From IMG/VR virus record IMGVR_UViG_2563366910_000001: 40,977 nt of DNA, one strand, 5' to 3'. The notes beneath the pieces were generated by a model. That model saw only the letters and a list, made by a program, of their open reading frames with translations, made no database searches and was not told where the DNA came from. Both the position numbers and the translations under genes were made by a program. Every line of letters starts with the position of its first letter. Positions within the stretch are counted from its first letter, which is position 1. Origin of the DNA: a virus. Lineage: Duplodnaviria; Heunggongvirae; Uroviricota; Caudoviricetes. Of the stretch, positions 1 through 40,977 are shown piece by piece.

Positions 1-1143
1 CTATGCTGTTTTGATATCTACGATAATCCAGTCTTTACCACGATCATCATTGTATCGGTCGGTCATTTTTCTGGATTTATGACCTAACAACTTTTGCGTA
101 TCCAGACCCTGTTCCCGATATAACCGTTCTGACAGAGATCGCTGCTCATGAAATGTGGGCGCAGTTCCTGGCTCCCATTTTATGCCACATTTTTCCCTGG
201 CCTTTTTAAAAGCCGTTGTAAGAGTATTTGCAGACACCTGGTCTCCTCTGTTTGCTTGAGAGGTAGTGTGACGGTAATGGACCAGATATTTACTAACAAC
301 AGCATCCCTGCACTGAGATATAACTTCACGAAGGGTAATATTCAGAGCATCGCATTTCAGGTTAAGCGGAATAGCAAGTTTTGAACCGGTTTTTTCCTGA
401 GTAATGTGCAACATGTCGTCCCAGATATCAGAGAATTTCAAATTGCAGATATCGCCTAAACGTTGTCCAGTGACAAGAGCAAGTAGCATCCCGCATTTTA
501 AATAGGGCTGCCGTCTGCTTACGCTGTCAAATATTGCCTGCCATTCGGGCAGTGATAATCTTTGGCGGTTTACTCGATTTCGCGGTTGTTTTGTTGCCTG
601 CGCTGGGTTAAATCCTGGCGGAACATGTCCTGCGTGTTGTGCTTCTTTGAAGACGTCGATCAACACCATTCTCACGACTTGCGCCATCCTGTTATGACCT
701 TCAGCCTTTACAGCATCAATTATTTCGGCAATATCAAGTGCGGTAATATCCTTGAGGTGTTGCATTCCACAATGCTCACGGAAAAGACGAATGGGTTTGC
801 CTTTTTGCCGATAGGAGTTGGGTCTTAGTTCATTATGTTGCAGCCTGTCCTCCTGGATAGAAATATATTTATCAAGCCATTCTGTCACCGTAATGTCTGA
901 GCGCCTGCCTTTCATTCTTTCTAGACGCTCATTGACGCTTAATATTTGTCGGGTACGTTGTTCAGCAATAATGGTATTTGCTTCAGTAGCAACTTGTTTT
1001 GCTTCATTCTCATCAGTTCCTAAGCTATGAAAACGACCGGATAGTGGATGTTTGTATTGCCAATATACCTTTCCGGTTCGCTTATCTAATTTGCAATATA
1101 AATTGGGTATAGAGATTTTGTGAGATCGGGGTCTAGCAGCCAT
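1..1143 (-). CDS. int: Tyrosine recombinase, phage integrase (lambda Int family)
   Basis: 380-aa ORF ending at the window edge. C-terminal catalytic region resembles lambda Int (TFHEQRSLSERLY...LLGHKS...MTDRYNDDRG with the terminal Tyr), as recalled. First gene of the prophage, with xis overlapping upstream. Confidence 0.92.
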   Translation of the reverse strand: MAARPRSHKISIPNLYCKLDKRTGKVYWQYKHPLSGRFHSLGTDENEAKQVATEANTIIAEQRTRQILSVNERLERMKGRRSDITVTEWLDKYISIQEDRLQHNELRPNSYRQKGKPIRLFREHCGMQHLKDITALDIAEIIDAVKAEGHNRMAQVVRMVLIDVFKEAQHAGHVPPGFNPAQATKQPRNRVNRQRLSLPEWQAIFDSVSRRQPYLKCGMLLALVTGQRLGDICNLKFSDIWDDMLHITQEKTGSKLAIPLNLKCDALNITLREVISQCRDAVVSKYLVHYRHTTSQANRGDQVSANTLTTAFKKAREKCGIKWEPGTAPTFHEQRSLSERLYREQGLDTQKLLGHKSRKMTDRYNDDRGKDWIIVDIKTA

Positions 1144-1369
1144 CAGCGATTATCCGTTGGAGTTTTGGGTTTGCGTTTATTGGGAGTTGCGGTTCTGCAA
1201 GCGTTCCTACAAAACGGGAATTTCGGTCAATCATCCAGTAGCGACCAACTTTTATAGCGGGTGGGGCCATCATTTTCCCTTGCGCGTATTTTTTCAGAAC
1301 TCGCTCACTTGGTGCTAAGTCCCCAAATTCTTCTTTAGCCCAGTCCTGTAAAGTGATTAGTCGAGACAT
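1133..1369 (-). CDS. xis: Excisionase (Xis-like)
   Basis: 78-aa ORF overlapping the int start by 11 nt. Small basic protein in the canonical position upstream of int; N-terminal LITLQDWA motif resembles lambda Xis LTLQEWNA as recalled. Confidence 0.75.
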   Translation of the reverse strand: MSRLITLQDWAKEEFGDLAPSERVLKKYAQGKMMAPPAIKVGRYWMIDRNSRFVGTLAEPQLPINANPKLQRIIADGC

Positions 1370-1508
1370 TTGTCCTCCTCTTAGCTGCTGAGGGAGTTTG
1401 TGACCGATATATCTGACATGATATTAAGCTCATGGCAGGTACATCTCTTGACTGGTCATAGAGATAAATTTAATGCTGAGAAATGCAGTATTGAATTTAT
1501 CAATTTTT

Positions 1509-1748
1509 CTATTTCCTGCGTATGGCACGTAACTTCTTAATGTGTTCTGCTGTTTCGATCTCTTCAGCTATCCGATCTGCGTCAGCTTTATTCACAGGTT
1601 CAAAGTCATGATTAAAGCGGAACATGCTGGCGATACATGTTCTGCCTTTTCGGATGTAGTGAACTTTGTTGTGAGTGGAACGCAGGATTTTGCAGGGAGT
1701 GCCGTGGTGGTCGACGTACCAGGTGTTAGGGTAAATCACTCTGAACAT
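1509..1748 (-). CDS. Hypothetical early-left protein (79 aa)
   Basis: ORF in the leftward operon orientation between xis and the accessory genes; no motif recognised. Confidence 0.45.
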   Translation of the reverse strand: MFRVIYPNTWYVDHHGTPCKILRSTHNKVHYIRKGRTCIASMFRFNHDFEPVNKADADRIAEEIETAEHIKKLRAIRRK

Positions 1749-1773
1749 TCTTGACCTTGTGTTGTGCGGATTG

Positions 1774-2058
1774 TTATTCAGTGCCGATATTTACCTTTAT
1801 CGCGTATACCTTTACCGGTTTATCACCGAAGTGCGGATGTGTGATTGTCTTCACTTCATATCCGTCATACGGAACATCAACTCTGCGGCTGGAATCGTCG
1901 CGCTTCGGATATCCCTTTGTGATAATCAGGCGGTCATGCTTACGGTTAACGAGGCGCTTTTTCCAGTAGTCATTACACAGGCGATACTCTTCCGTTTTCT
2001 CTCCGCGAATCATGGCATCGAAGTATTCACCTTTAACGGCAAGTTGCAGGTTAGCCAC
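1774..2058 (-). CDS. ASCH-like small protein (GxKxxExR motif)
   Basis: Proposed GTG start at 2056-2058, preceded on the minus strand by AAGGAG with a 6-nt spacer. Protein contains EYFDAMIRGEKTEEYR, matching the ASCH-type GxKxxExR signature. An in-frame ATG at 2011-2013 would cut into this motif. Confidence 0.5.
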   Translation of the reverse strand: MANLQLAVKGEYFDAMIRGEKTEEYRLCNDYWKKRLVNRKHDRLIITKGYPKRDDSSRRVDVPYDGYEVKTITHPHFGDKPVKVYAIKVNIGTE

Positions 2059-2791
2059 GGTTAACTCCTTGCTGTGTGGCGTCGAGTAATAAATCCCACA
2101 ACCGCTGAGAGCAATTTCCGCATGTACAGCGTTGACCCACAACGTTTATCGCGTTGCTGATTTCCGGCGTTACCTGTTTAGGAACCATAACCCAACCATC
2201 CGGAGTTACCGGAAGCGAGAACGGCAGCACATCTCTGTGAACAAGTTTTTGCTGTGACAGGTTATCCAGAACTTTCTGTACTGCTGCATCACCGAATACA
2301 CCAAGCGCATCTGCCATAACTCCTACAACCTGATAAGCCTCAGCGCATACCGTGGATAAACCATCCGGAATTACCGGAGAGTTGCCGGGTTCTTTAATGT
2401 GCAAGCGAGGCTCACCATCTTTTGGCTCAGGCCACTGGCGCTCCATGTTGATCTTCAATTTATCTTCCATAGCAACGGTAATTTCAGCATCGCTGATGCC
2501 AGCACGGCGCTGTGCATCCCACAACAGAAACTGCATATCAGCCCACTCGCTAAGATCGTCTGGTTCGGCTGCGGCTTCCAGTGCCTCTTTTGAGAGGTGT
2601 TTCAGTGGACCAATGGGGCCAACGCAGCCAAATGTGGAGTCAGACCATTTGGCATGCTCGTGGCGAATCTGTTCGCGTTCCAGTGATGCCAGTGCAATTC
2701 GTGCTAGTTCCATTTGTTCGCCACGAGTAAGCCCGTTTTCAAGCGGATTTTTAATGAACAATTCAATACGTTCTTTGGTAATAGTGGTCAT
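2051..2791 (-). CDS. Hypothetical early-left protein (246 aa) with PVIPDG-type motifs
   Basis: Long ORF in operon orientation; stop overlaps the start of the downstream ASCH-like gene. Contains NSPVIPDGL and PVTPDGW motifs shared with neighbouring genes. Confidence 0.55.
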   Translation of the reverse strand: MTTITKERIELFIKNPLENGLTRGEQMELARIALASLEREQIRHEHAKWSDSTFGCVGPIGPLKHLSKEALEAAAEPDDLSEWADMQFLLWDAQRRAGISDAEITVAMEDKLKINMERQWPEPKDGEPRLHIKEPGNSPVIPDGLSTVCAEAYQVVGVMADALGVFGDAAVQKVLDNLSQQKLVHRDVLPFSLPVTPDGWVMVPKQVTPEISNAINVVGQRCTCGNCSQRLWDLLLDATQQGVNRG

Positions 2792-2997
2792 GTGTTAATC
2801 CTCAAAACTTTATGCCCGGGCGCAAAAGTACGTGTTTTGTCTTTGCTTATTCGCCACCCGTCTTTACGGGCCTCTTTTGCACAACCAGACCATGACGTAC
2901 CGATATACTCACCGAAGTCTGGCACTGGATATACACCTTCCGTACACTGGCGACAATCACAATAGAGATGCATGGTGTAACTTGCGGCAATAGCCAT
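2788..2997 (-). CDS. Cys-rich small protein (69 aa)
   Basis: ATG at 2995-2997 lies 1 nt after the upstream TGA (2999-3001). Contains a CDCRQC cluster; possible zinc-binding. 3' end overlaps the next gene by 4 nt. Confidence 0.45.
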   Translation of the reverse strand: MAIAASYTMHLYCDCRQCTEGVYPVPDFGEYIGTSWSGCAKEARKDGWRISKDKTRTFAPGHKVLRINT

Positions 2998-2998
2998 A

Positions 2999-3607
2999 TC
3001 ACTCTCTTTTTCCCTGAAGCATGGCAGCGTGGCAGGCATCCTCTACGCCCTTAACTGCATCTGCGCAGTAGTTATAGCGATTGCATTCCACTAACTTCTG
3101 CCTGAGATTTTCAATTGCTTGCGCGACATCAGCCTGTATTACAGGAACTGGCGGAACGGCTGTCTGCTGCTCTCGAACGTCATTAGTCGCTATCGGTTCT
3201 GCTGCCAACTGACTGGCATATTTGTTAATGGTAACGATAAGCTCTTGCTCAGCCTCATCCAGACAATCACCGATACCTCGCCTGTCGCCGTCAAAATCAT
3301 CGAAATCAGCACGAACTCTGGCAAATTTCAGGATTGCGGACAACACCTCACCAGGAATTACCGGAGAGTTGGTTGACGTTTCCGAAATTTCCCGAAAATT
3401 ATTGGTTGACGAATTCGCGTTTTCCCGAAAGTTTCCGGCATGAAGCATAGCCGCGCGGCAGGCGTTCCAGCCTCTCACCTCTGCAATAGCGGCAACAGCA
3501 TCGACCGCGTACATGCTAAGAGGGTTAGGCATTGGTTTTTCTTCAGGTACTACTGGCACTGGCTTGGCATATATAGCGGCTGAACATACCAACCCTTTGA
3601 TAACCAA
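2999..3607 (-). CDS. Hypothetical early-left protein (up to 202 aa)
   Basis: ORF in operon orientation with PVPVVPEE and NSPVIPGEV motifs. Start uncertain: in-frame Met codons at 3607, 3532 and 3514, and the upstream gene stops at 3550. Confidence 0.5.
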   Translation of the reverse strand: MVIKGLVCSAAIYAKPVPVVPEEKPMPNPLSMYAVDAVAAIAEVRGWNACRAAMLHAGNFRENANSSTNNFREISETSTNSPVIPGEVLSAILKFARVRADFDDFDGDRRGIGDCLDEAEQELIVTINKYASQLAAEPIATNDVREQQTAVPPVPVIQADVAQAIENLRQKLVECNRYNYCADAVKGVEDACHAAMLQGKRE

Positions 3608-3804
3608 CTGTCAGCAATGTTTTTACTCCTCGTTATTGCCGGAATACCTAAGCCATTGTCTGAATGCAGCCATGCCACCGGATTCTCTTCCAGCGATGCC
3701 AGAGCAATTTCATAAGCCCGGCGCTCAACATTGTCTCGCACATCCAAACTGCTGATACGCTCTTTGATTTCTTTAATCAGTTCTTTGTCGGTAAAAGTGC
3801 TCAT
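3550..3804 (-). CDS. Hypothetical small protein (84 aa)
   Basis: ATG at 3802-3804 lies 1 nt after the upstream stop (3806-3808), the same TGAtATG junction as at 2995-3001. Confidence 0.4.
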   Translation of the reverse strand: MSTFTDKELIKEIKERISSLDVRDNVERRAYEIALASLEENPVAWLHSDNGLGIPAITRSKNIADSWLSKGWYVQPLYMPSQCQ

Positions 3805-3805
3805 A

Positions 3806-4173
3806 TCAATCTCCATTGGTATCAATGTTTACAGCCTGACAAGACTCTTTGAGCACCCAGTCAATAGCGTCTTTCCATGCCTCTGTTTCGACTGGTGGAT
3901 TTTCACGCTTAACCTGTTCATAGAAGCGCACTGCTTTAACCAGTCCTTCCGGTACTACTGGTGATGGCTGTTTAGCTTCTAAATCAGCAATTCTGTCAAC
4001 CACGGCATCGACAGCATCTGAAAAGCCGAACCAGTTGCTCCACTCCGGCTCATCCCCGGTTGCTGCAAAGTACATATCTGCTAAAGCAGATTCAGCATGG
4101 TCACGCTCGTTAATGAGTTGCTCTTCGCTTTTCTCCAGTTCAGCAATACGCTTACCCCCATCCGAGATAACAC
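3806..4173 (-). pseudogene. 5'-truncated early-left gene interrupted by IS911
   Basis: The ORF 3806..4222 continues 49 nt into the IS911 left inverted repeat, so its first ~16 codons are IS-derived. The native portion (coiled-coil-like, with a PSPVVPEGL motif) begins at the IS boundary. Confidence 0.5.
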
Positions 4174-4245
4174 TGAAGTGGTTTACTGAATTTGGCCACC
4201 TGAACAGAGGTGATATGCTCACCTCAGAACAACACAGGTGCCATA

Positions 4246-5393
<1,148 letters not shown>

Positions 5394-5457
5394 CTCGGTG
5401 GCCAGTTTTTGTTGACCACTTCAATTCACCCCTACAGAGAGCAAAAGAGAAACGCCG

Positions 5458-6039
5458 ATGAACAACTCATGGTGGCAGGAACTAATGCATTTTTTCCTGC
5501 AAGGAATGACACTTAAACAGTTGATTCATATGCTAATCATCCTGATCATATTGATTATTGTTATGCCGGTAAGCGTAAAAGAATGGATAAACCTGCATAG
5601 TCCAGAAATCCTTCCTCATTACTGGATGTATTACATCCTGTTGTTTTGCGTTAGCTATGTGCTTAACGGCGTTGTTAATTCCGCTTATCACGCTGTGACT
5701 GAAAGAATTGAGGTATTCGCTGCTCAGAAGCGCAAATCTAAAGAAGAAAAATATGTGCAAGATTTGTTTGATTCGTTAACTCTTGGAGAAAGAGCGTATT
5801 TGGCATTCGCTGTAGCCGCTAATAACCAGCTACAAACGGAAAAGGGCGCTCATGAATCAATTTCATTGCTCAAAAAAGGACTCCTCGTTCGAAGGCCTCC
5901 TGCTGTTGGATATCCTGATACCGACCGTTTCGTTATCCCTGAAAGCTATAGACATGAGTGCTACATTAGGTTTGCCGGGAAGGCAGACAGCCTTATGGAT
6001 GAACTTATCGCTCAGGATAAGCATGGCAAAAACAAGTAA
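5458..6039 (+). CDS. sieB: Superinfection exclusion protein B-like membrane protein
   Basis: 193-aa ORF with a hydrophobic N-terminal region (LIHMLIILIILIIVMPV...YYILLFCVSYVL). Rightward gene convergent with N, immediately left of it, which is the sieB position in lambda. AT-rich. Confidence 0.5.
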   Translation: MNNSWWQELMHFFLQGMTLKQLIHMLIILIILIIVMPVSVKEWINLHSPEILPHYWMYYILLFCVSYVLNGVVNSAYHAVTERIEVFAAQKRKSKEEKYVQDLFDSLTLGERAYLAFAVAANNQLQTEKGAHESISLLKKGLLVRRPPAVGYPDTDRFVIPESYRHECYIRFAGKADSLMDELIAQDKHGKNK

Positions 6040-6055
6040 TTAGCAAATGAATTTA

Positions 6056-6328
6056 TCATCTCGCCGTCAGTTGTTTTGATTTCCGGTAGCCTGCCGCGTA
6101 AAGAGCTACGTTCGGAAGACAAGTTGAACCTTCATATTTTCTGGTCAACGTTGTCAGAGTTATCACTTCTGCTCTCATTGCTGGTTTGAGCTTGCATTGC
6201 AAGACCACTCGTGAAGGGGTTGGCCTGTGTAGCTTGTCGGAGCTGATCGCCTCCTGACTTTGCAGATTTGCGCGACGAGCTCTACGGCGAGAAGCTGCGG
6301 TGCCTTTAAATTCTGTTTTTCTGGACAT
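6056..6328 (-). CDS. N: N-like transcription antitermination protein (arginine-rich motif)
   Basis: Proposed start MSRKTEFKGTAASRRRARRANLQ carries an arginine-rich motif near the N-terminus, like the boxB-binding motifs of lambda/21 N. First gene leftward of the pL/nutL region; RBS GGAGG upstream of the ATG at 6326-6328. Confidence 0.6.
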   Translation of the reverse strand: MSRKTEFKGTAASRRRARRANLQSQEAISSDKLHRPTPSRVVLQCKLKPAMRAEVITLTTLTRKYEGSTCLPNVALYAAGYRKSKQLTAR

Positions 6329-6426
6329 GGATTCCTCCCGAATAAACTTTGGCGATGCAATCTCGAAGCTCCTCCTGAGACGGTTGCTTCGGCATTGCAT
6401 CCCACAGCTTATGTGGTTGGGTGATC

Positions 6427-6471
6427 TGGCTTTTCAGCCACGTAGTCGAGAGTCGACGTTGTTTAAAGAGC
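6427..6471 (-). promoter_or_regulatory. nutL candidate (boxA GCTCTTTAA + boxB hairpin TGGCTGAAAAGCCA)
   Basis: On the minus strand: boxA-like GGCTCTTTAA (6463-6472), a 22-nt spacer, then a 5-bp stem with GAAA loop (6427-6440). Same architecture and spacer motif (AACAACG...CTACG) as the nutR candidate. Confidence 0.5.
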
Positions 6472-6519
6472 CTGCCAGTCTGTTCCATTTGGCTTCCAGC
6501 GTCCTGCTGACGGTTAAAT

Positions 6520-6620
6520 AGTACGATATGTACTTTACAAGATCAATACAATTTGTTGTAAGTTGGCGTGGTTTTTTATAACGCTTTGTATTTAATAGTG
6601 TTGTTTTTTAGCGTGGATGT
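6520..6620 (-). promoter_or_regulatory. Putative pL promoter / OL operator region
   Basis: AT-rich region upstream of nutL/N with short palindromes (AGTACGATATGTACT; ATACAATTTGTTGTA) resembling the TACA/TGTA half-sites between cI and cro. Exact sites not resolved. Confidence 0.3.
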
Positions 6621-6732
6621 ATTGCCTCGGCGATGTAAGGAGAGATCAGAATTGCGTGGTTTAGTGGGTTGCATCTATTTATTTTTCAATAAATATAATT
6701 GGTTATGTGTTTTTAGGTGGGCGAACGTGAGG

Positions 6733-6759
6733 CAAAGAAAACCCGGCGCTGAGGCCGGG
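6733..6759 (-). terminator. Rho-independent terminator after the cI-linked operon (tImm-like)
   Basis: Minus strand: CCCGGCCUCAGCGCCGGG hairpin followed by UUUUCUUU, 6 nt downstream of the stop of gene 6765..7517. Confidence 0.5.
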
Positions 6760-6764
6760 TTGTA

Positions 6765-7517
6765 TTATGCTGCAAGTCTCTTAACCCAAGTCTCTCTTTT
6801 GGAGAATGGTAGAACTTGGCTTGATTCATGGAAGAGTAAGGAGAGTTGTTGCATTTGATCACCAATTGCTTCGCTGTCTATAACAACAAATCTGTTGTTA
6901 TACTCCTCACTTGAAGCTTTAAGATCAATTAGTTTCCCAAGCAATGAGTAAGCACTATTCCAGCTTCCTCCGTGTTTCACGCTTGATGTAAAAACGTATT
7001 TAGGTATGTCGGTTTTTATTGTTACAGGGACGGTAATTTGATGTCCACTCAAGCCATATACGTTTTCACGAAGAGAAAGTGCGTCTCTAAGCTCTGTGTG
7101 ATATAGATAATCAATAACCATACTTTCAAACTTTTCAGCTTGAACTGGCTGATACCAGTCTAACGACAAAGTTGATGCGAGTATACCAGCTCTAATTATG
7201 TTCGATGTAATCGCACCGACATCCTTTTCTGTTGCCCAAGCAATGATTTCTCCTCGAGCATTGAGTTCTGCGCCTTCTTTAAGCAGTAATTGTCGTATCT
7301 CATCAAGTCGTTTTTTGGTAAGCGAGATCCCTCTTGCCTCCATATTCATTAAGGCATCGCATCTGTCACTAACTAAATACCTACCATTGACTTCACGGAT
7401 AAAGGCACCGACATGCTCTCCATCATCACAGTAAGTGAATGGACTGATAATTCTCAAGGTCTTGCCTATTGGATGGCATTCGAAACCTAGTTGTGAGATC
7501 ACTGTTGAGCACATCAT
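6765..7517 (-). CDS. Hypothetical protein (250 aa), distal gene of cI-linked cassette
   Basis: ATG at 7515-7517 overlaps the upstream stop (ATGA coupling). AT-rich relative to flanking phage genes. No motif recognised. Followed by the terminator at 6733-6759. Confidence 0.6.
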   Translation of the reverse strand: MMCSTVISQLGFECHPIGKTLRIISPFTYCDDGEHVGAFIREVNGRYLVSDRCDALMNMEARGISLTKKRLDEIRQLLLKEGAELNARGEIIAWATEKDVGAITSNIIRAGILASTLSLDWYQPVQAEKFESMVIDYLYHTELRDALSLRENVYGLSGHQITVPVTIKTDIPKYVFTSSVKHGGSWNSAYSLLGKLIDLKASSEEYNNRFVVIDSEAIGDQMQQLSLLFHESSQVLPFSKRETWVKRLAA

Positions 7518-8071
7518 ATTCCAAACCCCATTTGCCCCGACTCATCTTCAAGCGGTAAAGGTATTCTCCCAGAGTAAGTTATGTTCAGATGTTTACAGAA
7601 GTAATTCCAATACCCTACCAGGTCATCTGGGTTTATGTCATCTTCGATTGGAAACGCTATTCTATCACTATAGTATCCAGCTTCTTCATAGTATACATGG
7701 TAGTGAGCACCGTAAATGATATCTTGGTACTTCGGATGATCGACCTTGTAACTATTCGTGTGTTTGTCAAAGTGATAGGTATCTACCGCGAAAACCCTCT
7801 TGTTATGATAGAAAGCAATAATATTTATTTTAGGGTAAGAAATCGGGTCATCAGGTTCTGAATCCTGATCTGGTTTCCATTTCAGTTCAAACTTTAGCCC
7901 TTGTATAGGTATACAATCCTCATCCAAGGGGATGATATGGGCTTGTAGCCACATATCAGAGCGACTTGGTTTCTGTTTCCATTTAACGCCAGAAAAGTTA
8001 ACTATTTTTTTACAATAAAGTACTTTATCAACTTCTACTTGGCTTGGCTGATAATCATCTATTTTTGCCAA
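7514..8071 (-). CDS. Hypothetical protein (185 aa), proximal gene of cI-linked cassette
   Basis: ORF begins 39 nt after the cI stop. The only start at the 5' end is TTG (8069-8071) with a weak SD; the next in-frame ATG is at 7954. AT-rich, His/Tyr/Asp-rich C-terminal half. No motif recognised. Confidence 0.5.
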   Translation of the reverse strand: MAKIDDYQPSQVEVDKVLYCKKIVNFSGVKWKQKPSRSDMWLQAHIIPLDEDCIPIQGLKFELKWKPDQDSEPDDPISYPKINIIAFYHNKRVFAVDTYHFDKHTNSYKVDHPKYQDIIYGAHYHVYYEEAGYYSDRIAFPIEDDINPDDLVGYWNYFCKHLNITYSGRIPLPLEDESGQMGFGI

Positions 8072-8110
8072 TGTTTACCGCCCTGTAAATTGTAGATAAA
8101 AGTGGTTTCA

Positions 8111-8764
8111 TCACCCAAACGTCTCTTCAGGCCATTGGCTGGCGATAACTTTCCCCACAACGGAACAACTCTCATTGCATGGGATCATTGGGTATTGTGG
8201 GTTTAGTGGCTGTAGAAACACCTGACCGCTATCCCTGATCAGTTTCTTGAAGGTAAATTCATCACCACCAAGTCTGGCTATGCAGAAATCGCCGGGCTCA
8301 ACAGCTTGCTCAGGGTCAACCAGAATTAACATCCCGTCAGGAAAGCTGGGTTTGGAACCTGTTGGTGCGGTCATTGAGTTACCTTCAACCTCAAGCCAGA
8401 ATGCAGAGTCACTGGCTTTTTTGGTTGTGCTTACCAATCTCTCCGCATCGCCTTTGGTAAAGGTTCTGAGTTCTGGAGAGAACATCCCAGCCTGAACATG
8501 AGAAAAAACAGGGTACTCATATTGTTTTTTAACTGGGGCCGATGAGTATTCGCCAACAGGTGAAAATGTCCCGTCGTGGTTGAATGATATGTTATCAATA
8601 CCAAGGTATTTAAACACCACACCAATATCACTAAGAGATGGATGACGAGATCCGCGCAACCAGTGTCCAATCCCACCCTGCGTCATACCTAGCTCTTCGG
8701 CTAACTTCTCTTGAGTTATGCCGAGCTCTTTCATTCTGGATCTAGCCAGTTCATACCATTTCAT
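8111..8764 (-). CDS. cI: CI-type prophage repressor (HTH_XRE + S24 LexA-like peptidase domain)
   Basis: N-terminal HTH ([20 protein letters not shown]) and a C-terminal S24 autocleavage domain. Start chosen at ATG 8762-8764 (AAGGA 7 nt upstream); alternative starts at 8770, 8806 and 8812. Confidence 0.85.
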
Positions 8765-8881
8765 TTTCATGTCCTTATTATTACGCTCTGTACTGGAACC
8801 ATCCATGCACAATGTGTATTTTTACTTGTATTCGCAAAGTACATATTGTATTTTTTTATTCGTGTTTACTATGGAGGGCAT
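8765..8881. promoter_or_regulatory. Divergent PRM/PR promoter and OR operator region
   Basis: 117-bp AT-rich intergenic region between divergent cI and cro, with repeated ACA-n3-TGT palindromes (ACAATGTGT 8809-8817; TACATATTGTA 8841-8851). Confidence 0.45.
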
Positions 8882-9097
8882 ATGAGCAACCTACGAAAAT
8901 ATCGAGAGTCACTGAATATCTCTCAAACAACACTTGCTAAGGCAGTTGGATGCACACAGGGAGCTATCGGACATTGGGAATCTGGTCGTCGCTTCCCAGA
9001 CCTTAAAACATGCCGTGCTCTTGTTGCGTGCCTAAACAAGTTAGGCGCAAAAGTCAGTCTTGATGACGTGTTCCCGCCGGAACACAAAGCCGCTTAA
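8882..9097 (+). CDS. cro: Cro-like repressor (HTH_XRE, 71 aa)
   Basis: ATG at 8882 with GGAGG 5 nt upstream. HTH motif QTTLAKAVGCTQGAIGHWESG. Divergent from cI, followed by nutR. Confidence 0.75.
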   Translation: MSNLRKYRESLNISQTTLAKAVGCTQGAIGHWESGRRFPDLKTCRALVACLNKLGAKVSLDDVFPPEHKAA

Positions 9098-9107
9098 TAA
9101 GCGGATC

Positions 9108-9153
9108 CGCTCTTTGTAACAACGGACATTCGTCCTACGTCGCTGAAAAGCGA
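9108..9153 (+). promoter_or_regulatory. nutR candidate (boxA CGCTCTTTG + boxB hairpin TCGCTGAAAAGCGA)
   Basis: boxA-like CGCTCTTT at 9108-9115, a 23-24 nt spacer, then a 5-bp stem with GAAA loop at 9140-9153. Mirrors the nutL candidate. Confidence 0.5.
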
Positions 9154-9238
9154 GTTCCAAGATATCTGACCAACTAAGGCCATATGCGTTTCCACGCATA
9201 CCTTTCAACTAACTATTCACTATTGGAAATCTTAAGAA

Positions 9239-9535
9239 ATGGAAAGAACAAGTTACAGCAAACTATCACAGCGTGACGTTGATCGCGCAGAAACAGATTT
9301 ACTTATCAATCTGTCAGCTATTACCCAGCGCGGTCTGGCAAAGATGATTGGCTGTCATGAATCGAAGATAAGCAGAACGGACTGGAGATTTATTGCTTCG
9401 GTCTTGTGTGCTTTCGGAATGGCATCAGACATCAGTCCGATTAGCAGGGCTTTTAAGTATGCGCTTGATGGACTCACCAATAAAAAACGCCCGGCGGCAA
9501 CCGAGCGTTCTGAACAAATCCAGATGGAATTCTGA
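9239..9535 (+). CDS. cII: CII transcriptional activator
   Basis: 98-aa ORF whose C-terminus LTNKKRPAATERSEQIQMEF matches lambda CII as recalled; HTH present; located between cro and O. Confidence 0.88.
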   Translation: MERTSYSKLSQRDVDRAETDLLINLSAITQRGLAKMIGCHESKISRTDWRFIASVLCAFGMASDISPISRAFKYALDGLTNKKRPAATERSEQIQMEF

Positions 9536-9557
9536 GGTCATTACTGGATCAATCCAC
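9481..9557 (-). ncRNA. oop: OOP-like antisense RNA (approximate bounds)
   Basis: Minus-strand hairpin (complement of 9487-9509) followed by a U-run, antisense to the cII 3' end. This is the position of OOP RNA and its terminator in lambda. The 5' end is inferred from the lambda length (~77 nt), not observed. Confidence 0.5.
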
Positions 9558-9567
9558 AGGAGTCATT

Positions 9568-10467
9568 ATGACAAATACAGCAAAAATACTCAACTTCTGC
9601 AGAGGTAACTTTGCCAAACAGGAGCGTAATGTGGCAGATCTCGATGATGGTTACGCCAGACTATCAAATATGCTGCTTGAGGCTTATTCAGGCGCAGATC
9701 TGACCAAGCGACAGTTTAAAGTGCTGCTTGCCATTCTGCGTAAAACCTATGGATGGAATAAACCAATGGACAGAATCACCGATTCTCAACTTAGCGAGAT
9801 TACAAAGTTACCCGTCAAACGGTGCAATGAAGCCAAGTTAGAACTCGTCAGAATGAATATTATCAAGCAGCAAGGCGGCATGTTTGGACCAAATAAAAAC
9901 ATCTCAGAATGGTGTATCCCTCAAAACGAGGGAAAATCCCCTAAAACGAGGGATAAAACATCCCTCAAATTGGGGGATTGCTATCCCTCAAAACAGGGGG
10001 ACACAAAAGACACTATTACAAAAGAAAAAAGAAAAGATTATTCGTCAGAGAATTCTGGCGAATCCTCTGACCAGCCAGAAAACGACCTTTCTGTGGTGAA
10101 ACCGGATGCTGCAATTCAGAGCGGCAGCAAGTGGGGGACAGCAGAAGACCTGACCGCCGCAGAATGGATGTTTGACATGGTGAAGACCATCGCGCCATCA
10201 GCCAGAAAACCGAATTTTGCAGGGTGGGCTAACGATATCCGCCTGATGCGTGAACGTGACGGACGTAACCATCGCGACATGTGTGTACTGTTCCGCTGGG
10301 CATGCCAGGACAACTTCTGGTCCGGTAACGTGCTGAGCCCGGCCAAACTCCGCGACAAGTGGACCCAGCTCGAAATCAACCGTAACAAGCAACAGGCAGG
10401 TGTGACAGCCTGCAAACCAAAACTCGACCTGACAAACACTGACTGGATTTACGGGGTGGATTTATGA
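9568..10467 (+). CDS. O: Replication initiator protein O
   Basis: 299-aa ORF matching recalled lambda O over its whole length, with the ori iterons embedded in the coding sequence. Confidence 0.95.
   Translation: MTNTAKILNFCRGNFAKQERNVADLDDGYARLSNMLLEAYSGADLTKRQFKVLLAILRKTYGWNKPMDRITDSQLSEITKLPVKRCNEAKLELVRMNIIKQQGGMFGPNKNISEWCIPQNEGKSPKTRDKTSLKLGDCYPSKQGDTKDTITKEKRKDYSSENSGESSDQPENDLSVVKPDAAIQSGSKWGTAEDLTAAEWMFDMVKTIAPSARKPNFAGWANDIRLMRERDGRNHRDMCVLFRWACQDNFWSGNVLSPAKLRDKWTQLEINRNKQQAGVTACKPKLDLTNTDWIYGVDL
9915..10045 (+). repeat. ori-lambda-type origin: four ~19-bp iterons plus AT-rich region inside O
   Basis: Four direct repeats of the form ATCCCTCAAAACGAGGGA (9915-10001), followed by an A/T-rich tract (10002-10045). 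Confidence 0.85.
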
Positions 10468-11165
10468 AAAACATCGCCGCACAGATGGTTAATTTTGACC
10501 GTGAGCAGATGCGTCGGATCGCCAACAACATGCCGGAACAGTACGACGAAAAGCCGCAGGTACAGCAGGTAGCGCAGATCATCAACGGTGTGTTCAGCCA
10601 GTTACTGGCAACTTTCCCGGCGAGTCTGGCTAACCGTGACCAGAACGAACTGAACGAAATCCGCCGCCAGTGGGTTCTGGCTTTCCGGGAAAACGGGATC
10701 ACCACAATGGAACAGGTTAACGCAGGAATGCGCGTAGCCCGTCGGCAGAATCGACCATTTCTGCCATCACCCGGGCAGTTTGTTGCATGGTGCCGGGAAG
10801 AAGCATCCGTTATCGCCGGACTGCCAAACGTCAGCGAGCTGGTTGATATGGTTTACGAGTATTGCCGGAAGCGAGGCCTGTATCCGGATGCAGAGTCTTA
10901 TCCGTGGAAATCGAACGCGCACTACTGGCTGGTTACCAACCTGTACCAGAACATGCGGGCCAATGCGCTGACTGACGCGGAATTACGACGCAAGGCTGCC
11001 GATGAACTGACCTGTATGACAGCGCGAATTAACCGTGGTGAGACGATACCTGAACCAGTAAAACAACTTCCTGTCATGGGCGGCAGACCTCTAAATCGTG
11101 TTCAGGCGCTGGCGAAGATCGCAGAAATTAAAGCTAAGTTAGGACTGAAAGGAGCAAGTGTATGA
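10464..11165 (+). CDS. P: Replication protein P (DnaB helicase loader)
   Basis: 233-aa ORF matching recalled lambda P; start overlaps the O stop (ATGA). Confidence 0.95.
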   Translation: MKNIAAQMVNFDREQMRRIANNMPEQYDEKPQVQQVAQIINGVFSQLLATFPASLANRDQNELNEIRRQWVLAFRENGITTMEQVNAGMRVARRQNRPFLPSPGQFVAWCREEASVIAGLPNVSELVDMVYEYCRKRGLYPDAESYPWKSNAHYWLVTNLYQNMRANALTDAELRRKAADELTCMTARINRGETIPEPVKQLPVMGGRPLNRVQALAKIAEIKAKLGLKGASV

Positions 11166-11452
11166 CGGGCAAAGAGGCAATTATTCATTACCTGGGGACG
11201 CATAATAGCTTCTGTGCGCCGGACGTTGCCGCGCTAACAGGCGCAACAGTAACCAGCATAAATCAGGCCGCGGCTAAAATGGCACGGGCAGGTCTTCTGG
11301 TTATCGAAGGTAAGGTCTGGCGAACGGTGTATTACCGGTTTGCTACCAAGGAAGAACGGGAAGGAAAGATGAGCACGAACCTGATTTTTAAGGAGTGTCG
11401 CCAGAGTGCCACGATGAAACGGATATTGGCGGTATATGGAGTTAAAAGATGA
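11162..11452 (+). CDS. ren: Ren protein
   Basis: 96-aa ORF matching recalled lambda Ren; start overlaps the P stop. Confidence 0.85.
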   Translation: MTGKEAIIHYLGTHNSFCAPDVAALTGATVTSINQAAAKMARAGLLVIEGKVWRTVYYRFATKEEREGKMSTNLIFKECRQSATMKRILAVYGVKR

Positions 11453-11478
11453 CCATCTACATCACTGAGCTAATAACA

Positions 11479-11506
11479 GGCCTGCAGGTAATCGCAGGCC
11501 TTTTTA
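11479..11506 (+). terminator. Rho-independent terminator (tR2 position)
   Basis: GGCCTGC-aggtaatc-GCAGGCC hairpin followed by TTTTTATTT, immediately after ren and before ninB. Confidence 0.65.
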
Positions 11507-11525
11507 TTTGGGGGAGAGGGAAGTC

Positions 11526-11966
11526 ATGAAAAAACTAACCTTTGAAATTCGATCTCCGGCACATCAGCAAAACGCTATTCACGCAGTACAGCAAATCCTT
11601 CCAGACCCAACCAAACCAATCGTAGTAACCATTCAGGAACGCAACCGCAGCTTAGACCAAAACAGGAAGCTATGGGCCTGCTTAGGTGACGTCTCTCGTC
11701 AGGTTGAATGGCATGGTCGCTGGCTGGATGCAGAAAGCTGGAAGTGTGTGTTTACCGCAGCATTAAAGCAGCAGGATGTTGTTCCTAACCTTGCCGGGAA
11801 TGGCTTTGTGGTAATAGGCCAGTCAACCAGCAGGATGCGTGTAAGCGAATTTGCGGAGCTATTAGAGCTTATACAGGCATTCGGTACAGAGCGTGGCGTT
11901 AAGTGGTCAGACGAAGCGCGACTGGCTCTCGAATGGAAAGCGCGATGGGGAGATCGGGCTGCATGA
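11526..11966 (+). CDS. ninB: NinB (Orf-family recombination mediator)
   Basis: 146-aa protein starting MKKLTFEIRSPAHQQ, matching recalled lambda NinB. Confidence 0.85.
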   Translation: MKKLTFEIRSPAHQQNAIHAVQQILPDPTKPIVVTIQERNRSLDQNRKLWACLGDVSRQVEWHGRWLDAESWKCVFTAALKQQDVVPNLAGNGFVVIGQSTSRMRVSEFAELLELIQAFGTERGVKWSDEARLALEWKARWGDRAA

Positions 11967-12490
11967 CTATCAAATCAAATACGCCAGCACACGACAAGGA
12001 CTGCTGGCAAACGCCGCTTTGGCTTTTTGATGCACTGGATATTGAGTTTGGATTCTGGCTGGATTCGGCAGCGAGCGACAAAAATGCTCTGTGCGCTCAC
12101 TGGCTAACTGAGGACGACGACGCGCTCAATTCTGAGTGGGTAAGCCACGGTGCAATCTGGAATAACCCACCGTACAGCAATATCAGGCCGTGGGTGGAAA
12201 AAGCCGCTGAGCAGTGTATACAACAGCGACAGACGGTAGTGATGCTTGTGCCAGAGGATATGTCTGTCGGATGGTTCAGCAAGGCTCTGGAGAGTGTTGA
12301 CGAAGTTCGTATTATCACTGATGGACGGATTAATTTTATCGAACCATCGACAGGGCTGGAGAAGAAGGGAAACAGCAAAGGCTCCATGCTGCTGATTTGG
12401 CGACCGTTCATCAGTCCTCGACGGATGTTTACTACCGTATCCAAAGCGGCATTGATGGCGATCGGGCAGGGCGTCAGGAGGGCTGCATGA
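11963..12490 (+). CDS. Phage N6-adenine DNA methyltransferase (Dam-like, NPPY motif)
   Basis: Start overlaps the ninB stop (ATGA). Contains the N6-adenine MTase motif IV (IWNNPPYSN) and the WQTP segment typical of phage Dam-family methyltransferases. No adjacent restriction endonuclease gene. Confidence 0.8.
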
Positions 12491-12663
12491 GACGACAGCG
12501 ACGAAGCATCACCGACATAATCTGCGAAAACTGCAAATACCTTCCAACGAAACGCTCCAGAAATAAACGCAAGCTAATCCCAAAAGAATCTGACGTAAAA
12601 ACCTTCAATTACACAGCCCACCTGTGGGATATCCGGTGGCTAAGATATCGTGCGAGGAAATGA
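12487..12663 (+). CDS. ninE: NinE
   Basis: 58-aa protein [29 protein letters not shown]..., matching recalled lambda/DLP12 NinE. ATGA overlap with the methyltransferase stop. Confidence 0.7.
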
Positions 12664-12665
12664 CA

Positions 12666-13007
12666 ATGGATTATTCACAGTTAAGTGATTTTGAAATTAA
12701 CAGAATGGTAGGAGACATAATTTTTAAAGGCCTTTGGGCAAGTAAACCGGAAACATCAGGGAATAACACCAACAAATGGTATTACGGAAATGCTGATACA
12801 ACTTTTGAGCCATTAAATCATTTGCCTGACTACTGCAATGATCCGAGCGCTTCATGGCCGATTATTGAGAAATACAGGATTTCTATCTTAGACCAGTTAA
12901 CTGAATGGTGTGTGGATGCAAAAGGCGTAAGCCCAATATTTGATACCAGACCTCTCCGCGCCGCCATGATTGTCTTTCTCCTGATGCAGGAGGCCAATAA
13001 TGCTTAG
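12666..13007 (+). CDS. Hypothetical nin-region protein (113 aa)
   Basis: ATG at 12666 with GAGGA 7 nt upstream. Position corresponds to a DLP12-type nin-region ORF; family not confidently recognised. Confidence 0.5.
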
Positions 13008-13194
13008 CCCATCTCAATCCCTTCAATACCTGAAAGAAAGCATAGAGCGGGCTTCAATGTGCACAGAGTGGATTCTATCTAGGTTTAGCGCATACAGAAG
13101 ATTGCCGGTAAAGGGCATGCCAAGCAAGTCGATGCTGCATATGCAAAAGAATGCGCGCTGGAAGGTATGGCGAGAACACAGGTTATGTGGCTGA
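13000..13194 (+). CDS. NinF-like small protein (N-terminus lambda-like, C-terminus divergent)
   Basis: Begins [18 protein letters not shown] like recalled lambda NinF, but the remainder lacks the Cys-rich segment. Confidence 0.45.
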
Positions 13195-13213
13195 AAGAGG
13201 GGGTTATTAAGGC

Positions 13214-13576
13214 GTGAATACCTACAGCATCACATTACCCTGGCCTCCGGGCAATAATCGCTATTACCGCCATAATCGCGGGCGCACGCACGTCAGCGCA
13301 GAGGGGCAGGCATACCGCGATAACGTCGCCCGAATCATTAAAAACGCAATGCTGGATATCGGCCTGGCTATGCCTGTGAAAATCCGCATTGAGTGCCACA
13401 TGCCGGATCGCCGTCGCCGTGACCTGGATAATCTGCAAAAAGCCGCTTTTGACGCACTCACTAAAGCAGGTTTCTGGCTGGATGATGCTCAGGTCGTTGA
13501 TTACCGCGTTGTGAAGATGCCTGTTACCAAAGGTGGGAGGCTGGAACTGACCATCACCGAAATGGGGAATGAATGA
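13214..13576 (+). CDS. rusA: RusA Holliday junction resolvase
   Basis: 120-aa protein [37 protein letters not shown]..., matching recalled E. coli DLP12 RusA. GTG start. Confidence 0.9.
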
Positions 13577-13713
13577 TGTTTGAGTTTAATATGGCAGAAC
13601 TTCTTCGCCACCGCTGGGGGCGTCTGCGCTTATATCGTTTCCTCGGTTCTGTTTTGACCGATTACCGAATACTGAAGAATTACGCCAAAACCCTGACAGG
13701 AACAGGAGTATGA
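13573..13713 (+). CDS. YlcG-like small protein (46 aa)
   Basis: Small ORF ([26 protein letters not shown]...) overlapping the rusA stop, at the ylcG position of DLP12 between rusA and Q. Below the ORF-track size cutoff; found by reading the sequence. Confidence 0.45.
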
Positions 13714-13798
13714 AGTCAGAGATAACAATCAACTAATACTGTTTTGTTGATTTTTGCTTGTAATTGGCGTTCTGGTCTGATTTTTGTGGAGTAAGTTG

Positions 13799-14182
13799 AT
13801 GCGTGATATTCAGATGGTTCTTGAGCGTTGGGGTGCGTGGGCGGCTAATAATCATGAAGATGTGACCTGGTCGTCCATTGCCGCCGGTTTTAAGGGATTA
13901 ATTCCTTCAAAAGTAAAATCTCGCCCGCAATGTTGTGACGATGACGCGATGATCATTTGCGGGTGCATGGCCCGTCTGAAAAAGAACAACAGCGATTTAC
14001 ACGATTTATTAGTAGATTATTATGTATGTGGTATGACATTCATGTCACTGGCAAGTAAGCATTGCTGCTCGGATGGTTATATCGGGAAAAGGTTACAGAA
14101 GGCTGAGGGCATAATTGAAGGGATGTTAATGGCATTAGATATCCGGTTAGATATGGATATCGTTGCTAATAATTCTAATTGA
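13799..14182 (+). CDS. Q: Late antiterminator Q (phage 82/DLP12 QuuD type)
   Basis: 127-aa protein [24 protein letters not shown]... with a Cys-rich zinc-binding segment ([12 protein letters not shown]), matching recalled QuuD. ATG at 13799 with GGAG 7 nt upstream. Confidence 0.85.
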
Positions 14183-14203
14183 TATGCAATTGTTTACTAA
14201 AAG

Positions 14204-14233
14204 TTATTAAAAATGGGGCGTGGAAACGCCCCC
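14204..14233 (-). terminator. Candidate minus-strand terminator downstream of the porin gene
   Basis: GGGGCG-tggaaa-CGCCCC hairpin with a U-run on the minus strand only. Confidence 0.35.
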
Positions 14234-14320
14234 AAAATAAAGGGTAATATATAACAGAAGGTTTATATAGTAAGAAGCAAGGTAGTGCTTCTAAAGGAAG
14301 TGGCTTGAGGGCTCCACTTA

Positions 14321-14359
14321 TATGTTGCGGAGGCAAAGCCTCCCGCAACATATCTTTTT
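14321..14359 (+). terminator. Rho-independent terminator downstream of Q (tR'-like)
   Basis: ~13-bp near-perfect hairpin (TATGTTGCGGAGGC / GCCTCCCGCAACATA) followed by TCTTTTTC, ~140 nt after the Q stop. Geometry matches a PR'-tR' arrangement. Confidence 0.5.
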
Positions 14360-14370
14360 CGTAAGTCAGA

Positions 14371-15453
14371 TTAGAACTGATAAACCAGACCTACAGCGAC
14401 GATGTCGTCGGTATCAATACCAGCTGTTTTGGTAAACTTACTATCGTCAATTAAGTTGATTTTGTAATCAACAAAAGTGGACATGTTTTTATTAAAGTAG
14501 TAAGTAGCACCGACATCGACATACTTGACTAAGTCTCGGTCACCATGAACACCAAGGTCTTTACCTTTTGACTGAAGGTAAGCAACAGATGGACGCAGAC
14601 CGAAGTCAAACTGATATTGTGCTACTGCTTCAAAGTTTTGTGCTTTGTTTGCAATATGGTTATTACCAAAAACGGTCATATTCTGAGTTTCAGAATATGT
14701 GGTAGCCAGATAGATATTGTTCGCATCATATTTCAGGCCTGCAGCCCATACTTCCGCATTTTTGCCGGAGGCATTGAATTTGCTCTTACCATAGGCGACC
14801 TGACCGTCAGTGCGATCTGATTTAGCATAGGTTGCACCCACGCCGAATCCTTCATACTCATAAGTAGTGGAGAAACCGAAACCATCACCATTGGCTTCAG
14901 TTACGTCAGTGCGGTCATTTTTACCCTGATACTGAGCAGCAAAGTTCAGGCCATCGACCAGACCAAAGAAGTCGTTGTTACGATAAGTTGCAACACCAGT
15001 AGTGCGACCAGTCATGAACACATCTGTTTGGGTCCAGGTATCACCACCGAATTCTGGCAGAACGTCAGTCCACGCACCGATGTCGTATGCTACACCGTAG
15101 TTACGGCCGTAATCGATTGAGCCGTAATCACCAAATTTCAGGCCTGCAAATGCAAGACGGGTTTTGTCTTTGGAAGAACCTTGAGATTCAGCACGGTTGC
15201 CTTTGAATTCATATTCCCACTGACCGAAACCAGTCAGTTGATCGTTGATTTGGGTTTCACCTTTGAAGCCAAGACGGGCATAAGTAGTATCACCATCATC
15301 TGCATCATTAGAGGAGAAGTAGTGCTTGGCATTAACTTTCCCGTATAGATCCAGCTTGTTACTGTCTTTATTATAAATTTCAGCTGCCTGAGCAGACATC
15401 GCCATCAGTACTGATGCAGCTACAGCAGAAATTGCCACTGTTAATTTTTTCAT
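14371..15453 (-). CDS. nmpC: Outer-membrane porin, OmpC/NmpC/Lc family (phage-encoded)
   Basis: 360-aa protein with signal peptide ([23 protein letters not shown]), AEIYNKD start of the mature protein, and the C-terminal ...VGLVYQF beta-barrel signature of general porins. Antisense to the late transcript, between Q and the lysis genes as in DLP12/PA-2. Confidence 0.9.
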
Positions 15454-15880
15454 TGTACGCCCTTTTTTTGAACTTTTATTAAAAAATGATGTCACTGCGC
15501 GATAAATATTCATCTAATCAATGTGATTATTTCAAGATGTAAGTTTTAGTTTCTCATTTAATTTGTGAAGTAGATCTCTATTTTTATCTGAACCTTTTCT
15601 ATCTAATCCTATTCATGGCTCTTGTCTGAACAAAAATAAATCTATTAGCTAATTTATATTAATGGCACTTATTTATAAGTGCTCTATAATTCTTTAGCTT
15701 AATTTAAACAAACTAAAAATAACATCGGAAATTATTAACTGGTTATTTGTTGAAGCTTTCTTATGCATTTGTGGTGGTGTTTTGAACACTCGGTGGCATT
15801 CTCACAAATATCATTTAGTAGTTTACGTACGTAAAAAATTGGTTATGCTGTTAAGAGTGGTTACTTCGTCACACAGCTTA

Positions 15881-15912
15881 AACCCGCCGTCGAGCGGGTT
15901 TTTCCATTTTTT
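15881..15912 (+). terminator. Candidate intrinsic terminator upstream of the lysis cassette
   Basis: AACCCGC-cgtcga-GCGGGTT hairpin followed by TTTCCATTTTTT in the AT-rich 528-bp spacer between the porin start and the holin. Confidence 0.45.
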
Positions 15913-16041
15913 GAGTCTCGATATTAGCTGATAACCCAATACCTGAGTTATTCACTGACTCCGAATCTGTTACGTTTCTGCCTTTATTGCGATACGTAGT
16001 ATCCCCTTAATTTACACCCGCTTTGTCTGCGAGGTGGGGTT

Positions 16042-16257
16042 ATGAAATCCATGGATAAGTTAACAACGGGTGTCGCCTATGGTACCTCAGCAGGTAGTGC
16101 CGGGTACTGGTTTTTACAGTTGCTCGATAAAGTCACGCCCTCACAGTGGGCGGCAATAGGTGTGCTGGGTAGCCTGGTATTTGGCCTGCTGACGTACCTG
16201 ACAAACCTTTATTTCAAGATTAAAGAAGATAAGCGCAAGGCTGCGAGAGGTGAATAA
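16042..16257 (+). CDS. Holin, phage-21 S21 (class II, pinholin) type
   Basis: 71-aa protein with two transmembrane segments and a basic C-terminus ([13 protein letters not shown]); matches recalled S21/EssD. Confidence 0.9.
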
Positions 16258-16754
16258 TGCCTCCATCATTACGAAAAGCCGTTGCTGCTGCTATTGGTGG
16301 CGGAGCAATTGCTATAGCATCAGTGTTAATCACTGGCCCAAGTGGTAACGATGGTCTGGAAGGTGTCAGCTACATACCATACAAAGATATTGTTGGTGTA
16401 TGGACTGTATGTCACGGGCATACAGGAAAAGACATCATGCTCGGTAAAACGTATACCAAAGCAGAATGCAAAGCCCTCCTGAATAAAGACCTTGCCACGG
16501 TCGCCAGACAAATTAACCCGTACATCAAAGTCGATATACCGGAAACAATGCGCGGCGCTCTTTACTCATTCGTTTACAACGTGGGTGCTGGCAATTTCAG
16601 AACATCGACGCTTCTTCGCAAAATAAACCAGGGCGATATCAAAGGCGCATGTGATCAGCTACGTCGCTGGACATATGCTGGCGGTAAGCAATGGAAAGGT
16701 CTCATGACTCGTCGTGAGATTGAGCGTGAAATCTGTTTGTGGGGTCAGCAATGA
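16257..16754 (+). CDS. Endolysin (GH24 lysozyme with N-terminal SAR signal-anchor-release domain)
   Basis: 165-aa ORF with a Gly/Ala-rich N-terminal hydrophobic segment ([18 protein letters not shown]) followed by a T4-lysozyme-like catalytic region. Start overlaps the holin stop. Confidence 0.9.
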
Positions 16755-17212
16755 ACAGAGTAACCGCGATTATCTCCGCTCTGGTTATCTGCATCATCGT
16801 CTGCCTGTCATGGGCTGTTAATCATTACCGTGATAACGCCATTACCTACAAAGCCCAGCGCGACAAAAATGCCAGAGAACTGACGCTGGCGAACGCGGCA
16901 ATTACTGACATACAGATGCGTCAGCGTGATGTTGCTGCGCTCGATGCAAAATACACGAAGGAGTTAGCTGATGCGAAAGCTGAAAATGATGCTCTGCGTG
17001 ATGATGTTGCCGCTGGTCGTCGTCGGTTGCACATCAAAGCAGTCTGTCAGTCAGTGCGTGAAGCCACCACCGCCTCCGGCGTGGATAATGCAGCCTCCCC
17101 CCGACTGGCAGACACCGCTGAACGGGATTATTTCACCCTCAGAGAGAGGCTGATCACTATGCAAAAACAACTGGAAGGAACCCAGAAGTATATTAATGAG
17201 CAGTGCAGATAG
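16751..17212 (+). CDS. Rz: Rz i-spanin
   Basis: 153-aa type II membrane protein with an N-terminal TM and coiled-coil periplasmic domain. ATGA overlap with the endolysin stop. Confidence 0.85.
16971..17153 (+). CDS. Rz1: Rz1 o-spanin (lipoprotein embedded in the +1 frame of Rz)
   Basis: 60-aa ORF fully inside Rz with a lipobox (LVVVGC) and proline-rich mature region ([15 protein letters not shown]). Confidence 0.75.
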
Positions 17213-17243
17213 AGCTGCCCATATCGATGGGCAACTCATGCAA

Positions 17244-17537
17244 TTATTGTGAGCAATACACACGCGCTTCCAGCGGAGTATAAATGCCTAAAGTAATAAA
17301 ACCGAGCAATCCATTTACGAATGTTTGCTGGGTTTCTGTTTTAACAACATTTTCTGCACCACCACAAATTTTTGCTGCATCGACAGTTTTCTTCTGCCCA
17401 ATTCCCGAAACGAAGAAATGATGGGTGATGGTTTCCTTTGGTGTTACTGCTGTAGGTTTGTTTCCAACAGTAAACGTCTGTTGAGCACATCCTGTAATAA
17501 GCATTGCCAGAGCGGCAGAAAACAACATTTTTTTCAT
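17244..17537 (-). CDS. bor: Bor lipoprotein (serum-resistance factor)
   Basis: 97-aa protein MKKMLFSAALAMLITGCAQQTFTV... with a lipobox; matches recalled lambda Bor. Opposite strand, just downstream of Rz. Confidence 0.85.
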   Translation of the reverse strand: MKKMLFSAALAMLITGCAQQTFTVGNKPTAVTPKETITHHFFVSGIGQKKTVDAAKICGGAENVVKTETQQTFVNGLLGFITLGIYTPLEARVYCSQ

Positions 17538-18017
17538 CTTATTATCCTGCATTGTTAAAAACGGCAGAATCCTATGTGACAACAATTAAACGATAGTTAA
17601 ATGGATTGATGAAAATTAAAACTACACAGGTGGGCTCAGACTATTGGAGGAAGTTGGGGACACTCAGAATCCTGTGGAATGAAATAAACCGGTCTATCCG
17701 TCCATTACCCTTTTAGCTGCGCTGTATCGTCGCCGTATTCCCGCATTAACCATGACCGTAGCCCGACGGGGAATTCCTTCTGCGTGAGTGTGCGGGAATA
17801 ATTAAAAACGATGCACACCGGGTTTTTACCGCGTTAATGATTCGCGGGTTTATCCCGGTGCGATGGTGGAAGAAACAGGAAGCTGTATTACAGAAAGTGC
17901 TACTACTGTATCCCGATGCGATGTATGTAATGTGAGTCAGATAATGGCACAGGATGTGGTGATGTGGCAGTCTGGAACACAGGATATATTGTCAGAATAA
18001 GACCCGTAGGAATAAAA

Positions 18018-18344
18018 ATGAAAAGACGCCTTTTACTACTTTTTCTGTTATCTGTCCTGGCAGTGGGATGCTCGCAGCAAAAAGCTGATGAGCCCCGGCA
18101 ATTAGTGACGGTGTATCCACGATATCCGGAATATGCTGCAGCAAATTATATCAAGGGGCTGGTTGAGGTTAAGTTCGATATTGGTGCTGATGGGACTGTG
18201 ACACGGATCGTTTTTCTCCGCTCAGAGCCTCATAATTTGTTTCGTGATGAAGTGGTGAAGGCCATGGCGAAATGGCGATTTGAAAAGAATCGCCCCTGTC
18301 AGGGAGTGAAGAGACAATTTATCTTTACGCCGTCACGTCCTTGA
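18018..18344 (+). CDS. Lipoprotein with TonB C-terminal-like domain
   Basis: Signal peptide plus lipobox (LLSVLAVGCSQQ), then YPRYPEYAAANYIKGLVEVKFDIGADGTVTRIVFLRSEP...KWRFE, which resembles the TonB C-terminal fold signature (YP..A...EG.V.V.F.I...G.V). Confidence 0.5.
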   Translation: MKRRLLLLFLLSVLAVGCSQQKADEPRQLVTVYPRYPEYAAANYIKGLVEVKFDIGADGTVTRIVFLRSEPHNLFRDEVVKAMAKWRFEKNRPCQGVKRQFIFTPSRP

Positions 18345-18466
18345 TGCTTCCAGGTAGAGAGGGGCTGGAAGCAGGAGAAAAATGAAAGAGCCAGCGGTTA
18401 TATTTTTGTCATGGCTGACGAGGAATGATGGAAGAAGGCGTTGTATGCCACACAACGCCTCACTGT

Positions 18467-18820
18467 TCATTTCTTCTTTTTCTCTGGTGGAACCCGATGA
18501 ATAAGAGTTGCACTGGTTTCCGATGAGATGGCGATATACTCGGGCAAAGTATGCTGGCAGTTTTCCAACTGGTCAAAAATACCTGCTCTCGTCTGTTGCA
18601 ATGCCTGCAGCATGCGGCGGCAATGCGCCTTGCTTTTACTAACCATCTTTCCTTCCTCTATCAGTCGCTGCGTGAACTCATCATGGAATACCAGGTAAAT
18701 GCGGATGTTATCGGTTTTGGCTACGCAGCATAGTACAAAACGGACAGGTGCATCCCGGGACGGGGGAGGCGTCACATGTCCCTGTGATGGTTGTTCCGGG
18801 TAATGTACTGTGTGGGGCAT
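18467..18820 (-). CDS. Hypothetical protein (possible 3' part of a frameshifted gene)
   Basis: 117-aa ORF overlapping the 3' end of ORF 18708..18959 in another frame; may be a frameshift-disrupted gene or two overlapping genes. Confidence 0.3.
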   Translation of the reverse strand: MPHTVHYPEQPSQGHVTPPPSRDAPVRFVLCCVAKTDNIRIYLVFHDEFTQRLIEEGKMVSKSKAHCRRMLQALQQTRAGIFDQLENCQHTLPEYIAISSETSATLIHRVPPEKKKK

Positions 18821-18959
18821 AAAAATGTCCGATAATTTTACTTTCTACCGCAGTTAGTTGATTCGTTGGTCCTGGTAGCACATTGGGCGAGGATTTAAAT
18901 GCCAGGCAACTGAAGGATGATGTCGCAAGGGAGATAGCGAGAATATTTCTGATTTTCAT
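18708..18959 (-). CDS. Putative secreted protein (signal peptide), possibly 5' part of a frameshifted gene
   Basis: In-frame start MKIRNILAISLATSSFSCLA gives a typical signal peptide; ORF overlaps 18467..18820. Confidence 0.35.
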   Translation of the reverse strand: MKIRNILAISLATSSFSCLAFKSSPNVLPGPTNQLTAVESKIIGHFYAPHSTLPGTTITGTCDASPVPGCTCPFCTMLRSQNR

Positions 18960-19107
18960 TTGATGATGCCTCTGTGTGAAATGACGGTAAACGACGCACT
19001 TGTGCCGGCACATAATAGCAAGCACCATAATAGATCAGATTCGATTCTTGCTGTAAGTGATAATTATTCTCGTTTTCGGGTCCTTTCCGTCGATCCAACA
19101 GGTTACG

Positions 19108-19119
19108 GGGCGGCGACCT
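19108..19119 (+). other. cosN cohesive-end site (GGGCGGCGACCT), inside the cos region
   Basis: The exact 12-nt lambda cohesive-end sequence is present, flanked by lambda-like cosQ/cosB context (CAGGTTACG upstream; CGCGG-TTTT-C-CTATTTATGAAAATTTT downstream) about 190 nt upstream of Nu1. Confidence 0.8.
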
Positions 19120-19295
19120 CGCGGTTTTTCACTATTTATGAAAATTTTTCAGGGAAAATCGTGTCGGTACTTCTCGAATATAACTTTTTGTTTTTTTTAA
19201 TATTGCATCCGTAAAGGTCCGACATGAAAGTGTCCGAAAATGCCTTTTTCTGGCGTTTTCATGTCGGGCCTTGTATTTGATAATGGGTTGTTTTC

Positions 19296-19844
19296 ATGAA
19301 GGTTAATAAAAAGAGGCTTGCCGAAATTTTCAACGTGGACCCGCGGACGATTGAACGCTGGCAGTCTCAGGGACTCCCTTGCGCCTCCAAAGGTAGTAAG
19401 GGCATTGAATCTGTATTTGATACTGCCATGGCAATTCAGTGGTATGCGCAGAGGGAAACTGATATCGAAAACGAAAAGCTCCGCAAAGAACTGGACGATT
19501 TGCGTGCGGCAGCGGAGTCAGATTTACAACCCGGCACCATTGACTATGAACGCTACCGGCTCACAAAAGCGCAGGCAGATGCGCAGGAACTGAAAAATGC
19601 CCGTGAAGACGGAGTAGTGCTGGAAACTGAACTGTTTACCTTCATTCTGCAACGTGTGGCACAGGAGATTTCGGGGATACTTGTGCGTGTGCCGTTGACA
19701 TTACAGCGTAAATATCCGGACATTTCACCATCACACCTTGATGTGGTGAAAACTGAAATCGCGAAAGCCTCCAATGTTGCAGCTAAGGCCGGTGAAAACG
19801 TGGGCGGGTGGATCGATGATTTCAGACGCGCAGAAGGCAGCTAA
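19296..19844 (+). CDS. nu1: Terminase small subunit Nu1
   Basis: 182-aa protein ([28 protein letters not shown]...) closely similar to recalled lambda Nu1. Confidence 0.92.
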
Positions 19845-21744
19845 TGCAGCCGGTGCGATAGCTACAGGGCTTTTATCTCTCATTATTCCTGTTCCACTGA
19901 CGACAGTTCAGTGGGCCAATAAACATTATTACCTTCCTAAAGAGTCGTCTTATACCCCGGGGCGATGGGAAACACTGCCGTTTCAGGTTGGCATCATGAA
20001 CTGTATGGGCAACGATCTGATTCGCACGGTTAACCTGATTAAATCTGCCCGTGTTGGTTATACAAAGATGTTGCTGGGAGTGGAGGCTTATTTTATTGAG
20101 CATAAATCACGCAACAGCCTTCTTTTTCAGCCCACGGACTCAGCTGCTGAAGATTTTATGAAATCTCATGTTGAGCCAACGATAAGGGATGTTCCTGCAT
20201 TGCTGGAGCTGGCTCCATGGTTCGGAAGAAAACACCGCGATAATACGCTCACCCTGAAGCGTTTTTCCTCCGGTGTGGGGTTCTGGTGTCTGGGTGGTGC
20301 GGCAGCAAAAAACTACCGTGAAAAATCCGTGGATGTGGTCTGTTATGACGAGCTTTCCTCGTTCGAACCGGATGTTGAAAAAGAGGGTTCGCCAACCCTG
20401 CTGGGGGATAAACGTATTGAGGGCTCTGTATGGCCAAAATCCATTCGCGGCTCGACGCCTAAAATCAAAGGCTCCTGCCAGATCGAAAAAGCCGCTAACG
20501 AGTCGGCACACTTCATGCGTTTTTATGTGCCCTGTCCGCACTGTGGGGAGGAGCAGTATCTGAAATTTGGCGATGATGCCTCGCCTTTCGGTCTTAAGTG
20601 GGAGAAGAATAAGCCAGAAAGTGTTTTCTACCTTTGTGAGCATCATGGCTGTGTGATCCATCAGTCTGAGCTTGACCAGAGTAACGGGCGGTGGATCTGT
20701 GAAAACACGGGCATGTGGACCCGTGACGGCCTGATGTTTTTCAGCGCCCGGGGTGATGAAATTCCGCCGCCGCGCTCCATCACTTTCCATATCTGGACGG
20801 CGTACAGTCCGTTCACCACCTGGGTACAGATTGTCTATGACTGGCTGGATGCACTGAAAGATCCCAACGGCCTGAAAACCTTTGTGAACACCACGCTGGG
20901 CGAGACCTGGGAAGAGGCTGTGGGCGAAAAACTCGATCACCAGGTGCTGATGGATAAGGTTGTGCGTTACACGGCGGCGGTGCCTGCCCGGGTGGTTTAT
21001 CTGACGGCGGGCATTGACTCGCAGCGAAACCGTTTTGAGATGTATGTCTGGGGATGGGCTCCGGGAGAGGAAGCCTTTCTGGTGGATAAAATCATCATTA
21101 TGGGGCGTCCCGATGAGGAAGAGACGCTGTTACGTGTGGATGCGGCGATCAACAAAAAATACCGCCATGCAGACGGAACCGAAATGACCATTTCCCGTGT
21201 CTGCTGGGACATCGGGGGGATCGATGGCGAAATCGTTTATCAGAGGTCAAAAAAACACGGTGTTTTCCGGGTGCTGCCGGTAAAAGGCGCGTCTGTCTAT
21301 GGCAAGCCGGTGATCACCATGCCGAAAACCCGCAATCAGCGGGGCGTTTATCTGTGTGAAGTGGGGACGGACACCGCAAAAGAAATTCTCTATGCCCGTA
21401 TGAAAGCCGAGCCCACGCCTGCGGATGAAGCCACGTCGTATGCCATCCGTTTTCCTGATGATCCGGAGATTTTTTCGCAGACAGAGGCGCAGCAACTGGT
21501 CGCGGAAGAGCTTGTGGAGAAGTGGGAAAAAGGAAAGATGCGTCTGCTGTGGGATAACAAAAAGCGGCGTAACGAAGCGCTGGACTGCCTGGTGTATGCC
21601 TACGCGGCATTACGTGTGTCCGTGCAACGCTGGCAGCTTGATCTGGCTGTACTGGCAAAATCCCGGGAAGAAGAGACGACCCGGCCAACCCTTAAAGAAC
21701 TGGCAGCGAAGCTGTCCGGAGGAGTGAATGGTTACAGTCGCTGA
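19816..21744 (+). CDS. A: Terminase large subunit A
   Basis: Long ORF closely similar to recalled lambda gpA ([20 protein letters not shown], Walker and nuclease regions). Start at ATG 19816 gives a 29-nt overlap with Nu1, as in lambda. Confidence 0.92.
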
Positions 21745-21934
21745 ACTGCAGGCGCTGCGTCAGGCGCGCCTTGATTTATTAACCGGTAAACGGGTGGTGT
21801 CTGTCCAGAAAGATGGTCGCAGAATTGAATATACGGCGGCTTCTCTGGATGAGCTTAACCGGGCGATCAATGATGCGGAGTCGGTACTGGGGACAACCCG
21901 GTGTCGCCGTCGTCCGCTGGGAGTGAGGTTATGA
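21728..21934 (+). CDS. W: Head-tail joining protein W
   Basis: 68-aa protein with LLTGKRVVSVQKDGRRIEYTAAS, similar to recalled lambda W. Confidence 0.85.
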   Translation: MVTVAELQALRQARLDLLTGKRVVSVQKDGRRIEYTAASLDELNRAINDAESVLGTTRCRRRPLGVRL

Positions 21935-23523
21935 AACGAACGCCTGTCCTGATTGATGTGAACGGCGTTCCGCTTCGTGAGAGTCTCAGCTACAACGGGG
22001 GCGGTGCAGGATTTGGCGGGCAAATGGCTGAGTGGTTGCCACCGGCGCAGAGTGCCGATGCGGCCCTGCTGCCCGCGTTGCGTCTGGGGAATGCCCGGGC
22101 AGATGATCTGGTGCGCAATAACGGAATAGCGGCTAATGCGGTGGCTCTGCATAAGGATCACATTGTCGGGCATATGTTTCTGATCAGCTACCGTCCGAAC
22201 TGGCGCTGGCTGGGGATGCGGGAGACCGCAGCAAAAAGCTTTGTCGATGAGGTGGAGGCGGCCTGGTCGGAATACGCCGAAGGGATGTTTGGCGAGATCG
22301 ACGTGGAAGGAAAACGCACGTTCACGGAATTTATCCGTGAAGGTGTGGGCGTTCATGCGTTTAACGGCGAAATCTTTGTGCAGCCGGTCTGGGATACGGA
22401 AACCACGCAGTTATTCCGTACGCGTTTTAAAGCCGTGAGTCCGAAACGGGTGGACACGCCAGGACACGGTATGGGGAACCGTTTTCTGCGGGCCGGTGTG
22501 GAGGTCGATCGATATGGTCGTGCCGTTGCGTACCATATCTGTGAGGATGATTTTCCGTTCTCTGGTAGTGGACGATGGGAACGGATCCCGCGTGAACTTC
22601 CCACCGGGCGTCCGGCCATGCTGCATATTTTCGAGCCGGTGGAGGACGGGCAGACCCGTGGGGCTAATCAGTTTTACAGCGTCATGGAACGGCTGAAGAT
22701 GCTCGATTCCCTGCAGGCAACACAGCTTCAGTCGGCCATAGTGAAGGCGATGTATGCAGCGACGATTGAAAGTGAACTTGATACCGAAAAGGCCTTTGAA
22801 TATATCGCCGGCGCGCCACAGGAGCAGAAGGATAATCCGCTTATTAATATTCTGGAGAAGTTCTCCAGCTGGTATGACACGAATAACGTGACACTGGGCG
22901 GTGTCAAAATTCCGCACCTTTTCCCTGGTGATGATCTGAAACTACAGACAGCGCAGGATTCAGACAATGGATTTTCTGCGCTTGAACAGGCGCTGCTGCG
23001 GTATATCGCCGCCGGTCTTGGCGTTTCCTACGAACAGTTGTCCCGTGATTACTCGAAGGTCAGTTACTCAAGTGCCCGCGCCTCCGCCAATGAGTCGTGG
23101 CGCTATTTTATGGGGCGGCGAAAATTTATTGCGTCCCGGCTGGCCACGCAGATGTTTTCCTGCTGGCTGGAAGAGGCACTTCTTCGGGGGATTATTCGTC
23201 CGCCACGGGCACGTTTTGATTTTTATCAGGCGCGATCAGCCTGGTCACGGGCTGAGTGGATTGGAGCCGGAAGAATGGCCATTGACGGGCTCAAGGAGGT
23301 TCAGGAATCAGTGATGCGCATTGAGGCCGGACTGAGCACGTATGAGAAAGAGCTGGCGCTGATGGGCGAGGATTATCAGGACATTTTCCGCCAGCAGGTC
23401 AGGGAATCTGCAGAGCGGGAAAAAGCCGGACTCTCACGTCCGGTGTGGATAGCGCAGGCGTATCAGCAGCAGATAGCGGAGAGTCGCAGGCCGGAAGAGG
23501 AGACAACACCACGTGAGACGTAA
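21931..23523 (+). CDS. B: Portal protein B
   Basis: Closely similar to recalled lambda gpB over its full length. ATG at 21931 overlaps the W stop. Confidence 0.92.
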   Translation: MKRTPVLIDVNGVPLRESLSYNGGGAGFGGQMAEWLPPAQSADAALLPALRLGNARADDLVRNNGIAANAVALHKDHIVGHMFLISYRPNWRWLGMRETAAKSFVDEVEAAWSEYAEGMFGEIDVEGKRTFTEFIREGVGVHAFNGEIFVQPVWDTETTQLFRTRFKAVSPKRVDTPGHGMGNRFLRAGVEVDRYGRAVAYHICEDDFPFSGSGRWERIPRELPTGRPAMLHIFEPVEDGQTRGANQFYSVMERLKMLDSLQATQLQSAIVKAMYAATIESELDTEKAFEYIAGAPQEQKDNPLINILEKFSSWYDTNNVTLGGVKIPHLFPGDDLKLQTAQDSDNGFSALEQALLRYIAAGLGVSYEQLSRDYSKVSYSSARASANESWRYFMGRRKFIASRLATQMFSCWLEEALLRGIIRPPRARFDFYQARSAWSRAEWIGAGRMAIDGLKEVQESVMRIEAGLSTYEKELALMGEDYQDIFRQQVRESAEREKAGLSRPVWIAQAYQQQIAESRRPEEETTPRET

Positions 23524-25018
23524 TCTTTCACACATTATTGCCGCAGCATTCAATGAACCGCTGCTTCTGGAGCCCGCCTATGCGCGGGTTTTCTTTTGCG
23601 CGCTCGGGCGCGAGATGGGGGCAGCAAGTCTTTCGGTACCACAACAGCAGGTACAGCTTGATGCACCCGGAATGCTGGCTGAAACGGACGAGTACATGGC
23701 CGGAGGTAAACGACCGGCCCGTGTTTACCGGGTGGTGAACGGTATTGCGGTACTGCCGGTGACCGGCACGCTGGTGCACCGGCTGGGGGGGATGCGGCCA
23801 TTTTCCGGAATGACTGGCTATGACGGCATTGTCGCCTGTCTTCAGCAGGCAATGGCAGATAGCCAGGTGCGGGGCATACTGCTGGACATTGACAGTCCGG
23901 GCGGGCAGGCCGCCGGCGCGTTTGACTGCGCTGACATGATTTACCGCCTCCGGCAGCAGAAGCCGGTCTGGGCACTGTGTAATGACACGGCCTGTTCTGC
24001 AGCCATGCTGCTGGCGTCGGCCTGCTCCCGACGGCTGGTTACCCAGACATCCCGTATCGGCTCCATTGGCGTGATGATGAGCCATGTCAGCTATGCCGGT
24101 CATCTGGCGCAGGCCGGTGTGGATATCACGCTGATTTATGCCGGGGCGCACAAGGTGGATGGCAATCAGTTTGAAGCGTTGCCGGCAGAGGTTCGCCAGG
24201 ACATGCAGCAGCGGATTGATGCGGCGCGCCGGATGTTTGCCGAAAAAGTGGCGATGTATACCGGTCTGTCTGTTGATGCCGTCACGGGAACAGAGGCTGC
24301 CGTTTTTGAAGGTCAGTCCGGCATTGAGGCCGGGCTGGCGGATGAATTAATCAATGCGTCGGATGCCATCAGTGTGATGGCCACGGCGCTGAACAGTAAT
24401 GTCAGAGGAGGCACTATGCCGCAATTAACTGCAACGGAAGCCGCCGTGCAGGAGAACCAGCGAGTGATGGGGATCCTGACATGCCAGGAAGCGAAAGGAC
24501 GTGAACAGCTTGCCACGATGCTGGCAGGGCAACAGGGCATGAGCGTTGAACAGGCCCGGGCGATTCTGGCCGCGGCGGCACCGCAGCAGCCGGTGGCATC
24601 CGCACAGAGTGAAGCCGATCGCATTATGGCGTGTGAAGAAGCGAACGGTCGTGAACAACTGGCAGCAACGCTGGCGGCGATGCCGGAGATGACGGTGGAA
24701 AAAGCCCGCCCGATCCTGGCTGCTTCACCGCAGGCGAATGCCGGGCCCTCACTTCGTGATCAGATCATGGCACTGGATGAGGCAAAAGGGGCTGAGGCGC
24801 AGGCTGAACAGCTGGCTGCCTGCCCGGGAATGACAGTGGAGAGCGCCCGGGCTGTGCTGGCTGCGGGATCAGGTAAGGCAGAACCGGTCTCTGCATCCAC
24901 AACCGCCATGTTTGAACATTTCATGGCGAACCATTCACCGGCAGCGGTACAGGGTGGCGTGGCACAGACGTCAGCAGACGGTGATGCGGACGTGAAAATG
25001 CTCATGGCCATGCCATGA
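23513..25018 (+). CDS. C: Head protease/scaffold C (S49 family; Nu3-like C-terminal region)
   Basis: N-terminal S49/ClpP-like protease region similar to recalled lambda C. C-terminal region carries three tandem ~40-aa repeats. Confidence 0.9.
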   Translation: MRRNLSHIIAAAFNEPLLLEPAYARVFFCALGREMGAASLSVPQQQVQLDAPGMLAETDEYMAGGKRPARVYRVVNGIAVLPVTGTLVHRLGGMRPFSGMTGYDGIVACLQQAMADSQVRGILLDIDSPGGQAAGAFDCADMIYRLRQQKPVWALCNDTACSAAMLLASACSRRLVTQTSRIGSIGVMMSHVSYAGHLAQAGVDITLIYAGAHKVDGNQFEALPAEVRQDMQQRIDAARRMFAEKVAMYTGLSVDAVTGTEAAVFEGQSGIEAGLADELINASDAISVMATALNSNVRGGTMPQLTATEAAVQENQRVMGILTCQEAKGREQLATMLAGQQGMSVEQARAILAAAAPQQPVASAQSEADRIMACEEANGREQLAATLAAMPEMTVEKARPILAASPQANAGPSLRDQIMALDEAKGAEAQAEQLAACPGMTVESARAVLAAGSGKAEPVSASTTAMFEHFMANHSPAAVQGGVAQTSADGDADVKMLMAMP

Positions 25019-25054
25019 AGTCAGTGCTGACCATCAATAGGAGGTTTTTACAAT

Positions 25055-25402
25055 ATGGTGACGAAAACCATCACTGAACAGCGTGCGGAAGTACGTATTT
25101 TTGCCGGTAATGATCCGGCTCATACCGCCACAGGCAGCAGCGGGATTTCCTCGCCAACACCGGCACTGACGCCCCTGATGCTGGATGAAGCCACCGGGAA
25201 ACTGGTGGTCTGGGACGGACAGAAAGCCGGTAGTGCGGTTGGCATACTGGTACTGCCGCTTGAAGGCACAGAGACGGCGCTGACGTATTACAAGTCGGGA
25301 ACCTTTGCGACGGAGGCAATCCACTGGCCTGAAAGTGTGGATGAACACAAAAAGGCCAACGCCTTTGCTGGCAGTGCCCTGAGTCACGCGGCGCTGCCGT
25401 AA
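25055..25402 (+). CDS. D: Head decoration protein D
   Basis: 115-aa protein with DPAHTAT and YKSGTF motifs matching recalled lambda gpD. Confidence 0.9.
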   Translation: MVTKTITEQRAEVRIFAGNDPAHTATGSSGISSPTPALTPLMLDEATGKLVVWDGQKAGSAVGILVLPLEGTETALTYYKSGTFATEAIHWPESVDEHKKANAFAGSALSHAALP

Positions 25403-25459
25403 CACGTTATCAGGCCACCGCGGTGGCCTGACTGATTTCTGAATGAAAGGAACTGATTT

Positions 25460-26488
25460 ATGGGATTGTTTACGACCCGCCAGTTACTCGGTTATACCGA
25501 ACAAAAAGTTAAATTTCGTGCGCTGTTTCTGGAGCTGTTTTTCCGCCGTACGGTGAATTTCCATACCGAAGAGGTGATGCTGGACAAAATTACCGGAAAA
25601 ACGCCGGTGGCGGCCTATGTCTCCCCGGTTGTTGAAGGAAAAGTGCTGCGTCATCGTGGTGGTGAAACCCGCGTGTTGCGTCCGGGCTACGTCAAGCCGA
25701 AACACGAATTTAATTACCAGCAGGCGGTTGAGCGCCTTCCTGGTGAAGATCCATCTCAACTGAATGATCCGGCTTACCGCCGTCTGCGTATCATTACCGA
25801 TAACCTCAAACAGGAAGAGCACGCGATTGTCCAGGTGGAAGAAATGCAGGCGGTAAATGCTGTGTTGTATGGCAAATACACCATGGAAGGAGACCAGTTC
25901 GAGAAAATTGAGGTCGATTTTGGCAGGTCGACGAAGAATAACATCACTCAGGGTAGTGGTAAGGAGTGGTCAAAACAGGATCGTGACACGTTCGATCCTA
26001 CACATGATATTGACCTCTACTGCGACCTGGCCAGCGGTCTTGTGAATATTGCCATTATGGACGGTACCGTCTGGCGTCTTCTGAATGGTTTTAAGCTGTT
26101 CCGCGAAAAACTGGATACCCGTCGCGGTTCAAATTCTCAACTCGAAACGGCAGTGAAAGATCTGGGCGCAGTGGTGTCCTTCAAGGGGTATTACGGCGAT
26201 CTGGCCATTGTGGTGGCGAAAACGTCTTATATAGCAGAAGACGGTATCGAAAAACGTTATCTTCCAGATGGCATGCTGGTTCTGGGGAATACTGCTGCAG
26301 ATGGGATCCGTTGTTACGGTGCCATTCAGGATGCTCAGGCGTTGTCCGAAGGTGTGGTGGCCTCTTCCCGTTATCCGAAACACTGGCTGACGGTAGGGGA
26401 TCCCGCCCGTGAATTTACCATGACGCAGTCCGCGCCGCTGATGGTGTTGCCGGACCCGGATGAGTTTGTGGTGGTACAGGTGAAATAA
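25460..26488 (+). CDS. E: Major capsid protein E
   Basis: 342-aa protein closely similar to recalled lambda gpE (PGYVKPKHE, KEKLDTRRGSNS, TGDPAREFTM). Confidence 0.95.
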   Translation: MGLFTTRQLLGYTEQKVKFRALFLELFFRRTVNFHTEEVMLDKITGKTPVAAYVSPVVEGKVLRHRGGETRVLRPGYVKPKHEFNYQQAVERLPGEDPSQLNDPAYRRLRIITDNLKQEEHAIVQVEEMQAVNAVLYGKYTMEGDQFEKIEVDFGRSTKNNITQGSGKEWSKQDRDTFDPTHDIDLYCDLASGLVNIAIMDGTVWRLLNGFKLFREKLDTRRGSNSQLETAVKDLGAVVSFKGYYGDLAIVVAKTSYIAEDGIEKRYLPDGMLVLGNTAADGIRCYGAIQDAQALSEGVVASSRYPKHWLTVGDPAREFTMTQSAPLMVLPDPDEFVVVQVK

Positions 26489-26497
26489 TCCGTGAGC

Positions 26498-26525
26498 GGG
26501 GGCGAAATGCCCCCGTGTCTTTTTT
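26498..26525 (+). terminator. Candidate partial terminator/attenuator after the major capsid gene
   Basis: GGGGGC-gaaat-GCCCCC hairpin followed by a T-run, 10 nt after the E stop. Confidence 0.45.
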
Positions 26526-26539
26526 CACAGGGGGCTGAT

Positions 26540-26914
26540 ATGGCAACGAAAGAGCAAAATCTGAAACGGCTTGATGAACTGGCCCTGATTCTGGGGCGTG
26601 AGCCGGATATATCCGGGAGTGCCGCAGAGATAGCGCAGCGGGTGGCAGAATGGGAAGAGGAAATGCAGTCATCCGGCGATGATGTACAGGTTATGAATAT
26701 GGATATCCGGGAGCGGGAAACCGCGGCTCATGATGTTCGTGAGGAAACATCCGGCGCGTTAACGCGCATCAGAGTTCTGACCTGCCTCCATCTCTGTGGC
26801 GTTGATGGTGAAACGGGGGAATCCGTTGAGCTTGCGGATGTTGGTCGGGTGATTCTGATTATGTCCTCAGATGCAAAAACACACGTTGATGGTGGAATGG
26901 CTGTTTATGCGTGA
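26540..26914 (+). CDS. FI: DNA packaging protein FI
   Basis: Position and size match lambda FI. ATG at 26540 with AGGGGG upstream. Sequence is more divergent than neighbouring genes. Confidence 0.7.
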   Translation: MATKEQNLKRLDELALILGREPDISGSAAEIAQRVAEWEEEMQSSGDDVQVMNMDIRERETAAHDVREETSGALTRIRVLTCLHLCGVDGETGESVELADVGRVILIMSSDAKTHVDGGMAVYA

Positions 26915-27260
26915 TTTTCAGAATGCCTTTGATGCCGCCCTTGCCGGGGTGGACAGTACGATTGTTGAAGTGATGGGCATCAGTGCGCAGTTCACCTCCG
27001 GTGCACAGCGTGGCGGCGAGGTTCATGGCGTTTTTGACGATCCGGAGTCGCTGGGTTTTGCCAGTAGTGGGATCCGTATTGAAGGAAGTAACCCGTCATT
27101 ATTTGTGCTTACGGATACGGTTTGTGCTGTACGGCGTGGTGACACGCTGACCATTAACGGCGAGATGTTCTGGGTGGACCGTGTTTCTCCGGATGACGGA
27201 GGGAGTTGTTATCTCTGGCTCAACCGGGGGCAACCACCTGCCGCCAGCCGTCGCCGCTGA
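26907..27260 (+). CDS. FII: Head completion protein FII
   Basis: Matches recalled lambda FII (FWVDRVSPDDGGSC.LWL.RG.PPA..RRR C-terminus). Confidence 0.85.
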   Translation: MRDFQNAFDAALAGVDSTIVEVMGISAQFTSGAQRGGEVHGVFDDPESLGFASSGIRIEGSNPSLFVLTDTVCAVRRGDTLTINGEMFWVDRVSPDDGGSCYLWLNRGQPPAASRRR

Positions 27261-27271
27261 AAGGGGGATGT

Positions 27272-27850
27272 ATGGCCATAAAAGGTCTTGAGCAGGCCGT
27301 TGAAAACCTCAGCCGTATCAGCAAAACGGCAGTGCCTGGTGCCGCCGCAATGGCCATTAACCGCGTTGCTTCATCCGCGATATCGCAGTCGGCGTCACTG
27401 GTTGCCCGTGAGACAAAGGTACGCCGGAAACTGGTAAAGGAAAGGGCCAGGCTGAAAAGGGCCACGGTCAAAAATCCGCAGGCCAGAATCAAAGTTAACC
27501 GGGGGGATTTGCCCGTAATCAGGCTGGGTAATGCGCGGGTTGTCCTTTCGCGCCGCAGGCGTCGTAAAAAGGGGCAGCGTTCATCCCTGAAAGGTGGCGG
27601 CAGCGTGCTTGTGGTGGGTAACCGTCGTATTCCCGGCGCGTTTATTCAGCAACTGAAAAATGGCCGCTGGCATGTCATGCAGCGTGTGGCCGGGAAAAAC
27701 CGTTACCCCATTGATGTGGTGAAAATTCCGATGGCGGTGCCGCTGACCACGGCGTTTAAACAGAATATTGAGCGGATACGGCGTGAGCGTCTTCCGAAAG
27801 AGCTGGGCTATGCGCTGCAGCATCAACTGAGGATGGTAATAAAGCGATGA
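27272..27850 (+). CDS. Z: Tail completion protein Z
   Basis: 192-aa protein starting MAIKGLEQAVENLSRISKTAVPGAAAMAINRVASSAISQ, near-identical to recalled lambda Z. Confidence 0.9.
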   Translation: MAIKGLEQAVENLSRISKTAVPGAAAMAINRVASSAISQSASLVARETKVRRKLVKERARLKRATVKNPQARIKVNRGDLPVIRLGNARVVLSRRRRRKKGQRSSLKGGGSVLVVGNRRIPGAFIQQLKNGRWHVMQRVAGKNRYPIDVVKIPMAVPLTTAFKQNIERIRRERLPKELGYALQHQLRMVIKR

Positions 27851-28242
27851 AACATACTGAATTCCGTGCAGCCGTACTGGATGCACTGGAAAAACATGAC
27901 ACCGGGGCGACGCTTTTTGATGGTCGCCCCGCTGTTTTTGATGAGGCGGATTTTCCGGCAATTGCCGTTTATCTCACCGGCGCTGAATACACGGGCGAAG
28001 AGCTGGACAGCGATACCTGGCAGGCGGAGCTGCATATTGAAGTTTTCCTGCCTGCTCAGGTGCCGGATTCAGAGCTGGATTCGTGGATGGAAAGCCGGAT
28101 TTATCCGGCGATGAGCGATATCCCGGCACTGTCAGATTTGATCACCAGTATGGTGGCCAGTGGCTATGACTACCGGCGCGACGATGATGCGGGCCTGTGG
28201 AGTTCAGCCGATCTGACTTATGTCATTACCTATGAAATGTGA
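27847..28242 (+). CDS. U: Tail terminator protein U
   Basis: 131-aa protein matching recalled lambda U; ATGA overlap with Z. Confidence 0.9.
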
Positions 28243-28249
28243 GGACGAT

Positions 28250-28990
28250 ATGCCAACACCAAATCCTCTGGCACCGGTGAAAGGGGCCGGAACCACACTG
28301 TGGGTTTATAACGGGAGCGGCGACCCTTATGCAAACCCGCTTTCAGACAATGACTGGTCGCGTCTGGCAAAAATTAAAGACCTGACGCCCGGCGAACTGA
28401 CCGCTGAGTCCTATGACGACAGTTATCTCGATGATGAAGATGCGGACTGGACCGCGACCGGGCAGGGGCAGAAATCCGCCGGAGATACCAGCTTCACGCT
28501 GGCGTGGATGCCCGGAGAGCAGGGGCAGCAGGCGCTGCTGGCGTGGTTTAATGAAGGTGATACCCGTGCCTATAAAATCCGCTTCCCGAACGGCACGGTC
28601 GATGTGTTCCGTGGCTGGGTCAGCAGTATCGGTAAGGCGGTGACGGCGAAGGAAGTGATCACCCGTACGGTGAAGGTCACCAATGTGGGCCGTCCGTCAA
28701 TGGCAGAAGATCGCAGTACGGTGACGGCGGCAACCGGTATGACCGTGACGCCTGCCAGCTCCTCGGTGGTGAAAGGGCAGAGCACCACGCTGACCGTGGC
28801 CTTCCAGCCGGAGGGCGCAACTGACAAGAGCTTCCGTGCGGTGTCAGCGGATAAAACAAAAGCCACCGTGTCGGTCAGTGGTATGACCATCACCGTGAAC
28901 GGCGTTGCTGCAGGCAAGGTCAACATTCCGGTTGTATCCGGTAATGGTGAACTTGCTGCGGTTGCAGAAATCACTGTCACCGACAGTTAA
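28250..28990 (+). CDS. V: Major tail tube protein V
   Basis: Near-identical to recalled lambda V, including the C-terminal Ig-like domain. ATG at 28250 with GAGGA upstream. Confidence 0.92.
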
Positions 28991-29005
28991 TCCGGAGAGT
29001 CAGCG

Positions 29006-29428
29006 ATGTTCCTGAAAACCGAATCATTTGAACATAACGGCGTGACCGTCACGCTTTCTGAACTGTCAGCCCTGCAGCGTATTGAGCATCTCGCCCTGAT
29101 GAAACAGCAGGCAGAACAGGCGGAGTCAGACAGCAACCGGCAGGTTACTGTGGAAGACGCCATCAGAACCGGTGCTTTTGTGGTGGCGATGTCCCTGTGG
29201 CATAACCATCCGCAGAAGACAAAGCAGCCTTCCATGAATGAAGCCGTTAAACAGATTGAGCAGGAAGTGCTTACCACCTGGCCCGCGGAGGCAATTTCTC
29301 ATGCTGAAAACGTGGTGTACCGGCTGTCCGGTATGTATGGGTTTGTGGTGAATGATGCCCCTGACCAGGCAGAGGACTCCGGGCCTGCAGAGCCTGTTTC
29401 TGCGGGAAAGTGTTCGACGGTGAGCTGA
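29006..29428 (+). CDS. G: Tail assembly chaperone G
   Basis: 140-aa protein matching recalled lambda G. Ends just after the GGGAAAG slippery site. Confidence 0.85.
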   Translation: MFLKTESFEHNGVTVTLSELSALQRIEHLALMKQQAEQAESDSNRQVTVEDAIRTGAFVVAMSLWHNHPQKTKQPSMNEAVKQIEQEVLTTWPAEAISHAENVVYRLSGMYGFVVNDAPDQAEDSGPAEPVSAGKCSTVS

Positions 29429-29844
29429 GTTTTGCCCTGAAACTGGCGCGAGAGATGGGGCGACCTGACTGGCGCGCCATGCTTGCCGGGATGTCATCCA
29501 CGGAGTATGCCGACTGGCACCGCTTTTACAGTACCCATTATTTTCATGATGTTCTGCTGGATATGCACTTTTCCGGGCTGACGTACACTGTGCTCAGCCT
29601 GTTTTTCAGCGATCCGGATATGCATCCGCTGGATTTCAGTTTGCTGAACCGGCGTGAGGATGACGAAGAGCCTGAAGATGATGTGCTGATGCAGAAAGCG
29701 GCAGGGCTTACCGGAGGCGTCCGCTTTGACCCGGACGGAAATGAAGTTATCCCCGCTTCCCCGGATATGGCGGGCATGACGGAGGATGACGTAATGCTGA
29801 TGACAGTATCAGAAGGGATCGCAGGAGGAGTCCGGTATGGCTGA
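29410..29844 (+). CDS. T: Tail assembly protein T (expressed as G-T fusion via -1 frameshift)
   Basis: ORF in the -1 frame relative to G with no start codon of its own. Slippery heptamer G GGA AAG at 29404-29410 is in the correct register, as in lambda. Confidence 0.8.
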   Translation: MFDGELSFALKLAREMGRPDWRAMLAGMSSTEYADWHRFYSTHYFHDVLLDMHFSGLTYTVLSLFFSDPDMHPLDFSLLNRREDDEEPEDDVLMQKAAGLTGGVRFDPDGNEVIPASPDMAGMTEDDVMLMTVSEGIAGGVRYG

Positions 29845-32398
29845 ACCGGTAGGCGATCTGGTCGTTGATTTAAGTCTGGATGCGGCCAGATTTGACGAGC
29901 AGATGGCCAGAGTCAGGCGTCATTTTTCCGGTACGGAAAGTGATGCGAAAAAAACAGCGGCAGTCGTTGAACAGTCGCTGAGCCGACAGGCGCTGGCTGC
30001 ACAGAAAGCGGGGATTTCCGTCGGGCAGTATAAAGCCGCCATGCGTATGCTGCCTGCACAGTTCACCGACGTGGCCACGCAGCTTGCAGGCGGGCAAAGC
30101 CCGTGGCTGATCCTGCTGCAACAGGGTGGTCAGGTTAAGGACTCCTTCGGCGGGATGATCCCCATGTTCCGGGGGCTTGCCGGTGCGATCACCCTGCCGA
30201 TGGTCGGGGCCACCTCGCTGGCGGTGGCGACCGGTGCGCTGGCGTATGCCTGGTATCAGGGTAACTCAACCCTGTCCGATTTCAACAAAACGCTGGTCCT
30301 TTCCGGCAATCAGTCGGGTCTGACGGCAGATCGTATGCTGGTCCTGTCCAGAGCCGGGCAGGCGGCAGGGCTGACGTTTAACCAGACCAGCGAGTCACTC
30401 AGCGCACTGGTTAAGGCGGGAGTAAGCGGTGAGGCTCAGATTGCATCCATCAGCCAGAGTGTGGCGCGTTTCTCCTCTGCATCCGGCGTGGAGGTGGACA
30501 AGGTCGCTGAAGCCTTCGGGAAGCTGACCACTGACCCGACGTCGGGGCTGACGGCGATGGCGCGCCAGTTCCATAACGTAACGGCGGAGCAGATTGCGTA
30601 TGTTGCTCAGTTGCAGCGTTCCGGCGATGAATCCGGGGCATTGCAGGCGGCGAACGAGGCCGCAACGAAAGGGTTTGATGACCAGACCCGACGCCTGAAA
30701 GAGAACATGGGCACGCTGGAAACCTGGGCAGACAGGACAGCACGGGCATTCAAATCCATGTGGGATGCGGTGCTGGATATTGGTCGTCCTGATACCGCTC
30801 AGGAGATGCTGATTAAGGCAGAGGCTGCGTTTAAGAAAGCGGACGACATCTGGAATCTGCGCAAGGATGATTATTTTGTTAACGATGAAGCGCGGGCGCG
30901 TTACTGGGATGATCGTGAAAAGGCCCGTCTTGCGCTTGAAGCCGCCCGAAAGAAGGCTGAACAGCAGAGTCAACAGGACAAAAATGCGCAGCAGCAGAGC
31001 GATACCGAAGCATCACGGCTGAAATATACCGAAGAGGCGCAGAAGGCTTACGAACGGCTGCAGACACCGCTGGAGAAATATACCGCCCGTCAGGAAGAAC
31101 TGAACAAGGCACTGAAAGACGGGAAAATCCTGCAGGCAGATTACAACACGCTGATGGCGGCGGCGAAAAAGGATTATGAAGCGACGCTGAAAAAGCCGAA
31201 ACAGTCCGGCGTGAAGGTGTCTGCGGGCGATCGTCAGGAAGACAGTGCTCATGCTGCCCTGCTGACGCTTCAGGCTGAACTCCGGACGCTGGAGAAGCAT
31301 GCCGGAGCAAATGAGAAAATCAGCCAGCAGCGCCGGGATTTGTGGAAGGCGGAGAGTCAGTTCGCGGTACTGGAGGAGGCGGCGCAACGTCGCCAGCTGT
31401 CTGCACAGGAGAAATCCCTGCTGGCGCATAAAGATGAGACGCTGGAGTACAAACGCCAGCTGGCTGCACTTGGCGACAAGGTTACGTATCAGGAGCGCCT
31501 GAACGCGCTGGCGCAGCAGGCGGATAAATTCGCACAGCAGCAACGGGCAAAACGGGCCGCTATTGATGCGAAAAGCCGGGGGCTGACTGACCGGCAGGCA
31601 GAACGGGAAGCCACGGAACAGCGCCTGAAGGAACAGTATGGCGATAATCCTCTGGCGCTGAATAACGTCATGTCAGAGCAGAAAAAGACCTGGGCGGCTG
31701 AAGACCTGCTTCGCGGGAACTGGATGGCAGGCCTGAAGTCCGGCTGGAGTGAGTGGGAAGAGAGTGCCACGGACAGTATGTCGCAGGTTAAAAGTGCTGC
31801 CACGCAGACCTTTGATGGTATTGCGCAGAATATGGCGGCGATGCTGACCGGCAGTGAACAGAACTGGCGCAGCTTCACCCGTTCCGTGCTGTCCATGATG
31901 ACAGAAATTCTGCTTAAGCAGGCAATGGTGGGGATTGTCGGGAGTATCGGCAGCGCTATTGGCGGGGCTGTTGGTGGCGGCGCATCCGCGTCAGGCGGTA
32001 CAGCCATTCAGGCCGCTGCGGCGAAACTCCATTTTGCAACCGGAGGATTTACGGGAACCGGCGGCAAATATGAGCCAGCGGGGATTGTTCACCGTGGTGA
32101 ATTTGTCTTCACGAAGGAGGCAACCAGCCGGATTGGCGTGGGAAATCTCTACCGGCTGATGCGCGGCTATGCCACCGGCGGTTATGTCGGTGGCACCGGA
32201 AGTCCGGCGCAAATGCGGCGTTCAGAGGGTATCAGGTTTGAGCAGAACAACAACGTGGTGATTCAGAACGACGGTACGAATGGTCTGCCAGGTCCACAGA
32301 TGATGAAGGCGGTGTATGACATGGCCCGCAAGGGTGCCCGTGATGAAATCCAGGCACAGATGCGCGATGGTGGTCTGTTCTCCGGAGGTGGACGATGA
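29837..32398 (+). CDS. H: Tail tape measure protein H
   Basis: 853 aa, the same length as lambda gpH and near-identical to it as recalled. Confidence 0.95.
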   Translation: MAEPVGDLVVDLSLDAARFDEQMARVRRHFSGTESDAKKTAAVVEQSLSRQALAAQKAGISVGQYKAAMRMLPAQFTDVATQLAGGQSPWLILLQQGGQVKDSFGGMIPMFRGLAGAITLPMVGATSLAVATGALAYAWYQGNSTLSDFNKTLVLSGNQSGLTADRMLVLSRAGQAAGLTFNQTSESLSALVKAGVSGEAQIASISQSVARFSSASGVEVDKVAEAFGKLTTDPTSGLTAMARQFHNVTAEQIAYVAQLQRSGDESGALQAANEAATKGFDDQTRRLKENMGTLETWADRTARAFKSMWDAVLDIGRPDTAQEMLIKAEAAFKKADDIWNLRKDDYFVNDEARARYWDDREKARLALEAARKKAEQQSQQDKNAQQQSDTEASRLKYTEEAQKAYERLQTPLEKYTARQEELNKALKDGKILQADYNTLMAAAKKDYEATLKKPKQSGVKVSAGDRQEDSAHAALLTLQAELRTLEKHAGANEKISQQRRDLWKAESQFAVLEEAAQRRQLSAQEKSLLAHKDETLEYKRQLAALGDKVTYQERLNALAQQADKFAQQQRAKRAAIDAKSRGLTDRQAEREATEQRLKEQYGDNPLALNNVMSEQKKTWAAEDLLRGNWMAGLKSGWSEWEESATDSMSQVKSAATQTFDGIAQNMAAMLTGSEQNWRSFTRSVLSMMTEILLKQAMVGIVGSIGSAIGGAVGGGASASGGTAIQAAAAKLHFATGGFTGTGGKYEPAGIVHRGEFVFTKEATSRIGVGNLYRLMRGYATGGYVGGTGSPAQMRRSEGIRFEQNNNVVIQNDGTNGLPGPQMMKAVYDMARKGARDEIQAQMRDGGLFSGGGR

Positions 32399-32724
32399 AA
32401 ACCTTCCGCTGGAAAGTGAAACCCGGGATGGATGTGACATCGGCTCCTTCCGTCAGGGAGGTGCGCTTTGGTGATGGCTATTCCCAGCGTGCGCCTGCCG
32501 GGCTGAACGCTGACCTGAAAACGTACAGCGTGACGCTGTCTGTCTCCCGTGAGGAGGCCACGGCGCTGGAGTCGTTTCTGGCTGAGCACGGGGGCTGGAA
32601 GGCCTTTCTGTGGACGCCGCCTTATGGTTACAGGCAGATAAAGGTGACCTGCGCAAAATGGTCGTCGCGGGTCAGTATGCTGCGTGTTGAGTTCAGCGCA
32701 GAGTTTGAACAGGTGGTGAACTGA
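32395..32724 (+). CDS. M: Tail tip protein M
   Basis: 109-aa protein near-identical to recalled lambda M. Confidence 0.9.
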   Translation: MKTFRWKVKPGMDVTSAPSVREVRFGDGYSQRAPAGLNADLKTYSVTLSVSREEATALESFLAEHGGWKAFLWTPPYGYRQIKVTCAKWSSRVSMLRVEFSAEFEQVVN

Positions 32725-33422
32725 TGCAGGATATCCGGCAGGAAACATTGAATGAATGCACCCGTGCGGAGCAGTCGGCCAGCGTGGTGCTCTGGGAAAT
32801 CGATCTGACAGAGGTCGGTGGAGAACGTTATTTTTTCTGTAATGAGCAGAACGAAAAAGGTGAGCCGGTCACCTGGCAGGGGCGACAGTATCAGCCGTAT
32901 CCCATTCAGGGGAGTAGTTTTGAACTGAATGGCAAAGGCACCAGTACGCGCCCCACGCTGACGGTTTCTAACCTGTACGGTATGGTCACCGGGATGGTGG
33001 AAGATCTGCAGAGTCTGGTCGGCGGAACGGTGGTCAGGCGTAAGGTTTACGCCCGTTTTCTGGATGCGGTGAACTTCGTCAACGGAAACAGCGACGCCGA
33101 TCCGGAGCAGGAGGTGATCAGCCGCTGGCGCATCGAGCAGTGCAGCGAACTGAGTGCGGTCAGTGCCTCCTTTGTACTGTCCACACCGACGGAAACGGAT
33201 GGTGCCGTTTTTCCGGGGCGCATCATGCTGGCTAATACCTGCACCTGGACCTATCGCGGTGATGAGTGCGGTTATCACGGTCCGGCGGTCGCGGATGAAT
33301 ATGATCAGCCGACTTCCGATATCACGAAGGATAAATGCAGCAAATGCCTGAGCGGCTGTAAGTTTCGCAATAACGTCGGCAACTTTGGCGGCTTCCTTTC
33401 CATTAACAAACTTTCGCAGTAA
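32724..33422 (+). CDS. L: Tail tip protein L
   Basis: 232-aa protein matching recalled lambda L, including the C-terminal Cys cluster (CSKCLSGC). Confidence 0.9.
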   Translation: MQDIRQETLNECTRAEQSASVVLWEIDLTEVGGERYFFCNEQNEKGEPVTWQGRQYQPYPIQGSSFELNGKGTSTRPTLTVSNLYGMVTGMVEDLQSLVGGTVVRRKVYARFLDAVNFVNGNSDADPEQEVISRWRIEQCSELSAVSASFVLSTPTETDGAVFPGRIMLANTCTWTYRGDECGYHGPAVADEYDQPTSDITKDKCSKCLSGCKFRNNVGNFGGFLSINKLSQ

Positions 33423-33427
33423 ATCCC

Positions 33428-34171
33428 ATGACAGAGACAGAATCAGCGATTCTGGCGCATGCCCGGCGATGTGCGCCAGCGGAGTCGTGCGGCTTCGTGG
33501 TGAGAGCGCCGGAGGGGGAAAGATATTTTCCCTGCGTGAATATCTCCGGTGAGCCGGAGGCGTATTTCCGGATGGCTCCGGAGGACTGGCTGCAGGCAGA
33601 GATGCAGGGTGAGATTGTGGCGCTGGTCCACAGTCATCCCGGTGGTCTGCCCTGGCTGAGTGAGGCCGACCGGCGGCTGCAGGTGCAGAGTGATTTGCCG
33701 TGGTGGCTGGTCTGCCGGGGGGCGATTCATAAGTTCCGCTGTGTGCCGCATCTCACCGGGCGGCGCTTTGAGCACGGGGTGACGGACTGTTACACGCTGT
33801 TCCGGGACGCTTACCATCTGGCGGGGATTGAGATGCCGGACTTTCATCGTGAGGATGACTGGTGGCGTAACGGCCAGAATCTCTATCTTGATAATCTGGA
33901 GGCCACAGGGCTGTATCAGGTGCCGTTGTCAGCGGCGCAGCCGGGCGATGTGCTGCTGTGCTGCTTTGGTTCATCGGTGCCGAATCATGCCGCTATTTAC
34001 TGTGGTGACGGCGAGCTGCTGCACCATATTCCTGAACAACTGAGTAAACGAGAGAGGTATACCGACAAATGGCAGCGACGCACACACTCCCTCTGGCGTC
34101 ACCGGGCATGGCGCGCATCTGCCTTTACGGGGATTTACAACGATTTGGCCGCCGCATCGACCTTCGTGTGA
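33428..34171 (+). CDS. K: Tail tip assembly protein K (MPN/JAMM + NlpC/P60-like domains)
   Basis: HSHP...SxxD JAMM-type motif and a C-terminal NlpC/P60-like region with Cys. The longest ORF is given; an internal start at 33572 would yield the 199 aa I recall for lambda K. Confidence 0.8.
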   Translation: MTETESAILAHARRCAPAESCGFVVRAPEGERYFPCVNISGEPEAYFRMAPEDWLQAEMQGEIVALVHSHPGGLPWLSEADRRLQVQSDLPWWLVCRGAIHKFRCVPHLTGRRFEHGVTDCYTLFRDAYHLAGIEMPDFHREDDWWRNGQNLYLDNLEATGLYQVPLSAAQPGDVLLCCFGSSVPNHAAIYCGDGELLHHIPEQLSKRERYTDKWQRRTHSLWRHRAWRASAFTGIYNDLAAASTFV

Positions 34172-34740
34172 AAACGGGGGCTGAAGCCATCCGCGCACTG
34201 GCCACACAGCTCCCGGTGTTTCGTCAGAAACTGAGCGACGGCTGGTATCAGGTACGGATTGCCGGGCGGGACGTCAGCACGTCCGGGTTAACGGCGCAGT
34301 TACATGAGACTCTGCCTGATGGCGCTGTGATTCATATTGTTCCCAGAGTCGCCGGGGCCAAGTCAGGTGGCGTATTCCAGATTGTCCTGGGGGCTGCCGC
34401 CATTGCCGGATCATTCTTTACCGCCGGAGCCACCCTTGCAGCATGGGGGGCAGCCATTGGGGCCGGTGGTATGACCGGCATCCTGTTTTCTCTCGGTGCC
34501 AGTATGGTGCTCGGTGGTGTGGCGCAGATGCTGGCACCGAAAGCCAGAACTCCCCGTACACAGACAACGGATAACGGCAAACAGAACACCTATTTCTCCT
34601 CACTGGATAACATGGTTGCCCAGGGCAATGTTCTGCCGGTTCTGTACGGTGAAATGCGCGTGGGGTCACGCGTGGTTTCTCAGGAGATCAGCACGGCAGA
34701 CGAAGGGGATGGTGGTCAGGTTGTGGTGATTGGTCGCTGA
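34069..34740 (+). CDS. I: Tail tip assembly protein I
   Basis: 223-aa ORF with a Gly/Ala-rich hydrophobic C-terminal region, as in lambda I. Overlaps the K 3' end; an alternative start lies at 34108. Confidence 0.8.
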   Translation: MAATHTLPLASPGMARICLYGDLQRFGRRIDLRVKTGAEAIRALATQLPVFRQKLSDGWYQVRIAGRDVSTSGLTAQLHETLPDGAVIHIVPRVAGAKSGGVFQIVLGAAAIAGSFFTAGATLAAWGAAIGAGGMTGILFSLGASMVLGGVAQMLAPKARTPRTQTTDNGKQNTYFSSLDNMVAQGNVLPVLYGEMRVGSRVVSQEISTADEGDGGQVVVIGR

Positions 34741-34800
34741 TGCAAAATGTTTTATGTGAAACCGCCTCCGGGCGGTTTTATCGTTTATGGAGCATGAGGA

Positions 34801-37800
34801 ATGGGTAAAGGCAGCAGTAAGGGGCATACCCCGCGCGAAGCGAAGGACAACCTGAAATCATCCCAGATGCTGAGCGTGATAGACGCCATCAGCGAAGGGC
34901 CGGTTGAAGGTCCGGTGGATGGATTAAAAAGCGTGCTGCTGAACAGTACGCCGGTGCTGGACAGTGAGGGGAATACCAATATATTCGGCGTCACGGTGGT
35001 GTTCCGGGCCGGTGAGCAGGAGCAGACACCGCCGGAGGGATTTGAATCCTCCGGCTCCGAGACGGTGCTCGGTACAGAAGTGAAATATGACACGCCGATC
35101 ACCCGGACCATCACGTCGGCAAACATTGACCGTCTGCGTTTTACTTTCGGCGTGCAGGCACTGGTGGAAACCACCTCAAAGGGGGACAGGAATCCATCGG
35201 AAGTCCGCCTGCTGGTTCAGATTCAACGTAACGGTGGCTGGGTGACGGAAAAAGACATCACCATTAAGGGCAAAACCACGTCGCAGTATCTGGCCTCGGT
35301 GGTGGTGGATAACCTGCCGCCGCGCCCGTTTAATATCCGGATGCGCAGGATGACGCCGGACAGCACCACAGACCAGTTGCAGAACAAAACGCTCTGGTCG
35401 TCATACACCGAAATCATCGATGTGAAACAGTGCTACCCGAACACGGCACTGGTCGGCGTACAGGTGGACTCGGAGCAGTTCGGCAGCCAGCAGGTGAGCC
35501 GTAATTATCATCTTCGCGGGCGCATTCTGCAGGTGCCGTCGAACTATAACCCGCAGACGCGGCAATACAGCGGTATCTGGGACGGAACGTTTAAGCCAGC
35601 ATACAGCAACAACATGGCCTGGTGTCTGTGGGATATGCTGACCCATCCGCGCTACGGCATGGGGAAACGTCTTGGTGCGGCAGATGTGGATAAATGGGCG
35701 CTGTATGTCATCGGCCAGAATTGCGACCAGTCAGTGCCGGACGGCTTTGGCGGCACGGAGCCGCGCATCACCTGTAATGCGTACCTGACCACACAGCGCA
35801 AGGCGTGGGATGTGCTCAGTGATTTTTGCTCGGCGATGCGCTGTATGCCGGTATGGAACGGGCAGACGCTGACATTCGTGCAGGACCGACCGTCGGATAA
35901 GGTGTGGACCTATAACCGCAGTAATGTGGTGATGCCGGATGATGGCGCGCCGTTCCGCTACAGCTTCAGCGCCCTGAAAGACCGCCATAATGCCGTTGAG
36001 GTGAACTGGATTGACCCGGATAACGGCTGGGAGACGGCGACAGAGCTTGTGGAGGACACGCAGGCCATTGCCCGTTACGGTCGTAACGTCACGAAGATGG
36101 ATGCCTTTGGCTGTACCAGCCGGGGGCAGGCACACCGCGCCGGGCTGTGGCTGATTAAAACGGAGCTGCTGGAAACGCAGACCGTGGACTTCAGCGTGGG
36201 TGCAGAAGGGCTTCGCCATGTACCGGGCGATGTCATTGAAATCTGTGATGATGACTATGCGGGGATCAGCATCGGCGGGCGCGTGCTGGCGGTGAACAAC
36301 CAGACGCGGACACTGACGCTCGACCGTGAAATCACGCTGCCATCCTCCGGCACCACGCTGATAAGCCTGGCTGACGGACAGGGGAATCCGGTCAGCGTGG
36401 AGGTCCAGTCCGTCACCGACGGCGTGAAGGTAAAAGTGAGCCGTGTTCCTGACGGCGTTGCAGAATACAGCGTGTGGGGGCTGAAGTTGCCAACGTTGCG
36501 CCAGCGCCTGTTCCGCTGTGTGAGTATCCGTGAGAACGATGACGGCACGTATGCCATCACTGCCGTGCAGCATGTACCGGAAAAAGAGGCCATCGTGGAT
36601 AACGGGGCGCACTTTGACGGCGACCAGAGCGGCACGGTGAATGGTGTCACGCCGCCAGCGGTGCAGCACCTGACTGCCGAAGTCACCGCAGACAGCGGGG
36701 AATATCAGGTGCTGGCGCGCTGGGACACGCCGAAGGTGGTGAAGGGGGTGAGCTTTATGCTTCGCCTGACCGTGGCAGCGGATGACGGCAGTGAGCGGCT
36801 GGTCAGCACGGCCCGGACGACGGAAACCACATACCGCTTCAGGCAACTGGCGCTGGGGAACTACAGGCTGACAGTCCGGGCGGTAAATGCGTGGGGGCAG
36901 CAGGGCGATCCGGCATCGGTATCGTTCCGGATTGCCGCACCGGCAGCGCCGTCGCAGATTGAGCTGACACCGGGGTATTTTCAGATAACCGCCACGCCGC
37001 ATCTTGCGGTTTATGATCCGACGGTACAGTTTGAGTTCTGGTTCTCGGAAAAGCGGATTGCGGATATCAGGCAGGTTGAAACCACAGCACGCTATCTTGG
37101 CACGGCGCTGTACTGGATAGCCGCCAGTATCAATATCAAACCGGGCCATGATTATTATTTTTACATCCGCAGTGTGAACACCGTTGGCAAATCGGCATTT
37201 GTGGAGGCTGTTGGCCAGCCGAGTGATGATGCATCCGGCTATCTGAATTTTTTCAAAGGAGAGATAGGGAAAACCCATCTGGCTCAGGAGTTGTGGACGC
37301 AGATTGATAACGGTCAGCTTGCGCCTGACCTGGCTGAAATCAGGACGTCCATTACGGGTGTCAGCAATGAAATCACGCAGACCGTCAATAAGAAACTGGA
37401 AGACCAGAGTGCAGCGATCCAGCAGATACAGAAGGTTCAGGTTGATACAAATAATAACCTGAACAGCATGTGGGCTGTGAAGCTGCAGCAGATGCAGGAC
37501 GGACGCCTTTATATCGCGGGTATTGGTGCCGGTGTTGAGAATACTCCTGACGGTATGCAGAGTCAGGTGCTGCTGGCGGCGGACAGGATTGCGATGATTA
37601 ATCCTGCGAATGGCAACACAAAGCCGATGTTTGTTGGGCAGGGCGATCAGATATTCATGAACGAAGTGTTCCTGAAATATCTGACGGCTCCCACCATTAC
37701 CAGCGGTGGCAATCCCCCAACGTTTTCACTGACACCTGATGGTCGACTTTCTGCGAAAAATGCGGATATCAGCGGTAACGTGAACGCGAACTCCGGGACG

Positions 37801-38277
37801 CTCAACAACGTCACGATTAATCAGAACTGTCGGATTCTGGGAAAACTGTCAGCTAACCAGATTGAAGGTGATATTGTCAAAACGGTGGGAAAAGCCTTTC
37901 CGAGAAATGGCAGTTATGCCAGCGGTACAATAACGGTCACTGTGTACGATGACCAGGCTTTTGACCGTCAGATAGTAGTCCCCCCCGTTCTGTTTCGTGG
38001 GGGTAAGCATGAAAACTTCAACAGCAACAACCAACAGTCATACTGGTATTCAACCTGTAAGCTGCAGGTACTGAAGAACGGACAGGAAATCTTTCAGCAA
38101 CCCGCGACGGATGTCAGCAGGGTATTTTCATCAGTCATTGATATGCCTGCCGGACACGGCCATGTCACCCTGACTTTCAATGTTTCTTCATATGGTGCTA
38201 ATAACTGGACGCCAACGACCAGTATCAGCGACCTTCTTGTTGTTGTGATGAAGAAATCTACAGCCGGTATCAGTTGA
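34801..38277 (+). CDS. J: Central tail fibre / host specificity protein J
   Basis: 1158-aa ORF. The N-terminal ~900 aa closely follow recalled lambda J; the C-terminal ~250 aa differ. Confidence 0.95.
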
Positions 38278-38295
38278 ATTTTATAACCCAGATAC

Positions 38296-38324
38296 GGGCG
38301 CCAGAAATGGCGCCTTTTTTATTT
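38296..38324 (+). terminator. Rho-independent terminator after J
   Basis: GGGCGCC-agaaat-GGCGCC hairpin followed by TTTTTTATTT, 19 nt after the J stop. Confidence 0.6.
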
Positions 38325-38335
38325 GTGGAGTGAAT

Positions 38336-40396
38336 ATGGCAGTACAGATTTCAGGCGTGCTGAAAGACGGTGCAGGAAAACCGATACAGAACTGCACCAT
38401 TCAGCTCAAAGCAAAACGTAACAGCACCACGGTTGTGGTGAACACGGTGGCCTCAGAAAATCCGGATGAAGCCGGACGTTACAGCATGGATGTCGAGTAT
38501 GGCCAGTACAGCGTTATCCTGCTGGTTGAAGGTTTTCCGCCTTCACATGCCGGGGCCATCACCGTGTATGAGGATTCTAAGCCGGGGACATTGAATGATT
38601 TTCTGGGCGCTGCAACAGAAGATGATGTTCGTCCGGAGGCACTGTATCGTTTTGAAAAGATGGTGGAAGAGGTGGCACGCAACGCTGAAGCCGCCTCTCA
38701 GAGCGCAGCGGCAGCAAAGAAATCAGAAACAGCAGCGGCATCGTCCAGGAATGCGGCGAAAACATCAGAGACGAATGCAGGTAACAGCGCGAAAGCGGCA
38801 GCTTCTTCAAAAACAGCCGCACAAAACGCAGCAACAGCGGCAGAACGTTCAGAGACAAATGCCCGTGCGTCAGAAGAAGCCTCCGCAGACAGTGAAGAGG
38901 CTTCCCGCCGTAATGCAGAGTCAGCCGCTGAAAATGCCGGAGTCGCCACCACAAAAGCGCGGGAGGCCGCAGCAGACGCAACAAAGGCCGGGCAGAAAAA
39001 GGATGAGGCTCTGTCGGCAGCGACACGGGCTGAAAAGGCGGCAGACCGCGCAGAAGTCGCAGCGGAAGTGACTGCAGAGCCCTATGCGAATATAGTGCCG
39101 CCGCTGCCTGATGTGTGGATACCGTTTAACGATTCACTGGATATGATTGCGGGTTTTTCTCCGGGCTATAAAAAAATAGCTATTGGTGACGATGTGGTTC
39201 AGGTCGCCAGTGATAAACAGGTTAATTTCAGTCGCGCATCAACGGCAACATATATCAACAAATCTGGCGAACTGAAAACGGCGGAAATTAATGAGCCGCG
39301 ATTTGAGTGTGATGGCCTGCTTATTGAGGGACAAAGAACGAACTACATGCTCAATTCGGAAAGTCCAGCCAGCTGGGGGAAGTCATCAAACATGGATGTG
39401 CCCGAAACCGGGACAGATAGTTTTGGTTTTACTTATGGAAAGTTTGTCTGCAACGATTCTCTGGTTGGGCAAACTTCGGCTATTAATATGGCATCAATTG
39501 CTGCAACAAAGTCAGTTGATGTCTCAGGCGATAACAAGTACGTGACAACCTCATGCCGTTTTAAAACAGAACGACAGGTAAGGTTACGTATACGGTTTGA
39601 TAAGTATGATGGTAGTGCAACAACTTTTCTTGGCGATGCGTACATTGATACGCAAACGCTTGAAATTAATATGACAGGTGGGGCTGCCGGCAGAATTACG
39701 GCACGAGTCAGGAAGGATAAGACCACAGGCTGGATTTTTGCAGAGGCAACGATTCAGGCAATTGATGGTGAGTTAAAAATAGGCTCTCAGATACAGTATT
39801 CTCCTGAGCGGGGTGGGGCAACAGTATCTGGTGACTATATTTATCTTGCCACCCCACAAGTAGAGAATGGGCCGTGTGTATCATCATTTATTATTTCAGG
39901 AGGCAGCGCAACGACAAGAGCCAGTGATTTGGTTAGTATCCCCACCAGAAATAATCTTTATAAGTTACCATTTACTTTTTTACTTGAGATTCATAAAAAC
40001 TGGGATATTGCACCAAACGCCGCACCCCGCGTGTGGGATATAGCAGCAGCCAATACCGGGCAATCAGCAATTGCAGCAATCAACAGAGGTAGTGGTAAGT
40101 TATATATGAGTCTGTCAAACCCTTCAGGCTTGTATGTTAATAGCGCAGCGACAGATGTATTTGCAGAGAAAACCACATTTGGATGTATTGCAAAAGCTGA
40201 TGGTCACTTTCATGTGGTGACAAATGGTAAAGCGGTTAATGAAGTTTATTGTGAATATAATGGTGTGACCGCTGATAAAAATATCCGATTTGGAGGGCAG
40301 ACGAATACTGGAGAACGACATCTGTTTGGCCATATTCGCAATTTCCGCATATGGCATAAAGAATTAAATGACAGGCAATTAAAAGAGGTCGTATGA
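38336..40396 (+). CDS. stf: Side tail fibre protein (Stf-like N-terminus, lectin-like C-terminal domain)
   Basis: ATG at 38336 with GGAG 5 nt upstream. The N-terminal ~100 aa match recalled lambda Stf (ISGVLKDGAGKPIQNCTIQLKAKRNSTTVVVNT...), then an Ala/Ser/Glu-rich repeat shaft. The C-terminal region ends ...FGHIRNFRIWHKELNDRQLKEV, resembling the terminal motif of concanavalin-A/LamG-like jelly-roll domains. Confidence 0.8.
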   Translation: MAVQISGVLKDGAGKPIQNCTIQLKAKRNSTTVVVNTVASENPDEAGRYSMDVEYGQYSVILLVEGFPPSHAGAITVYEDSKPGTLNDFLGAATEDDVRPEALYRFEKMVEEVARNAEAASQSAAAAKKSETAAASSRNAAKTSETNAGNSAKAAASSKTAAQNAATAAERSETNARASEEASADSEEASRRNAESAAENAGVATTKAREAAADATKAGQKKDEALSAATRAEKAADRAEVAAEVTAEPYANIVPPLPDVWIPFNDSLDMIAGFSPGYKKIAIGDDVVQVASDKQVNFSRASTATYINKSGELKTAEINEPRFECDGLLIEGQRTNYMLNSESPASWGKSSNMDVPETGTDSFGFTYGKFVCNDSLVGQTSAINMASIAATKSVDVSGDNKYVTTSCRFKTERQVRLRIRFDKYDGSATTFLGDAYIDTQTLEINMTGGAAGRITARVRKDKTTGWIFAEATIQAIDGELKIGSQIQYSPERGGATVSGDYIYLATPQVENGPCVSSFIISGGSATTRASDLVSIPTRNNLYKLPFTFLLEIHKNWDIAPNAAPRVWDIAAANTGQSAIAAINRGSGKLYMSLSNPSGLYVNSAATDVFAEKTTFGCIAKADGHFHVVTNGKAVNEVYCEYNGVTADKNIRFGGQTNTGERHLFGHIRNFRIWHKELNDRQLKEVV

Positions 40397-40671
40397 AAGA
40401 TTTAACTTTGAAGTTTCATGACAAACTGCAGTTTAAGGCCTTCCTGTCATCTCTTGACTGGGAGGAGGATGAAGACCTCCAGAATAAACTGTTAGTCGAT
40501 GAAATTGGTTTCACCTACACAGAAACAGGGGTAACAGAAGAGGGAGAACCTGTCTGTGTCCGGAATGACGGTTATTTTGTCAACATTCGCATTCTTGATG
40601 ACTTGTTTGATGTTTCTGTATTCTCTGATTATGTCGTGGAGCTGGAAACACCGCTTCGGGAATGGAGCTGA
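40393..40671 (+). CDS. Hypothetical acidic protein (92 aa), translationally coupled to the tail fibre gene
   Basis: ATG overlaps the stf stop (ATGA). Acidic protein with no recognised motif; occupies the position where a tail fibre assembly chaperone (Tfa) is usually found but is shorter and unlike Tfa as recalled. Confidence 0.45.
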   Translation: MKDLTLKFHDKLQFKAFLSSLDWEEDEDLQNKLLVDEIGFTYTETGVTEEGEPVCVRNDGYFVNIRILDDLFDVSVFSDYVVELETPLREWS

Positions 40672-40683
40672 AAGGAGGAAATA

Positions 40684-40977
40684 ATGGATATAAGCCCCTT
40701 ACTTCATGCGCTTTGTGCTGTGGCTGCGCAGATACTGGTTGGTCTTTTTACCGGAAACTGGGCTTACGGAGCGATAGCCGGTTGTACGTTCTTCATTGCG
40801 CGTGAACATACCCAGGCAGAATATCGCTGGATTGAAATGTTCGGGCATGGCAAGCGAATGAATATGCCGTGGTGGGGCGGTTTTGATCCGCGAGCTTGGG
40901 ATGTGGCAAGCCTGATGGATTTTGCTGTGCCGGTGGTGGCGTGTCTGCTGGTCTGGCTGTTGGTTAATCGTGGGTGA
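40684..40977 (+). CDS. Hypothetical small membrane protein (97 aa)
   Basis: Complete ORF (stop at 40975-40977) with GGAGG 4 nt upstream of the ATG and two predicted hydrophobic helices (LCAVAAQILVGLF; FAVPVVACLLVWLLV). Confidence 0.4.
   Translation: MDISPLLHALCAVAAQILVGLFTGNWAYGAIAGCTFFIAREHTQAEYRWIEMFGHGKRMNMPWWGGFDPRAWDVASLMDFAVPVVACLLVWLLVNRG

What the first reader, a model, noticed from the sequence alone, without database searches (positions are those of the whole stretch)
39100..40977. Side tail fibre with lectin-like C-terminus followed by two unassigned small ORFs in the usual Tfa position
The fibre has a lambda Stf-like N-terminal anchor and a repeat shaft, but its distal part ends in a jelly-roll/LamG-like motif (…RHLFGHIRNFRIWHKELNDRQLKEV). 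In place of a canonical tail fibre assembly chaperone there is a translationally coupled 92-aa acidic protein and a 97-aa two-helix membrane protein, neither of which I can assign. These could be a new fibre chaperone plus a membrane-located immunity or exclusion factor, or moron cargo at the tail-fibre recombination hotspot.
Basis: partly seen in the sequence, partly recalled or inferred. Interest (0 to 1): 0.55.

Follow-up and report, generated by a model that had tools for sequence, protein, structure and literature searches.

The report
Lectin-tipped tail fibre cassette with partners
The end of this E. coli prophage carries the phage 21 side-tail-fibre module: a sugar-binding-type fibre tip, a small acidic protein that accompanies that tip in every phage examined and probably helps build or cap it, and a separate, widespread small membrane protein of unknown role.

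Summary
Window 38336-40396 encodes a 686-aa side tail fibre. An ATGA overlap couples it to a 92-aa acidic protein, and a 97-aa membrane protein follows 12 nt later. The stretch is 100% identical to phage 21 (OL657228), where both small genes are annotated without function.

The fibre has three parts: a lambda-Stf anchor (PF08400), an Ala-rich shaft, and a ~450-aa transferable tip. The tip combines a domain homologous to the RcGTA head-spike fibre with a terminal LamG/ConA-like domain.

The 92-aa protein (phrog_1361) is not a Tfa. It follows this tip in every phage lineage inspected: lambdoid, P2-like, phage-plasmid, T1-, T5-, rV5-like, Dhillonvirus and Nonagvirus. It stays under purifying selection even where no distal fibre is encoded. 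At the equivalent rV5 locus, a fibre with an S74 self-chaperoning tip has no small gene after it. It is therefore most likely the tip's dedicated assembly or capping partner, and possibly the docking site for an optional distal fibre.

The 97-aa protein (phrog_1443) is an independent, strongly conserved small membrane protein. It sits directly after receptor-binding genes of temperate phages of all three morphotypes. It was absent from the listed virulent carriers of the tip. Its function is unknown; an envelope-directed accessory role is inferred.

The module is common and the fibre type is already described, so novelty is moderate.

The parts
38296..38315 (+). Terminator-like hairpin between J and the fibre gene
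   Evidence: One search found this site at L001 5967-5986 (window = L001 + 32329). It is annotated as a terminator in phage 21. The fibre operon would be reached by antiterminated late transcription; this step is inferred.
38336..38740 (+). Side tail fibre, N-terminal anchor (about aa 1-135)
   Evidence: PF08400 phage_tail_N matches residues 3-133 with E 9.8e-69. The block is 96-100% identical in other lambdoid fibres and unrelated in T1/T5-like fibres.
38741..39037 (+). Ala-rich repeat/coiled-coil shaft (about aa 136-234)
   Evidence: The low-complexity A/S/E/K-rich repeats are visible in the translation. This block varies between phages.
39038..40396 (+). Transferable fibre tip (about aa 235-686): neck, GTA-head-spike-fibre-like domain and terminal LamG/ConA-like domain
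   Evidence: The same ~450 aa is fused to P2-H (PF12571) and PF03406 anchors, with junctions at p21 residues 235/236. NF048003 matches residues 331-531 at 55 bits against a cutoff of 36. PDB 6tb9 Rcc01080 matches with E 6.5e-10. PF13385 matches residues 562-683. Blocks 351-525 and 576-650 are variable; 251-350, 526-575 and 651-686 are conserved.
40393..40671 (+). 92-aa acidic fibre-tip partner (phrog_1361)
   Evidence: ATGA overlap with the fibre stop. phrog_1361 matches with E 8e-42. The gene lies next to a tail-fibre gene in all 60 listed of 145 phage records and follows the tip in all 85 informative loci. Diverged homologs follow the tip in rV5-like and Lindwurm-type phages. The AF2 model has pLDDT 90 with no convincing solved relative. 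dN/dS is about 0.3.
40684..40977 (+). 97-aa small membrane protein (phrog_1443; named 'Ybl63' in one source)
   Evidence: phrog_1443 matches with E 2e-58. The family has 577 clusters at 90% identity and 428 at 50%. The conserved core is AREHTQAEYRWI...G.GKR.NMPWWGGFD. The gene sits immediately after receptor-binding genes in lambdoid, P22-like, P2/HP1-like and phiHAP-1 phages.

Best explanation
Window ~39038-40977 is a mobile receptor-binding cassette grafted onto a lambda-type Stf anchor and shaft. Four claims follow, marked for what is shown and what is inferred.

(1) The fibre tip is a non-enzymatic, lectin-type adhesin. It has two beta-rich modules: one homologous to the capsule-binding RcGTA head-spike fibre, and a terminal LamG/ConA-like jelly roll. 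Their variable blocks (aa 351-525 and 576-650) set glycan (O-antigen or capsule) specificity. The homology is shown; the ligand is inferred.

(2) The 92-aa acidic protein is translated by coupling to the fibre. It is the tip's dedicated partner and plays the role that Tfa (in trans) or an S74 domain (in cis) plays for other tips. It would help the tip fold or trimerise, or cap it, by binding the tip's conserved parts. Where a distal fibre gene follows, it probably also forms or stabilises the joint that receives that fibre's conserved N-terminal ~26-aa peptide. The linkage is shown; the mechanism is inferred.

(3) In this prophage no distal fibre is encoded, so the fibre ends in its own lectin domains.

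(4) The 97-aa protein is a separate element. It is a strongly conserved small inner-membrane protein whose conserved His/Glu/Asp/Trp-rich loop is predicted to face the periplasm. It travels with receptor-binding genes of temperate phages and most likely acts on the host envelope rather than on fibre assembly. Possible roles are exclusion of incoming phage or another envelope change. This last step is weak inference.
For: Identity and genes:
- The stretch is 100% identical to phage 21 and ev017, with both small genes annotated as hypothetical.

Tip:
- Domain matches are PF08400, NF048003, PDB 6tb9 Rcc01080 and PF13385.
- The Rcc01080 head-spike fibre binds capsular polysaccharide experimentally (PMC10218006).
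- IrisVonRoten Gp22 is 47% identical over aa 131-686. BASEL describes it as a proximal fibre with a galectin-like C-terminal domain that carries the distal Gp24 (PMC11990801).

92-aa protein:
- The tip and 92-aa gene occur together on lambdoid, P2-like, phage-plasmid, T1-, T5-, rV5-like, Dhillonvirus and Nonagvirus backbones.
- All 85 loci with a 92-aa homolog carry the tip directly upstream. All 82 loci with no distal-fibre motif and enough downstream sequence, 77 of them IMG/VR prophage loci, read tip->92->97.
- The 92-aa gene is under purifying selection in two lineages that lack a distal fibre. Within groups dN/dS is about 0.3; between groups pN is 0.24 and pS 0.88.
- The 92-aa protein stays 91-100% identical while the tip varies from 35 to 100%. 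Any contact must therefore be with conserved tip segments.
- Allelic swaps: at the equivalent locus rV5 gp41 ends in Peptidase_S74 with no small ORF after it, whereas CarlMeissner has this tip plus a 110-aa homolog. A P2-like prophage has H-anchor+tip->92->97 followed by a 74-aa Caudo_TAP remnant.
- In the phage-plasmid the distal fibre brings its own full Caudo_TAP. The 92-aa protein is therefore not that fibre's chaperone.
- Distal fibres share the motif M[AV]T.T.IP.DI..LK. A search with IrisVonRoten's first 50 residues matched this N-terminal part only in records from groups that carry the cassette. In DT57C only residues 27-50 matched, under ltfA.

97-aa protein:
- It overlaps or abuts the upstream tailspike, tail fibre or Tfa gene in four unrelated phages.
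- None of the 60 listed records (of 75) is a T1/T5/Dhillon/Nonag/rV5-type phage.
- Identity is about 60% between E. coli, Aeromonas and Comamonas members.
Against: - There is no experimental or structural evidence that the 92-aa protein binds the fibre. No complex prediction could be run. The monomer tip model was poor (pLDDT 49.5).
- The conserved N-terminal motif of distal fibres suggests a structural adaptor as easily as a chaperone.
- RcapMu and RcGTA carry the spike-fibre domain without the LamG end. No 92-aa homolog follows the RcapMu gene, so the partnership may concern only the LamG end.
- For the 97-aa protein there is no match in PADLOC, Pfam, NCBIfam or PDB and no promoter-like site upstream. 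Its coupling to late genes argues for lytic-phase rather than prophage expression.
- The 97-aa family also occurs in a non-phage chromosomal context and in jumbo Aeromonas phages.
Confidence: 0.6

Rival explanations
1. The 92-aa protein is only a structural adaptor that joins a distal fibre to the proximal fibre. In phage 21-type prophages, which lack a distal fibre, it would be a leftover without current function.
For: In IrisVonRoten, tonn, KarlBarth, KarlJaspers, JenP1, Lindwurm, HannyBb and a phage-plasmid, the gene after the 92-aa gene is a distal fibre with a shared N-terminal motif. A search with IrisVonRoten's first 50 residues matched the N-terminal part only in records from groups that carry the cassette.
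Against: The gene is kept under purifying selection in at least two diverged prophage lineages with no distal fibre (pN 0.24, pS 0.88). It is also kept in rV5-like myoviruses and a P2-like prophage where no motif-bearing fibre follows. All 82 loci with no distal-fibre motif and enough downstream sequence, 77 of them IMG/VR prophage loci, keep an intact copy.
Confidence: 0.2
2. The 97-aa protein is moron-type cargo expressed from the prophage. It would be a superinfection-exclusion or lysogenic-conversion factor that merely accumulates at the recombination hotspot downstream of receptor-binding genes.
For: It occupies the classic cargo positions. These are after the tailspike and before int in a P22-like phage, after the fibre genes in P2/HP1-like prophages, and at the edge of the lambdoid b region next to sitABCD. 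The comparison with known cargo sites (P2 Z/fun, P22 gtrABC) rests on my own knowledge. Its carriers among the listed E. coli phage records are lambdoid or P22-like temperate phages, apart from a few partial matches. It does not co-vary with receptor-binding type.
Against: It is translationally coupled (ATGA or adjacent) to the upstream late gene in four unrelated phages. No promoter-like site lies upstream in phage 21 and no terminator-like site was found just downstream. It matches no defence or exclusion model. It is also present in jumbo Aeromonas phages.
Confidence: 0.35
3. The 97-aa protein works in the lytic cycle together with receptor-binding proteins. For example, it might alter envelope or glycan synthesis late in infection so that progeny are not trapped on debris, or it might modulate lysis.
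For: It shows consistent translational coupling to fibre, tailspike or Tfa genes in sipho-, podo- and myovirus genomes. It was co-transferred with the tip and 92-aa gene into a P2-like prophage. Its conserved polar loop is predicted to be periplasmic.
Against: It is absent from the listed virulent phages that use the same tip. It also occurs in non-phage contexts. No similarity to holins or other lysis proteins was found in Pfam.
Confidence: 0.2
4. Both small ORFs are unrelated filler or annotation artefacts.
For: Neither has a Pfam or NCBIfam match.
Against: Both match PHROG families with very low E-values. Both have dN/dS well below 1 and strong ribosome-binding or coupling signals. Each exact sequence is seen on at least 1000 contigs. 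The 92-aa protein gives a confident AF2 fold.
Confidence: 0.02

Closest known systems
IrisVonRoten (Bas32, T5-like) lateral tail fibre Gp22-Gp23-Gp24 (BASEL collection, PMC11990801)
   Same: Gp22 shares the whole tip (47% identity over aa 131-686), including the terminal RHLFGHIRNFRIWHKELTD motif. Gp23 is a 92-aa homolog (49% identity) coupled to Gp22 in the same way.
   Different: IrisVonRoten has a T5-type anchor and encodes a 574-aa T-shaped distal receptor-binding protein after Gp23. The window has a lambda-Stf anchor, no distal fibre, and the 97-aa membrane gene instead. The BASEL text does not discuss the small protein's role.
Lambda Stf/Tfa, P2 H/G and Mu S/U fibre-chaperone pairs (Caudo_TAP, PF02413)
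   Same: Gene order is a fibre followed at once by a small partner that moves with the fibre's C-terminus. The anchor is the same PF08400 domain as lambda Stf.
   Different: The 92-aa protein has no Caudo_TAP match. Its fold gave only weak, generic matches among solved structures. The tip is a lectin-like jelly roll rather than a Tfa-dependent tip. A P2-like prophage with this cassette retains only a 74-aa Tfa remnant.
RcGTA head spike fibre Rcc01080 (GhsB; PDB 6TB9; NF048003)
   Same: Fibre residues about 299-545 align with chain residues 44-285 (E 6.5e-10). That protein binds capsular polysaccharide (PMC10218006).
   Different: Rcc01080 is a capsid-vertex decoration present as a single subunit per spike (PMC7296036), not a tail fibre. 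By the extent of the match it lacks the LamG-like terminal domain. Its neighbouring genes were not examined here; the related RcapMu tail protein is the last gene before attR, with no small gene after it.
Alteromonas phage V22/A5 tail fibre with cognate small chaperone 'caps' (PMC10579305)
   Same: A fibre plus a small cognate partner is shared as one module between morphologically unrelated phages. The partner is proposed to act as a transient cap.
   Different: No sequence relationship was found or tested. Chaperone dependence there is shown experimentally; here it is only inferred.
DT57C LtfA/LtfB branched lateral fibres (PMC4728585)
   Same: A proximal fibre carries a second fibre that is attached through that fibre's N-terminus.
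   Different: Both DT57C proteins end in S74 self-chaperoning domains. In a search with IrisVonRoten's distal-fibre N-terminus, only residues 27-50 matched DT57C, under ltfA, and the cassette's N-terminal ~26-aa motif did not. The DT57C paper describes two ltf genes and no small partner.

Membership tests
Lambda-type side tail fibre (Stf) | N-terminal 'prophage tail fibre N-terminal' anchor domain (PF08400) | tested here: met
   E 9.8e-69, 230 bits against a cutoff of 26.6, residues 3-133.
Lambda-type side tail fibre (Stf) | Gene lies downstream of J in a lambda-like tail operon | tested here: met
   H, M, L, K, I, J and then the fibre in phage 21. The J-like ORF is at 34801-38277 in the window.
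Lambda-type side tail fibre (Stf) | Tfa (Caudo_TAP) chaperone gene immediately downstream | tested here: not met
   The 92-aa protein has no PF02413 hit at E<=1. No Tfa is annotated in the phage 21 stretch from the end of H to int shown.
GTA head-spike-fibre domain proteins (NF048003) | Match to the NCBIfam domain model above its cutoff | tested here: met
   55.3 bits against a cutoff of 36, residues 331-531. PDB 6tb9_F3 matches with E 6.5e-10.
LamG / ConA-like lectin domain (PF13385 Laminin_G_3) | Match to the Pfam model at gathering score | tested here: inconclusive
   23.9 bits in the full protein and 27.3 bits for the isolated domain, against a cutoff of 27.6. 8 of 11 homologous tips hit it (best E 8.6e-7). 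The database lists PF13385 for two homologs.
LamG / ConA-like lectin domain (PF13385 Laminin_G_3) | Beta-sandwich jelly-roll fold | tested here: inconclusive
   The AF2 tip model is all-beta but of low confidence (pLDDT 49.5). BASEL reports a galectin-like domain in the AlphaFold model of homologous Gp22.
LamG / ConA-like lectin domain (PF13385 Laminin_G_3) | Carbohydrate binding | not testable with these tools
   Needs glycan arrays or adsorption assays.
Self-chaperoning fibre tips (Peptidase_S74 intramolecular chaperone) | C-terminal PF13884 domain with autocleavage motif | tested here: not met
   No PF13884 hit in the fibre.
Tail fibre assembly chaperones (functional class) for the 92-aa protein | Gene directly follows and is co-inherited with the fibre C-terminus it serves | tested here: met
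Tail fibre assembly chaperones (functional class) for the 92-aa protein | Required for folding or trimerisation of the fibre, with physical binding to the tip | not testable with these tools
   No complex prediction or experiment was available.
PHROG families 1361 and 1443 | Full-length profile match | tested here: met
   phrog_1361 matches with E 8e-42 (residues 1-91 of 92). phrog_1443 matches with E 2e-58 (residues 1-96 of 97). Both are labelled 'unknown function'.
Known superinfection-exclusion or defence proteins, for the 97-aa protein | Match to a PADLOC, Pfam or NCBIfam model of such a system | tested here: not met
   No hits. The best PDB sequence hit has E 0.28.
Holins | Small protein with 2-3 transmembrane segments in a lysis cassette, or a holin Pfam match | tested here: not met
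   No holin Pfam hit. The gene lies after the fibre genes, with no lysis gene annotated in the surrounding stretch.

The most novel reading that the evidence does not exclude
Two undescribed protein families may be hiding in a classic phage. First, the 92-aa protein would be a new, structurally unrelated class of tail-fibre partner that both matures a lectin-type tip and forms a universal socket. Interchangeable distal fibres bearing the M[AV]T.T.IP.DI..LK peptide would plug into it across sipho- and myoviruses. Second, the 97-aa protein would be a conserved periplasm-facing small membrane effector, possibly metal-dependent given its invariant His/Glu/Asp cluster. Phages would co-express it with their glycan-binding receptor proteins to disable a conserved step of envelope-polysaccharide or DNA-uptake biology.
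Probability: 0.2. Interest if true: 0.7.

Novelty: new variant of a known kind. Interest (0 to 1): 0.45.

Why it matters
Tail-fibre engineering for phage therapy and for phage-derived delivery particles depends on knowing which helper genes must travel with a receptor-binding tip. This lectin-type tip is widespread: 2637 protein clusters, 228 phage records and a large number of E. coli prophages. If its 92-aa neighbour is an obligatory partner, or the socket for add-on distal fibres, then chimeric fibres must include it. The conserved distal-fibre peptide would also give a natural plug-and-play joint.

The 97-aa family is one of the more widespread uncharacterised small membrane proteins linked to phage receptor-binding genes. 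Its function could reveal a new exclusion or envelope-manipulation mechanism. Both questions can be tested directly in phage 21, a tractable classic lambdoid phage.

Tried and rejected
- AF2 model of the 434-aa tip from a shallow 15-sequence alignment. Mean pLDDT was 49.5, so it was not used for fold search.
- BFVD search. It returned only uncharacterised proteins of uncultured phages.
- The afdb50 library was unavailable.
- A profile of the LamG-like domain against PDB sequences found nothing significant.
- Pfam scan of 10 distant 97-aa relatives found nothing.
- PADLOC gave no hits.
- The promoter and terminator scan gave nothing above shuffled expectation near the small genes.
- rV5 virion proteomics was consulted to see whether the small partner is a virion protein. 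rV5 itself carries a different fibre allele without the partner, so the data do not address this.
- The DT57C LtfA/LtfB literature describes a different (S74/phiEco32-type) branched fibre and does not explain the 92-aa protein.
- The Nature 2024 Stf-chimera paper does not mention these genes.
- I considered and rejected the idea that the 92-aa protein co-varies with the variable, receptor-specific parts of the tip. It stays 91-100% identical while tip identity falls to 35-44%.
- Cross-group dN/dS values for the 97-aa gene were discarded because my coordinates were out of frame for one group.
Full report
**What is there.**
The last 2.6 kb of the window holds three co-directional ORFs.
- A fibre gene at 38330/38336-40396.
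- A 92-aa ORF at 40393-40671, whose ATG overlaps the fibre's TGA as ATGA.
- A 97-aa ORF at 40684-40977, which lies 12 nt further on behind AAAGGAGG.

The stretch is 100% identical to Escherichia phage 21 (OL657228) and ev017. In phage 21 the genes are annotated 'side tail fiber', 'hypothetical protein' and 'putative membrane protein'. The genome announcement says nothing further about them (PMC9119081).

The rest of the window is a PhiR57_1/ev017-like prophage written from int to this module. In phage 21 the module is followed, on the other strand, by sitDCBA and then attP/int. The window simply stops at the stop codon of the 97-aa gene.

The 92-aa protein is acidic (pI 4.1). The 97-aa protein has hydrophobic stretches at about 1-39 and 71-97 around a polar loop.

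**The fibre.**
Residues 3-133 are the lambda-Stf anchor PF08400 (E 1e-68). An Ala-rich shaft follows.

From about residue 235 the protein is a transferable tip. The same ~450 residues are joined at that point to a P2-H anchor (PF12571) and to a PF03406 anchor in other E. coli elements. T5-, T1-, Dhillonvirus-, Nonagvirus- and rV5-type fibres carry it at 37-58% identity.

Residues 331-531 match NCBIfam NF048003 above its cutoff. Residues about 299-545 align with the RcGTA head-spike fibre Rcc01080 in PDB 6TB9 (E 6.5e-10). That protein binds capsular polysaccharide (PMC10218006).

The last ~125 residues match Laminin_G_3 at Pfam's threshold, as do 8 of 11 homologous tips. BASEL's AlphaFold model of the homologous IrisVonRoten Gp22 shows a 'galectin-like domain' at this end (PMC11990801). 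My own AF2 model of the tip was too poor to use.

Block-wise comparison shows conserved segments at 251-350, 526-575 and 651-686. The variable blocks are 351-525 and, most strongly, 576-650. This is the pattern expected of two ligand-binding surfaces on a conserved scaffold.

**The 92-aa protein.**
It belongs to phrog_1361 (unknown function). It has no Caudo_TAP or other Pfam or NCBIfam match.

Its genomic behaviour is more informative.
- tblastn finds it in 145 phage records. In all 60 listed rows it lies next to a tail-fibre gene.
- A profile also recognises the more diverged small ORFs that follow tip-bearing fibres in rV5-like CarlMeissner and T5-like Lindwurm (51-58 bits).
- In all 85 loci with a 92-aa homolog, the tip lies directly upstream.
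- It stays 91-100% identical while the tip drops to 35-44% identity. It therefore cannot be reading the variable, receptor-specific parts of the tip.

Swaps at equivalent positions are telling.
- rV5 gp41 ends in a self-chaperoning S74 domain and has no small ORF after it. CarlMeissner has this tip plus the partner at the same locus.
- A P2-like prophage has H-anchor+tip->92->97 and only a 74-aa remnant of its Tfa.
- The stretch of phage 21 from H to int has no annotated Tfa.

The tip and the 92-aa gene therefore move as a unit and take the place of other tip-plus-chaperone solutions.

**The distal fibre twist.**
In many carriers the gene after the 92-aa gene is a second fibre of quite variable body. 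These carriers are IrisVonRoten, Lindwurm, tonn, KarlJaspers, KarlBarth, JenP1, the temperate HannyBb and a phage-plasmid. All these second fibres share an N-terminus of the form M[AV]T.T.IP.DI..LK.

A search with IrisVonRoten's first 50 residues matched this N-terminal part only in records from groups that carry the cassette. In DT57C only residues 27-50 matched, under ltfA. In the phage-plasmid the distal fibre is followed by its own full Tfa.

BASEL interprets Gp24 as docking on Gp22. The 92-aa protein could be part of that joint.

It is not merely an adaptor, however. All 82 loci with no distal-fibre motif and enough downstream sequence read tip->92->97; 77 of these are IMG/VR prophage loci. 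Two such lineages have diverged to 63% identity with pN 0.24 against a saturated pS of 0.88. Within lineages dN/dS is about 0.3.

I therefore favour a dedicated tip partner, either an assembly factor or a cap, that may double as a docking element. I hold the adaptor-only view at about 0.2.

**The 97-aa protein.**
It belongs to phrog_1443. The family has 577 clusters at 90% identity and 428 at 50%. All listed members are short (about 60-150 aa) and stand alone, with no extra domains. None has a Pfam, PADLOC, NCBIfam or PDB match.

The core AREHTQAEYRWI..G.GKR.NMPWWGGFD..W...S..D...P is nearly invariant from E. coli to Aeromonas and Comamonas. In many members the C-terminal tail after the last hydrophobic stretch carries Arg or Lys. 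By the positive-inside rule this places the conserved loop in the periplasm; this is inference.

The family is independent of the tip. Homologs sit directly after several other kinds of receptor-binding gene:
- a P22-like tailspike (JEP4);
- a Tfa in phiHAP-1;
- HP1/P2-like fibres in Aeromonas salmonicida and Leclercia;
- one small ORF after a giant GpJ in Comamonas.

In four of these the start overlaps or abuts the upstream stop.

The family also occurs in a non-phage chromosomal locus and in a TA/IS region. No T1/T5/Dhillon/Nonag/rV5-type phage appears among the 60 listed hits.

If it were needed for fibre assembly, the virulent carriers of the tip should have it. So a host-directed role is more likely.

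Its positions are classic cargo sites. But coupling to late genes and the lack of a promoter-like site leave open whether it acts in lysogens or late in infection. I cannot go further than 'envelope-directed accessory protein, possibly exclusion'.

**Comparison and novelty.**
The fibre type is known and catalogued. The module is extremely common, with each exact small-protein sequence seen on at least 1000 contigs. What has not been described is the obligate tip-partner relationship, the shared distal-fibre docking peptide, and the cross-morphotype association of the 97-aa family with receptor-binding genes. None of this was in the annotation or in the papers I could search.

I rate this a new variant of a known kind (a fibre with a cognate helper) plus an unexplained accessory gene. 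It is of moderate interest and directly testable in phage 21.

Noticed in passing
window 40977 (end); L001 8740-12189: The window ends exactly on the stop codon of the 97-aa gene. Many IMG/VR prophage calls end at the same point, 309 nt after the 92-aa match. In phage 21 and its relatives the element continues with sitDCBA (a Mn/Fe ABC transporter) on the opposite strand and then attP/int. The prophage boundary used for this window is therefore probably set too early.
   Followed up: partly
L003 6017-8433 (Lambda_4C10; also 4A7, 1W, 3W): An insertion annotated as three 'mobile element protein' genes interrupts the 3' end of the fibre gene. It removes about the last 45 residues, including the conserved LamG terminal strands, and displaces the 92- and 97-aa genes by 2.6 kb. 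These records are deposited as phage genomes, so they look like natural fibre-tip knockouts.
   Followed up: partly
L106 4001-6836 (E. coli P2-like prophage, GCA_031791655.1): The whole tip->92->97 cassette (86%, 90% and 81% identity to the window) is grafted onto a P2 gpH anchor. A 74-aa Caudo_TAP remnant lies just downstream. This looks like a recent replacement of the H-G tip/chaperone pair.
   Followed up: yes
L108 4001-7732 (E. coli contig with IncFII RepA, GCA_030073565.1): A myovirus-type element on a contig that also carries an IncFII RepA gene has a PF03406 anchor plus this tip, then a 92-aa homolog. A 346-aa distal fibre (Gp34_trimer) with the shared N-terminal motif follows, and then that fibre's own full-length Tfa.
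   Followed up: yes
L096 vs rV5 genes 40-41 (PMC3606486 Table S3): Vequintaviruses differ at one lateral-fibre locus. rV5 gp41 ends in Peptidase_S74 with no small ORF after it. CarlMeissner, JeffSchatz and LL12 carry the lectin-type tip plus a 110-aa homolog of the 92-aa protein.
   Followed up: yes
window 38821-38834 (minus strand): The phage 21 annotation marks a CII-binding-site pattern (TTGC-N6-TTGT) inside the fibre gene on the opposite strand. It is only a pattern match, and no function was tested.
   Followed up: no
window 35731-37278 (minus strand): A 515-aa ORF runs antisense inside the J gene. It is Arg/Pro/His-rich and is most likely a spurious antisense reading frame rather than a gene.
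   Followed up: no
L012 6001-6309 (Aeromonas rivipollensis chromosome): A 102-aa member of the 97-aa family lies alone between a pirin gene and a RIO1-kinase gene, with lipid A acyltransferase genes nearby and no phage genes in 12 kb. The family is therefore not strictly phage-borne.
   Followed up: partly
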